Shown here piece after piece: positions 1 to 38,104 of a stretch of DNA of 38,104 bases (the stretch's first letter is position 1; every line of letters starts with the position of its first letter). Source of the DNA: a virus; IMG/VR virus record IMGVR_UViG_3300045988_057057, positions 1-38,104 of that record. One strand, given 5' to 3'. The notes below the pieces were generated by a model, which did not search any database, was not told where the DNA came from, and was given only the letters and a program-made list of their open reading frames with translations. Made by a program: the position numbers and the translations under genes.

Positions 1-119
1 ATTATCTCTTTAGCAATATTTTTATTACCCTATATATATATATATATATATATATTACTGCTGTTGTTATGAAAAAGCAAGGCGAAACTCACATTTCTAT
101 GCATTATGACGAACTGAAT
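1..119. repeat. Left copy of the 119-bp exact direct terminal repeat
   Basis: Identical by eye to 37986-38104, including the (TA)12 tract. Confidence 0.95.
31..55. repeat. (TA)12 dinucleotide microsatellite, second copy at 38016-38040 within the terminal overlap
   Basis: tatatatatatatatatatatata followed by ttactg. It lies in the intergenic region between the CI-like gene and int, about 90 bp upstream of the int start. Confidence 0.95.
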
Positions 120-145
120 AAGAAAGAATTTAGCGGTATCTTAAC

Positions 146-1309
146 ATGAAATGTAAAATTTGCAAGAGGGACATTCCCGACAACTCAATATTTTGCTGTT
201 GGTGCGGCGAAAAGCAGCTCCGAGAACGGAAGAAGAAGGACGAAATAAAAGTCCCCAAACCCCGGCAGCTCAAGTCCGGCAAGTGGAACATCGAGCTGAA
301 AGCCGAGGGATGGAGCACAACAGAGGACACGCCCGAAGAGTGCATCATTAAGGCCAAAGCGATCCGCGCCGGTTTCCTTGAGGCGAGGAAAAAGCCAGAG
401 GACATAACTGTTGCTGACGCGATCACCAAATATATCACCCAACACTCAAGCGAACTCAAAGCGCGGAGCAAAGAACAGTACGAATACATCCGCGACAAGC
501 GGTTTGAAAGCCTTATGCAGTTGCGCTTGAGCGCAGTTACGGAAGAAAAGCTGAACGAGGCAAAGCAAAAAGAGCTTGCGAAAAAATCCCGCAAGGGCGG
601 TACGCTGTCGCCCAAAACAGTAAACGACGCTCTGAACCTTGTAATTACTGTTGTGAACACATATTCTAACGGTGCGCCAAGGGTGACAGTTAAGAAAGCC
701 GAGGTACAGCGAAAATTCAAGACGATCTTGCCGCCGGAAGAAATATTTCCTGCGATAGTCGGAACAGATATAGAATTGCCGTGCCTGCTGGCTATGTGGC
801 TCTCTCTGTCCATTTCCGAAATACGCGGATTAACGAAGTCGAAGTCGGTAAGAAACGGTCAACTGTACATTGTCGAAACAGTTGTTGATGTAAAAGGCAA
901 GCCCGTAAGAAAAGAGGGCGCAAAGGAAGAGGAGCGCCCGCGCGTTCTGGATATTCCCCCGTACATACAAGGCTTGATTAACAAGGTTAGCGGGGATGTT
1001 ATAGAGCCGAGGACAAGCCGGGCAGTCAACGCGCGTTTTCATAAGTGCATGGAAAAGGCGGGACTCCCCCCAATGAACTTCCATTCTCTTCGGCACGTTA
1101 ACGCATCACTCATGGCAGACCTCAATATTCCTACCCCAGTAGCGCAGGAGCGCGGCGGTTGGAAAACAGACTACACCATGAAACAGACATATACACACGC
1201 ATTTACTGCCAGCCGAAAAGAGGCGGACAAGAGGGTCGACGAACGCTTCATGCAGCTTATAAGCAAGAAAATTACGAACGAAAATACGAACAAGAAAAAA
1301 GAACCCTGA
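146..1309 (+). CDS. int: Tyrosine recombinase / phage integrase with N-terminal zinc ribbon
   Basis: 387-aa ORF. N-terminus has CxxC...CxxC (MKCKICKRD..FCCWCGEK). C-terminus has tyrosine-recombinase-type motifs (FHSLRHVNASLM, ERGGWKTDYTMKQTYTH). An attP-like tRNA fragment lies directly downstream. Confidence 0.9.
   Translation: MKCKICKRDIPDNSIFCCWCGEKQLRERKKKDEIKVPKPRQLKSGKWNIELKAEGWSTTEDTPEECIIKAKAIRAGFLEARKKPEDITVADAITKYITQHSSELKARSKEQYEYIRDKRFESLMQLRLSAVTEEKLNEAKQKELAKKSRKGGTLSPKTVNDALNLVITVVNTYSNGAPRVTVKKAEVQRKFKTILPPEEIFPAIVGTDIELPCLLAMWLSLSISEIRGLTKSKSVRNGQLYIVETVVDVKGKPVRKEGAKEEERPRVLDIPPYIQGLINKVSGDVIEPRTSRAVNARFHKCMEKAGLPPMNFHSLRHVNASLMADLNIPTPVAQERGGWKTDYTMKQTYTHAFTASRKEADKRVDERFMQLISKKITNENTNKKKEP
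1273..1291 (+). promoter_or_regulatory. Two direct TACGAAC heptamers left of the attP core (candidate arm-type integrase sites)
   Basis: TACGAAC occurs at 1273-1279 and 1285-1291, in the same orientation as two further copies at 1504-1510 and 1516-1522. Confidence 0.35.
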
Positions 1310-1336
1310 TTTTTCAGTGTGTTTGTGTTCTTTGTC

Positions 1337-1364
1337 ACAAGTTCGAGTCTTGTATCGTCCACCA
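1337..1364 (+). other. attP core candidate: 3-prime fragment of a tRNA gene (T-arm, acceptor 3-prime strand, discriminator, CCA)
   Basis: acaag-ttcgagt-cttgt forms a 5-bp T-stem with a TTCGAGT loop. It is followed by atcgtcc, a, cca. No matching 5-prime half is present, so this is a fragment next to int. Confidence 0.6.
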
Positions 1365-1373
1365 TCTAACCAG

Positions 1374-1410
1374 AAATCCCGTAGTCATTGAGACCACGGG
1401 ATTTTCTTTA
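1374..1410 (+). terminator. Rho-independent terminator-like hairpin after the tRNA fragment
   Basis: aaatcccgt (1374-1382) pairs with acgggattt (1396-1404), followed by tcttta. Confidence 0.5.
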
Positions 1411-1503
1411 TATTTCAATGGTTTGTGGGATTTTGACGCTATCGGAATCACGATACATTTATCTCATTTCTGATAGTTCTATCGGGGATTTAAGGTGCAA
1501 TTT

Positions 1504-1522
1504 TACGAACGGATTTACGAAC
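1504..1522 (+). promoter_or_regulatory. Two direct TACGAAC heptamers right of the attP core (candidate arm-type integrase sites)
   Basis: tttacgaacgg atttacgaacgc tandem. It overlaps the stop of the 1515-1997 gene. Confidence 0.35.
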
Positions 1523-1997
1523 GCGCAACTATGCTGTGATAGTACGCCGAAAGTTTTTCTTTCGGATCGGGGCCGTCCTTATCGAAGAGGAATTCTTTTG
1601 CAAGCTCTCCGAAAAATTCCGGAGTAGCTACGCCGAATTTCATTGCGGTGTTGTAGTAGTCCGAGAACATCATGTTCATAGCGGCGTTCCAGCACCATTC
1701 AGATATATGCTCGAACTTCACGCCCAGCGCAGACGCGACGGCGGTCGTCTGGTCAACCGTCCAATGCCCGCCGGTCGTTCCGTCATCGTTCTGCATCTTG
1801 GCATACCAGTGCATGACATCTTCATGTGTCAGAGCTTCGGTATGATATCCGCAGTGCTCCAGATGCTCGACAGCGTCCAGGCATTCAATCATGCTTTTGA
1901 CAGCCTCAGCGGAGCGCTCGGAGACGGGCAGCTCCATAAATTCGGCTAATCCCTTTTCAAGACGCGCTTTGTAGTCGGTGATATACTCTTTATTCAT
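1515..1997 (-). CDS. Hypothetical protein (160 aa)
   Basis: Clean ORF. The minus-strand sequence upstream of the ATG contains gagaggt as an SD. Contains the motif NDDGTTGGHWTVDQT. No family assigned. Confidence 0.75.
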   Translation of the reverse strand: MNKEYITDYKARLEKGLAEFMELPVSERSAEAVKSMIECLDAVEHLEHCGYHTEALTHEDVMHWYAKMQNDDGTTGGHWTVDQTTAVASALGVKFEHISEWCWNAAMNMMFSDYYNTAMKFGVATPEFFGELAKEFLFDKDGPDPKEKLSAYYHSIVARS

Positions 1998-2025
1998 GTG
2001 TTTAACCTCTCAGAATCGCCCACAA

Positions 2026-2364
2026 TCAACTTTGCATGATGTGGGTATATAAACTGTCTACATCCTGCTCCGTAAACGTCAGAGTGCCCACAACGGGCAA
2101 CGTGATAGGCGCGGAGCATTTCGCCGCTATCGGCTTCAAGTGCTGATACACCTTGTCGATATCAACGTTACCGGCTTCGTCAATCAGATTCAGCGCGGCA
2201 AAGGCTTTGTTTTTGCTCAGCTTCCGGAGCAGTTCCGGAGCGTCCGAGACGTAAGCCGAAGCCGCAGCCGCAACCAGCCATTTATTTACACCGGACATCT
2301 TCGCGATGATCTCCGTATCAAGATACCGGGCAACCCCGGCTTGGACTCTGTCTATACTGACCAT
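2026..2364 (-). CDS. Hypothetical protein (112 aa)
   Basis: ORF tightly spaced with its neighbours on the same strand. No recognisable motif. Confidence 0.7.
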   Translation of the reverse strand: MVSIDRVQAGVARYLDTEIIAKMSGVNKWLVAAAASAYVSDAPELLRKLSKNKAFAALNLIDEAGNVDIDKVYQHLKPIAAKCSAPITLPVVGTLTFTEQDVDSLYTHIMQS

Positions 2365-2422
2365 GTTTCAAATCCTTTCATTACAGCAGGGGAGGCGTAT
2401 GCCTCCCCCGGTTTGCTATGGC

Positions 2423-2950
2423 TTAGGTGGTCGCACCGGCGGCGGGCGTCACGATCTGAACCTTGACGTCACCCCAGCCGGGGCAGACGTTCCCGTTAGG
2501 AATGACGGTCTTAGTTAGACCCATGAGAGCCGCGACCTGAGACTGAAGCACGCTGACAGCGGCGTTATTAACGCCATTGTAAACGAGCTGCTGTTTCTCA
2601 AAGTCGTTGAAGCGATCCTTCAGCGCTCCGACCTGATTGTTGATGCTGTTGTACACGTCAACGAGCTTCTTATCAACGTCAGACTGCGCCTTGAGAATGG
2701 CGTTTTCCTGAACAAGCCCCAGCTCATAACGGCTGACGGGCTTGTCCTCGCTGCAACGTCCGCCTGCACCGAGAGCAGCGGCGAGAGCTGCACCCGCGGC
2801 CATACCGGAAAGATCAGCCGCAGCGTTACCGCCGCCGAAGAGACCGCCAAGACCGCCATTGAAAAGGCCAGAGTTGAGAGCACCAAGCGCGGTGCCGATT
2901 ATGCCGGTAGTAAGACCGGCGTCGCCAGTGGCTTTACTTGCGTATTCCAT
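2423..2950 (-). CDS. Glycine/alanine-rich (glycine-zipper-like) N-terminus plus coiled-coil protein (175 aa)
   Basis: N-terminal GLTTGIIGTALGALNSGLFNGGLGGLFGGGNAAADLSGMAAGAALAAALGAGG is followed by a heptad-like region. An SD (aggagga) lies upstream on the minus strand. Confidence 0.75.
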   Translation of the reverse strand: MEYASKATGDAGLTTGIIGTALGALNSGLFNGGLGGLFGGGNAAADLSGMAAGAALAAALGAGGRCSEDKPVSRYELGLVQENAILKAQSDVDKKLVDVYNSINNQVGALKDRFNDFEKQQLVYNGVNNAAVSVLQSQVAALMGLTKTVIPNGNVCPGWGDVKVQIVTPAAGATT

Positions 2951-3010
2951 GTTTTCCTCCTGTCATCAAAATTTTGTTCGTCCGTAGCGCTCCGGACTTC
3001 TGACAGAAGC

Positions 3011-3050
3011 ATAAAACAAAAGTGCGCCCGGTTAAATCAACCAGACGCAC
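3011..3050 (-). terminator. Rho-independent terminator after the 3066-3338 gene
   Basis: Minus strand reads gtgcgtctgg-ttgatttaa-ccgggcgcac, a 10-bp stem with 2 G-U pairs, followed by ttttgtttta. Confidence 0.5.
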
Positions 3051-3065
3051 ATTATTTACACAAAT

Positions 3066-3338
3066 TTACTGCTTCAACCGCTCGAACCACGATTGACCAG
3101 ACCAAGCGGAATATAGTTTGCCCATGCCGGAATCATACCAATTTTGCAGCCCATTCCGTGAGACGTCGAGGACTTCGGCGGCTTTTTCGCGCGTGAGGTC
3201 TTGACGACCGCAAAGCCTTACGGCGTCGGCTTCTCGCGCTGTTAAGTTGGCTTGCGATATAGCACCGTCAATGAGCCAAGGCGGAAACGGCGCCTGCAAA
3301 AATCTTTCAATGTCTCTGTTGCGCTGTGCATTATTCAA
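3066..3338 (-). CDS. Small sigma-70 region-4-like HTH regulator (90 aa, TTG start)
   Basis: LTAREADAVRLCGRQDLTREKAAEVLDVSRNGLQNWYDSGMGKL resembles sigma region 4 / late-gene activator HTH domains. GGTGAT SD sits before the TTG. Confidence 0.6.
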   Translation of the reverse strand: MNNAQRNRDIERFLQAPFPPWLIDGAISQANLTAREADAVRLCGRQDLTREKAAEVLDVSRNGLQNWYDSGMGKLYSAWSGQSWFERLKQ

Positions 3339-3355
3339 CCGGCATCACCGCCCAG

Positions 3356-3384
3356 ATAATAACAGACTTTTGCACAAAAAGCAA
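3356..3384 (-). promoter_or_regulatory. Sigma-70-type promoter for the 3066-3338 gene
   Basis: Minus strand reads TTGCTT, 17 nt, TATTAT (plus-strand aagcaa 3379-3384 and ataata 3356-3361). Confidence 0.4.
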
Positions 3385-3409
3385 GTGAGCCGGAGTAGTA
3401 CCGACTCAC
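3372..3409 (-). terminator. Rho-independent terminator ending the J-domain operon
   Basis: Minus strand reads gtgagtcgg-tactact-ccggctcac, a 9-bp stem with one G-U, followed by ttgctttttg. The stop codon lies in the stem. Confidence 0.5.
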
Positions 3410-3861
3410 CTTTCCCATGATTTTTTCTCAATGTCCTTGATGTATTCAATGCCGGGGCGTGCTTTCTTCAATTCCTCGAAGCGCTTTATTGCCGTGTGTC
3501 TCTCCTTGCCGGGGAAAGTCTCTGTTGCCGTTTCAACCTTTGTTCCGTCCTCATACTCTGTGAAATACCGGATGTAGTATGTTATGCCGTTGTAACCGTT
3601 GTAGCGCTCAAGTTTGACGCTGTCTTTACTCGGCATAGTGGCAAGCGCGTTGTATCTGGCGGCTAAATCCTGCCGGTACTCTATGAGCTGAGTAGTCAAG
3701 TGCTTGCACTCTGCAATTAACCGGGCGGCTTTGTCGTCATAGCTGCGCACATCGTCGAAGCTGGCGCAGGTGTCCGGGCGCTTCAACCATCCCCAGATTT
3801 TTATATCTGCTTCTTTGCTCGGACTTCCGTAGCGGGTGAATAATTCGTCTATGTAACTCAT
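3406..3861 (-). CDS. Hypothetical protein (151 aa; internal start preferred over the 199-aa ORF)
   Basis: The ATG at 3861 is preceded by aaaggga. The longer N-terminal extension overlaps a separate well-signalled small ORF. Confidence 0.7.
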   Translation of the reverse strand: MSYIDELFTRYGSPSKEADIKIWGWLKRPDTCASFDDVRSYDDKAARLIAECKHLTTQLIEYRQDLAARYNALATMPSKDSVKLERYNGYNGITYYIRYFTEYEDGTKVETATETFPGKERHTAIKRFEELKKARPGIEYIKDIEKKSWER

Positions 3862-3904
3862 GGTTTCCCTTTCTGCCCTCGTGACCTCCGGGGCGGGTCG
3901 TATA

Positions 3905-4066
3905 TTATGCAGCGAAACAGTCAATGACGATCCAAACGGCGAGCCCGTCCGGGTTGTTGTCGTCTGCGCCCCATTTGATGATTGAACCAACCGCAAGCGG
4001 GGCAAAAGTTATGAGCGCTTCGCACTGTCCTGTGCGCTTATTCTTGATTATGCAATGAAACTTCAT
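3905..4066 (-). CDS. Small hypothetical protein (53 aa)
   Basis: ATG at 4066 is preceded by AAGGAG at about 8 nt spacing. Translation is MKFHCIIKNKRTGQCEALITFAPLAVGSIIKWGADDNNPDGLAVWIVIDCFAA. It is below the ORF-track cutoff. Confidence 0.55.
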   Translation of the reverse strand: MKFHCIIKNKRTGQCEALITFAPLAVGSIIKWGADDNNPDGLAVWIVIDCFAA

Positions 4067-4100
4067 TTCTCAAATCTCCTTTCAATCGGTGGGGCGCGGC

Positions 4101-5090
4101 TTATGCTGCGCCCTCTATTTTTTTGAGCGCCTGCAAACGCTCTTCGTTACGCTTTGCGTACCAGCATTTTTTAACGCTGTGCCAGCGATACCCGGCAGCC
4201 TTGAGCGCGTCGCGCGTTTCCTGCAAGGGCTTAGAAGTGAAATAAACCTCGATACCGTCGAACTCGGCGTTAAACTCTACGCGAAGCGTTGCGAGCTTTG
4301 CCGGGGCTGTCTGGGGCTGATCCGCGTTAGCTTCTGCCGGTGCCGGTGCTTTGCTCTCGGCCTTGGCGGGGCGCTTCTCGGCTCTTGGAGCGCGGGGAAC
4401 TATCTTCACGCTGCCGGGGCTCTGCAGGCATCCGAAGTAATAGAAATTAACATCAAAATAATCTATCATGCTATCACAATCGTCATAATTGAAGCTGTTC
4501 ACATACTCGTCAACGGCCTTCACCGTGGCGCGGGTCTTGTCGGTCAGGCACTTATAAAATGCGCCGTACTCGCTCCAAATTCTTTCAAATTCGGATTTCT
4601 CTTCGGCCTTGTTCCAGCTGTTGAGAGTCCATACACTGTTGCGGGTGGCCTTCCGCCAACACTCGGAAATATCATCGTCTGTCATTTCCTCGTAGGTCTT
4701 GAAGATCTCCGCGGGGGCTTCTTTCATGTCAACGTGCAGTTCCTGACACATGGAAGCGTAGGACGTGCGGACGCTGAAACGGTAGTCCGGGAAAAATTCC
4801 TTAATGTACGCGCGGACGAGCTGCGCGATCTCCTTTAAGCTGCGCCCGGCTTCGTACCTCTCGCCCTTCCAGCCGTTCGCGGTGTAAAACTCGCTGCGGG
4901 TGCTCTGGGCGGTTTCGGTGCTCTGCGCGGCTGTCTTGGCCTTGAGCACGGGAAACATCATGTCATATTCGTTATTGATCTCTTTCATGGTCTCGACGTC
5001 GCCGCCGCGGTCGGGGTGGTGGATCATGGCCAGCCGTCTAAATTCCTTCTTGAGTTCCTCAAGGTTTTTGCACTGTGCGAAGTATTTCAT
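4101..5090 (-). CDS. J-domain (DnaJ-like co-chaperone) protein with unrelated middle and C-terminal domains (329 aa)
   Basis: N-terminus LEELKKEFRRLAMIHHPDRGGDVETMKEINNEYDMMF carries the HPD tripeptide of J-domains. A Pro/Ala linker follows. C-terminal motif is GYRWHSVKKCWYAK. Confidence 0.85.
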   Translation of the reverse strand: MKYFAQCKNLEELKKEFRRLAMIHHPDRGGDVETMKEINNEYDMMFPVLKAKTAAQSTETAQSTRSEFYTANGWKGERYEAGRSLKEIAQLVRAYIKEFFPDYRFSVRTSYASMCQELHVDMKEAPAEIFKTYEEMTDDDISECWRKATRNSVWTLNSWNKAEEKSEFERIWSEYGAFYKCLTDKTRATVKAVDEYVNSFNYDDCDSMIDYFDVNFYYFGCLQSPGSVKIVPRAPRAEKRPAKAESKAPAPAEANADQPQTAPAKLATLRVEFNAEFDGIEVYFTSKPLQETRDALKAAGYRWHSVKKCWYAKRNEERLQALKKIEGAA

Positions 5091-5140
5091 GTTCTTATCT
5101 CCTTATCTCTGAGCCTGTCGGCCTCGGTCGATGTGCCTTT

Positions 5141-5169
5141 ATGATAACCGTTAACGGTTAGAAAGTCAA
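5141..5169 (-). promoter_or_regulatory. Sigma-70-type promoter for the J-domain operon, with a palindromic operator in the spacer
   Basis: Minus strand reads TTGACT (plus agtcaa 5164-5169), 17 nt, TATCAT (plus atgata 5141-5146). The spacer contains the 16-bp perfect palindrome taaccgttaacggtta (5145-5160). Confidence 0.5.
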
Positions 5170-5227
5170 GCTCAAATTTGCACAAACGTTAACGGTTATT
5201 TTTGTGCAGTTTATACGTTTACGGTTA
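5149..5227. promoter_or_regulatory. Three copies of the CGTTAACGGTTA operator-like box in the divergent intergenic region
   Basis: cgttaacggtta occurs at 5149-5160 and 5187-5198, and cgtttacggtta at 5216-5227. The first copy is part of a perfect 16-bp palindrome. Confidence 0.55.
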
Positions 5228-5246
5228 CGGCCTTGCGTGGTATACT
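5218..5246 (+). promoter_or_regulatory. Extended -10 promoter for the RHH gene
   Basis: TGgTATACT at 5238-5246. A weak -35 tttacg at 5218-5223 overlaps the third operator box. Confidence 0.4.
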
Positions 5247-5263
5247 CTTTCCGAGGTGATGTA

Positions 5264-5443
5264 ATGGCTGTTACTGAAGCTCATAAGAGAGCAAGTAAAA
5301 AATGGAACGATAGCCGCGACAATATTATGTTACGGCCAGACAAGACCGAAGGCCAGCAGATCAGGCAAGCAGCCGCCGAGGCCGGGCAGAGTGTACAGGC
5401 GTTTGTTTTGAGCTGTTGCCGGGAATATATGAAAAGGGGGTGA
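5264..5443 (+). CDS. Ribbon-helix-helix (Arc/CopG-like) regulator (59 aa; internal start of the 79-aa ORF)
   Basis: GAGGTGA SD precedes the ATG at 5264. Sequence is MAVTEAHKRASKKWNDSRDNIMLRPDKTEGQQIRQAAAEAGQSVQAFVLSCCREYM. This fits a beta-strand plus two helices. Palindromic operators lie adjacent. Confidence 0.6.
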   Translation: MAVTEAHKRASKKWNDSRDNIMLRPDKTEGQQIRQAAAEAGQSVQAFVLSCCREYMKRG

Positions 5444-5447
5444 AACA

Positions 5448-5600
5448 ATGCCAACCGAAAAGGAAATGAAAGAAGCGCGTAAAGCTGTAGCGTTCGACTT
5501 GTTTAATATCCTTGACCAGAAGCCCGAACAGGAGACATACACGGCAGAGGAAATTAAAAAGCTTATAACCGTATACGTTCTTACAGCAAATCAGGATTAA
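5448..5600 (+). CDS. Small hypothetical protein (50 aa)
   Basis: The ATG lies 5 nt after the preceding stop. Translation is MPTEKEMKEARKAVAFDLFNILDQKPEQETYTAEEIKKLITVYVLTANQD. A terminator follows. Confidence 0.5.
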   Translation: MPTEKEMKEARKAVAFDLFNILDQKPEQETYTAEEIKKLITVYVLTANQD

Positions 5601-5613
5601 ACAACACTATTTA

Positions 5614-5641
5614 GACGGGGAGAAATTCCCCGTCTTTTTTT
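5614..5641 (+). terminator. Rho-independent terminator
   Basis: gacgggga-gaaat-tccccgtc, an 8-bp stem, followed by ttttttt. Confidence 0.8.
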
Positions 5642-5900
5642 ATGCCCTTTTTCGATGACTTGAAATCTCTTTAAATCTCTTTAATACTCTGTTAACTCGC
5701 AGATTCTCCCGTTCTCTTTAATTCTCTGCGTTCGTTCTCTATACTCGTAGTATATATAATAACTATACGTATTCTTTTCGGCCTCAGTCCCTTAGTATTA
5801 TAATATCTCCTATAGCTATAAAGACGTTACCGCAAATCCCCGTATATATTATAATATCCCTTATATCTATGGCTTAAAGTTATATATTCTATAGCTTGTC
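5642..5900. repeat. AT-rich non-coding region with short direct repeats
   Basis: Tandem aatctcttta units lie at about 5664-5684, with many TCTCT-containing words nearby. The 12-bp tattataatatc occurs at 5796-5807 and 5847-5858. Confidence 0.7.
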
Positions 5901-6322
5901 TTCGCGCGCGCAGGTTTCCGGGATTCTATTCACTACAGTGTGTTTAGAGCTATTGACAACAGATAGTATACCGTGTTATCCTTGCGCCGACAGATGAAAG
6001 CCCACGAAGTTCGCTCAATACATATTATGCGAACCAAATTGATATACAAAGCAGCAAATGTGTATAGTTTTGGCTACCATCCTGCGCAAGTGATTACATA
6101 TCGTAGTCAATTAGCCGTCTCCGTCCCCGCCTGGGTGCAATTATCCCCGGCGCGGGCTGCGTGGGCGCTGCTCCTTGTGTAGCCGATCCGGGGTTGACTC
6201 TCCCCTGATGGGGGTAGCGGAAAAAGAGACGCACACCTGAATATATATATAATTACAATTTCCAGACGCTTGAGACGACTTCCATAACTTGGGGGTACCG
6301 GAAAAACAAGGGGGCACGTATT

Positions 6323-6502
6323 TTGAGCAAGGCCAGAAAAAATATCAGAACCCCGCGGACAGCTTTGGTAGAAGATGGTTTACTTCTGTGCCCCAAATGC
6401 AGGAGACTGTTGGGAAAGGCGTATCTTGGTGGATCAGCAACGAAAATCGAGGTTGTTTGTGACAGCAAAGAGTGTCATTTCCCGGTAAGATTCGAGGTTT
6501 GA
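6323..6502 (+). CDS. Com-like zinc-ribbon protein (59 aa, TTG start)
   Basis: AAGGGGG SD lies 8 nt before the TTG. Translation is LSKARKNIRTPRTALVEDGLLLCPKCRRLLGKAYLGGSATKIEVVCDSKECHFPVRFEV. The CxxC-x-x-LL-x-KA ... I-E-V-x-C pattern matches what I recall of phage Mu Com (CKNCNKLLFKA...IEIRCPRC). Confidence 0.55.
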   Translation: MSKARKNIRTPRTALVEDGLLLCPKCRRLLGKAYLGGSATKIEVVCDSKECHFPVRFEV

Positions 6503-6580
6503 TGTATGCCTCCGGTTGGGTATCTCCTTCCCGTGCCGGAGCTACAAAGGGGAGGTTCAGCCACGCCTCCCCGATATTAT

Positions 6581-6657
6581 GTCTCATTAGCTCAGTTGGC
6601 CAGAGCGCGCGGCTGTTAACCGCGAGGTCGAAGGTTCGAGCCCTTCATGTGACGCCA
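6581..6657 (+). tRNA. tRNA-Asn (anticodon GTT), CCA encoded
   Basis: Manual cloverleaf. Acceptor gtctcat/atgtgac has one T-T mismatch at 4:69. D-arm is gctc-agttggcca-gagc. Anticodon arm is cgcgg-ctGTTaa-ccgcg. Variable loop is aggtc. T-arm is gaagg-ttcgagc-ccttc. Discriminator is g, then cca. Total 77 nt. Confidence 0.85.
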
Positions 6658-6664
6658 CACTTAC

Positions 6665-6688
6665 GAAAATGGTGACATCACCATTTTC
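6665..6688 (+). other. Perfect 10-bp stem hairpin 8 nt after the tRNA
   Basis: gaaaatggtg-acat-caccattttc. No U-tract follows, so it may be a processing or attenuator structure rather than a canonical terminator. Confidence 0.4.
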
Positions 6689-6877
6689 ACAAAAATGGGG
6701 CATTTCCGGCACTATCAGTTGGAATATTCGTGCAATTCAGCAAGATGTTGTCAAAATCGTTAATATGAGCGCGCCTTCGTGAGGGCATGACCCCGCGCGT
6801 CGGAAAAGGCCATGAGCCATAGTCCAGGGAATGAGTTCTTCTCTGGGTTATGGCTCGTTTTGCATTTTGGGGGAAAC

Positions 6878-8344
6878 ATGGCGAAAAAGCGGGCTGTAAA
6901 AACCAGCACGAAAAAAACAATAATGCTCGACTTTGGCGAGATCAGCGAACCGCAGCGGATGTTTATGAGCGCGTCATCGTTCTTTATCTGCTACGGCGGC
7001 GCAAAGGGCGGCGGCAAATCTCATGTTATGCGGCTTAAAGCTGTCGGGATGTGCCTGAGATATCCGGGAATACGAATCCTGATGATCCGCTGCCATTACC
7101 CCGAATTGGAAGAAAACCTCGTGCGGCCAATACTCAAATGGGTGCCGCAGGAAATGTACGCCTATAACGGCACAAGCCATCTGATGACCTTCGACAACGG
7201 CTCAATCATCAAGTTTGGGCATTACGACGGCGACAGCGCAGAGAACGAGTACCAGGGCGTTGAGTATGACTGCATCTTCATTGACGAGGCGACGCAGATA
7301 ACAGAGCGTGCTTTTCAGTATCTGCAAGGCTGTATTCGAGGCACGAACAGTTTCCCAAAAAGGTTTTATCTGAGCTGCAACCCCGGCGGCGTCGGCCACA
7401 GATGGGTGAAGCGGCTCTTCATCGACCGGAAGTATATAACCGACGACAAAGACCCTGAGAAGAACGAAAACCCCGACGATTATACGTTTATCCCGGCGAC
7501 GGTCGATGATAACCCTTGGCTGATCAATTCCTCGCCGATGTATAAAAAGCAGCTCGCCCAGATGCCGGAAGATCAGGTGATGGCCTTTAGGTACGGCGAC
7601 TGGAACGCGCTGTCGGGCAGCTATTTCAAAAACTTCTCGCTGGCGACACACACGCTGCCGCCGTTTGCAATCCCAACTCATTGGCCGAGATACCGCAGTT
7701 TCGACTACGGCTTTGATATGTTCGCTTGCTGCTGGTGGGCAGTCGACGAGGACGGGCGCAGCTGGTGTTATCGGTACTTTGAGCAAAAGGGGCTTGTAAT
7801 CAAAGACGCGGCAAAAGCGATCGTTGACCATACGCCCCCCGGCGAGAATGTGCAGATCACCTATGCTCCGCCGGATATGTGGGCAAAGTCAAAGGACACC
7901 GGGCGCGAGATTGCCGAAGTGTTCCGCGAAAACGGTGTGCCGATCGTCAAGGCAAACAACAACCGCATTCAGGGGCACATGATCCTTAAGGACATGATGA
8001 CGCCGGGCGAACTGAAAGACCCGTTTGTCAAGGAGCTGTATTCAGAGGGCGCGCCGGACAAGCTGCCCATGCTCATGTTCTTTCGTGATGAGAGCGTGGC
8101 GCATTGCACAGACGACATCTGCGATATTCAGTCCGACGATGCAAACCCGAACGACTGCGCCAAGCAGCCGCACAGCATAACGCACAGCGTTGATGCTTGC
8201 AGGTATTACGCAATTTCCCGTGTCCTTGCCGCAGAGCAGGAGCAAGACGCAAAGGCGTTCTTCGATGACGAAGAAGAGTCCGAGCAGGACTATGACGATT
8301 TCATGTGCGGTGGTGATATCTGCGATTCGTACATGAACTACTGA
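6878..8344 (+). CDS. terL: Terminase large subunit
   Basis: Walker A-like YGGAKGGGKS and Walker B-like CIFIDEAT. The C-terminal nuclease-like region has conserved acidic residues. It lies just upstream of the portal gene, separated only by a small 119-aa ORF. The start at 6878 (GGGGGA SD) is preferred over 6812. Confidence 0.9.
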   Translation: MAKKRAVKTSTKKTIMLDFGEISEPQRMFMSASSFFICYGGAKGGGKSHVMRLKAVGMCLRYPGIRILMIRCHYPELEENLVRPILKWVPQEMYAYNGTSHLMTFDNGSIIKFGHYDGDSAENEYQGVEYDCIFIDEATQITERAFQYLQGCIRGTNSFPKRFYLSCNPGGVGHRWVKRLFIDRKYITDDKDPEKNENPDDYTFIPATVDDNPWLINSSPMYKKQLAQMPEDQVMAFRYGDWNALSGSYFKNFSLATHTLPPFAIPTHWPRYRSFDYGFDMFACCWWAVDEDGRSWCYRYFEQKGLVIKDAAKAIVDHTPPGENVQITYAPPDMWAKSKDTGREIAEVFRENGVPIVKANNNRIQGHMILKDMMTPGELKDPFVKELYSEGAPDKLPMLMFFRDESVAHCTDDICDIQSDDANPNDCAKQPHSITHSVDACRYYAISRVLAAEQEQDAKAFFDDEEESEQDYDDFMCGGDICDSYMNY

Positions 8345-8358
8345 GAGGAGAAACCTAC

Positions 8359-8718
8359 ATGATATACGCAATTCTCGCATGGAATGTGATTCTTACGGCT
8401 TTTGTCGCGTGGCTGTTCATCAGCTCCAGAAAATTCAAAAGCAATGCAATGCAGATATTCTCAAGCCTTGGAAACAGCGTGGCCATGCTGGAGGACGCTG
8501 TAAGGAGTCTCAGCGACGTATGCAAATCACAGAATGAGCTTTCACAGGCCAATACCGACAAGCTTGAAAAGCTCCGCAAAGAGTTTGACGACGTAATCGC
8601 TGACGACCTCAAAACCCGAGCCGATAGCGAGCGCCTTTTCACCGAGGGGCTGCGCGGGATTCTTGATTACGGACAACAGATACCGTCACTGAACAAGGAG
8701 GCTATACGCCATGAGTGA
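8359..8718 (+). CDS. Hypothetical membrane-anchored coiled-coil protein (119 aa)
   Basis: N-terminal hydrophobic helix IYAILAWNVILTAFVAWLFISS, then helical region. AGGAGA SD. It sits between terL and portal. Confidence 0.7.
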   Translation: MIYAILAWNVILTAFVAWLFISSRKFKSNAMQIFSSLGNSVAMLEDAVRSLSDVCKSQNELSQANTDKLEKLRKEFDDVIADDLKTRADSERLFTEGLRGILDYGQQIPSLNKEAIRHE

Positions 8719-10447
8719 CGAAGGTCTCGGAGTATTCAATGGCAAGGACAAGCCGGATTTCGCTACGGCTTGGAACTTCTACGAAAAAGGCTTGCAGTTC
8801 AACAATTCCATAAACCTCGACGAGGCTGTCAAGGTCAACGAGAATATGTATATCGGCAAGCAATGGGAGGGCGTTCAGGCAAACGGACTCCCCACCCCTC
8901 AGTTCAACATCATCAAGCGCGTTGTCGGCTTTACTACGGCGACGATAACCACGGACAACATCAAGGTTAATGCGACCCTGCTCAACAAAACGGCGCGTGC
9001 CGATGACTTTGTCGAGCCGGTACGCATCATCAACGACGAGTTTGAGTTTTTGACTGAGATGAATGACATCCCGGCGCTTATGCGAGAGTTCACCAGAAAC
9101 GCCGCTGTCGACGGCGACGGCTGTATGTACACCTATTGGGATGAATCCATTGAGGCGGGCAACGGCGTCAAGGGCGGCATAAAGACTGAGATCGTGCCGA
9201 ACACTCGGGTGTTCTTCGGAAACCCCAATGACCGCGACGTGCAGTCTCAGCCGTACATTCAGATTTCAACCCGCGAGATCGTCCGCAGGGCAAAGCGCAG
9301 AGCAAAGGCAAATAAAATCGCCGATTGGCAGAACATCATTGCTGACTGTGACTCTGCCACGGCAACAGACAGCGTTAAGCGCACCGATGACAAAGTCACG
9401 ACCATTTTGACCATGTGGCGCGACGAGGAAACCGGCGAGATATGGGCTTATGAGAGCACGCAGAATTGTGACATCAAGAAACCGTGGAACCTTGGCATAA
9501 AACTCTATCCCATCTGCTGGCTCAGTTGGGACTACATACAGGATTGCTATCACGGGCAGGCCATGATAACCGGCCTTATTCCGAACCAGATTTTCATAAA
9601 CAAGGCATTTGCAATGTCGATGCTGTCAATGATGCGCTCGGCTTGGCCGAAGTACGTGTACGACAGAACGAGGATCAAGAATTGGGATAACCGCGTCGGC
9701 GGAGCTATCGGTGTTGCCGGAGGCGACATCAACAGCGTTGCAAAGGCAATAGACCCCGCGTCGATTTCCCCACAGATCGCGCAGTTTATTGAGCTGGCAA
9801 TTACCAAGACAGAGGAGAGTTTGGGCGCGACCTCCGTTGCTCTCGGCGACACAAGACCGGACAACACCTCGGCAATCATCGCCTTGCAGCGCGCAGCGGC
9901 TACACCGTCCGAAATGACCAAGCAGAATCTCTATCAGGCCATCGAAAGCCTGTTCCGCATTTACCTTGAGTTTATCGGTGAGAACTACGGCAAACGCACG
10001 GTGGATATGGAAACGCCGGATGAACTGCTACCGGTTTACACCGCGGTCAATCAGCCGCTGCCCGAGAAAATCCCTGTTGAGTTTGATTTCAAATTCATCA
10101 AGGAAAACCCGTGGCTGCTCAAGCTGGATGTCGGCGCAAGCTCCTATTACTCGGAGATCGCATCTATACAGACCCTTGAAAACGCGCTGATGAACGGGCA
10201 CATGACGTTCCTGCAATTCCTCGAACGCATACCCGATGACTATATGCCGAAGCGCCGCGCTCTCATTGCGGAGCTTAAAGCACAGCAGGCCGCGCCTGCG
10301 CTGCCTCCGGCACAGCAGACCGCGCAGGGCGGGGATGTTGTTCCGAATACGGAGCAGCCCATGAATTCAGATATCCCGACCGGCGGGGGATATGGGAATT
10401 TGCAGAGAGCGATCAATCAAGCCGGAAGCACTGAAGGAATGATTTAG
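8711..10447 (+). CDS. Portal protein
   Basis: 578-aa ORF following terL, with typical size and position. AAGGAGG upstream. Q/P-rich C-terminal tail. Confidence 0.8.
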   Translation: MSDEGLGVFNGKDKPDFATAWNFYEKGLQFNNSINLDEAVKVNENMYIGKQWEGVQANGLPTPQFNIIKRVVGFTTATITTDNIKVNATLLNKTARADDFVEPVRIINDEFEFLTEMNDIPALMREFTRNAAVDGDGCMYTYWDESIEAGNGVKGGIKTEIVPNTRVFFGNPNDRDVQSQPYIQISTREIVRRAKRRAKANKIADWQNIIADCDSATATDSVKRTDDKVTTILTMWRDEETGEIWAYESTQNCDIKKPWNLGIKLYPICWLSWDYIQDCYHGQAMITGLIPNQIFINKAFAMSMLSMMRSAWPKYVYDRTRIKNWDNRVGGAIGVAGGDINSVAKAIDPASISPQIAQFIELAITKTEESLGATSVALGDTRPDNTSAIIALQRAAATPSEMTKQNLYQAIESLFRIYLEFIGENYGKRTVDMETPDELLPVYTAVNQPLPEKIPVEFDFKFIKENPWLLKLDVGASSYYSEIASIQTLENALMNGHMTFLQFLERIPDDYMPKRRALIAELKAQQAAPALPPAQQTAQGGDVVPNTEQPMNSDIPTGGGYGNLQRAINQAGSTEGMI

Positions 10448-10504
10448 GCCGGGACACCAACGGTTTAAACATATAAACAATCTTTTGAGCCGGGACACCA
10501 ACGG
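10448..10504 (+). repeat. 16-bp perfect direct repeat pair in the portal-scaffold intergenic region
   Basis: gccgggacaccaacgg occurs at 10448-10463 and 10489-10504. Confidence 0.9.
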
Positions 10505-10519
10505 CAGAAAGGAAACACA

Positions 10520-11410
10520 ATGGACGAGATCACCAACACCGCCGAGCTGGGCGACGCCGGTATAACCGAAGCCGACCTTGCGGCATTTGACACTGACTGG
10601 AACGAAACCGCGCCTGACGAGGACGATTTTGACCTCAGTGACGACACCTCCGATGCTGAGCCTGATACCGAGGATGCAGCTGAATCCGAAGATACCGGCA
10701 GTGAGGAGGACACCAGCACGGAGGAGCCGGCAGAGTCGGAAACTCCGGAGAAAGAGGACGAGCAGACCGAAACCGAAGAGCAGCAGGAGGAAAAGGGACA
10801 CCAACTTTACACTCTGAAAACTCCAAAGGGCGAGAAGCAGTGCTCTCTTGACGAAGTTCTTGTTTATGCAAACAAGGGCATGGACTACGACGGTATGCGT
10901 CAGGATCGCGACCGTCTGCGGGATTTCCTAAAGGAAATGGCCGCACCGCTGAATCTCAGCGTCGAGGAACTTATCGACAATACCCGCGCCCGGATGCTTA
11001 TCCAGCAGAAAAAGGAAGCGGGCGAAGAGCTGAGCGAAATGGAAGCACTTACCATCATTCAGCGCAATAGAGCCGAAAAGCAGGCCGAAGAAAAGGCCGC
11101 GGATGAAAACGCCGCCAGCGAGGCCGCAAAGGCTCAGATGATACGGGCATTCGTCAACGAATTTCCCGATGTAAAGGCTACGGATATCCCCGCCGACGTT
11201 TGGGCGGAGTGCAGCCGTACCGGCGATCTCGCAGGGGCTTACCGCAAATATGCGGACGGCCTGAAAGACAAGGAGATCGCAAGACTCAGCAAAGAGAACG
11301 AAACTCTCAAACAAAACCAGAAGAATAAGGACAGGAGTACCGGCCCGCGAAGGAGCGCTGGTGCAGCAACACCGAAAGACCCCTTCGATGAGGCATGGGA
11401 TTCCTTCTGA
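10520..11410 (+). CDS. Head scaffolding protein (putative)
   Basis: Very acidic N-terminus (D/E/T-rich), then a long charged helical region. It lies between the portal and major capsid genes. Confidence 0.65.
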   Translation: MDEITNTAELGDAGITEADLAAFDTDWNETAPDEDDFDLSDDTSDAEPDTEDAAESEDTGSEEDTSTEEPAESETPEKEDEQTETEEQQEEKGHQLYTLKTPKGEKQCSLDEVLVYANKGMDYDGMRQDRDRLRDFLKEMAAPLNLSVEELIDNTRARMLIQQKKEAGEELSEMEALTIIQRNRAEKQAEEKAADENAASEAAKAQMIRAFVNEFPDVKATDIPADVWAECSRTGDLAGAYRKYADGLKDKEIARLSKENETLKQNQKNKDRSTGPRRSAGAATPKDPFDEAWDSF

Positions 11411-11430
11411 TATGGAGGATTTTATAAAAA

Positions 11431-12495
11431 ATGGCAATCAACCTTGCTTCAAAGGCTTCCCCTAAAGTGGTAGAAAGATTCAAGGTCGGCTCTATGACCG
11501 AGGGTCTTTTCATCGATGATTACAAATGGACTGGCGTTGCCACCGTTCGTGTATACAGTGTAGACACTCTTCCCCTGAATGACTACGACAAGACCAAGGT
11601 CGACGGCACTTCCCGTTTCGGTCCTCTCACCGAGGTCGGCGATACCATTCAGGAAATGACCGTCGAGGATGACAAGTCCTTCAACGGCATTATCGACAAG
11701 GGCAACAACACCGCTCAGCTCCAGATCAAGGCCGCGTCCAAGATTCTGAAGCGCGAGACCGATGAAGTCCTCATCCCCTACGTCGACAAGTACCGTCTCA
11801 AGGTTCTCGCCAACGGTGCCGGTCAGCTCACTCTGAGTGCTACCGATCTTACCAAGGCCAACATCCTTGATGCAATATTCGAGGCGGGCGCAGCAATGAG
11901 CAACAAGCTTGTCGATCTCCCCGGTCGTGTCGTGTACATAGGCGAAACTCGCGCGGTCAAGCTCAAGCTTTCCGATCAGGTAGTCGGCCTTGAAAAGGCC
12001 GGGCAGGCCGCTGTCGTCAACGGCGTCTGCGGCACCGTCGGTGGTATGCAGGTTCGCATCGTTCCCGATGTGTATCTGCCCGCCGGAGTTAACTTCATGA
12101 TCGTCAAGAAGGGTGTTGCCTGCGCTCCTAAGAAGATCGAGACCTTCCGTGTGCTTGAAAATCAGTACATCGTCGACGGCCACATCGCACAGGGACGTAT
12201 GCTTCACGACTGCTTCGTGCTCGGCTCCAAGGCTGACGGCATCTTCGTCCACGCGAAGAGCGGCGCACTGACCGCACCGACTATCACCATTGCAAGCAAT
12301 CAGGCCACCATCGCGAGCCCCTCGAGCGAGACCGGCACCACCATCAAGTACACCCTTGACGGTTCCAACCCCAAGACCAGCCCCACCGCCGCAACTTACA
12401 GTGACAAGGTCACTGTCACTGCCGGCGCCAAGGTCAGAGCATTTGCGTCCAAGGCCGGTTCTCTCAATTCCGGCATTGCCGAAGCAACCGCGTAA
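11431..12495 (+). CDS. Major capsid protein with C-terminal Ig-like/FN3-like decoration domain
   Basis: Position after the scaffold gene, strong SD (ggagga), 354 aa. C-terminal segment is APTITIASNQATIASPSSETGTTIKYTLDGSNPKTSPTAATYSDKVTVTAGAKVRAFASKAGSLNSGI. It resembles the IxYTxDGSxP repeat of chitobiase/hexosaminidase C-terminal-type domains. Confidence 0.75.
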   Translation: MAINLASKASPKVVERFKVGSMTEGLFIDDYKWTGVATVRVYSVDTLPLNDYDKTKVDGTSRFGPLTEVGDTIQEMTVEDDKSFNGIIDKGNNTAQLQIKAASKILKRETDEVLIPYVDKYRLKVLANGAGQLTLSATDLTKANILDAIFEAGAAMSNKLVDLPGRVVYIGETRAVKLKLSDQVVGLEKAGQAAVVNGVCGTVGGMQVRIVPDVYLPAGVNFMIVKKGVACAPKKIETFRVLENQYIVDGHIAQGRMLHDCFVLGSKADGIFVHAKSGALTAPTITIASNQATIASPSSETGTTIKYTLDGSNPKTSPTAATYSDKVTVTAGAKVRAFASKAGSLNSGIAEATA

Positions 12496-12505
12496 TCCAA
12501 CTTAT

Positions 12506-12536
12506 AGGGCGTAGCGAAAAACTACGCCCTATCTTC
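12506..12536 (+). terminator. Terminator-like hairpin after the capsid gene
   Basis: agggcgtag-cgaaaaa-ctacgccct, a 9-bp stem, followed by the weak U-tract atcttc. Confidence 0.5.
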
Positions 12537-12550
12537 AAACGGAGGACAAT

Positions 12551-12772
12551 ATGCCCGAATCAATTATTGTGGCGCTTATAACTGCGGCAGTAACACTCAT
12601 AGGCGTGCTTATCAGCAACAGCAAAGTGCAGGCAGTCTCCGAGACGAAGATTGAGGAGCTGACACGCGAAGTCAGAGAACACAACAACTTCGCCCGGCGT
12701 GTGCCTGTCGTGGAAGAGCAGATAAAGGTAATCAATCACAGAATAAGCGACCTTGAAGAGGCGCAGAAGTAG
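12551..12772 (+). CDS. Small membrane protein with N-terminal TM helix and coiled coil (73 aa); possible holin partner
   Basis: SIIVALITAAVTLIGVLIS, then a charged helix. It lies immediately upstream of the holin-like gene. Confidence 0.6.
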   Translation: MPESIIVALITAAVTLIGVLISNSKVQAVSETKIEELTREVREHNNFARRVPVVEEQIKVINHRISDLEEAQK

Positions 12773-12782
12773 GAGGAAAACT

Positions 12783-13073
12783 ATGGAATTTGGAATTGCA
12801 AATGTTGCCGCTATCACCGTTCTGGTGTACCTCATTGCGGCAGGTGTCAAAGCTACTGCGCTTGACAACAAATGGATCCCCGTCATTTGCGGTGTGGCCG
12901 GTATCATACTCGGCCTTGCAGCGCTGTATTTCGGTATGCCGGACTTCCCGGCGCACGATCCGATCAACGCAGCCGCGATAGGCGCAGTGTCTGGCCTTGC
13001 AGCTACCGGCGCTAATCAGATCGTTAAGCAGCTTGCCAAGCCGGATTATACCGACGATACGGAGGATTATTAA
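12783..13073 (+). CDS. Holin-like membrane protein (96 aa; internal start of the 106-aa ORF)
   Basis: AGGAGG sits 6 nt before the ATG at 12783. At least two hydrophobic helices (VAAITVLVYLIAAGV; IPVICGVAGIILGLAALYF), a third amphipathic segment and a charged C-terminus. This architecture is typical of Gram-positive phage holins. Confidence 0.6.
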   Translation: MEFGIANVAAITVLVYLIAAGVKATALDNKWIPVICGVAGIILGLAALYFGMPDFPAHDPINAAAIGAVSGLAATGANQIVKQLAKPDYTDDTEDY

Positions 13074-13526
13074 ATGAGTACCACCGCGCAGGAGGTATTC
13101 GAGACGGCTATGAACCTGATGGATGAGGTCAACGAATCCACAGGCGCAGCGGATACCTCCGACACCAAAGAGTATAAAAACAGAACGCTGGCTATATTGA
13201 ACCTCCTGCGCGGTGAGTTGTTCCCGTACTCGGACACTTACGAGGCCACAGAGGCGGGCAAAAGGCCTATCGCCGCGAAGATAACAGACTTCGTCACGCC
13301 GATAGGCCTTGACGACTATATATGCCAGTCTGTGATGCCGTACGGCTTGGCAGCTCACCTTCTCATGCAGGAAGACCCGTCGTCCGCGAACTTCTTCCAG
13401 CAGAGATATGACGAGCTCAAGTCTTTGCTTGCAAGGGGCATGCCCGCCGAGAGCGCAGACATTGAGGATATTTACGGGGTCTGCGGTGGGCTGAGTCCGT
13501 ACAACGAATTCGGAATGTGGAGTTAA
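13074..13526 (+). CDS. Hypothetical virion/head-completion protein (150 aa)
   Basis: The ATG directly abuts the preceding stop. Located in the morphogenesis block. No motif assigned. Confidence 0.7.
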   Translation: MSTTAQEVFETAMNLMDEVNESTGAADTSDTKEYKNRTLAILNLLRGELFPYSDTYEATEAGKRPIAAKITDFVTPIGLDDYICQSVMPYGLAAHLLMQEDPSSANFFQQRYDELKSLLARGMPAESADIEDIYGVCGGLSPYNEFGMWS

Positions 13527-13530
13527 GAAC

Positions 13531-13926
13531 ATGGAAACAAGAGGCAGACCCCCGGAGTACAACACTCCGCAGAAACTGCGTTTGGCAGTAGAGGGATATT
13601 TCAAGGATTGCGAAGAAGAGGGCGTTTTTCCGGACTTTGCAGGGATGAAACGCGCGCTGAAGCTCAGCAAGCGCGACATTGATGAAATGACCGATGAGAA
13701 GAACCCCGCCTGCGAGGATTACCGTTATATCTTCGAGTGCGCCCGCGATCAGCGCGAAAGCTGGCTTGCTCGCCGCATGGTTACAGAGCCCAAGGCCGCG
13801 AACGGCTGCATGAATGCTCTCAAGCAGGAGCAGAACGGCGGCTACATGGACAAGGCCGGGGACAAGACCACGCCGGTGGTAAAGGTCGAGATAAGCGGCG
13901 TGGGCGGTATGAGTGCATTTGATTGA
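13531..13926 (+). CDS. terS: Terminase small subunit-like protein
   Basis: N-terminus RGRPPEYNTPQKLRLAVEGYFKDCEEEGVFPDFAGMKRALKLSKRDIDEM, plus a later KQEQNGGYMDK. This matches the GRPxxY-TPExL-xxYF-xC ... LKNxxGWxDK pattern I recall for terminase small subunits. Confidence 0.6.
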   Translation: METRGRPPEYNTPQKLRLAVEGYFKDCEEEGVFPDFAGMKRALKLSKRDIDEMTDEKNPACEDYRYIFECARDQRESWLARRMVTEPKAANGCMNALKQEQNGGYMDKAGDKTTPVVKVEISGVGGMSAFD

Positions 13927-13939
13927 GGAGTGAGAGAGG

Positions 13940-16033
13940 TTGGCACGCATAAGCTCAGCGACAAATGAAAAAGTATTTCAGCTGAAATCATTCCTCGGCT
14001 TGAACCAGAACCCCGACGGCGATACCAAGCTCAAGCTCGGTGAAGCCGCAGATATGCGCAACTTCACCATCACCCGCGACGGCAACTTGCAGCGCAGGGC
14101 TGGCACGCTGACCCTCAAGGGGCTTGCCAAGGAATATGCCCTCACTGATGCCGATTCGCCATCTGCCGTCTTTACCGGCGCAGCTGAAAACCTCAAGCTC
14201 AAGATGTTCCCTACGGCAAGCATAACCGACGGGCTTATCGTACTGAGCGGTGACGAGGTTTCGGTATCATGCGCGAATGCTGCGAGCTTCGCCGGGTATT
14301 ACTGGCGGCGCGATGCAAGCCACGTCTGGAAGCTGCACAGCGTCACCGCCGACGGCGATGGGTACACATGGAAGTTTTACCGCGTCACCGCCGTCCCGCA
14401 AGGCAGCAACCTCAAGGTGGCCGGAATATGGACGGGCTTCGTCAGCGGGCATGAACAGCTTCTCGCAGCCTGCGATGGGAAACTCTGGAAACTCTACGAC
14501 GACACGACCGGCGAGCTTGTGCGCGTGGCGCTCGGAGACATAGACACCAGCAAAAATGTCCACATGTTCGGTTTCTCCGGTATCGTATATATGCTCAACG
14601 GCTCACAGTATAAGCAGTGGGACGGCACTACGCTTCAGGACGTCCACGGTTACAGGCCGCTTGTGCGTGTCTCCGTGCCTCCCACCGGTGGCGGCGAGAA
14701 GATTGAGGAGATCAACCGGCTCTGCGGTGAGCGACGCTTATGGATATCCCCCGACGGCACGGAGAAAACCTTCGCGCTGCCCGAGAAGAACATCCAGAGC
14801 GTCGACTACGTGAAGAGCTTCGCCACCGGCCAGAACATCGCCGCCTCGGAATACACCTTCGACCTTGAGGCCGGAACCATTACATTCAGCGAAGCTCCGG
14901 CGCAGTCCGTCAACGCCTATGAAATAGGCTGGACGGTCGGAACCACATTCCGCAGTCAGGTAACGGCGATGCGCTACTCCGAGCTTTACAACAGCACGCA
15001 GGACACACGAGTGTTCATCTACGGAGACGGCAGCAACAAGGCGCTGTACTCCGGCATCGACTACGACGGCCAGCCGAGAGCCGACTACTTCCCTGACCTT
15101 TTTGAAATGGCGATCGGCGACGCAAATACGCCTATCACGGCGCTTATCCGGCACTACTCCACGCTGATGGTCTATAAGAGCAACAGCGCGTACCGCGTCG
15201 AGTACGGCAGCATCACTCTGGCTGATGGCCTTGTAACCGCCGCATTTTACTCTGTGCCGGTCAACAGGACGATAGGTAACACAGCCCTCGGGCAGTCTCA
15301 GCTCGTGTTAAACAGCCCTCGTACGCTGTTTGGCAAGGAATGCTACGAGTGGAGAAACAATGCGTCGTACTCCTCCAATCTTTCCCTCGACGAACGTCAG
15401 GCAAAGCGTATGTCAGACCGCGTATATGCGGCGCTGGCGGAGTTTGATCTTGCAGAGTGCAAGTGCTACGACGATAACCACAATCAGGAGTATTACGTGT
15501 GCTATGACGGCAAGGCGCTTGTGAACAACTACGCCGCCGACGCATGGTACATATACACCGGCTTTGACGTGGCCTGCATGGCGAGTTTCCACGGAGACTT
15601 ATACATCGGCACATCCGATGGGCGCTTCAAGCGTATGGCTTACGAATACCTTTCCGACGACGGCGAGCCGATAGACGCATACTGGGAGTCCGGCTCCATG
15701 AGCTTCGGTTCGGACTATATGCGGAAATACGCCGCATCCCTCTGGATAGGCGTTAAGCCTGAGAGCAACAGCGAAGTGTACGTGACAGTCCAGACCGACA
15801 GAAAGAGCGTCTACACCGAGAAGGTAGTTGCATCAAGGCTTTCGACCTTTGACCCGGCGAACTTCGCACATTGGAGCTTTTCGGTAAACCGCAAGCCACA
15901 CATGAAGAAGCTCAAAATAAAGGCAAAGAAATTCGTGTTTTACAAGCTGATCTTCAAGTCGGATTCTTCCGACTCTACGGCGACGCTGCTTGCGGCAGAT
16001 ATCCGGGTCAGACAGACCGGCTACGCAAAATAG
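13940..16033 (+). CDS. Large tail-associated structural protein (697 aa, TTG start)
   Basis: Long ORF in the late operon, with beta-rich sequence containing many G/Y/W/T residues. No tape measure, tube or sheath genes are present, so a short-tailed virion is plausible. Confidence 0.6.
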   Translation: MARISSATNEKVFQLKSFLGLNQNPDGDTKLKLGEAADMRNFTITRDGNLQRRAGTLTLKGLAKEYALTDADSPSAVFTGAAENLKLKMFPTASITDGLIVLSGDEVSVSCANAASFAGYYWRRDASHVWKLHSVTADGDGYTWKFYRVTAVPQGSNLKVAGIWTGFVSGHEQLLAACDGKLWKLYDDTTGELVRVALGDIDTSKNVHMFGFSGIVYMLNGSQYKQWDGTTLQDVHGYRPLVRVSVPPTGGGEKIEEINRLCGERRLWISPDGTEKTFALPEKNIQSVDYVKSFATGQNIAASEYTFDLEAGTITFSEAPAQSVNAYEIGWTVGTTFRSQVTAMRYSELYNSTQDTRVFIYGDGSNKALYSGIDYDGQPRADYFPDLFEMAIGDANTPITALIRHYSTLMVYKSNSAYRVEYGSITLADGLVTAAFYSVPVNRTIGNTALGQSQLVLNSPRTLFGKECYEWRNNASYSSNLSLDERQAKRMSDRVYAALAEFDLAECKCYDDNHNQEYYVCYDGKALVNNYAADAWYIYTGFDVACMASFHGDLYIGTSDGRFKRMAYEYLSDDGEPIDAYWESGSMSFGSDYMRKYAASLWIGVKPESNSEVYVTVQTDRKSVYTEKVVASRLSTFDPANFAHWSFSVNRKPHMKKLKIKAKKFVFYKLIFKSDSSDSTATLLAADIRVRQTGYAK

Positions 16034-16042
16034 GAGAGAAAT

Positions 16043-16969
16043 ATGCTGACAAAACTTCTCGCAGATTTGTATATCATATCGCTGCTTGACGACGAGCCTA
16101 ATGACGTCGGGGGAATGTCCTCGGTGGAGCTGAAGGCCAAGTTCGACGAAGCAGCAAACACTATAAAGGACTACATAAACAACACCCTGATACCGGAACT
16201 CGCCGGAAACGGGGGCGCTGAAAGCGTCGGCATTGATACTGTCCCCGGCCTAACCGGAGTAAAGACGGTTCAGGCGGCTCTTGCGAAAATTGAAGAGCAG
16301 ATGGCTGAGATGACTCAGGGCGCTGTTGCCGATGAGTCCATCACGACCGCAAAGCTCGCGGCTCTTGCCGTGACCTCTGCAAAGCTCGCGGCGGCAGCGG
16401 TTGAAACCGACAAGATAAAAGATGAGGCAGTTACCACTCCGAAGCTCGCCGCCCTTGCTGTCACAGCGGCACGGCTGGCAGACCTTGCAGTTGAGACTGC
16501 AAAGATAAAAGATAAAGCCGTAACTACCGAGAAAATCGCCGACAAGGCTGTGACTACGGCGCAGCTCGGCGACGCGAGCGTCGGAACAGCGCAGCTTGAC
16601 GCGCTGTCGGTCACGGCGGCTAAACTCGCTGCTCTCGCAGTCGATACGGCGAAGATAAAGGACGGTGCAGTAACGATGGCGAAGCTTGCAGACCATGCGG
16701 TATCGGTCGATTACACGGTAACGCTCGACACAACGTGGAGCGGTGACGCTGCCCCGTACACCAAGGAGCAGACGATAAACGGCATTCTGGCAGCAGATGC
16801 GCCGCTCATTGACCTCGCACCGTCGGCGACCTTCGCGGATGCGGAAAAGCAGGCGGACGCATGGGCGCTCATTTACCGCGCGGTGACGGCGGCGAACAAG
16901 ATAACGTTCTACGCCAAGGCAAAGCCGACAGTCTCGATACCGTTGCAGATACGCTGCATAAGAAAGTGA
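16043..16969 (+). CDS. Tail fiber-like protein with about 12 tandem decapeptide repeats
   Basis: Residues about 94-215 repeat xxAVTTAKLA (AVTSAKLAAA, AVETDKIKDE, AVTTPKLAAL, and so on). This is a 30-nt periodicity across about 16322-16690. Confidence 0.7.
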   Translation: MLTKLLADLYIISLLDDEPNDVGGMSSVELKAKFDEAANTIKDYINNTLIPELAGNGGAESVGIDTVPGLTGVKTVQAALAKIEEQMAEMTQGAVADESITTAKLAALAVTSAKLAAAAVETDKIKDEAVTTPKLAALAVTAARLADLAVETAKIKDKAVTTEKIADKAVTTAQLGDASVGTAQLDALSVTAAKLAALAVDTAKIKDGAVTMAKLADHAVSVDYTVTLDTTWSGDAAPYTKEQTINGILAADAPLIDLAPSATFADAEKQADAWALIYRAVTAANKITFYAKAKPTVSIPLQIRCIRK

Positions 16970-16979
16970 GGGGGAAGGA

Positions 16980-17678
16980 ATGGGCGAAGCATTCATAACA
17001 CGCCGGGGCGGGGGAACACCCTACGCGGCCATCGGAGTGACATACCCCTCGGGGAGCGTCTGCACCTGCACGAACGGCACACTGACGCTGACGGCGAAAG
17101 ACACGAGCGGCAAGGCGATATTCGTTATCCCCTCCGCCGGGACGTGGACGGTCACGGCGGTCAGCGGCAGCCAGAGCACGAGCAAAACGGTGTCAATCAC
17201 AGCTGAGGGGCAGGTCGAGACTGTAACGCTGATGTTTGAAACAATACTGTTTGACAATGGTGTCATAGGTGACATCAAGTGGGATGCTTCTAAAGTCGAC
17301 GACACTACTTATTGTACCAATAGCGTTTCTGACGTAATTTGGCTGTCGGGAATGGTCTATGATAATGGGGTTAGTTTTGTAGCTCCTTCAGCAACGCGGG
17401 GTATCTCATCAGCAATTGACTTGACAAATTATAACAAAGTAAATGTTCGTGTAAAACAAGTCTTAAATAACGCTGGCACAGCAAAAATTTATGTTGGCGC
17501 AAGTGCTTTGGGAGATCAGACCGCTACAGCAAATATCGCACTTATGGATGGTCAGACATCTAGTTTGGACATTTCTTCCATAACTGAGAGCAAGTATATT
17601 TCTATATACGTTCGTCCCACTGGCGGCACTTATGGTAATACAATAAACGTCAAGTTTGATAAGGTTTGGCTCGAATAA
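16980..17678 (+). CDS. Tail/receptor-binding candidate with a compositionally distinct C-terminal domain (232 aa)
   Basis: The ORF follows the fiber gene. GC drops sharply near 17225. Hand counts give about 65 percent before and about 40 percent after on sampled 60-nt lines. Confidence 0.6.
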   Translation: MGEAFITRRGGGTPYAAIGVTYPSGSVCTCTNGTLTLTAKDTSGKAIFVIPSAGTWTVTAVSGSQSTSKTVSITAEGQVETVTLMFETILFDNGVIGDIKWDASKVDDTTYCTNSVSDVIWLSGMVYDNGVSFVAPSATRGISSAIDLTNYNKVNVRVKQVLNNAGTAKIYVGASALGDQTATANIALMDGQTSSLDISSITESKYISIYVRPTGGTYGNTINVKFDKVWLE

Positions 17679-17690
17679 GGAGGGCACGGT

Positions 17691-17840
17691 ATGACAATTT
17701 ATATAGATAGCGATTACAAGTGCTACGCCTCTGTAGCGGACGGACGCAGAGCGGTCGAGACTAACTTTTTCGACGGCAAGTGCCCAGAGTGGATAGAGAG
17801 CTTCCGCTTTGTCCCGGCGTATACGGATGGTCGGAGGTAA
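17691..17840 (+). CDS. Small hypothetical protein (49 aa)
   Basis: GGAGGG SD precedes the ATG. Translation is MTIYIDSDYKCYASVADGRRAVETNFFDGKCPEWIESFRFVPAYTDGRR. It fills the gap between the tail gene and the lysin. Confidence 0.5.
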   Translation: MTIYIDSDYKCYASVADGRRAVETNFFDGKCPEWIESFRFVPAYTDGRR

Positions 17841-17844
17841 CTGA

Positions 17845-18579
17845 ATGAGCGCAAAGACAATATATGACCGGCTCCGCAGCCACGGCATGACCATAGCCGG
17901 AGCGTGTGCGATGCTTGGCAATATGCAGGCAGAAAGCGGCCTCAAAGCCAACATCGCGCAGCGCGGCATGACTACGCTGACCGACGACGAGTACACCCGT
18001 CAGGCGGACAGTTATGCCATTTCTCAGGCGAAGTTCGTTCACGATGCTGTCGGCTACGGCCTGTGCCAGTGGACGTATTGGAGCCGCAAAAAGGCTCTCG
18101 TCGAATATGCCCATGACATTGGCAAGAGCGTAGGCGATGAAGCGATGCAGGTAGATTTCTGCGTCGGCGAACTCAAGGCAAGCTATGCCAGCCTGTGGAA
18201 CTTACTCTGCACAACTGAGGACACCTACGAAGCCACAAGCCGCATATGCAAGGAGTATGAGTGCCCTGCGGTGAACAACATCAACACTCGCTACGGCTAC
18301 GCTCAGAAGTTTCAGGCGGAGTTTGCCGACGGCACAGAGCCGGAGGAGACTCCGACCGAGGAAACCTACTGGCCGCCCCGGATGATATGCGAGGGCATGA
18401 GCGGCGCTGACGTTGCAGTTGCGCAGGCGTTGCTTGCGGCACACGGCGCAGAGCTGGCAGTAAGCAGCGTGTTTGATGCAAAGACCAAGAACCGCACAAT
18501 GGAGTTTCAGAACGGCGTCGGGCTTCATGCCGACGGCATCATCGGAAACAATACGTGGACAGCCCTTTTGAGGAGATAA
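17845..18579 (+). CDS. Peptidoglycan hydrolase (phage lysozyme-type domain) with C-terminal peptidoglycan-binding domain
   Basis: GACAMLGNMQAESGL ... YGLCQWTYWSRKKALVEYA ... QVDFCVGEL resembles the phage tail-lysozyme family. C-terminal GMSGADVAVAQALLAAHG ... FQNGVGLHADGIIGNNTWTALL is PG_binding_1-like. Confidence 0.8.
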   Translation: MSAKTIYDRLRSHGMTIAGACAMLGNMQAESGLKANIAQRGMTTLTDDEYTRQADSYAISQAKFVHDAVGYGLCQWTYWSRKKALVEYAHDIGKSVGDEAMQVDFCVGELKASYASLWNLLCTTEDTYEATSRICKEYECPAVNNINTRYGYAQKFQAEFADGTEPEETPTEETYWPPRMICEGMSGADVAVAQALLAAHGAELAVSSVFDAKTKNRTMEFQNGVGLHADGIIGNNTWTALLRR

Positions 18580-18582
18580 AGC

Positions 18583-19623
18583 ATGGCAAGTATAGATGAA
18601 ATAACCAAAGCTTATAACGCACAGCAGAACAAGGCGGGCTCGACTGCCCCCGGCGCTGCGTCTCCGACAAATGCTGCGACCGGCACTACTCCGGCAGCAG
18701 GGTCGGCGGCAGCTGCGCCAGCTGCGCCGACCTCTCCCGCGACTCCCACAACCCCGGCTGCTGGCACCGGGGCAACTGGCGGGACGCAAACCAATCAGGG
18801 GCTGCTCGGCAGCGGCTACAACACTGCCCGCACTGACGCTATAAATCAGATATACGACGCACAGCGCAAGGCGCGTGAGGAAGAGCTTAAAGCCGCCTAC
18901 GACCGCAGCATGAGCGACTATCAGGCGGCGAGGGACAAGATCGCTCCGGAGTACCAGAAGCAGGCAAATGACCTGTCGGTGCAGTATGAGCGCAACCGCC
19001 AGAACTTCAACAATCAGGCGGCAGCGACCGGAATAAACTCCGGTACTGCTTCGCAGGCTGCGCTTGCGCGCGGCGGCGAGTACCAGCGAGACTTCGGCAA
19101 CCTGCGCACCGCTGAGGCGAACGCGACCGCCGAAGCTGACCGTCAGATGGCAAACCTCACGGCGGAGTATCAGTCGAACATCCGTGCCGCGCTTGCCGAT
19201 AACGACTACAAGAAGGCTCAGGCGCTCCTTGACGAGTACAACAACGGCTATCAGCGCGACCTCAAGAACGCGCAGATTCTCGCCGAGTTCGGCGACTTCT
19301 CTGCGTTTGCGAATCTGTACGGAGCAGATCAGGCAAAGAACATGGAAGCGGTGTGGAGAGCGCAGAACCCCGAGCTTGCAGCCTCTCTCGACTACGCAGC
19401 TGGCAAAATCACCGCAGACCAGTATTACCAGCTTACCGGTACATATCCCGCAGGCTACATCCCGGCAGGCGGCCTTGGCGGAGGCGGCGGTGGAACAAGA
19501 TCGGCAAGCGATATCTTGAGAGATCAGGTGTGGGAACGCGCCAACAGCGAAATCGCCAACGGCGGGAACGCCGAGGAGGTTATTAGAGCCGCACAGGAGG
19601 TTGCCGGTAGCTACAGATTCTAA
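18583..19623 (+). CDS. Hypothetical virion protein with low-complexity P/A/T N-terminus and Q/N-rich helical body (346 aa)
   Basis: ORF in the late operon. Coding is supported by tight spacing. No family assigned. Confidence 0.7.
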   Translation: MASIDEITKAYNAQQNKAGSTAPGAASPTNAATGTTPAAGSAAAAPAAPTSPATPTTPAAGTGATGGTQTNQGLLGSGYNTARTDAINQIYDAQRKAREEELKAAYDRSMSDYQAARDKIAPEYQKQANDLSVQYERNRQNFNNQAAATGINSGTASQAALARGGEYQRDFGNLRTAEANATAEADRQMANLTAEYQSNIRAALADNDYKKAQALLDEYNNGYQRDLKNAQILAEFGDFSAFANLYGADQAKNMEAVWRAQNPELAASLDYAAGKITADQYYQLTGTYPAGYIPAGGLGGGGGGTRSASDILRDQVWERANSEIANGGNAEEVIRAAQEVAGSYRF

Positions 19624-19638
19624 CGAGGTAAAACGTTT

Positions 19639-22600
19639 ATGACAGAAACCGAATTTTTTCAAAAATATACCGGTGACGGCAGTTCCGGCAATTCAGCATC
19701 TTCGGGCGGCGCGCCTACGCGCCGCCGCACTTCCCCGCTTGAAGATTACTACAACGAGAAGAGGCAGAAGCAGGCCATTGAAAATGCAAACGAGATCATA
19801 AACAGCGATATCCTCCATGGCGGAACAAAGCCCGTGGGCTGGCAGCAGAAGACCGCGCAGCCTTCGGGGACGTCTGGCGCTTCCACCAGCAGCCGTGGAC
19901 GTGGCCTCGTCGGTGGGCTTAGGGATGCTTGGCTTGACAAGCACCCGAATGTCCCCACGATATCCGCAAAAGACCTGCCGAGTGCGAATCAGACTGTTTA
20001 CGATTTGCAGCAGCGCAAAAAGGAGCTTGAGGGCGAGAAAGCCAAGAACGCCAGATACAGCCTCGTCGATGGTGTTCTGACGAATAATAACACTGACTAC
20101 GACGCAGAGATTGCGGACATCGACAAACGTATAGCAGAAACCAAAACGCAGGACGATTACCGCACCGTGTGGGATAAGCTTGTCGATACCGTTACCGGAG
20201 CGGTCACAGGCTCCGCAGCTTCAAAGTCCGACGCTATGCGTACCCTTTACGAAAGCGGGCAGAACAGCCGCACGGCAGAGTATGAGCGAGAGATTGCGCA
20301 GCTTCAGAAGGACTATGACCGCGCAAAGCGCGACTATGAAGAGACGCTTGAACTTGAGGGCGAAGATGCAGCCCAGTGGGCGAAAAACACTCTTGATGAT
20401 GTTGAACGTAAACTAAACGCATACAAGAAAGTCGTTGATGAGAACGTCCAGCAGAAAGCCACTCAAGCCACCGCAGACTTGGCCGACCAGCTTCAGCAGG
20501 ATTCCGCCGAGAGAATCGAGAGATCCAAAGACGGCAGCGGCGCTGTCGGAAGATTCGCCGTTGACGCCGGTGTTGCCGCAACGCAGATGGGCATTGACGC
20601 TCTCACCGGTCGGGCACTCGGCATCGGGGATGTTGGCAGTAAGGCAAGCATGGCGCTCCGCGCGTTCGGCGGCGGCACTCAGGAGGCACGTCAGGGCGGC
20701 GGCGATCTGAAACAGCAGCTCGGATATGGCGGCGGCGTTGCGGCGGTTGAGCTCATAACAGAAAAGCTCTTTGACGGCCTCGCTGGCATATATGGCAAGG
20801 GCACTCTGGACAAAGTTGCCGAGGGGGTTATAGGCAACCTTGCCAAGACGGACGCAGGCCGTACTGCGCTGCGCGTTCTTGCGGGCGGGATCGGTGAAGG
20901 CTCGGAAGAGCTCATTTCAGATGCGCTTAATCCTCTCCTCCGGACTATTTACAACGGGAAAACCGTTGGTGAAAGTTACAGCGAGGAACAGATAGCCGAT
21001 TGGGGATATGATTTCCTCGTCGGAGCCGTCCTTGGCGCGGGTGGTAAGACTGTAGACATAGCAACCGGAGAAAACGCAAAGAAAAACGCCGAACTGCGCA
21101 GCGGAAGCGTCGACAGCGCTATTGAACTTATGACCGGCAAGAAAGCCGCGTCAGAGCCTCAGAGCGCGGCAGAGGCTCAAGGGGATATAACTACACCCCC
21201 CACGCCCTCAAACGACGCTGTGGCGCGTGCTGAGACGTTAAACTCTACTGTTAATAATAATGCAGAGACGCAGAATGCCGATGCGCAAAAAAATACCGTC
21301 CCGACAGGGACGGAAAACTCTAACGATATAGAAATATCCAAGGGGCCGTCTGCACTCGGCGCCAATGCGAAAGGTGCGGCAAATACACTTGCACGAAATA
21401 TAAGCATCATGGAAAACGACGCACCGGTGGCTTCTCTCTCAGGCAAGGAAATGCAGAGCAAAACTAAAAAAATCTCAGATCAGATCATGGACTTTTTTGC
21501 CCAACTTGGCGGCGCAGTCGATAGGCCGGGATTCGGTGATGTAGAACTCGGCAAATATGGCCAGTCTGCAATTTTGAACCACAGGCCGCTTAACCGTGCC
21601 AAGATGGTAAGTCTATCGGCAGTACCCGAAGTTATTGCGGAAGGGAAAATAATAAGCGATGTAGACAACTGGAAAGGCCGCGGCTACAGAAGTGTCATTT
21701 TTGCGGCTCCGGTTGAAATTGCAGGAGAGAGAACCTATGTTGCCGCTGTTGTGAATCAGTTTCCGGGAAGCAATAAGTTTTACCTGAACGAATGTGTAGA
21801 CACAGAGGGGAATTATCTAAGAATAAACGAAGTCCCTTCCGGCAACACAAAGATCGGGTTTACCGCCGCGGACGGGATTACCGAAGGGCCGAAAGGAACT
21901 CCGCCGACCTTGGACGGTGGAAGCCCGGAGCAAAGCTCCCTGTCTTCCGATGTCTCATCAGTCGAAGATATATCTTTCACTGATAGTATACCCACCGCAG
22001 AGCAAAATGTCAATAGCGGACAGGCTGAAAATTCTGGCAGCTCTGAGCAGAGAGCAAAAACCAATCTCGGCTCGAAGTCGACGCGGGCAAAGACAAGTCA
22101 GGCGGTCGAAACGCTTATGGAGGCTGATATCACGCCCGAAGCGCGGCAGGAGCAGCTTAACCCGTATATCAAGAACGGGCGCTTTGACTATATCCCCGAC
22201 ACGAATAAGGCACAAGTAAGCAGAGCCACCAAGAAAATTGCTAATGTCGGCTGGGAACAGGCGGTAAAGGATTTCCATGATAATGTGATATCGGGTAAGA
22301 GCAGCAAAGACCTTGTCGCAGAGGGCGCAATACTGCTCAACAACGCCGCGAACAGTGACGCAAGCGGGCGCGCCTACCTTGACCTTGCCAATGATTTTAT
22401 TGAGATGGCTCACCGCGCCGGTGAAACCCTGCAGGCGATAAAGGTCTTGCAGCAGCTCTCGCCGTCGGGGCGGCTTTACCTTATGACCAAGAACGTGAAG
22501 GCAATCAATGAAAGCCTCACCAAAGGCCAGCGCAAAGCAATTGCGAAAAAGCAGGAGGGCAGCAACTACAAAAACATTTCCGCTGAGGATATTTACAGCA

Positions 22601-25230
22601 ATTACGAGGTCAAGCTTGACAAAGACCTTGCCGCTGAGTATATGAATGCCAAGACCGACGAGCAGCGCGATGCGGTGTTATCCAAGATTCAGCAGAATAT
22701 AGCTGACCAGATACCGAGCACGTTCGGTGAAAAGTGGAACGCGATACGCTACGTAAATATGCTGGGCAACTTCAAGACTCAGATTCGCAACGTTGGCGGC
22801 AACACGCTTATGATGGCAACGCAGATGACAAAGAACCGCGTCAAAGCCGCAGCGGAAGCGATAGATAATCTTTTCCGGGCAGAGGACAAAAAAATAGAGC
22901 GCACGGCTGCTTTCCGCGTCGGGAAACAGCTCAGGGCAGAAGCGGCGGCAGACTTTGAGAGCATCAAAGACATAGCCCGCGGCGAGGGCAAATATAACGA
23001 CAATGCCAAGATGGCAAAGGAGATACAGGACAAGCGCCGTATATTCAACTCTAATCTGCTTGAAGCTTACCGCAAGGCCACTAACTGGGCAATGGACGCA
23101 GGAGACGTTATTTTCCTGAAAGCTAACTATGCCGACGCTCTCGGCGGCTGGCTGAAAGCGCACGGAATCAAGAGTATGGCAGATGCAACGCCTGAGCAGC
23201 TTGACCGGGGCAGAGCCTACGCCATAAAGGAAGCGCAGGAAGCGACGTTCAGGGACGATAATGTTGTCTCCAAAGCGGTGAACAAAATCGGCAGGAATCC
23301 TATCACGGAGGGCATAATCCCCTTTAGGAAAACTCCGGCAAACGTCGCGGTCAGAGCGGTCGAATACAGCCCGTTAGGCATTGCGGAAACTATATACAAG
23401 GGCATACAGACAAAGAGCGGGAACGCAAATGCAAACGACGTAATCAACAGCCTTTCCAAGAATGTAGTCGGTTCTACGTTGGCTTTTGCGGGATATGCAC
23501 TTGCAAAGGCAGGCTTTGCGCGCGGCAGCGAGGATGACGATGAGCTGGACTCGTTCCAGAAAATGCAGGGCAAGCAGGATTATGCCGTCAAAATCGGCGA
23601 TAAGTGGATATCGTTGTCTCAGCTCGCCCCGAACTCCGTGCCGCTGTATATGGGCGTTATGCTGTATGAGGCTCTGGACGGCGGCGGTCTGACATGGGAA
23701 AGCGCATACAAAATACTCGGCTGTCTAAATGACCCTCTGATGGACATGTCCATGCTGAGCGGTGTAAACGATGCACTGTCCGACGTGATTACATACGGCG
23801 ATGACGGCACAATGGTGTGGAAAGTGCTCGGTAACGCAATGATGAGCTATCTCACGCAGGGCATAAACAACTCCCTTGTAGGTCAGGCTGAACAGGCGTG
23901 GGAAGAGAACCGCCAGACTGTATACTCCGACAAGGACAGCGTTTTGCCGAGTAATGTGCAGTATAAGCTTGGTAAAGCGATGGGCAAGATTCCCGGAGTG
24001 GATTACCATCAGCAGGACTATGTTGACGCTTGGGGAAGAACGCAGTCCAACGGATCAGCTGGCAAAAGGATATTCGATGCGTTTATCAATCCCTTTTACA
24101 GCGGCACTGACACGACGACAAAGGTTGATACAGAGCTGGAGCGCCTTTACAAGGCTGGAAAAAATGTTGACGGATTCCCCAATGTTCTGCCGCAGAAGGC
24201 AGCGCGGTCGACGGAGTACGTCAAGGGCACGTCCATGACCCCGGACGAGTACAAGCAGTACAGCATAGACAGGGGGCAAAAGTCACTTGAGCTTGTGAGT
24301 GACTTTATGGAGAGCGACGAATATAAGATCATGTCGGATATCCAGCGCGCCGGAGTCATAAGCGATTTGTATTCCCTCGCTGCCGACCGGGCGTTGAAAA
24401 GCGTCAAGACCTCTAACGGCATAGCGTACACCGGGAAGCTTGATGATGTGGCAAAGCTCAAAGATGTCCCAGAGTTTTACGCTTCAAAGGAAATCCTTTC
24501 CGGAGCAAAGGACAACACCAAAGAGAATTTCGACGCCATTGACCAAGTCCTCAAAAACTTCGGCCATCTCAAGGATGACACTCAGACAGCCCTAAAGGCT
24601 TCCGAGCTGAATGTCAATCCGCTACTGTACGCTCAAACCATGGGCATAAAGTCAAAGAGCTGGTACGACACCAAGGCGGCAGTTGACAAGGCAAAGGGCA
24701 CCCTCGGCGGCACCGATAATGCGATAGCTATTGCAGTTTATAACAGCATGAAGGGCAAGTCTGATGCTGAAATCCTTGATGCAATCCGCGCACAGGTGAC
24801 ACCTAAAGCCGGTGGTCAGCAGAGTGCCGTTGTGCGCCGTGCCGAAGCGTACACGACAGTCGCTAAGGGCAATGCTGACCTCGGCTCATGGCTCAACCTC
24901 GTTGCTGCACTTCACAACGCCGACGAGAATAGCAAGCCGAATAAGGACGAAGTGTATGCTGCTTGGCGCAGCCTTGGCTTGAGGGACAATCAGACATACG
25001 CCGGAATAACCCGCGACGATTTTTACAACATCGTGAAAAGTTCCGGGAGCTACGCAACAAAGGATGATTATGCCACTCAGATCGACAAGGATTACGCCAA
25101 AATCGACCCTGCCGTTGAAAAGGAAAAAACCACTTTCCCCACCACTCCGGTAACGGAAGAAACCGGCAATTCCAAGTCAGGCAAGACCTCGATGGAGGAT
25201 TACTACCGTGCGCTTGGCCTTATAAAGTAA
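19639..25230 (+). CDS. Giant multidomain virion-associated protein (1863 aa)
   Basis: Single uninterrupted ORF of 5.6 kb at the end of the late operon. It has coiled-coil, Gly-rich and low-complexity linkers between globular segments. Confidence 0.85.
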   Translation: MTETEFFQKYTGDGSSGNSASSGGAPTRRRTSPLEDYYNEKRQKQAIENANEIINSDILHGGTKPVGWQQKTAQPSGTSGASTSSRGRGLVGGLRDAWLDKHPNVPTISAKDLPSANQTVYDLQQRKKELEGEKAKNARYSLVDGVLTNNNTDYDAEIADIDKRIAETKTQDDYRTVWDKLVDTVTGAVTGSAASKSDAMRTLYESGQNSRTAEYEREIAQLQKDYDRAKRDYEETLELEGEDAAQWAKNTLDDVERKLNAYKKVVDENVQQKATQATADLADQLQQDSAERIERSKDGSGAVGRFAVDAGVAATQMGIDALTGRALGIGDVGSKASMALRAFGGGTQEARQGGGDLKQQLGYGGGVAAVELITEKLFDGLAGIYGKGTLDKVAEGVIGNLAKTDAGRTALRVLAGGIGEGSEELISDALNPLLRTIYNGKTVGESYSEEQIADWGYDFLVGAVLGAGGKTVDIATGENAKKNAELRSGSVDSAIELMTGKKAASEPQSAAEAQGDITTPPTPSNDAVARAETLNSTVNNNAETQNADAQKNTVPTGTENSNDIEISKGPSALGANAKGAANTLARNISIMENDAPVASLSGKEMQSKTKKISDQIMDFFAQLGGAVDRPGFGDVELGKYGQSAILNHRPLNRAKMVSLSAVPEVIAEGKIISDVDNWKGRGYRSVIFAAPVEIAGERTYVAAVVNQFPGSNKFYLNECVDTEGNYLRINEVPSGNTKIGFTAADGITEGPKGTPPTLDGGSPEQSSLSSDVSSVEDISFTDSIPTAEQNVNSGQAENSGSSEQRAKTNLGSKSTRAKTSQAVETLMEADITPEARQEQLNPYIKNGRFDYIPDTNKAQVSRATKKIANVGWEQAVKDFHDNVISGKSSKDLVAEGAILLNNAANSDASGRAYLDLANDFIEMAHRAGETLQAIKVLQQLSPSGRLYLMTKNVKAINESLTKGQRKAIAKKQEGSNYKNISAEDIYSNYEVKLDKDLAAEYMNAKTDEQRDAVLSKIQQNIADQIPSTFGEKWNAIRYVNMLGNFKTQIRNVGGNTLMMATQMTKNRVKAAAEAIDNLFRAEDKKIERTAAFRVGKQLRAEAAADFESIKDIARGEGKYNDNAKMAKEIQDKRRIFNSNLLEAYRKATNWAMDAGDVIFLKANYADALGGWLKAHGIKSMADATPEQLDRGRAYAIKEAQEATFRDDNVVSKAVNKIGRNPITEGIIPFRKTPANVAVRAVEYSPLGIAETIYKGIQTKSGNANANDVINSLSKNVVGSTLAFAGYALAKAGFARGSEDDDELDSFQKMQGKQDYAVKIGDKWISLSQLAPNSVPLYMGVMLYEALDGGGLTWESAYKILGCLNDPLMDMSMLSGVNDALSDVITYGDDGTMVWKVLGNAMMSYLTQGINNSLVGQAEQAWEENRQTVYSDKDSVLPSNVQYKLGKAMGKIPGVDYHQQDYVDAWGRTQSNGSAGKRIFDAFINPFYSGTDTTTKVDTELERLYKAGKNVDGFPNVLPQKAARSTEYVKGTSMTPDEYKQYSIDRGQKSLELVSDFMESDEYKIMSDIQRAGVISDLYSLAADRALKSVKTSNGIAYTGKLDDVAKLKDVPEFYASKEILSGAKDNTKENFDAIDQVLKNFGHLKDDTQTALKASELNVNPLLYAQTMGIKSKSWYDTKAAVDKAKGTLGGTDNAIAIAVYNSMKGKSDAEILDAIRAQVTPKAGGQQSAVVRRAEAYTTVAKGNADLGSWLNLVAALHNADENSKPNKDEVYAAWRSLGLRDNQTYAGITRDDFYNIVKSSGSYATKDDYATQIDKDYAKIDPAVEKEKTTFPTTPVTEETGNSKSGKTSMEDYYRALGLIK

Positions 25231-25232
25231 AC

Positions 25233-25257
25233 CAGGCGGGGAAACCCGCCTGTTTTA
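25233..25257. terminator. Terminator hairpin between the convergent late and early blocks
   Basis: caggcggg-gaaa-cccgcctg, an 8-bp stem with a GAAA loop, followed by tttt on the + strand. Weaker in the - direction. Confidence 0.75.
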
Positions 25258-25259
25258 CT

Positions 25260-25619
25260 TTAAATGTCCTGTGTGGCTATCAGCCAATTTTCAATGAGGT
25301 CTCGCAGAAGCTCCTGTGTTGTGCAGCCCTCACGTGCCCTGATTTGGGCGAACTTTCCATACACATCATCCGGCAGACGAACCGTAAGCTTGTTCTTGAG
25401 AGTGCGGTTATCTGCCTTTTTCTTTACCGGGGGAGCAGTGCCGCCAAAGCGGTCGACCAACATACGGTCGAGGGACGGAAGCAGGCACAAGCCGCTTTTG
25501 TCGGGGTTCTCAACGAAGCTCTGATGCACCTTGGAGTAACCGGGCGCAATCTCTTTGACGGCCTTTATCATGTCCTTTGCTGCTATGCCGGTATCGGCAC
25601 GGAATTTCTTATAGTCCAT
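25260..25619 (-). CDS. Protein with C-terminal ribbon-helix-helix-like segment (119 aa)
   Basis: LTVRLPDDVYGKFAQIRAREGCTTQELLRDLIENWL is CopG/Arc-like. Confidence 0.65.
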   Translation of the reverse strand: MDYKKFRADTGIAAKDMIKAVKEIAPGYSKVHQSFVENPDKSGLCLLPSLDRMLVDRFGGTAPPVKKKADNRTLKNKLTVRLPDDVYGKFAQIRAREGCTTQELLRDLIENWLIATQDI

Positions 25620-25785
25620 TATTCTCCTTCCTGTATGTTATCCGGTAATAGTCGGTGTAAAGGAACTTCCCGCAGACGGAGCATTTATGCTTGTCATTCG
25701 GGGCTGGGTTCTGCTGCTCCCTCAAGCCGACGTTGTTTTTGATTGCCTCGCGGCAGTTGTAACAGAGATATGCGTATTTCGTCAT
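25609..25785 (-). CDS. Small zinc-ribbon protein (58 aa; internal start of the 99-aa ORF)
   Basis: AGGAGA SD precedes the ATG at 25785, which lies directly after the upstream stop. CYNC...CSVC motif. Confidence 0.6.
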   Translation of the reverse strand: MTKYAYLCYNCREAIKNNVGLREQQNPAPNDKHKCSVCGKFLYTDYYRITYRKENNGL

Positions 25786-25786
25786 A

Positions 25787-26146
25787 TTAGTTCTCCTGAA
25801 GGTATTCACGGTAGTTTCGATATCCGTCAAGCTCGGAAGCGTATTTGCAGGGCTTTTTGACATCGCACTTAGGCCTGTCCTTGCAGTCAGCACAGCCATA
25901 CTTGACATAGCGGGAGCGCCACACTTCGGCTATCATCTGCATCTTGATTCTTTGAGCATCGACCTGCGCGTTATGAGGGCATGACATCGCATATTTCCCG
26001 GCACGGAGATTATTCCCGGCGATGATGTCTATTTGACCGCATTCACACCGGCACTTCCAGTGCGCATTTCTGCGGGGGAGACACGCCCGGCCTATTACCG
26101 TATACGGGCCATACGTTTTCCCTGTCTCGTCAACAAGGGTACTCAT
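25787..26146 (-). CDS. Cys-rich hypothetical protein (119 aa)
   Basis: YGPYTVIGRACLPRRNAHWKCRCECGQ motif, plus a second Cys cluster. Confidence 0.7.
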   Translation of the reverse strand: MSTLVDETGKTYGPYTVIGRACLPRRNAHWKCRCECGQIDIIAGNNLRAGKYAMSCPHNAQVDAQRIKMQMIAEVWRSRYVKYGCADCKDRPKCDVKKPCKYASELDGYRNYREYLQEN

Positions 26147-26553
26147 TTCCCGGTGCTCCCAAAGCCGCCGTTTCCGCGTTCGGTGCTGTCAAGGCATTCT
26201 ACAAGCTCAAGTGCCGGGGTGAAGATTGGCATAATCACAAGCTGGCTGATCTTGTCGCCCTTGTTGACTTCATAAGCGTTTTGACCGTGGTTATAGAGCT
26301 TGACACATATGCTCCCCGTATAACCGCTGTCTATAACCCCCTCGCTGGTTATGTCGTGCTTGACGTTCAGCCCGGACTTGCTCTTGAGCATACCGACATA
26401 GCCCTCCGGTATCTCGATATGTACGCCGGTATCAATGACGGTGCTGCTGTACGGCGGGACATAGGCTCTTATAGGCGAGCGCAGATCATATCCCGCGTCA
26501 AGATCATGCGCACGTTCCGGCAGGTAAGCGCCGGGGTCGATTACAATTTTCAT
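26143..26553 (-). CDS. dut: dUTP diphosphatase
   Basis: AGYDL, SKSGL, GVIDSGYTG, GDKISQLV and RGNGGFGSTG motifs of trimeric dUTPases. Confidence 0.9.
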   Translation of the reverse strand: MKIVIDPGAYLPERAHDLDAGYDLRSPIRAYVPPYSSTVIDTGVHIEIPEGYVGMLKSKSGLNVKHDITSEGVIDSGYTGSICVKLYNHGQNAYEVNKGDKISQLVIMPIFTPALELVECLDSTERGNGGFGSTGK

Positions 26554-26563
26554 TCGTTTTACC

Positions 26564-27100
26564 TCACAAATATCTTTTTGCTTCTTTATGTGCTATGCGT
26601 ACTTCGTTCTCGATGAGCGTGTGGGAGTAGCCTAATATCTCGGCTATCTCTCGGTATGTTTTGCCGTCGTAGCGATACCGCAAGATTTCTCGCTGCCTGT
26701 CGGTCAGACTATCCCACCAAGCTTTACTGTCGCACCAGTCCACGTTTTTTGCCCCAGGCAGGACTTCTTCAAGCTCATACTCGCTGCCGGACTTGTCGTG
26801 TATCGGTGTGCTGAGAGAGATCGTTTCCTGCGCTCTTTTCGTGCGCTTCGAGTTGCGCCATTCCTTGATTATGTCGCGACGTATGTAAGTGTACGCAAGA
26901 GTAGATAGCTGCCACTTTCCTGGCTTGAAGTCTTGGCAAGCTCGCCATAATGCCATTCGCGCAGTCTGCAAAACATCTTCGTCGTTGGCAAGCGCCGGGA
27001 AGAACCGGAGCAGACATTTTCTTGCAAGCTTCTCATTTGCTATGTACAGCTCCTCACAGCTTGTGTTGCTTGCCGTCTCTGGTGACGATTTTGATATCAT
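26564..27100 (-). CDS. Sigma-70 family (ECF-like, regions 2 and 4) RNA polymerase sigma factor
   Basis: LQTARMALWRACQDFKPGKWQLSTLAYTYIRRDIIKEWRN is region 2-like. LTDRQREILRYRYDGKTYREIAEILGYSHTLIENEVRIAHKEAKRYL is a region 4 HTH. Confidence 0.8.
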   Translation of the reverse strand: MISKSSPETASNTSCEELYIANEKLARKCLLRFFPALANDEDVLQTARMALWRACQDFKPGKWQLSTLAYTYIRRDIIKEWRNSKRTKRAQETISLSTPIHDKSGSEYELEEVLPGAKNVDWCDSKAWWDSLTDRQREILRYRYDGKTYREIAEILGYSHTLIENEVRIAHKEAKRYL

Positions 27101-27140
27101 ATCTTACCACACGCAGCGGTCGCACTTGCCGTAGCACTTT

Positions 27141-27677
27141 TTATGTTTTGTCATTGTCTGTCTCCTCCACATAGCACCAGCTCTGCGGCGCGCGCGTGAT
27201 CGGCACCGGTTCTGCTCCGAATTTTGTCTGTCGCAAGCCGGTAAATTCGCGCAGCTCACGCGGTTTGTCGTAGACCTTTAGTCCAGAGATGTGCCAGCCG
27301 AATACGCCGAAATAGCCATATCCTTCTTCCGGAACATTTTTCAGTTCATAAGCTTCAATCTGCTTCCTTGTTAAGCAAGACTGACGCGCCATGTCTTCGT
27401 GAGAAATGTCCACACCATATAAATGGTCTGCCGATGAGTATTGGTAAATCCAGTCGCATACAAACTCCCCGATGACCTTTCCGCCGCCGTAAAACTGTGG
27501 CTTCGGATAATCCGTTTCAATGAAGTCCTCATGCGGGTACCTGGGTAGTGTGCAGTAGATGTAGCACTTGAACGGCGTTTGCAGCTTCGGGCGCGTTTTC
27601 CGCACCTCAATTTTCTTTTCGCCGCTCGCAATCTTCTCACACCACTTTGGGCGAATGCTGATTAAGACTGCTTTCAT
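27141..27677 (-). CDS. ASCH-domain protein (178 aa; internal start)
   Basis: MKAVLISIRPKWCEKIASGEKKIEVRKTRPKL is typical of ASCH N-termini. ATGA overlap with the upstream gene. Confidence 0.7.
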   Translation of the reverse strand: MKAVLISIRPKWCEKIASGEKKIEVRKTRPKLQTPFKCYIYCTLPRYPHEDFIETDYPKPQFYGGGKVIGEFVCDWIYQYSSADHLYGVDISHEDMARQSCLTRKQIEAYELKNVPEEGYGYFGVFGWHISGLKVYDKPRELREFTGLRQTKFGAEPVPITRAPQSWCYVEETDNDKT

Positions 27678-28144
27678 CCACCTGCCTCCAAATCCATCTT
27701 CGCCCCACAGTTGGGGCAGTATTTCATCCGTGCAGCAAATCCAATTTCGCAAGCAGAACAGTACCAAATATCCCCCGCGGCCTGACTGTGGAACGGAACC
27801 CATCGGCCATTGGCGTTCTCCTTGTCCTCAAAGCGTTTGAGGAATTCGCGCAGCTCCGCGCATACCCACCCCGCAAGATAGAGAAGTGCTAACACGCCCT
27901 CCATGCTATCGGTTCCGCCATACAGCCAATCCACCATTGCAAACATAACATCCTCATCAGACATGGTTTCTGGAATCTCGTCTGGTTCCATATATCGGCA
28001 TATAAGCTTTCGCATTAAATCAAGCAGGGTAATGTCTGTGCCGTTCTCTCCGTATCCGCGCACCCACGTTTTGCCGTCTTTGGCATAGAACAGATTCAGC
28101 GACTGTTCTAAATTGCCTTGTGGAGTATTTGTCGTAAGTCTCAT
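27674..28144 (-). CDS. Hypothetical protein with C-terminal zinc ribbon (156 aa; internal start)
   Basis: ATGA overlap with the upstream gene. The C-terminus is NGRWVPFHS...YCSACE...YCPNCGAKMD. Confidence 0.7.
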   Translation of the reverse strand: MRLTTNTPQGNLEQSLNLFYAKDGKTWVRGYGENGTDITLLDLMRKLICRYMEPDEIPETMSDEDVMFAMVDWLYGGTDSMEGVLALLYLAGWVCAELREFLKRFEDKENANGRWVPFHSQAAGDIWYCSACEIGFAARMKYCPNCGAKMDLEAGG

Positions 28145-28563
28145 GTTATTTTCCTTTCTCCGCGCGAGCAAAAATCAAGATCGTCCGTATTGAACTCTCC
28201 ATAGGCGCACCAGCCTAACCAAGTTTCGCCATTTACTTCTTCACAAGGGCGAAAGTGCTTGCAGTCTTTGCACCGCACAACTTGCGCGAAGTCAACAGCA
28301 TTAAAGCTGCTAACGCACCCCAGCACAGCATCTAAAATAGCTTTGTCAATGACGGTTTGTATGCTCACCCTGTTTTCTGCAATAACCGGCATTTCGGCAA
28401 GCGATTGATTGTAATACATAGCCTTGCGCACATTCCATTTGCCATCCCAAAAGTCAATGGCATACCCGGCGCTTTTGGGCGCTTCCATCTTTGCCGATTT
28501 TACTGCGCCGGTTTTGACAAAATAGCTTTCTCGTGTCACCCACGGATTCTTGTATATCTTCAT
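28141..28563 (-). CDS. Hypothetical Cys-rich protein (140 aa)
   Basis: C-terminal VVRCKDCKHFRPCEE...WCAY...FCSRGE. ATGA-type coupling to its neighbours. Confidence 0.7.
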   Translation of the reverse strand: MKIYKNPWVTRESYFVKTGAVKSAKMEAPKSAGYAIDFWDGKWNVRKAMYYNQSLAEMPVIAENRVSIQTVIDKAILDAVLGCVSSFNAVDFAQVVRCKDCKHFRPCEEVNGETWLGWCAYGEFNTDDLDFCSRGERKIT

Positions 28564-28820
28564 TCAGCACCGTCCATTCTCGCGCCGCAACGCCAGCAGT
28601 AATGCCCCTTTATCGCCGTGTGTTTGTTCTCCTGCGCACCGCAATGTGAGCACTCAAAGTATATTTTTCTCGCCGGGGCTGATTTTTCAATCCACCGCCC
28701 ATGCACCACCGGTGCAACGTCAGCAGCAGGAAAATTTTCAATGTCAAATTTTACGTTAAAATATCGGCTCGTTCCCTTCATGTAGTCAAGAAACGCCTCC
28801 CGCTCTATGTATTCAGCCAT
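28560..28820 (-). CDS. Hypothetical protein with zinc ribbon (86 aa; internal start)
   Basis: MAEYIEREAFLDYM...ADVAPVVHGRWI...CSHCG...CWRCGARMD. Confidence 0.65.
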   Translation of the reverse strand: MAEYIEREAFLDYMKGTSRYFNVKFDIENFPAADVAPVVHGRWIEKSAPARKIYFECSHCGAQENKHTAIKGHYCWRCGARMDGAE

Positions 28821-29469
28821 TGTTAGCCCTCCACTTGCAACCGTCGCAAGCACCTAAGTGCTGCAATGTATACTTTCCGCAGTGGAGACACAGTTCATTT
28901 CTCAAATCGTTGAAAAGCTCAACCGGTACTGCGTCAACTGTCGGAATCCGCTTGATAAGCTCTATATGGTACGGCGTGATTCCGAACATCTCTGGGGCTT
29001 GCAGTGCGTCAATCACCTCTTGCCGGTTCATGTATTCAGCCATATAGCCCTCCTCGCTTTCGCGTTTAAAAACCACTACCATCGACGGGAACGGAGCCGA
29101 GTTTTTTGCAGCTCCAAACTTTAGCCGCCCCTTTAGGAAGCGTATCTCCGCCTTGCCGTATATGTAATCGTGAAACCATTTTGTATCCGTGCGCGCCGGG
29201 AGAAGCATTACGACGGTGCAGCGGCTTTCCGCTGCCTTGCGTACCCATTTGCCAATCTCACGGCCATATGGAGGATTGCACCAGCAAACACCCGACCACT
29301 CCTGCGCAAGCCCGTCTTGTTCCGGCGGGTAAAACTCCTTGCACTTTGCGTTATCAGCTGTGGCGCATACGTCGCAAGTAAAACCAAACTCTGCGTCGAG
29401 CGCTTTAAACAGTTCCGGCGGCGTTGCCCACTCGCATGTCGCGGACGAGAACATCAAGTCTTTATTCAT
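28813..29469 (-). CDS. Phage-type DNA N6-adenine methyltransferase fused to a Cys-rich C-terminal module
   Basis: SSATCEWATPPELFKALDAEFGFTCDVCA...WCNPPYGREIGKWVRKA...LLPARTDTKWFH carries the NPPY catalytic motif. An extra module follows from MAEYMNRQEVIDAL...CLHCG...CDGCKW. Confidence 0.8.
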   Translation of the reverse strand: MNKDLMFSSATCEWATPPELFKALDAEFGFTCDVCATADNAKCKEFYPPEQDGLAQEWSGVCWCNPPYGREIGKWVRKAAESRCTVVMLLPARTDTKWFHDYIYGKAEIRFLKGRLKFGAAKNSAPFPSMVVVFKRESEEGYMAEYMNRQEVIDALQAPEMFGITPYHIELIKRIPTVDAVPVELFNDLRNELCLHCGKYTLQHLGACDGCKWRANNG

Positions 29470-30287
29470 CGTTTGCCTCCGAGACGCTTTGCAATCATCT
29501 TGCCGAGCAAGCCCGCCTCTTCAAGCGGAACCTCGCGCAGAACCTTTGCCTTCGGCGCACGTACTTTGCCGGTTTCGTAGAGAGGTACAACGATCTCTGC
29601 CGCATCCACCTCAAGTTCAAGCAGCGCTATATCAGCCCAACTCTGCGCATACGCGCAAGCCCAGCTTGCTGTTGCCATGTGTATACCCTCTCCGCAATCT
29701 TCTTCCGGCTCAACCGTGAAGCCGTTCGCAACTGCCATTTCGCCGATTTCGTAAAAGAAGTCTCTATCCCAATCCGACACATACTCTGTGTCACGCTTAT
29801 GCACTGCCTTGTACAGCTTGATTTTACCGTCAATGATCGGGATATCATTTCCTTCAGCCCAAGCCGTGATGTTGTCGGGGTTGTACACGACACGAGCGTT
29901 TCCGGACACTTTAACATTGCCGCGACGCACAGCGTCTACTATCTGGCTGTTGCCCCACGCCACGACGGAGCTGTTGCCCCACGCCACGACGGAGCTGTTC
30001 TCCCACGCCACGACGGAGCTGTTCTCCCACGCCTCGACGGAGCTGTTCTCCCACGCCACGACGGAGCTGTTCTCCCACGCCTCGACGGAGCTGTTCTCCC
30101 TCGCCACGACGGAGCTGTTCTCCCTCGCCACGACGGAGCTGTTGCCCCACGCCACGACGGAGTATGCATATCTCTTGTTAACGACCGCCCTGTTATATGG
30201 CGTGCCAAACTTAATGATTATTCTGCCGTTGTAATCTACCGGTATTGCATCAAGTTCTGCCTGACTGGTTACTATTTTCTCGTTCAT
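29466..30287 (-). CDS. Octapeptide-repeat protein with globular C-terminal domain (273 aa)
   Basis: AAGGAG SD. Nine perfect-length 8-aa repeats (SVVAWGNS / SVVAWENS / SVEAWENS / SVVARENS) plus degenerate flanking units. C-terminal motif is CGEGIH. Confidence 0.8.
   Translation of the reverse strand: MNEKIVTSQAELDAIPVDYNGRIIIKFGTPYNRAVVNKRYAYSVVAWGNSSVVARENSSVVARENSSVEAWENSSVVAWENSSVEAWENSSVVAWENSSVVAWGNSSVVAWGNSQIVDAVRRGNVKVSGNARVVYNPDNITAWAEGNDIPIIDGKIKLYKAVHKRDTEYVSDWDRDFFYEIGEMAVANGFTVEPEEDCGEGIHMATASWACAYAQSWADIALLELEVDAAEIVVPLYETGKVRAPKAKVLREVPLEEAGLLGKMIAKRLGGKR
29945..30160. repeat. Nine head-to-tail copies of a 24-bp unit (in frame within the 29466-30287 CDS)
   Basis: The unit is gctgtt[gc/ct]cc[a/t]cgcc[a/t]cgacgga. 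Unit types occur in the order A A B C B C D D A. Only four nucleotide positions vary. Confidence 0.95.
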
Positions 30288-30300
30288 TTTATTCTCCTTT

Positions 30301-30753
30301 TCAAAGTCGCCTTTTGGCGTATTCGGCCATTAGCAGAGCCTCTGCCATGCCGTCGTTATCTTTTCTGCATCTTTCTGTCGGCAGCAGCGACACTCCGGGG
30401 AAAAGCCGCTTGCACACCATGATCGAGCTGTTTTTGTCTCCGGTAATGGAAAATTCCTTTTTCCACTTCTGAGGCTGTACGAGCTCGTAGGATATGCCCA
30501 TTGCCTCAAGCACTCCCTGTACCCATCCAAAGGTCTGCCCGAAGTTAAACATACTCGTAACGCCCTGCCCAGGCATTGCGTGAACATGCTCAAGGCAGCA
30601 CACCGAATCAGGCGGGACGCGTGACAGAATTTCTATGTACCGGCTCTTCTCATAGGGAACAACGGTTATGCCGCCGTCGCGGATCACTGCAAGCCCGCCT
30701 TTTGCGCCGGGGTCTATACCTATGTATGTCAACAAGTTACCTCCTTTTGGCAC
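30301..30753 (-). CDS. RuvC-like Holliday junction resolvase
   Basis: YIGIDPGAKGGLAVI, LEHVHAMPGQGVTSMFNFGQTFG, PQKWKK and DGMAEALLMAEYA are RuvC-fold catalytic-type motifs. Confidence 0.75.
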   Translation of the reverse strand: MPKGGNLLTYIGIDPGAKGGLAVIRDGGITVVPYEKSRYIEILSRVPPDSVCCLEHVHAMPGQGVTSMFNFGQTFGWVQGVLEAMGISYELVQPQKWKKEFSITGDKNSSIMVCKRLFPGVSLLPTERCRKDNDGMAEALLMAEYAKRRL

Positions 30754-31507
30754 TTAGGAAACCTATATTCATCTGCCCGCGGCTGGTATAAAGCCGAAGT
30801 ACCGACGCCACAGTTGCCGGGATAGCTGCGCTGCGTGCATATTCCAGAACTTCGTCCAGCGTGTCACCGGCTTGAGGCTCTGCGCCTTTGTCTCTCAGCA
30901 TATCAAGCCATTCGGTATAAGCTTCCTCAATTTCTCTTTTTAGCAATAAATCATCAGCGCCGCCCGCGTAGGGCGTAGTTTCCTTTGATTTACTTTGATA
31001 TAATTTACTTTTATTTGATTTACTTTTAGGGGCATCTTCGGGGAGAGAATCGCCATCTTCGGGGAGAGAATCGCCATTTAGGGTACAAACATCTAAACCC
31101 TTGCTTTCTTCAACGTTCAAGAGCCAGATATTTTGATCGACACGCTTATATGAACGCTTTTGTATAGCCTCCATATAACGGCGCTGAATGCCTTTACTCG
31201 TCAACACTCCAACCCTATCAAACAGACTTCTTTCGAATAGTCCAATTTGTAAGCATGTTGCGACTACCGCTTTGATAGTCTCGGCTCTAATACCACCGCC
31301 CATTCTACGTGCCGTAGTGGCCGCATTGGCATAGCTCCACCGATAAAAATAGCCATCAGACGCATAAGCTCGTTGACACAGGTAAAAGTAAATGGAAAAT
31401 CCTATCCATCCTTGAGCGTCAATAAGCTCGTCGATTTTTGTGTCGTTCTCGAAGATGTCGGTATTCCATCCGGCGTAAGATATCCCCGCCTTTGGTTTAC
31501 CTGACAT
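30737..31507 (-). CDS. Replisome organizer / replication initiator (DnaD-like family)
   Basis: N-terminus ISYAGWNTDIFENDTKIDELIDAQGWIGFSIYFYLCQRAYASDGYFYRW resembles phage replisome-organizer N-terminal domains. It has an internal repeat-rich linker. Confidence 0.6.
   Translation of the reverse strand: MSGKPKAGISYAGWNTDIFENDTKIDELIDAQGWIGFSIYFYLCQRAYASDGYFYRWSYANAATTARRMGGGIRAETIKAVVATCLQIGLFERSLFDRVGVLTSKGIQRRYMEAIQKRSYKRVDQNIWLLNVEESKGLDVCTLNGDSLPEDGDSLPEDAPKSKSNKSKLYQSKSKETTPYAGGADDLLLKREIEEAYTEWLDMLRDKGAEPQAGDTLDEVLEYARSAAIPATVASVLRLYTSRGQMNIGFLSAKRR
30984..31077. repeat. Iteron-like repeats inside the replisome organizer gene (candidate origin)
   Basis: ATTTACTT occurs at 30988, 31003 and 31018, an exact 15-bp phasing in an AT-rich stretch. 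It is followed by the 21-bp unit catcttcggggagagaatcgc, present twice in tandem (31033-31053, 31054-31074). Confidence 0.55.
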
Positions 31508-31564
31508 AATGACCTCCTGCGTGGGGGTGGGGCTTCTTTGAGGGAAGCCCCGTATTAGCTGCGA

Positions 31565-32158
31565 TTACTCAATCAGGGGAACAAGATGACCCAGATACGC
31601 TATCGTGATCTCCTCGGCTGAATGATAACGGCGGGAGGCGTGGCGCGGCCTGCCGTTTCGGTCAGTCTCATAGCCGTCTTTGAAGTAATAAACCTTGCCT
31701 TTGTTTGAGTAGTCTGCCAATGTAAGATCACGTATACGCACCATCTTCCCGGTGAACCATTCTTCTTTCTTCGGCTCGTTCCCCAGCAGACGGTCAAAGG
31801 CGAGCTGCGCTCCGGTAGCGAAAACAAACTTATCATCTTTTGAACACGTTGCCTTTGCCACCTCGATTACCTTTTTGCCATCATAGAGACGGGCAAGAAC
31901 AGTGTTGCCCTTGGTTGTGATGACGATCTTAAAGTCGTCGGCAAGGCCTTCAATCCAATCGTCACCCCAAGACCAGCCCATTCCAGTGCAGAGTTCCCCG
32001 ATATCTTCGAGCATACGATACGCATCGTCGCTGACGGACTCAATGGTCATTACTTTTCCTTCCCACTTACGCATCTTAGGGTTAAGAAAAATACCCGAGC
32101 GAGTTGGGCTTGTGAGCTTCGTTTTGATCCTGACACGATCTCCGACTTTATATTTCAT
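31565..32158 (-). CDS. Hypothetical protein (197 aa; internal start)
   Basis: AAAGGAG SD precedes the ATG at 32158 (MKYKVGDRVRIKT). The longer form lacks an SD. Confidence 0.7.
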   Translation of the reverse strand: MKYKVGDRVRIKTKLTSPTRSGIFLNPKMRKWEGKVMTIESVSDDAYRMLEDIGELCTGMGWSWGDDWIEGLADDFKIVITTKGNTVLARLYDGKKVIEVAKATCSKDDKFVFATGAQLAFDRLLGNEPKKEEWFTGKMVRIRDLTLADYSNKGKVYYFKDGYETDRNGRPRHASRRYHSAEEITIAYLGHLVPLIE

Positions 32159-32171
32159 TTGTACTCCTTTC

Positions 32172-32510
32172 TTACAGCGGCAGTTCGTCGCTGACACCCA
32201 TACCGGCAAAGGGGTCATCCCCGTAGTCGCCGGTATATTCCTCATAGTTCATGCACTTCTCGACTTTGGCGTTCACATTGACCTCGGAAATCCATTCGCC
32301 GCGATACTCGCGCTTTGACAGTTTCACGGATTCGACTTCCACGATCCTGAATGTGCCGCCCTCCTCAATGCCGGTCTGACCGCCCTGCGGCCAGATGTTC
32401 ATATAGTCGCGGCCATTCTTGATTTTGAGCAGTTCCCAAGCGCCGTTAGTGCCCTCACCTTTACGCACCATTGAGGAGGTATAGGTTTCGCCTTTTTTGA
32501 TCTCAACCAA
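32172..32510 (-). CDS. Small OB-fold/SSB-like candidate (112 aa)
   Basis: Beta-rich body and an acidic C-terminal tail YGDDPFAGMGVSDELPL reminiscent of SSB tails. It lies next to the RecT-like gene. Confidence 0.4.
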   Translation of the reverse strand: MVEIKKGETYTSSMVRKGEGTNGAWELLKIKNGRDYMNIWPQGGQTGIEEGGTFRIVEVESVKLSKREYRGEWISEVNVNAKVEKCMNYEEYTGDYGDDPFAGMGVSDELPL

Positions 32511-32513
32511 GAT

Positions 32514-33146
32514 TTAATCCTCCAGTGTGATAATGACCTTTTCAGGGGCGGGGACTTCTTCGTAGCCGTTGACGTCCTGCATCTCCTCGACAGTGGGTAT
32601 GCCCTCAAGCTTTTCGGGGCAGAACGTACCGGCGAAGAACGAAGCTGCGCGGTACTTGAACATCACGTCCGGCATGGTTTTCCATTTTGAACCGGACTTG
32701 TCAAGCCATCCCTCGGCCTTGACCATATCCCATGTGACTTCGGGCCCGACACAGAGTTTTCCGGTCGAAAGCCTTGTAGCCTGGGCATAGCAGCCCTTTT
32801 CTGTGGTGATGAACTCCAACGGAGAGAACAGCCCGCACGAATTTATAATGCTGATACAGAATTTGCCGCTCCATGCGGGCTTTCCCTTGACTATGTACAG
32901 ATGCTTCATAACGAGCAGTGGGGGAAAGCTCATGCGGTTTGCAAGGTCAAGTGCTATAAGACAGTTTGCCGGTTTGTTCTTGTATGTCTGCTCCGGAACA
33001 AGGTCTGACGTCGCAAGCATCTTTGCCATCTTGATCCCCTGCGACATCATCTTTGTGTCGTTCCAGATCGTGGGCACTTGCCCGGCGGGCGCTGTGAGCG
33101 CGGTAGATTCCTGCTCCTGCTGCGGAGCTTCTTTTACTTCATCCAC
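32514..33146 (-). CDS. RecT-like single-strand annealing protein (putative)
   Basis: 210 aa. It lies upstream of the SSB-like gene and downstream of the PD-(D/E)xK exonuclease. The motif region LATSDLVPEQTYKNKPANCLIALDLANRMSFPPLLVMKHLYIVKGKPAWSGKF resembles the RecT family as I recall it. Confidence 0.5.
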   Translation of the reverse strand: MDEVKEAPQQEQESTALTAPAGQVPTIWNDTKMMSQGIKMAKMLATSDLVPEQTYKNKPANCLIALDLANRMSFPPLLVMKHLYIVKGKPAWSGKFCISIINSCGLFSPLEFITTEKGCYAQATRLSTGKLCVGPEVTWDMVKAEGWLDKSGSKWKTMPDVMFKYRAASFFAGTFCPEKLEGIPTVEEMQDVNGYEEVPAPEKVIITLED

Positions 33147-33358
33147 GGTGCTACCCCCACAGCGGAGAACTCTTTTACTTCGCCCTCTTCGCCGAATCCC
33201 ACAAGCGCAGCGCGCGCCAGCAGATCGAAAGCGACCATTTCGGGAGCGCCAGCGTTGACAAGAACCGATTTTACCGCGCTGACAATTTCGGCAGTATCAG
33301 CCAAGAGCTCACGTACAGAACCCTCAGCGCGGATTTCACCGTTTTTAGCTGTTATCAT
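33134..33358 (-). CDS. Hypothetical protein (74 aa), paralog of the upstream gene
   Basis: AGGAGG sits 7 nt before the second ATG. ATGA overlap with the upstream stop. The start MITAKNGEIRAEG parallels MITTKRADGKIIVETEG. Confidence 0.6.
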   Translation of the reverse strand: MITAKNGEIRAEGSVRELLADTAEIVSAVKSVLVNAGAPEMVAFDLLARAALVGFGEEGEVKEFSAVGVAPWMK

Positions 33359-33579
33359 TTGCATTCCTCCTGTTTACCAGCAGAAAGGCCACCACTACAA
33401 ATTACGCCAAAAGTGAAACCCGTGGTAACTGAGTTAACAGCTCCTTCGTGCGACATGGAGAAGCTTTCCAAAATCCCAACCATTGCCGCAGTGAGGTGCG
33501 CATATTCTTCGAGGCAATCCCAAACCTCTCCTTCAGTTTCGACGATTATTTTGCCGTCGGCTCTCTTAGTAGTTATCAT
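33355..33579 (-). CDS. Hypothetical protein (74 aa)
   Basis: ORF coupled to its neighbours. Same length and similar N-terminus as the downstream gene. Confidence 0.6.
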   Translation of the reverse strand: MITTKRADGKIIVETEGEVWDCLEEYAHLTAAMVGILESFSMSHEGAVNSVTTGFTFGVICSGGLSAGKQEECK

Positions 33580-34183
33580 TTGTGTTATCCTTTCTTCTAC
33601 GTTTTTTCTTCTTCAATGCCAGATGCAGAGCAAGGCAGGCGTCGGCCAGCTTGTCGTCTATATCCAGATTGAACAGCTTGTACGTACCGTCTTTTTTGAG
33701 CTGGAGTATGAGTATCTGCTCGACCGGCATATCATCGGGCAGCGCACGACGGTACAGGTTTTGCGCCGCGGTATATAAATGCCGGTGTGCCGGGTCAATG
33801 CTGGAAGTGGTTTTGAAGTCAAGCAGCGTCGGTATACCGTCGACAGTGCCGTACCGGTCGAGTGTACCGGCATAGAGCTTGTCCGGGTGACAGACCGCGT
33901 ACTCTATCTTTTTCCACTCCGTGGGATGGTCTTTACGGAACGCAAGGTAAGCTTTGATATAGGGTACGATATCCTCAGCGGCTTCGACTTCGCTGTACTT
34001 GTCCAGCACTTCAAGCGCCTTGTGTACTGCCGTGCCGCGCTCCGCGGCATTGTCAAGCTGAAACTGGGTGATATCTCCGTATATCTCGCGGGACATGAAA
34101 CGTGTGACTTCTGATACGCTGGGGACGGGTTCACCGTCGACCTCATAGGTATGCGACTGATCGAAGAAAACCAGATTTGCCAT
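33566..34183 (-). CDS. PD-(D/E)xK family exonuclease (205 aa; internal start)
   Basis: HTYEVDGEPVPSVSEV, RGTAVHKALE and AGTLDRYG...PTLLDFKT motifs. GGGGTGA SD at 34183. Confidence 0.7.
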   Translation of the reverse strand: MANLVFFDQSHTYEVDGEPVPSVSEVTRFMSREIYGDITQFQLDNAAERGTAVHKALEVLDKYSEVEAAEDIVPYIKAYLAFRKDHPTEWKKIEYAVCHPDKLYAGTLDRYGTVDGIPTLLDFKTTSSIDPAHRHLYTAAQNLYRRALPDDMPVEQILILQLKKDGTYKLFNLDIDDKLADACLALHLALKKKKRRRKDNTNDNY

Positions 34184-34187
34184 GTCG

Positions 34188-34421
34188 TCACCCCGTGTAC
34201 CGGTAAGCAATACCGAACGCCTCGGCGAACAGTTGCGGGTTAGTCCTCAGACAGTCTTTCATATACTCAGCAAAGCACTCGCCGCACATATCGCCGTCGT
34301 CAGTGGTATAGATGTAATCGCCGATATCCTCGCCGCATTTGGGGCACACGCACTGTGTACCAGACGGATAACCGGTGCGGAGCGCCTTCCGGATGTCCGG
34401 CGCGTCGTCTATCTGTCTCAT
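34188..34421 (-). CDS. Small zinc-ribbon protein (77 aa)
   Basis: AGGAGG SD. CVCPKCGEDIGDYIYTTDDGDMCGEC. Confidence 0.65.
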   Translation of the reverse strand: MRQIDDAPDIRKALRTGYPSGTQCVCPKCGEDIGDYIYTTDDGDMCGECFAEYMKDCLRTNPQLFAEAFGIAYRYTG

Positions 34422-34423
34422 GG

Positions 34424-34669
34424 CTACCTCCTGCGGACGGTAGTCCCGTCCGGCATGGTGAAATACTGAGCGTCCATTGCGGCCGGTGCCGGTTCGTAGC
34501 GCTTGCCGTCAAGCTTGCGAACCTTGTCCATGTCCGCCCAGCCGTAAGACTGCGCGATCTCGCGTATCTCATTGGCGCGCTCTGTGATTAAGTCGAGATA
34601 GACGATCACGGCAACCAGCACCAACGCGAGAGCGCCGACGATCAGGACACTTAATGTTTCAATGCTCAT
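34424..34669 (-). CDS. Small membrane protein (81 aa; internal start)
   Basis: ATGA overlap with the upstream micro-ORF. TM helix LSVLIVGALALVLVAVIVYL. Confidence 0.6.
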   Translation of the reverse strand: MSIETLSVLIVGALALVLVAVIVYLDLITERANEIREIAQSYGWADMDKVRKLDGKRYEPAPAAMDAQYFTMPDGTTVRRR

Positions 34670-34803
34670 TTCCCGGCCTCCTGCCATGCTCTTTCACTCG
34701 CCGCGCTGCGCTCCTCCAGCTCAAGCACTCCCTGACGGAAGAGCACACCGAAGAAGTAGAACACCCCGGCAGTGACCGTCAGCCAGCCTAATACACTATC
34801 CAT
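34666..34803 (-). CDS. Membrane micro-protein (45 aa)
   Basis: MDSVLGWLTVTAGVFYFFGVLFRQGVLELEERSAASERAWQEAGK. TAATG overlap upstream and ATGA overlap downstream. Confidence 0.45.
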   Translation of the reverse strand: MDSVLGWLTVTAGVFYFFGVLFRQGVLELEERSAASERAWQEAGK

Positions 34804-34976
34804 TACTTTCTTCTCCTTTTCTCAGCGCTCCGGTATAGGAAATCCTCGGCGCTTGAATAATTGTGGTTTCGCAGGTGCTCTCTTTTAGCTGCGTTCTCGC
34901 GCTCCTGCGCCTTGCCCGCCGGGCAGTCTACATGACAGCCGATGCGGCGCAGCTCACAGTTTTTGCACGGGCTCAT
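34803..34976 (-). CDS. Cys-rich micro-protein (57 aa)
   Basis: MSPCKNCELRRIGCHVDCPAGKAQERENAAKREHLRNHNYSSAEDFLYRSAEKRRRK. It is coupled to both neighbours by overlapping start and stop codons. Confidence 0.5.
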   Translation of the reverse strand: MSPCKNCELRRIGCHVDCPAGKAQERENAAKREHLRNHNYSSAEDFLYRSAEKRRRK

Positions 34977-35224
34977 ATCGCAGCCCTGATTTTTTCTTTC
35001 TCAATGCCGAGAGCCTTTGCGAGCTTGAATATGTCGCAGAGCTTCCAATTGACGGTATTCGTGTCCAGCAGCCTTGAAAACGTGGCGCTGCTGCATCCGA
35101 GATACTTTGCCATATCGGCATTAGTCAATTTAAGAGCTCGCTTGCGTTCAAGGAACAGCCCCATAACATCATCTGCCGGGGGCTTGCCGAGTTTTACGCG
35201 GGACATTGCGGTCTCTCCTTTCAT
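34973..35224 (-). CDS. HTH DNA-binding protein (83 aa)
   Basis: LTNADMAKYLGCSSATFSRLLDTN is an HTH-like segment. ATGA overlap with the upstream gene. Confidence 0.65.
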   Translation of the reverse strand: MKGETAMSRVKLGKPPADDVMGLFLERKRALKLTNADMAKYLGCSSATFSRLLDTNTVNWKLCDIFKLAKALGIEKEKIRAAI

Positions 35225-35391
35225 TCAACCTGAATGTGGTCTGTTTCTTTCCGGCACTTGTAGCAGTACATTGTCTTTACATGGCCGGGGTTCGTCTGAC
35301 CGCGCCATTTTGTAGCGGGTGAACGGCAACCACAGGCGGAGCATTCAAAGATGCGCTTCTGCGGTATGACCGACGCCGGATGTCTACGCAT
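35221..35391 (-). CDS. Small zinc-ribbon protein (56 aa; internal start)
   Basis: CSACGC...CYKCRK. It overlaps the end of the Cro-like gene by 8 nt. Confidence 0.5.
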   Translation of the reverse strand: MRRHPASVIPQKRIFECSACGCRSPATKWRGQTNPGHVKTMYCYKCRKETDHIQVE

Positions 35392-35623
35392 GGGGGTCAA
35401 GCAGATCGTCGACTTTGCATCCGTAGAGTTCTGCAAGTCTGACGACGGTCTCAAGCCGGGGCAGCCACTTGCCCTTTTCCCAACCGCAAACCGTTGTATG
35501 CGAGATACCGAACGTAGCGGCTACTTCTTCTTGAGAATACCCGGCGGCTTTACGTTTTGCCTTGAACGCAGCCGCTTGCCGGGTGGAAACGGCTGATCCT
35601 GTCTTAGCGGTTCTGTTGCTCAT
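35384..35623 (-). CDS. XRE-family HTH regulator (Cro-like, first gene of the early operon)
   Basis: GYSQEEVAATFGISHTTVCGWEKGKWLPRLETVVRLAELYGCKVDDLL. GAAAGGAGG SD. It faces the switch region. Confidence 0.8.
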   Translation of the reverse strand: MSNRTAKTGSAVSTRQAAAFKAKRKAAGYSQEEVAATFGISHTTVCGWEKGKWLPRLETVVRLAELYGCKVDDLLDPHA

Positions 35624-35656
35624 GCTCCTCCTTTCTCGTAATTGTGAGATTTATTA

Positions 35657-35685
35657 TTGACACATGAGCCGGGATGTGATAATTT
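35657..35685 (+). promoter_or_regulatory. Strong sigma-70-type promoter reading rightward, away from the Cro-like gene
   Basis: TTGACA at 35657-35662, a 17-nt spacer, then the extended -10 TGaTAATTT (35677-35685). Confidence 0.55.
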
Positions 35686-35755
35686 GAAAGTGCCACCAAT
35701 CAAATAGCACATCCCACGGCTCATGCTTGCCCCGGTTCGCCGGGGCGGGGATGTG
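35663..35755. promoter_or_regulatory. GGGATGTG operator-like boxes and a 16-bp imperfect inverted repeat bracketing the promoter
   Basis: gggatgtg occurs at 35671-35678 and 35748-35755, and its complement cacatccc at 35708-35715. catgagccgggatgtg (35663-35678) versus cacatcccacggctcatg (35708-35725) forms an inverted repeat with a one-base bulge. Confidence 0.55.
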
Positions 35756-35790
35756 TCAGCGGGGGAAGTCTATCCGCTGACCTATGCAAA

Positions 35791-35919
35791 CACTGCCGGG
35801 AGACATCGCGGTTACGCCTTAATGAGATAAACGGCTATTCTTATTAAGGAGGTAACGGGATGATTTCTGTTCAGTTGAACCGGACGGAGCGGCGCAAGCC
35901 GTTCTGTCTCCCGGCGGTG
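35791..35919 (+). ncRNA. Candidate structured RNA element (multi-helix junction) enclosing an SD and a mini-ORF start
   Basis: A 15-bp helix joins cactgccgggagaca (35791-35805) to tgtctcccggcggtg (35905-35919), with one G-U. An inner 10-bp hairpin (35817-35826 / 35840-35849) covers part of AAGGAGG. An inner 7-bp stem with a GCAA tetraloop lies at 35887-35904. Confidence 0.4.
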
Positions 35920-35937
35920 CTTGTTTCAGACCAATAA
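35860..35937 (+). CDS. Mini-ORF (25 aa) with a strong ribosome-binding site
   Basis: AAGGAGG (35846-35852) sits 7 nt before the ATG. Translation is MISVQLNRTERRKPFCLPAVLVSDQ. Whether it is translated is unknown. Confidence 0.3.
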   Translation: MISVQLNRTERRKPFCLPAVLVSDQ

Positions 35938-36302
35938 AGAGCGCACATCCTTAATTGCTATCCCATGTGCATTGCACATTGTAGAAAGGGGGTGCAGCCA
36001 TTCGCTATGAGTGAAGTTTTCATAACTGCGCTTATTAGTGGCGGCTTTCCACTCTCCGTACCTGAGGCCGGAGACACACATCCGGCTGTTTGATGCGTGG
36101 ATACGCGGAATCACAACCGCGAGTGAGAACGCAAGGACAAGAAGCGCTGGGAATTAGCGCGCTGGTCATGGGACACCAACATGGCCTTGCTGCATCCGCA
36201 TCAGGTAAAATGTGGGGGAGCAAGGGCGGAAATCCCTCCGCCCAAACTCTCTACCGGTCTGCTGACGATTAGATTATATCTCACAAATATGTGTATTTCA
36301 AG

Positions 36303-36332
36303 TTCTAAATCGTGATTTCTCGCGATTTAGAA
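36303..36332. promoter_or_regulatory. Perfect 10-bp inverted repeat upstream of the nuclease gene
   Basis: ttctaaatcg (36303-36312) and cgatttagaa (36323-36332), with a 10-bp spacer, about 55 bp before the start codon. Confidence 0.45.
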
Positions 36333-36386
36333 GAATAAACAAAAGCACAGGTCTAAAACTGTGCAAATTTATAGGAGGAAACTGAT

Positions 36387-37472
36387 GTGGATACCGCCAT
36401 AATTATTTTTTTCGTCTCGATTCCCATACTAACAATTATCTCTGCAATACATGGCTGGGTGGAGGGCAAAAGTAAAGCTAAGAAAGTGGAAGAGGCTATA
36501 TCTCAGTCGGTGAATAATATCCAAAATGCAATCTTAAACGTAAAAAACTCCGAATCCCAGGCGCAACCCTGGCTCGCAAATTATATTTCAGAATTTCAAT
36601 ATGCCGCAGATATGGAAACAGCTAAAATCTTGGGAACAAAAAAGCACCCTGCGTACAAAGCGGCTGATGAAGTAAGAAGAATAGCATTGGAAAAACGAGA
36701 GTTGAATAAAAAATGCAAGATGTACGAATATCAACTCGGATTCTTGGAGACAATGTTTTCTTGGCTACCCACATTTGAAGAAATGCCCCCAGCAATAGCG
36801 GCTCTCAGCACGTATGACGGAGATGACGAGTACGACAAGGTAAGGACTCTTCTTTCCCCTGAAGAATATGCTAAGCTTTCAAGCGCACAAAAAAGCGACT
36901 TGGCTTTAAAAAGATGGAAATCGCGAAAGCGCACCGAGTGGGAGGCCGGGCGCGACTACGAGCGTTACATCGGATACAAGTTTGAATGTAATGGGTATGA
37001 TGTTGAATATGTTGGGGCACTTAACGGGAAAGAGGACAGAGGGATAGACCTAATTGCCAAGAAGGGTAACCACATAGAAATAATACAATGCAAAAGATAT
37101 TCAGCGGTGAAAAATAAATTTGTTCATGAGAATACCGTTGCGCAGCTTTTCGGAGTAACCGCAGTATATAATATGGAAAATCCTAATGAGCACGCGCAAG
37201 CCACTATATATACTTCTTCCGAACTCTCGATTGAAGCAAAGAGATTTGCCAACTATCTGCATATTGATGTAGTAGAAAATGAAAAACTGAAAGATTACCC
37301 GATTATAAAATGCAATAACAGCAAAGGCGGCGAAAAAATATATCACTTACCTTTTGACCAACAGTACGACAAAATAAAAATCAACAAAAAAGGAACAGCA
37401 ATGTATGTAGCAACTGCCGCAGAAGCGGAAAAGCTTGGTTACAGACGGGCTTATAAATGGAAAGGAAATTGA
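36387..37472 (+). CDS. Membrane-anchored Mrr-type (PD-(D/E)xK) restriction-endonuclease-domain protein (361 aa, GTG start)
   Basis: AGGAGG sits 7 nt before the GTG. N-terminal TM helix AIIIFFVSIPILTIISAIHGWV, then a long helical region. Nuclease core is YERYIGYKFECNGYDVEYVG...DRGIDLIAKKGNHIEIIQCKRY. C-terminal segment is GEKIYHLPFDQQYDKIKI...EAEKLGYRRA. GC is much lower than in the rest of the genome. Confidence 0.8.
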   Translation: MDTAIIIFFVSIPILTIISAIHGWVEGKSKAKKVEEAISQSVNNIQNAILNVKNSESQAQPWLANYISEFQYAADMETAKILGTKKHPAYKAADEVRRIALEKRELNKKCKMYEYQLGFLETMFSWLPTFEEMPPAIAALSTYDGDDEYDKVRTLLSPEEYAKLSSAQKSDLALKRWKSRKRTEWEAGRDYERYIGYKFECNGYDVEYVGALNGKEDRGIDLIAKKGNHIEIIQCKRYSAVKNKFVHENTVAQLFGVTAVYNMENPNEHAQATIYTSSELSIEAKRFANYLHIDVVENEKLKDYPIIKCNNSKGGEKIYHLPFDQQYDKIKINKKGTAMYVATAAEAEKLGYRRAYKWKGN

Positions 37473-37819
37473 TGAACACAACACTTGAAAGAATAGTATC
37501 TCTTATGCCGCACGACAAGAACGGCAATATAGAGCATGGAGCACGCAAGGTTTTCGCAGAAAGTATAGGATTGAGAAGCGGAAATCTTATTTCAGACTGG
37601 ATGAATGGTCGGTCAAGTTCCTACAAGAACTACGTGTATGAAATTGCGCTAAAATACGATGTCTCCGTAGATTGGCTGCTTGGCAACAGCGACGAAAAAA
37701 AGAAGCCCACCACCGAAAACGGTGATGGGCTGGATGCAAAGCGGCGCAGGGCGCTAAATCTTATTGAGGCAATGAACGACGAACAGTTGGACGCGCTATT
37801 GAAACTGCTTGGACGTTAA
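37472..37819 (+). CDS. CI-repressor-type HTH protein (115 aa from the ATG at 37472; alternative start at 37457)
   Basis: AAAGGAA SD sits 5 nt before the ATG, which overlaps the nuclease stop (TGATG). FAESIGLRSGNLISDWMNGRSSSYKNYVYEIALKYDVSVDWLLGN resembles the phage CI repressor N-terminal HTH. No peptidase S24 domain. Confidence 0.7.
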   Translation: MNTTLERIVSLMPHDKNGNIEHGARKVFAESIGLRSGNLISDWMNGRSSSYKNYVYEIALKYDVSVDWLLGNSDEKKKPTTENGDGLDAKRRRALNLIEAMNDEQLDALLKLLGR

Positions 37820-37985
37820 GTACACGCTGTGCATAGTCGATGATTAAATCGAGTTCTGCGTCTGACGCTTGGAACACGAGCATTGTTGCACGCTGTCTGA
37901 GCTGCGAAGTCGGAGGGGGCTTATCATGCCCGCCGAGCCTTGGGGTACATATCATTTCAAACGACCTTTCCGCGTGATGCGCCGC

Positions 37986-38104
37986 ATTATCTCTTTAGCA
38001 ATATTTTTATTACCCTATATATATATATATATATATATATTACTGCTGTTGTTATGAAAAAGCAAGGCGAAACTCACATTTCTATGCATTATGACGAACT
38101 GAAT
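37986..38104. repeat. Right copy of the 119-bp exact direct terminal repeat
   Basis: Identical by eye to 1-119. Confidence 0.95.

Follow-up and report, generated by a model that had tools for sequence, protein, structure and literature searches.

The phage RNAs lambda OOP, P22 sar and P1/P7 c4 are cis-antisense immunity RNAs of 70-80 nt that form simple stem-loops and are not known to belong to a cross-phage sequence family. In the coliphages 186 and P2, lytic and lysogenic promoters stand face to face, so that transcriptional interference arises over an overlap of tens of base pairs. Toxin mRNAs of the hok/sok and fst types combine a 5' hairpin, an occluded SD sequence and pairing between distant 5' and 3' parts with a small ORF that is faced by a convergent antisense transcript. 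ROOL, GOLLD and raiA are structured non-coding RNAs that are often found in Firmicutes prophages (PMC5737381). The report that introduced FuFi-1 (Weinberg et al. 2017) places it among those motifs whose features suggest a sophisticated biochemical function, records that no self-cleavage was found, and describes the motif as rarely present in 5' UTRs (PMC5737381). No later paper on FuFi-1, published after 2017, was found in the literature searched.

The window examined here is a stretch of 38,104 nucleotides of viral DNA (IMG/VR record IMGVR_UViG_3300045988_057057) with a 119-bp terminal repeat. Its switch region contains a gap (35624-36386) that is bordered on the left by a Cro-like HTH gene (35384-35623, minus strand; 79 aa; Pfam HTH_3, 2e-13; PHROG transcriptional regulators), the first gene of a leftward early operon, with 97% identity in relatives. 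To the right follows a gene for an Mrr-like nuclease (36387-37472, plus strand; 361 aa with a hydrophobic N-terminus; Pfam Mrr_cat, 1.6e-10), an AT-rich cargo (GC 0.34-0.45) for which PADLOC gave no match and whose position is filled by unrelated genes in relatives. A CI-like repressor gene (37457-37819, plus strand; 120 aa; PHROG repressor families) and, across the circular junction, an integrase gene (146-1309; phrog_1) come next. The order RNA, cargo, CI-like gene, integrase is kept in all loci of the window type.

An earlier sequence-only reading had taken the whole 763 bp of the gap as GC-rich, devoid of a credible gene, and a candidate for one large structured RNA. The gap is real, as the longest ORF inside it does not exceed 62 aa, and every stem named in that reading was found where it had been placed. 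The statement on missing genes was nearly right, the exception being a 28-codon ORF (36007-36093) that is conserved in relatives, but the GC content of the gap is only 0.50-0.55 and drops to 0.38-0.42 from about 36250. A structured RNA was correctly recognized in kind; it extends, however, over 35959-36251 only. Rather than a single RNA, four parts make up the gap as a mosaic: a region of promoter and operator with a conserved hairpin beside the Cro-like gene (35639-35756); a variable cargo slot, occupied here by a strongly folded, partly deleted small-ORF module (35755-35926); a conserved pseudoknotted RNA of about 290 nt (35959-36251, plus strand); and a near-consensus leftward promoter, P(-), with operator-like repeats (36273-36364).

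Few relatives of this locus were found. A blastn 'distant' search of isolated phages with positions 35300-36500 gave no match; among viral contigs, the same three and no others were returned whether the scan used a 28-mer at P(-), a pattern for the core of the RNA or the 5' module's UUCG hairpin; a scan of species-representative genomes gave three chance matches and no homologue; and 4 of the 10 hits of a metagenome scan were due to chance; V3, in which a match requires a gap of 5 nt, escaped the pattern used there. In all, the window type is represented by just four independent variants (V1 to V4), and the RNA at 35959-36251 is common to all of them. Its minimum free energy (35960-36251) is -119.1 kcal/mol, compared with -96.1 +/- 5.1 for shuffled sequences (z -4.5). 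The elements P0, H0, P1a, P3, P4 and P5 as well as a pseudoknot pair in six distinct sequences of the four variants, with the sequence differing each time, and the G.U pairs are compatible with the plus strand only. The compensatory changes that the sequence-only reading had suggested looking for are hence present across the four variants, for this RNA.

The RNA starts with a 5' hairpin (35965-35979, AUGUGC-AUU-GCACAU), in place of which V4 has AUGCGC/GCGCAU and the pair V2/V3 has GACCG(C)/(G)CGGUC. The long-range helix P0 joins UACCUGA (36059-36065) to UCAGGUA (36201-36207), the counterpart of the GGGUAAA strand of the FuFi-1 family; it was recovered independently by RNAalifold and is compensatory across the variants (UACCCGA/UCGGGUG, UGCCCGU/ACGGGCG, UACCCGG/CCGGGAG). 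Hairpin H0 (36067-36086; GCCGG/CCGGC with a GACAC-rich loop) becomes GGCUG/CAGCU in V2. P1a (36104-36121; CGCGG-AAUCACAA-CCGCG) covaries as well (UACGG/CCGUA, UGCAG/CUGCG) and matches GCaGAACcAAAACuGC of the Rfam consensus. The stem of P3 (36144-36160) occurs as GCGCU/AGCGC, GCGCC/GGCGC, GGGCG/CGCCC and GCGUU/GACGC, and that of P4 (36161-36190; core 36164-36170/36180-36186, loop GGGACACCAA) has a different sequence in every variant while being paired in all of them. The pseudoknot is made by the P3 loop GGGAAUU (36149-36155) and the loop AAAUCCC (36230-36236) of the 3' hairpin P5 (36224-36243), and it covaries too (GGGAAUU/AAAUCCC, GUAGCU/AGCUAC, GUGCUUU/AAAGCAC). P5 is followed by AAACUCUCU, has no U-tract in the window or in relatives, and is not among the terminator-like sites. 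Two predicted structures were discarded: an alternative helix of the minimum free energy fold, UGCGU/ACGCA (36093-36097 region with 36128-36132), is broken and uncompensated in V2 and V3, and a hairpin domain proposed by RNAalifold under the mini-ORF (35994-36048) has zero pairs with a compensatory change.

Neither ROOL, GOLLD nor raiA, which the sequence-only reading had put forward, is present here, since Rfam gave no match to them at the gathering score in the whole window, nor with E up to 10 between 35300 and 36700. The gathering scan of the whole window reported a single tRNA and nothing else. The RNA at 35959-36251 is in all likelihood a divergent member of a class of phage RNAs of which Rfam FuFi-1 (RF02986) is the 3' domain. 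Positions 1-175 of that model match 36088-36251 (plus strand) with 39.5 bits (E 1e-6), a full-length match that is below the gathering score of 59.6; FuFi-1 is likewise the top family at the homologous sites of the relatives L002 (26.9 bits) and L001/L003 (22.9 bits). The window has P1a with its A/C-rich 8-nt loop (36104-36121), the P2 junction, P3 and P4, the GGUAA strand and the 3' hairpin, whose loop forms the pseudoknot with that of P3, and both RNAs sit in a phage immunity region beside a CI-like gene. In the P2 junction around P3 and P4, CAAGAAGC and CUGCAUCC align to the AGAAG and UGCA strands of the consensus, with an A-U to U-A change in V2 and G.U pairs in V4. The family's GGGUAAAcAAAUUUgG strand reads CAGGUAAAAUGUGGGGG in the window, where the GGUAA core alone is kept, as the 3' arm of P0. 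There are also differences. The outer P1 of the Rfam model is weak, with only the 4 bp GUUU/GAAC in V1 and V4, GUUC/GAAC in V3 and a disrupted helix in V2; the Rho-independent terminator and its U-tract are missing, no promoter of its own can be recognized, the GC content is higher, and the P4 loop is GACACC instead of the standard GAAA. The Rfam placement of P1 upstream of H0 in L002 was rejected; the 5' arm it uses, UGCCCGU, finds a better partner in the GGGCG strand, as P0.

At least 120 viral contigs fit the consensus pattern of the standard FuFi-1, which scores 80-144 bits in 12 of the 13 standard loci scanned. Its structure together with the pseudoknot is paired in 89.6% of cells, with 41 of 47 pairs covarying; the pseudoknot alone, in which the loops of P3 and of the 3' hairpin join, is 94-97% paired, with 5/6 and 5/5 pairs covarying. 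From 13 full-length standard sequences we defined an extended FuFi-class RNA of 336-388 nt, which is 93.5% paired with 55 of 79 pairs covarying; none of 500 shuffles reached these values, and slid controls were about 41% paired. The Rfam model appears to cover only the tail of a larger RNA, with conserved and covarying structure running some 200 nt further upstream. The extended class is defined by a 5' hairpin that is followed by GAAAGGRG and a start codon, and by long-range pairing of the mini-ORF region with the GGGUA strand (UGCCU with AGGGUA in the standard RNAs). In these the 5' hairpin stands 3-4 nt before GAAAGGAG, at the same position as in the window, and a conserved promoter (TTGaca-17-TAtAAT) lies 6-8 nt upstream of it; SD and start codon are conserved. 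The window offers the corresponding hairpin (35965-35979), GAAAGGGGG, an ATG at 36007 and P0 (36059-36065/36201-36207), but no sigma-70-type promoter of its own. Only the architecture is common to the 5' domains of the two types, which could not be aligned; the window has the extra hairpin H0 and lacks the middle domain found in full-length standard RNAs.

The standard RNAs, with their own promoter and intrinsic terminator, have a firm genomic address. In 36 of 37 loci a CI-like gene is found no more than 500 nt downstream of the RNA, and the CI-like gene of the window shares 30% identity with those genes. A convergent small ORF ends at the 3' end of the RNA in 24/37 loci and is of the HTH/Cro type in the representatives scanned; in 13/37 the CI-like gene follows directly after the terminator of the RNA. 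In several standard loci the next leftward gene is ORF6N antirepressor-like. This immunity-region context beside CI/Cro-type HTH genes is established here and is not part of the Rfam definition. The standard RNA stands downstream of cro, whereas that of the window is placed between a leftward promoter and the Cro-like gene.

Upstream of the conserved RNA, the hairpin of the first mosaic part (35707-35756, plus strand) consists of CACAUCCC/GGGAUGUG around a 7-bp UUCG hairpin (35729-35746). It is 98% identical in the relatives L130, L129 and L132, whose homology to the window stops at 35754-35762, where the cargo slot begins. In the window, this slot contains, on the plus strand, an 8-bp hairpin (35755-35762/35774-35781), a long-range helix with 19-nt arms that are 89% complementary (35787-35805/35905-35923), a hairpin (35804-35827/35839-35862) burying AAGGAGG (35846-35852) and the ATG at 35860, and a GCAA hairpin (35887-35904). 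The fold of 35692-35925 reaches -116.8 kcal/mol against -80.7 +/- 4.6 for shuffled sequences (z -7.9). These stems (35700-35925), on which the sequence-only reading had laid most stress, are real, but they form a module separate from the conserved RNA. That reading had named replacement by a protein gene in close relatives as a finding that would speak against it. Relatives other than the close ones do carry protein genes in place of the module: two minus-strand phage genes in L130, phrog_1029 (1e-61) and phrog_997 (2e-31), and other genes in L129 and L132. In close relatives the module is nearly invariant and therefore provides no covariation evidence. The long-range helix with UGCUUGUUU is unconvincing as a terminator, given its 100-nt branched loop and short U-run. 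The small-peptide reading had been attached to the 25-codon ORF behind AAGGAGG (35860-35937, plus strand). L001-L003, which encode MFKIFNLNRPMARLRYCHGHWVVKLNRTAKELFS, have 86 extra bases right after its ATG, and the window continues in a different frame; the 34-codon ORF that is intact in relatives is the source of the window's frame-shifted 25-codon remnant. The conserved candidate for a small peptide is instead the mini-ORF at the 5' end of the RNA.

The rightward promoter P(+) (35657-35685, plus strand; TTGACA-N14-TGA-TAATTT, with an extended -10) was read directly and is present as the sequence-only reading had described it; it is missing from the list of the consensus scan because its -10 matches only 3/6 positions. 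L131 has TTGACA-17-TAGAAT at the homologous place despite diverged flanks. A weak promoter-like site for the Cro-like gene (35653-35682, minus strand; TTATCA-18-AATAAT) overlaps P(+) and is tentative, as its 9/12 consensus positions are no better than chance expectation. A helix of arms flanking the -10 of P(+) (35663-35678/35709-35726) was dismissed as not conserved, with one arm only altered in L130. What had been overlooked is the strongest promoter of the region, the leftward P(-) (36301-36273, minus strand; TTGAAA-17-TATAAT), which matches 11/12 consensus positions and is the top site of the scan. TTGCAA-17-TATAAT is kept at this place in L003, L131, L136 and L137 with varying spacers. 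No sigma-70 promoter was found immediately before the window-type RNA, where there is only TTAATT, CTAATT or GTAATC without a -35; nor did a rightward promoter turn up in the interval from P(-) to the nuclease gene.

An operator-like site (35639-35653, plus strand), located shortly before the -35 of P(+), contains TTGTGAGAT (35642-35650) and forms an inverted repeat with 36275-36289 (15 nt, 87% complementary). Exact copies of TTGTGAGAT occur in two places only in the window, at P(+) and beside the -10 of P(-) (36278-36286), and TGTGAGATTT is retained in L131. A repressor may bind at 35639-35653. A palindrome of TTCTAAATCGTGA/TCGCGATTTAGAA (36303-36332; 13-nt arms, 92% complementary) adjoins the -35 of P(-); relatives have different palindromes at this position, with differences that track the CI type, which makes it a candidate repressor operator. 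Further to the right, a terminator-like hairpin on the minus strand (36345-36364; GCACAG..CTGTGC followed by TTTTGTTTAT) is conserved in V1, V3 and V4. One could argue that the entire gap acts at the level of DNA only, its palindromes being operators, recombination sites or an origin, and the covariation reflecting symmetric protein-binding sites. The likely operators at 35639-35653, 36275-36289 and 36303-36332 and the nature of the region as a hotspot of cargo exchange are in keeping with this view. Nonetheless, it is very improbable, as compensatory long-range helices with a pseudoknot, strand-specific G.U pairs and a full-length match to a covariance model are foreign to operators, and the standard relatives possess their own promoter and intrinsic terminator.

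The motif GAAAGGGGG (35984-35992, plus strand) is SD-like, invariant in all variants and the counterpart of the standard GAAAGGAG. It may double as a helix arm with CUCUCC (36050-36055), given that RNAalifold pairs it with this C-rich run. Behind it, the ATG at 36007 opens the candidate 28-codon mini-ORF MSEVFITALISGGFPLSVPEAGDTHPAV (36007-36093, plus strand). P0 and the possible SD-sequestering helix overlap this mini-ORF, and its translation and the full fold of the RNA would therefore be mutually exclusive. Between V1 and V4, third codon positions account for 11 of 17 differences (p 0.008), and the altered codons comprise 8 synonymous and 5 non-synonymous ones; the frame is open in V2 (43 codons, frame-shifted after GGF) and in V3 (32 codons, other N-terminus). 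The peptides have 12 aa in most standard loci and 28-43 aa in the window type. Fst- and BsrG-type systems have convergent layouts that share one terminator, and one may ask if the locus is a small-protein gene or a type I toxin-antitoxin-like device, with the peptide as effector, the RNA as its regulatory UTR and the P(-) transcript as antisense regulator. The constant spacing of an SD and a start codon from the 5' hairpin, seen in both types, the potential sequestration of this SD and the long antisense transcript predicted from P(-) would suit such a device. We nevertheless deem it quite improbable. A membrane-spanning hydrophobic toxin ORF, conserved as a protein, was not found among the mini-ORFs, as no peptide has more than about 12 consecutive hydrophobic residues, too few for a membrane span. 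The C-terminus is not conserved, being frame-shifted in V2; the mini-ORFs of standard loci lack a codon-position signature; and 2 of 37 of their 'start codons' are TTA. It is the RNA fold, not the peptide, that is conserved.

Since the 3' hairpin of the window RNA lacks a U-tract, rightward transcripts probably continue into the nuclease and CI genes, and the RNA lies upstream of this operon on the same strand. It might accordingly act in cis as a leader or attenuator of the nuclease-CI-integrase operon, in which translation of the mini-ORF, or a ligand, selects between a fold with P0 and the SD-sequestering helix and an open one, and thereby sets read-through, stability or translation downstream. 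The overlap of P0 and the GGGGG/CUCUCC helix with the mini-ORF and its SD fits this proposal, as do the 13/37 standard loci in which the CI-like gene directly follows the RNA terminator. In 24/37 standard loci, however, the RNA is not a 5' UTR because the convergent, cro-like small ORF intervenes between it and the CI-like gene, and FuFi-1 is rarely in 5' UTRs according to its discoverers (PMC5737381). P(-) and the minus-strand terminator-like hairpin stand between the window RNA and the first gene, and no feature resembling a ligand pocket is known. Collectively, we view a leader function as improbable.

We tentatively propose instead that the RNA is the lysogeny-side partner in a convergent, cis-antisense arrangement. 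As it has no recognizable promoter or terminator, it would be part of the lysogenic transcript, which would run from P(+) through the RNA into the nuclease, CI and integrase genes. P(-), sharing the TTGTGAGAT motif with P(+) and presumably repressed in the lysogen, would fire head-on into the RNA, and its transcript would be antisense to the entire RNA before reaching the Cro-like gene and the early genes. Overlap between the two transcription units would amount to about 575 nt. With the rightward unit switched on, interference with P(-) and with any leftward transcript would ensue; upon derepression of P(-), synthesis of the RNA and of CI would be shut off, and the switch would be sharpened. 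Standard FuFi-1 RNAs would follow the same logic in another layout, in which an RNA with its own promoter and terminator is convergent with cro and antisense to the path from cro to later early genes. This mechanism is supported by L130, which has real minus-strand genes directly left of the RNA, with no candidate promoter found for them closer than P(-). Two observations count against it: P(-) is absent from L129 and L132, although both retain the RNA, and in only 20 of 30 standard loci is the nearest upstream ORF on the minus strand (naive ORF calls). The combination of mosaic, FuFi-class RNA and convergent arrangement is, as a whole, our best explanation of the region, though we give it slightly less than even odds.

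Antisense action alone would leave the conservation of the loop and junction sequences GAACCAAAAC and GGGUAAACAAAUUUGG in unrelated phages unexplained, and these point to a partner in trans. Hence, the RNA could be a trans-acting structured RNA that binds a protein, the ribosome or a phage or host RNA; its site in the immunity region would then only ensure expression in the lysogen, and the head-on promoter would be incidental. The strong conservation of the pseudoknot and of unpaired loop and junction sequences across diverse standard loci, the retention of the RNA in L129 and L132 without P(-), and the grouping of FuFi-1, in the discovery report, with motifs suggesting sophisticated biochemical function without self-cleavage (PMC5737381) would all be accounted for. 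This view is, however, rather unlikely. The linkage to CI-like (36/37) and cro-like (24/37) genes is tighter than expected of generic cargo expressed in lysogens, and the window has lost or changed several of the conserved unpaired motifs, its P4 loop being GACACC and not GAAA and its GGGUAAAcAAAUUUGG strand being degenerate.

A broader proposition is bold and, by our own estimate, unlikely to hold. FuFi-class RNAs might be an unrecognized third component of the switch, next to CI and Cro, in many temperate phages of Firmicutes and Fusobacteria: a pseudoknotted RNA of 290-390 nt, of which the Rfam model would represent the 3' 40-50%, positioned head-on to early lytic transcription and equipped with a translation-sensitive helix between mini-ORF and GGGUA strand through which the phage would make the choice between lysis and lysogeny, or how stable lysogeny is, depend on the cell's translational state. 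FuFi-1 has a fixed place in temperate-phage switches, beside CI and convergent with either cro or the early lytic promoter, and its function can now be tested by ordinary phage genetics, through the frequency of lysogenization, spontaneous induction and the timing of early genes. A GC-rich FuFi subclass exists that is located between convergent promoters and lacks its own promoter and terminator; its variation supplies the covariation that proves P0, a helix that does not vary among standard RNAs. For annotation, the analysis accounts for a long 'empty' switch region of a gut phage and opens the way to an improved family model.

How does this locus compare with the systems from which we set out? 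We regard the window RNA as a divergent form of an already described RNA class, and the role outlined above as a prediction. It is smaller than ROOL, GOLLD and raiA and differs from them in architecture and context. Like hok/sok- and fst-type mRNAs, it is a folded RNA with the same features of layout, but its peptide is not conserved and contains no membrane-spanning stretch; what is conserved is the 3' RNA domain. With OOP, sar and c4 it has in common a position inside the early/immunity region, on the strand opposite to lytic transcription, and it would be expected in lysogens, opposing early or antirepressor genes. In contrast to these simple antisense RNAs, FuFi-class RNAs have 290-390 nt, are multi-domain and pseudoknotted, possess motifs conserved across unrelated phages and possibly a mini-ORF, and their antisense action is predicted. 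The parallel in layout to 186 and P2 is the opposition of a rightward CI-integrase unit and a leftward lytic unit, with convergent promoters, of which the strong one is lytic, and a common operator motif. Unlike in 186 and P2, the promoters are predicted ones, a further pair of the classical back-to-back kind may sit beside the Cro-like gene, and the overlap of about 575 nt is filled by a conserved structured RNA.

The gap at 35624-36386 in the switch region is bordered on the left by a minus-strand gene for a 79-aa HTH protein (35384-35623; Pfam HTH_3, 2e-13) and on the right by a plus-strand gene for a 361-aa Mrr-type nuclease (36387-37472). The gene for the 120-aa CI-like repressor follows next (37457-37819, plus strand) and, across the circular junction, the integrase gene (146-1309). 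The window begins and ends with the same 119 bp (direct terminal repeat, 1-119 and 37986-38104) and thus represents an entire circular phage genome, 37,985 bp in length; a (TA)n run within this repeat (about 38015-38040) varies in length among the relatives. The genome also carries a tRNA gene (6581-6654, plus strand; Rfam tRNA, 63.8 bits) just 5' of the structural genes, and a 77-aa ORF (35221-35454, minus strand) with CxxC...CxxC motifs that overlaps the Cro-like gene at its 3' end and matches the zinc-finger family phrog_1257, annotated as 'ribosome associated inhibitor A' (8e-7). The sequence-only reading had described the gap as devoid of a credible protein gene, and this is largely borne out: the longest ORF comprises 62 aa and matches no family. 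We likewise recovered, where they had been placed, all stems listed for the gap and the rightward promoter (TTGACA-N14-TGA-TAATTT, 35657-35685). Against dinucleotide shuffles, folding is much stronger than chance, with z-scores of -7.9 for 35692-35925 and -4.5 for 35960-36251.

An alignment of the window with related switch regions from three viral and six metagenome contigs splits the gap into four parts. The first (35624-35756) comprises the promoter region together with a hairpin around the UUCG stem. Relatives with the same Cro-like gene show 98-99% identity over this part. Although contig L131 is diverged in this part, it has kept TGTGAGATTT, the promoter elements TTGACA-17-TAGAAT and the first transcribed bases, and this survival suggests that the rightward promoter is real. 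The second part (35755-35926) is a cargo slot, filled by a strongly folded module in the window and in contigs L001-L003, by a pair of bona fide phage genes on the minus strand (phrog_1029, 1e-61; phrog_997, 2e-31) in L130, and by other genes in L129 and L132. Among the few sequences that carry it, the folded module does not vary and hence provides no covariation information. In contigs L001-L003, 86 additional bases directly follow the ATG, and the encoded ORF has 34 aa; the 25-codon ORF of the window, previously considered as part of a possible small-peptide device, is a frame-shifted remnant of it. The reading of the gap as a small-peptide or toxin determinant is a weak one. Between the equivalents of window positions 35925 and 35945, L001 and L003 contain about 190 bp of extra DNA with a minus-strand ORF of 51 codons (MKKIAKEIEYFREVLNEKRCADRNERLYYFKSIIEFSLGVLLGHFLGLFLF), which is convergent with the small-ORF module, has a hydrophobic C-terminus and may encode a small membrane protein or toxin. 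The third part (35945-36260) is a conserved block that is found in all relatives and has diverged to about 80% identity, with four variants: V1 (window, L130), V2 (L002, L129, L132), V3 (L001, L003) and V4 (L131, L136, L137). In the fourth (36265-36386), a leftward promoter is conserved and the palindromes vary; a terminator-like hairpin lies on the minus strand.

It is the third part that contains a structured RNA. At gathering score, a search of the whole window against Rfam yielded the tRNA alone and no other family. At the E-value level, a whole-model alignment to FuFi-1 (RF02986) was obtained at 36088-36251 on the plus strand (39.5 bits, E 1e-6), and the corresponding sites in L002 (26.9 bits) and L001/L003 (22.9 bits) likewise matched FuFi-1 better than any other Rfam family. 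Helices were then checked one by one in six distinct sequences. P1a occurs as CGCGG/CCGCG, UACGG/CCGUA and UGCAG/CUGCG, and P3 as GCGCU/AGCGC, GCGCC/GGCGC, GGGCG/CGCCC and GCGUU/GACGC; P4 has an unlike stem sequence in each variant and pairs in all of them, and the 3' hairpin is paired in all six sequences. The pseudoknot between the loops of P3 and the 3' hairpin takes the forms GGGAAUU/AAAUCCC, GUAGCU/AGCUAC and GUGCUUU/AAAGCAC. The long-range helix P0 (36059-65 with 36201-07; UACCUGA/UCAGGUA in the window) is compensated in V4, V2 and V3 and was recovered independently by RNAalifold. The P1 helix that the Rfam model includes is weak in the window type. Several G.U pairs would become A.C mismatches on the opposite strand, which identifies the plus strand as the RNA; a reading in which the block serves as DNA only is weak. 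The analysis as a whole shows the anatomy, fold, family relationship and synteny of the RNA (35959-36251), which represents a new variant, scoring below threshold, of an RNA family that is known but has no assigned function. The earlier observation was real and its interpretation partly right: the gap does hold a structured RNA, of the FuFi-1 class, but the stems that had been stressed (35700-35925) belong to a separate module.

Two features of this RNA were noticed in passing. The loops of H0 (36069-36080) and P4 (36171-36179) both contain a GACAC(C)(A)A motif that is kept in most variants and is not found in standard FuFi-1, whose P4 loop is GAAA. By eye, the extreme 5' end (35959-35963) complements the bases immediately preceding P1a (36099-36103), as UAUCC/GGAUA in the window type, AUGCC/GGCAU (P1 internal loop) in the standard type and GUGUC/GGCAC in the standard locus L020; this pairing may be a tertiary contact or may form in place of the 5' hairpin.

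The analysis suggests that the FuFi-1 family model is itself incomplete. A pattern based on the Rfam consensus matches at least 120 viral contigs, and 12 of the 13 loci scanned score 80-144 bits with FuFi-1. In 18 diverse sequences the Rfam-like structure with its pseudoknot is 89.6% paired, with double changes at 41 of 47 pairs. Conservation continues for about 200 nt 5' of the Rfam model, up to a TTGaca-17-TAtAAT promoter, and the predicted transcript has a 5' hairpin followed by GAAAGGAG and a start codon, then two new long-range helices and lastly the FuFi-1 domain with its terminator. A search of this upstream part against Rfam returned no family. The full-length structure, derived from 13 sequences of 336-388 nt, is 93.5% paired with 55 of 79 pairs covarying, values reached by none of 500 shuffles; in slid controls, pairing is about 41%. 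Within the two upstream long-range helices, 6/7 and 6/9 pairs covary. For the standard loci of IMG/VR (L008-L127; e.g., L014, 7890-8320), the Rfam model seems restricted to the 3' 40-50% of an RNA of 336-388 nt. RNAalifold further pairs UGCCU, inside the mini-ORF, with an AGGGUA strand; this helix is invariant in the standard sequences and corresponds to P0 of the window type, where covariation occurs.

Among the distinct standard sequences, the start codon lies 8-10 nt after GAAAGGAG and is TTG in 29, GTG in 3, ATG in 3 and TTA in 2 of 37, opening a mini-ORF of mostly 12 codons (MT[KQ]LL[NT]LP[AC][PS]LL). This ORF has no codon-position signature, so that it is the SD sequence and the interchange of start codons that argue for its translation. 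In the window type, V1 and V4 differ at 17 positions, of which 11 are third codon positions (p 0.008). We infer that translation of the mini-ORF and formation of P0 and the SD-sequestering helices would be mutually exclusive.

Gene context was assessed in those 37 standard loci whose flanks were long enough. A same-strand gene of 94-291 aa lies no more than 500 nt downstream of the RNA in 36 of them, and the scanned examples are CI-like (HTH_3/HTH_19, in some cases with Peptidase_S24). A small convergent ORF, mostly of 63-87 aa, is present in 24 loci and ends 0-6 nt (in a few cases up to 59 nt) from the 3' end of the RNA, so that the two share a terminator; four of five scanned match HTH/Cro-type families, two of these weakly. 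The upstream neighbor is often leftward, for instance an ORF6N antirepressor-like protein, and in 20 of 30 loci the first upstream ORF that reaches 90 aa lies on the minus strand. This arrangement of convergent cro-like and leftward upstream genes places the standard RNA antisense in the early lytic transcription path, just past cro. The main text of the 2017 FuFi-1 paper (PMC5737381) does not contain gene context of this kind, and our literature search found no further paper on FuFi-1.

A comparable arrangement is predicted for the window. The strongest promoter match in the region is found directly past the 3' end of the RNA, a leftward TTGAAA-17-TATAAT (36301-36273, minus strand; 11 of 12 consensus positions), and TTGCAA-17-TATAAT, with differing spacers, is kept in V3 and in three sub-variants of V4. 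The RNA and the Cro-like gene of L130 are separated by two real leftward genes, for which no candidate promoter nearer than this leftward one was found; this supports its function. The 9-mer TTGTGAGAT has exactly two copies in the whole window, one beside the -10 element of the leftward promoter (36278-86) and one just upstream of the -35 element of the rightward promoter (35642-50). The match, its conservation and the presence of TTGTGAGAT at both promoters suggest that a repressor-controlled leftward lytic promoter would face a rightward lysogenic promoter across about 575 nt, with the RNA as the sense product of the lysogenic unit inside the overlap. The RNA would accordingly be expressed in lysogens and act convergently or antisense. 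Such a purely antisense role leaves the conserved unpaired motifs of the FuFi-1 family unexplained, and a trans-acting partner for the RNA is therefore the main rival explanation. A role as leader or attenuator, as also proposed from the sequence, is possible for the window variant but fits the FuFi-1 family poorly.

On its right side, the RNA is always followed by variable cargo, the CI-like gene and the integrase, in that order. The cargo of the window is AT-rich (GC 0.34-0.45) and encodes the nuclease, a Mrr-type protein with a hydrophobic N-terminus that matches none of the PADLOC defence families. The interval between the RNA and the CI-like gene (36387-37472 in the window) is a cargo hotspot in L130, L131, L136, L003, L129 and L132 as well; the genes of these relatives are unrelated, several have hydrophobic N-terminal stretches, and none of those scanned matched a family of known function. 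The cargo genes at this position may be exclusion or defence genes expressed in the lysogen. Contig L003, from a close relative of this phage, moreover carries a skipping-rope RNA (RF02924; 1016-1095, minus strand; 74.7 bits versus a gathering score of 36.7) downstream of its CI-like gene, about 0.6-0.7 kb past the equivalent of the window CI gene and beside an ORF of 119 aa; no such RNA is present in the window.

Compared with standard FuFi-1, the window-type RNA is without the middle domain, a recognizable promoter of its own and a U-tract behind the 3' hairpin, and it possesses the additional hairpin H0. Common to both types are the 5' hairpin, the mini-ORF, GAAAGGGGG, the helices P0, P1a, P3 and P4, the 3' hairpin and the pseudoknot.

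What the first reader, a model, noticed from the sequence alone, without database searches (positions are those of the whole stretch)
36250..37985. AT-rich island: membrane-anchored Mrr-type nuclease coupled to a CI-like HTH gene (candidate lysogeny-expressed defence module)
From about 36250 to the end of the unit genome, GC drops to roughly 25-42 percent on sampled lines, against about 60-65 percent in the structural genes. That indicates foreign origin. The island carries two genes whose stop and start overlap (TGATG). The first encodes an N-terminal TM helix, about 165 residues of helical or coiled-coil sequence, and a PD-(D/E)xK Mrr-type nuclease core (DRGIDLIAKKGNHIEIIQCKRY). It ends in a small C-terminal domain (GEKIYHLPFDQQYDKI...EAEKLGYRRA). 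The second is a CI-type HTH protein without a cleavable S24 domain. The pair sits between the switch region and int, is transcribed away from the lytic genes, and is preceded by a perfect 10-bp inverted repeat (36303-36332). This mirrors lambda, where rexAB exclusion genes are co-transcribed with cI. A nuclease tethered to the membrane is well placed to attack incoming DNA. I cannot tell whether the HTH protein is the phage repressor itself, the regulator or immunity partner of the nuclease, or both.
Basis: partly seen in the sequence, partly recalled or inferred. Interest (0 to 1): 0.7.

Follow-up and report, generated by a model that had tools for sequence, protein, structure and literature searches.

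The report
Prophage membrane-tethered Mrr nuclease beside repressor
A temperate gut phage carries, in the same operon as its repressor, a DNA-cutting enzyme anchored to the cell membrane; it belongs to a large, unstudied, horizontally moving family that most likely destroys incoming foreign DNA, though nobody has tested this.

Summary
Window 36262-37700 is the most AT-rich stretch of a 37,985-bp circular phage genome (40% GC against 52%). It holds two overlapping genes (TGATG).

Gene 1 (36387-37472) encodes an N-terminal membrane helix, a conserved helical domain, an Mrr-type PD-(D/E)xK nuclease with invariant catalytic residues, and a C-terminal 'sunset'-like domain. Gene 2 (37472-37819) is a CI-type helix-turn-helix protein without a protease domain.

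The two are not a dedicated pair. Relatives of gene 2 sit at the same prophage slot beside unrelated cargo. The 36303-36332 inverted repeat follows gene 2's family, not the nuclease, so gene 2 is probably the prophage repressor and the repeat its operator.

The nuclease belongs to a large family: about 790 clusters at 50% identity, 520 species genomes and 148 viral contigs. In Clostridia it usually lies between a CI-like gene and the integrase. The gene averages 9 GC points below its flanks. A membrane anchor is nearly always present, sometimes on a separate adjacent gene.

The best reading is a lysogeny-expressed, single-protein exclusion nuclease, analogous to but not homologous with SNIPE. 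Defence is untested.

Also found: a FuFi-1-like structured RNA directly upstream, inside the lysis-lysogeny switch.

The parts
36387..37472 (+). ORF A, 361 aa: a membrane-tethered Mrr-type endonuclease. It is cargo ('moron') of the lysogeny operon.
   Evidence: ORF and ribosome-binding site. Pfam Mrr_cat. Full-length homologs at 40-99% identity.
36393..36449 (+). Residues 3-21: predicted single transmembrane helix. [quoted passage not shown]
   Evidence: Kyte-Doolittle mean 2.56. 114 of 120 close homologs and 120 of 143 distant representatives have one or more such N-terminal segments. K+R count is 3.3 after the last helix and 0.9 before the first. Genomes whose nuclease ORF lacks a TM helix encode a small TM protein directly upstream.
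36558..36926 (+). Residues 58-180: conserved helical domain (Q..PWLA...KKHPA.KAA.E...EKR...EYQL.F.E..FPWL; LSPEEY). No known family.
   Evidence: Conserved columns. Helices 61-83 and 88-123 in the model. No Pfam match, DUF4041 included.
36948..37292 (+). Residues 188-302: PD-(D/E)xK nuclease core of Mrr type. Invariant residues are E192, D217, D221, Q234, C235, K236, R237 and E248.
   Evidence: Pfam. Invariant columns in 38 sequences. Foldseek matches EndoMS/NucS, Cdn1, MspJI, AF1548 and Hjc.
37305..37451 (+). Residues 307-355: C-terminal 'sunset'-like domain (KCN..GEKIYHLPFDQQYD...EAE..GYRRA). It is the most conserved part of the protein and lacks the usual cysteines.
   Evidence: NCBIfam NF051437 at E 7e-4, 19.6 bits, below the cut-off of 27. 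35 of 38 relatives match, best E 7.7e-7. Invariant columns.
37472..37819 (+). ORF B, 115 aa: CI-type HTH repressor without an S24 domain (HTH at about residues 21-77, then a two-helix C-terminal tail). Probably the prophage repressor.
   Evidence: PHROG repressor families at E 1.8e-9. The family profile hits 434 CI and TP901-1 CI. Relatives carry Pfam HTH_3. Model pLDDT 84.5, with fold matches to 434, P22 c2 and TP901-1 CI. Position in relatives.
36303..36332 (.). Inverted repeat TTCTAAATCGTGA-N4-TCGCGATTTAGAA: the probable operator of ORF B.
   Evidence: The half-site AAATCGTGA recurs upstream of the lysogeny operon wherever an ORF B relative is present, whatever the cargo (L172-174, L176, L175). 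It is replaced in L001, whose nuclease is 79% identical but whose HTH is only 26% identical. It is the only such pair in the window.
36273..36301 (-). Promoter-like site TTGAAA-17-TATAAT (11 of 12 matches) pointing towards the early genes. It abuts the operator.
   Evidence: I found the same arrangement in the printed upstream sequences of L001 and L172.
36345..36364 (.). Hairpin GCACAG-N8-CTGTGC just upstream of the nuclease ribosome-binding site. It is kept, with changed stem and loop bases, in L172 and L006.
   Evidence: Its role is unknown; a 5' mRNA stem or a minus-strand terminator are both possible.
36088..36251 (+). FuFi-1-like structured RNA. Its 3' hairpin (36224-36243) has no U tract.
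   Evidence: Rfam RF02986, full-length match, 39.5 bits, E 3.7e-7, below the gathering score of 59.6. Conserved in L001, L012 and L172-174. Compensatory pairs.
36007..36093 (+). Conserved 28-codon ORF with a ribosome-binding site (MSEVFITALISGGFPLSVPEAGDTHPAV). Its stop codon overlaps the 5' end of the RNA.
   Evidence: Whether it is coding or conserved at RNA level is unresolved.
35657..35684 (+). Promoter-like TTGACA-N15-GATAAT next to the cro-like gene. A conserved TTGTGAGAT (35642-35650) precedes it.
   Evidence: Read from the sequence. Conserved in L001. Homologous to the promoter upstream of genuine FuFi-1 RNAs.
35384..35623 (-). Cro-like HTH_3 gene, the first gene of the leftward early operon.
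   Evidence: Pfam HTH_3 at E 2.3e-13.
146..1309 (+). Tyrosine integrase. On the circular genome it lies directly downstream of ORF B.
   Evidence: Pfam Phage_integrase. Circularity.

Best explanation
The island is a cargo gene inserted into the lysogeny operon of a temperate siphovirus, probably of gut Oscillospiraceae/Clostridia.

Operon and regulation. The operon reads nuclease, then repressor (ORF B), then integrase. ORF B is the prophage's CI-type repressor. It most likely binds the 36303-36332 inverted repeat, which lies between a leftward early promoter and the start of its own operon. The nuclease would therefore be made whenever the repressor is made, that is, in lysogens, as lambda rexAB is made with cI.

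The nuclease. It acts as a single protein. One N-terminal helix holds it in the membrane. A helical stalk, the Mrr-type catalytic core and a small sunset-type (probably DNA-binding) domain face the cytoplasm.

Most likely function. It cuts DNA that enters through the membrane, such as superinfecting phage DNA. The tether keeps it away from the chromosome and the resident prophage. This is the logic shown experimentally for SNIPE, which uses unrelated domains.

Shown here: the gene structure, domains, conserved catalytic residues, conservation of the anchor, position in prophages, independence of the nuclease from the HTH gene, low-GC mobile character, and the operator tracking ORF B.

Inferred: expression in lysogens, topology, nuclease activity, operator binding, and the defence function and its mechanism.
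For: Domains and catalytic residues.

The anchor is conserved and appears to be selected for:
- 95% of close homologs and 84% of distant homologs have an N-terminal TM segment.
- In 12 genomes whose nuclease ORF lacks a TM segment, a 99-132-aa TM/coiled-coil protein is encoded directly upstream in at least 11.
- Lysine and arginine are enriched after the last helix.

Position in prophages:
- In 80 IMG/VR loci, 64 have an HTH gene within 1.5 kb.
- 35 have an integrase within 6 kb, always downstream and on the same strand as the nuclease in all but one. 29 loci end less than 3 kb downstream.
- In Clostridia genomes a CI-like gene ends 3-58 nt before the nuclease gene, with int 12-2300 nt after it.

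Cargo character:
- The gene averages 9 GC points below its flanks, and is lower than them in 96-97% of 151 loci.
- The prophage slot holds other cargo in sister phages.
- The family is patchy: 520 of 185,579 species genomes, across many phyla. It also occurs on Hymenobacter plasmids.
- Known defence genes (AbiE, SoFic, BREX, PbeA) occur among the four nearest neighbours of the 36 non-Firmicute loci surveyed.

ORF B as repressor and the repeat as its operator.

Precedents:
- SNIPE is a TM + DUF4041 + GIY-YIG protein. It cleaves injected DNA, spares induced prophages and is toxic without its TM helix (PMC13190303).
- Epona is a TM + Mrr_cat protein with anti-phage activity (bioRxiv 10.1101/2024.07.02.601686).
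Against: - No experimental or expression data exist for any member of the family.
- The window protein hits no PADLOC model. Relatives give only weak, nuclease-domain-level hits: type IV REase, ZorD, PDC-S02 and PDC-S28.
- No relative is found in 50,697 deposited phage genomes.
- Some homologs sit among housekeeping genes with no mobile or defence neighbours (L002/L003; most loci).
- Topology rests on hydropathy and charge counts only.
- No convincing sigma-70 promoter for the plus strand was found next to the operator, so the transcription unit is inferred.
- The low GC could partly reflect the K/E/N/I-rich helical sequence rather than foreign origin.
Confidence: 0.5

Rival explanations
1. 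It is an ordinary type IV (modification-dependent) restriction enzyme of the Mrr kind. The sunset or helical domain would read modified bases, and it would cut modified phage DNA anywhere in the cell. The membrane helix would be secondary.
For: Mrr_cat core with the D...QxK arrangement. 17 of 38 relatives weakly match PADLOC mREase_IV. There is no methyltransferase partner. RefSeq calls homologs 'restriction endonuclease'.
Against: There is no Mrr_N or other known modification-reading domain. The membrane anchor is kept throughout the family, even as a separate gene. That is hard to explain if location did not matter.
Confidence: 0.15
2. It is an abortive-infection effector. The nuclease is held inactive at the membrane and is released or activated when an infecting phage disturbs the envelope, and it then degrades all DNA in the cell.
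For: Epona combines Mrr_cat with a holin-like 2-TM domain. SNIPE without its TM helix is toxic through DNA cleavage. Some neighbours are Abi-type systems.
Against: No holin or sensor domain was detected. A prophage-borne Abi nuclease would also be triggered by the prophage's own lysis genes. Nothing in the sequence indicates a release mechanism.
Confidence: 0.12
3. It is not a defence gene. It would be a membrane-associated DNA-processing enzyme serving some other purpose, for example degrading DNA taken up or transferred, or a cellular role at the membrane, merely carried by phages.
For: Homologs occur in conserved housekeeping neighbourhoods (L002/L003, next to Ham1, DprA and TopA) and with heterogeneous neighbours in many phyla. 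The conserved core is 38-50% identical across phyla, which suggests a generic target.
Against: The family is found in only 0.28% of species genomes. The gene is consistently lower in GC than its flanks. There is no conserved synteny outside prophages. The gene is strongly tied to the repressor-integrase slot in Clostridia.
Confidence: 0.15
4. The HTH protein is a dedicated controller or antitoxin of the nuclease, as in C-protein-controlled restriction or a toxin-antitoxin pair.
For: The stop and start codons overlap. The inverted repeat lies upstream of the operon. C-proteins appear among the fold matches of ORF B.
Against: ORF B relatives pair with unrelated cargo or with none. Nuclease relatives pair with unrelated CI proteins, some with S24 domains, or stand alone. 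In L175 an ORF B relative lies divergent from a cro-like gene, the classical repressor position.
Confidence: 0.05

Closest known systems
SNIPE (membrane-bound nuclease that cleaves phage DNA during injection; Nature 2026, PMC13190303)
   Same: Both are single proteins with the same layout: an N-terminal TM anchor (N-terminus outside, the rest cytoplasmic), an elongated helical middle part and a C-terminal nuclease. In both families the N-terminal region is highly variable in length and content while the core is conserved. The mechanism would suit a prophage, because SNIPE spares induced prophages.
   Different: There is no sequence or fold relationship. The nuclease here is PD-(D/E)xK of Mrr type, not GIY-YIG. 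There is no DUF4041, and there is an extra sunset-type C-terminal domain. Cleavage of injected DNA and any contact with tape-measure or host membrane proteins are untested.
Epona (Vibrio cholerae integron cassette, Mrr_cat fused to a 2-TM holin-like domain; bioRxiv 10.1101/2024.07.02.601686)
   Same: Both combine transmembrane segment(s) with an Mrr_cat nuclease in one protein, and both are mobile cargo. Epona has reported anti-phage activity.
   Different: Epona is described with a holin-like 2-TM domain. The window protein has one TM helix, a conserved 120-residue helical domain and a sunset domain. I could not obtain the Epona sequence, so homology beyond Mrr_cat is untested.
E. coli Mrr and other type IV restriction enzymes (Pfam PF04471)
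   Same: Same catalytic-domain family and active-site arrangement. Both stand alone without a methyltransferase.
   Different: There is no Mrr_N winged-helix domain. The window protein is membrane-anchored and has a different C-terminal domain.
Lambda rexAB, and sie/ltp-type prophage exclusion genes co-expressed with the repressor
   Same: The gene lies next to the repressor, on the same strand and in the lysogeny module. The slot holds different cargo in sister phages.
   Different: There is no homology, and a nuclease is a different effector type. Co-transcription is inferred, not measured.
TP901-1 CI / 434 CI (for ORF B)
   Same: Cro/CI-type HTH domain. As in TP901-1 CI, there is no S24 autocleavage domain. 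It sits at the lysogeny side of the switch.
   Different: The HTH domain is divergent: the window protein falls below Pfam HTH_3 detection. The protein is short (115 aa) and lies 1.85 kb from the cro-like gene. The induction mechanism is unknown.

Membership tests
Mrr_cat / PD-(D/E)xK nucleases (Pfam PF04471) | Profile match above the curated cut-off | tested here: met
   41.5 bits against a cut-off of 21, E 1.6e-10, residues 188-302. 38 of 38 relatives match.
Mrr_cat / PD-(D/E)xK nucleases (Pfam PF04471) | Catalytic residues (helix Glu, Asp, Q/E-x-K) conserved | tested here: met
   E192, D217, D221, Q234, K236 and E248 are invariant in 38 sequences at 41-81% identity. The D...QxK form is the Mrr variant (my own knowledge: Bujnicki and Rychlewski 2001).
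Mrr_cat / PD-(D/E)xK nucleases (Pfam PF04471) | Restriction-endonuclease-like alpha/beta fold | tested here: met
   Foldseek matches EndoMS, Cdn1, MspJI, AF1548 and Hjc at E 6e-5 to 1e-3.
Type IV restriction enzyme Mrr | N-terminal Mrr_N (winged-helix) or another modification-reading domain | tested here: not met
   No such Pfam match in the window protein or in 38 relatives.
Type IV restriction enzyme Mrr | Cleavage that depends on DNA modification | not testable with these tools
   Needs biochemistry.
SNIPE | N-terminal TM anchor with a cytoplasmic catalytic part | tested here: met
   Based on hydropathy and the positive-inside rule only. Supported by the split-gene variants.
SNIPE | DUF4041 domain | tested here: not met
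   No Pfam hit at E<=0.05 in any of 38 members.
SNIPE | GIY-YIG nuclease domain | tested here: not met
   The nuclease is Mrr_cat.
SNIPE | Cleaves phage DNA during injection | not testable with these tools
   Needs an infection assay.
Epona | Mrr_cat fused to a holin-like 2-TM domain | tested here: inconclusive
   Mrr_cat is present. The window protein has one TM helix, 46 of 120 relatives have two, and no holin Pfam match was found.
Sunset domain (NCBIfam NF051437) | Profile match above the curated cut-off | tested here: inconclusive
   The window protein scores 19.6 bits against a cut-off of 27, E 7e-4, covering the full model. 35 of 38 relatives match at E<=0.01, best 7.7e-7. By my reading of the alignment, only one invariant Cys and one His remain.
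Known defence systems (PADLOC-DB v2) | Match to any system model | tested here: not met
   No match for either window protein at E<=1. Relatives give weak nuclease-domain hits only.
CI-type phage repressor (ORF B) | Cro/CI HTH domain | tested here: met
   There is no Pfam hit for the window protein itself. The family profile hits 434 CI (E 0.002) and TP901-1 CI. Relatives at 59-67% identity carry PF01381. PHROG repressor families match, as does the fold.
CI-type phage repressor (ORF B) | Sits at the lysogeny side of the switch, next to int, whatever the neighbouring cargo | tested here: met
CI-type phage repressor (ORF B) | LexA-like S24 autocleavage domain | tested here: not met
   Absent. 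The protein is 115 aa with a two-helix tail. This resembles TP901-1-type repressors.
CI-type phage repressor (ORF B) | Binds operators at the switch and maintains lysogeny | not testable with these tools
   Only indirect evidence: the repeat's half-site tracks the family.
Toxin-antitoxin or C-protein-controlled nuclease pair | Conserved pairing of the two genes | tested here: not met
FuFi-1 RNA (Rfam RF02986) | Covariance-model score above the gathering threshold | tested here: inconclusive
   39.5 bits against 59.6, but the match is full-length with E 3.7e-7. It has the same genomic setting as nine genuine FuFi-1 RNAs scoring 118-139 bits.

The most novel reading that the evidence does not exclude
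This family would be a second, independently evolved class of entry-site nucleases. Here a membrane anchor and a variable stalk carry an Mrr-type PD-(D/E)xK core and a sunset DNA-binding domain that cut foreign DNA as it crosses the membrane. That is convergent with SNIPE, spread across many bacterial phyla, and in gut Clostridia carried mainly by prophages as a gene co-expressed with the repressor.
Probability: 0.3. Interest if true: 0.7.

Novelty: new variant of a known kind. Interest (0 to 1): 0.55.

Why it matters
If the function is confirmed, defence by location (a nuclease kept at the DNA entry site) would not be peculiar to SNIPE. It would be a recurrent solution built from different nuclease folds. 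It would also add a large family (about 790 clusters at 50% identity) to the defence catalogue, and it would help explain superinfection immunity among temperate phages of poorly cultured gut Clostridia.

The split-gene variants, with anchor and nuclease on separate adjacent genes, offer a natural test of whether anchoring is required.

Separately, placing the orphan FuFi-1 RNA inside the lysis-lysogeny switch gives a concrete, testable setting for an RNA whose function has been unknown since 2017.

Tried and rejected
Searches that found nothing:
- PADLOC on both window proteins gave no hits.
- Deposited phage genomes gave no DNA or protein match.
- A PDB sequence search with the nuclease gave nothing meaningful.
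- DUF4041 or SNIPE homology was not found in 38 members.
- Literature searches for 'sunset domain', for membrane-anchored nucleases with phage, and for Mrr with transmembrane and prophage terms found no study of this family. One hit led to Epona.

Ideas rejected:
- A dedicated HTH-nuclease pair (toxin-antitoxin or C-protein control) was rejected from the contexts.
- Extra copies of the operator half-site or of TTGTGAGAT elsewhere in the genome: counts do not exceed chance apart from the sites reported.

Limits and failed calls:
- My simple integrase and HTH profiles were built from Firmicute phages and may miss distant recombinases in other phyla. I checked this with a Pfam scan of neighbours.
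- The FuFi-1 DNA pattern search in viral contigs was mostly non-specific, and a sequence-only profile found none of the hits. Rfam confirmed 9 of the 14 that I tested.
- The supplement of the FuFi-1 paper is not held.
- One Rfam call exceeded the size limit.
- RNAalifold on six sequences from only two lineages gives limited covariation evidence.
Full report
**1. What is in the sequence**

The window is a circular assembly. Bases 1-119 are repeated at 37986-38104, so the unit genome is 37,985 bp. A 96%-identical IMG/VR contig (L012) runs across the junction. The genome has a large terminase, a portal, an exonuclease, a tRNA-Asn and a tyrosine integrase, which makes it a temperate tailed phage.

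Genome GC is 52.1%. The nuclease gene is 40.6% and ORF B 45.7%. The lowest 1086-nt windows of the genome start at 36276-36326.

ORF A (36387-37472, GTG start after AGGAGG) and ORF B (ATG at 37472, to 37819) overlap as TGATG. Homologs fix both starts. On the circle the integrase gene (146-1309) follows ORF B on the same strand.

**2. The nuclease protein**

- Residues 188-302 match Pfam Mrr_cat at 41.5 bits against a cut-off of 21.
- In an alignment of 38 homologs (41-81% identity) E192, D217, D221, Q234, C235, K236, R237 and E248 are invariant. This is the Mrr form of the PD-(D/E)xK site (my own knowledge of the family).
- An AlphaFold2 model (pLDDT 80.9) shows a long helix at 2-53, a helical domain at 61-180, the nuclease core and a small beta-rich C-terminal domain.
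- Foldseek finds EndoMS/NucS, Cdn1, MspJI, AF1548 and Hjc. It also finds gut-virus 'restriction endonucleases' of similar overall shape.
- The C-terminal domain (307-355) is the most conserved part of the protein. It matches the NCBIfam 'sunset' model weakly in the window protein and in 35 of 38 relatives.
- The helical domain at 58-180 is well conserved but matches no known family, DUF4041 included.

**3. The membrane anchor is a selected feature**

Residues 3-21 are strongly hydrophobic. Among homologs, 114 of 120 close ones and 120 of 143 distant representatives have one to three such N-terminal segments and none elsewhere. Lysine and arginine are enriched after the last segment, which predicts that the conserved part faces the cytoplasm.

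The region between the anchor and the conserved core varies from about 30 to over 300 residues. It consists of coiled coil, often with a SWIM zinc finger and sometimes with Sel1 or KTSC domains.

In 12 genomes from Bacteroidota, Ignavibacteriota, Chloroflexota and others the nuclease ORF has no hydrophobic segment. In at least 11 of these a 99-132-residue ORF directly upstream encodes a TM helix plus coiled coil, sometimes with a Top1-type zinc ribbon. Nuclease ORFs that carry their own anchor have no such neighbour. I take this fusion/fission pattern as the strongest evidence that membrane location matters.

**4. Where the family lives**

The family is large:
- more than 2,000 clusters at 90% identity with E<=1e-3;
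- 790 representatives at 50% identity with E<=1e-30;
- 148 IMG/VR contigs;
- 520 of 185,579 species genomes, across many phyla;
- four Hymenobacter plasmids.

None is in the deposited-phage collection.

In Clostridia and Oscillospiraceae the gene sits in prophage lysogeny modules. The usual order is cro-like (minus strand), CI-like HTH (plus), nuclease (plus), then integrase (plus). The CI gene often ends 3-58 nt before the nuclease gene. Some of these CI proteins carry S24 domains.

In 80 viral loci, 64 have an HTH gene within 1.5 kb. 35 have an integrase within 6 kb, always downstream and on the same strand as the nuclease in all but one, and 29 loci end within 3 kb downstream. The window's order, nuclease before HTH, is the rarer arrangement, but it recurs (L092, L093, L098, L099, L110 and L140).

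Outside the Firmicutes the gene stands alone with heterogeneous neighbours. There is no conserved partner apart from the split anchor. The neighbours are a mix of housekeeping genes with some AbiE, SoFic, BREX, PbeA and transposase genes. One Clostridial lineage (L002/L003) has the gene in a conserved housekeeping neighbourhood.

In 151 loci the gene averages 9 GC points below its flanks and is lower than them in 96-97% of cases. The family therefore behaves as horizontally moving accessory cargo, not as a housekeeping gene.

**5. ORF B and the inverted repeat**

ORF B gets no Pfam hit itself. It does match PHROG repressor families. Its family profile hits 434 CI and TP901-1 CI, relatives at 59-67% identity carry Pfam HTH_3, and its model has the Cro/CI fold plus a two-helix tail.

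Relatives of ORF B occupy the same slot, just upstream of int, in sister prophages with different neighbours:
- a 281-aa multi-TM protein (L172-174);
- a different Mrr_cat + NA-iREase1 protein (L176/L177);
- a 187-aa protein, with the HTH gene divergent from a cro-like gene (L175).

L001 makes the converse point. Its nuclease is 79% identical to the window's, but its HTH protein is only 26% identical.

The repeat at 36303-36332 has the half-site AAATCGTGA. The same half-site, as an inverted pair, lies upstream of the lysogeny operon in L172-174 and L176, and in degenerate form in L175. L001 has an unrelated small repeat at that place.

The repeat therefore follows ORF B's family, not the nuclease, and is most likely its operator. 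It abuts a near-consensus minus-strand promoter (TTGAAA-17-TATAAT, 36301-36273). I found that promoter conserved in the printed upstream sequences of L001 and L172.

I conclude that ORF B is the prophage repressor. It controls the nuclease only by sharing its operon. The idea of a dedicated pair is rejected.

**6. Mechanism**

The anatomy is an anchor, a variable stalk, a conserved helical domain, a nuclease and a small probable DNA-binding domain, all in one protein, expressed with the repressor from a prophage. That matches the logic shown for SNIPE. SNIPE is a TM + DUF4041 + GIY-YIG protein that cuts phage DNA during injection, spares induced prophages and becomes toxic without its TM helix (PMC13190303). 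Epona, a TM + Mrr_cat cassette with anti-phage activity, is a second precedent.

There is no homology to SNIPE's domains, and the window protein matches no PADLOC model. This is therefore 'works like', not 'is a member of'.

Alternatives remain open: type IV restriction, an abortive-infection effector, or a non-defence role. Nothing here measures expression, topology or activity.

**7. Seen on the way: the FuFi-1-like RNA**

Directly upstream of the island, 36088-36251 (plus strand) matches the orphan FuFi-1 RNA. The match is full-length, E 3.7e-7, but below the gathering score. The element is conserved in all five sister phages whatever their cargo, with compensatory changes between two lineages. 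A conserved 28-codon ORF precedes it.

Nine genuine FuFi-1 RNAs in gut phage contigs (118-139 bits) lie in the same setting. Each sits between a divergent cro-like gene and a CI-like gene, after a strong promoter and a short ORF, and an inverted repeat flanks the unit in most of them. FuFi-1 was described in 2017 with no known function (PMC5737381).

The window copy lacks the U tract after its 3' hairpin. Read-through into the nuclease operon is therefore possible.

**8. Verdict**

The nuclease family is uncharacterised and is a new variant of a known kind: membrane-bound, prophage-borne nuclease cargo. Interest is moderate to good, and experiments should decide the function.

Noticed in passing
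window 36088-36251 (+); conserved block 35975-36218: A FuFi-1-like structured RNA (Rfam RF02986, 39.5 bits, E 3.7e-7, below the gathering score) lies directly upstream of the nuclease gene. It is conserved in sister phages L001, L012 and L172-174 whatever their cargo, with compensatory base-pair changes. Its 3' hairpin (36224-36243) has no U tract.
   Followed up: partly
L179, L186, L187, L201, L207, L220, L221, L222, L249 (IMG/VR contigs): Nine genuine FuFi-1 RNAs (118-139 bits) lie inside lysis-lysogeny switches. The layout is: cro-like HTH gene (minus strand) 246-316 nt upstream where sequence is available; then a TTGACT-17-TATACT promoter; a ribosome-binding site with a short ORF (MT.LL.LP.P...); FuFi-1; a terminator; a second promoter; and a CI-like HTH gene (plus strand) 55-963 nt downstream. 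An 18-nt inverted repeat flanks the unit (in L222, CATTGACTGCGGCGGGGA / TCCCCGCCGCAGTCAATG). This gives an orphan RNA a concrete biological setting.
   Followed up: partly
window 36007-36093 (+): A conserved 28-codon ORF with a ribosome-binding site (MSEVFITALISGGFPLSVPEAGDTHPAV). Differences from L001 fall mostly at third codon positions. In the L012/L172 lineage the first 14 codons are kept and the tail is frameshifted (43 aa). Its stop codon overlaps the 5' end of the FuFi-1-like RNA. It could be a leader peptide, a small membrane peptide, or conserved at RNA level.
   Followed up: partly
window 35639-35653 and 36275-36289: 15-nt inverted repeats (core TTGTGAGAT / ATCTCACAA) bracket the 650-bp segment that holds the small ORF and the RNA. 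Both are conserved in L001, L012 and L172-174, and each overlaps a promoter-like site. They could be shared regulator sites or the ends of an invertible segment.
   Followed up: partly
L136, L142, L156, L158, L159, L168, L143, L141, L124, L117, L139 (genome loci): Split versions of the nuclease family. The nuclease ORF lacks a membrane helix, and a 99-132-aa ORF directly upstream encodes a TM helix plus coiled coil. In L124, L117 and L139 that ORF also has a Top1-type zinc ribbon.
   Followed up: yes
L172-L174 4172-5017; L176 5502-6428; L175 5367-5930: The slot beside the ORF B-type repressor holds other cargo in sister prophages: a 281-aa multi-pass membrane protein, a 308-aa Mrr_cat + NA-iREase1 protein, and a 187-aa protein with a C-terminal hydrophobic tail. 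All three are unstudied candidates for exclusion functions.
   Followed up: partly
window 1-119 and 37986-38104; 38016-38040: A 119-nt terminal direct repeat shows that the window is a circularised assembly. A (TA)12-13 microsatellite lies in the 410-nt spacer between ORF B and int.
   Followed up: yes
window 6581-6657 and 6667-6686: A tRNA-Asn(GTT) gene lies just before the terminase gene. It is followed at once by the inverted repeat AAATGGTGA-NN-TCACCATTT.
   Followed up: no
window 35861-35938 (+), flanked by 35787-35805 / 35905-35923: A 25-codon ORF with a strong ribosome-binding site (MISVQLNRTERRKPFCLPAVLVSDQ). A 19-nt inverted repeat (89% complementary) has its left arm upstream of the ORF and its right arm inside the ORF's 3' end. 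The L001 alignment is largely gapped across this stretch.
   Followed up: no
window 19639-25230 (+): A 1863-aa ORF in the tail region has no PHROG match at E<=1e-5. It is presumably a tape-measure or tail protein of an undescribed type.
   Followed up: no
alignment A4/A5 (ORF B family: P0128, P0130, P0138): Some relatives combine a different, canonical HTH_3 N-terminal domain with an almost identical C-terminal tail (…VDWLLGNSDEKKKPTTENGDGLDAKRRRALNLIEAMNDEQLDALLKLLGR). This is domain shuffling between repressors that would change immunity specificity.
   Followed up: no
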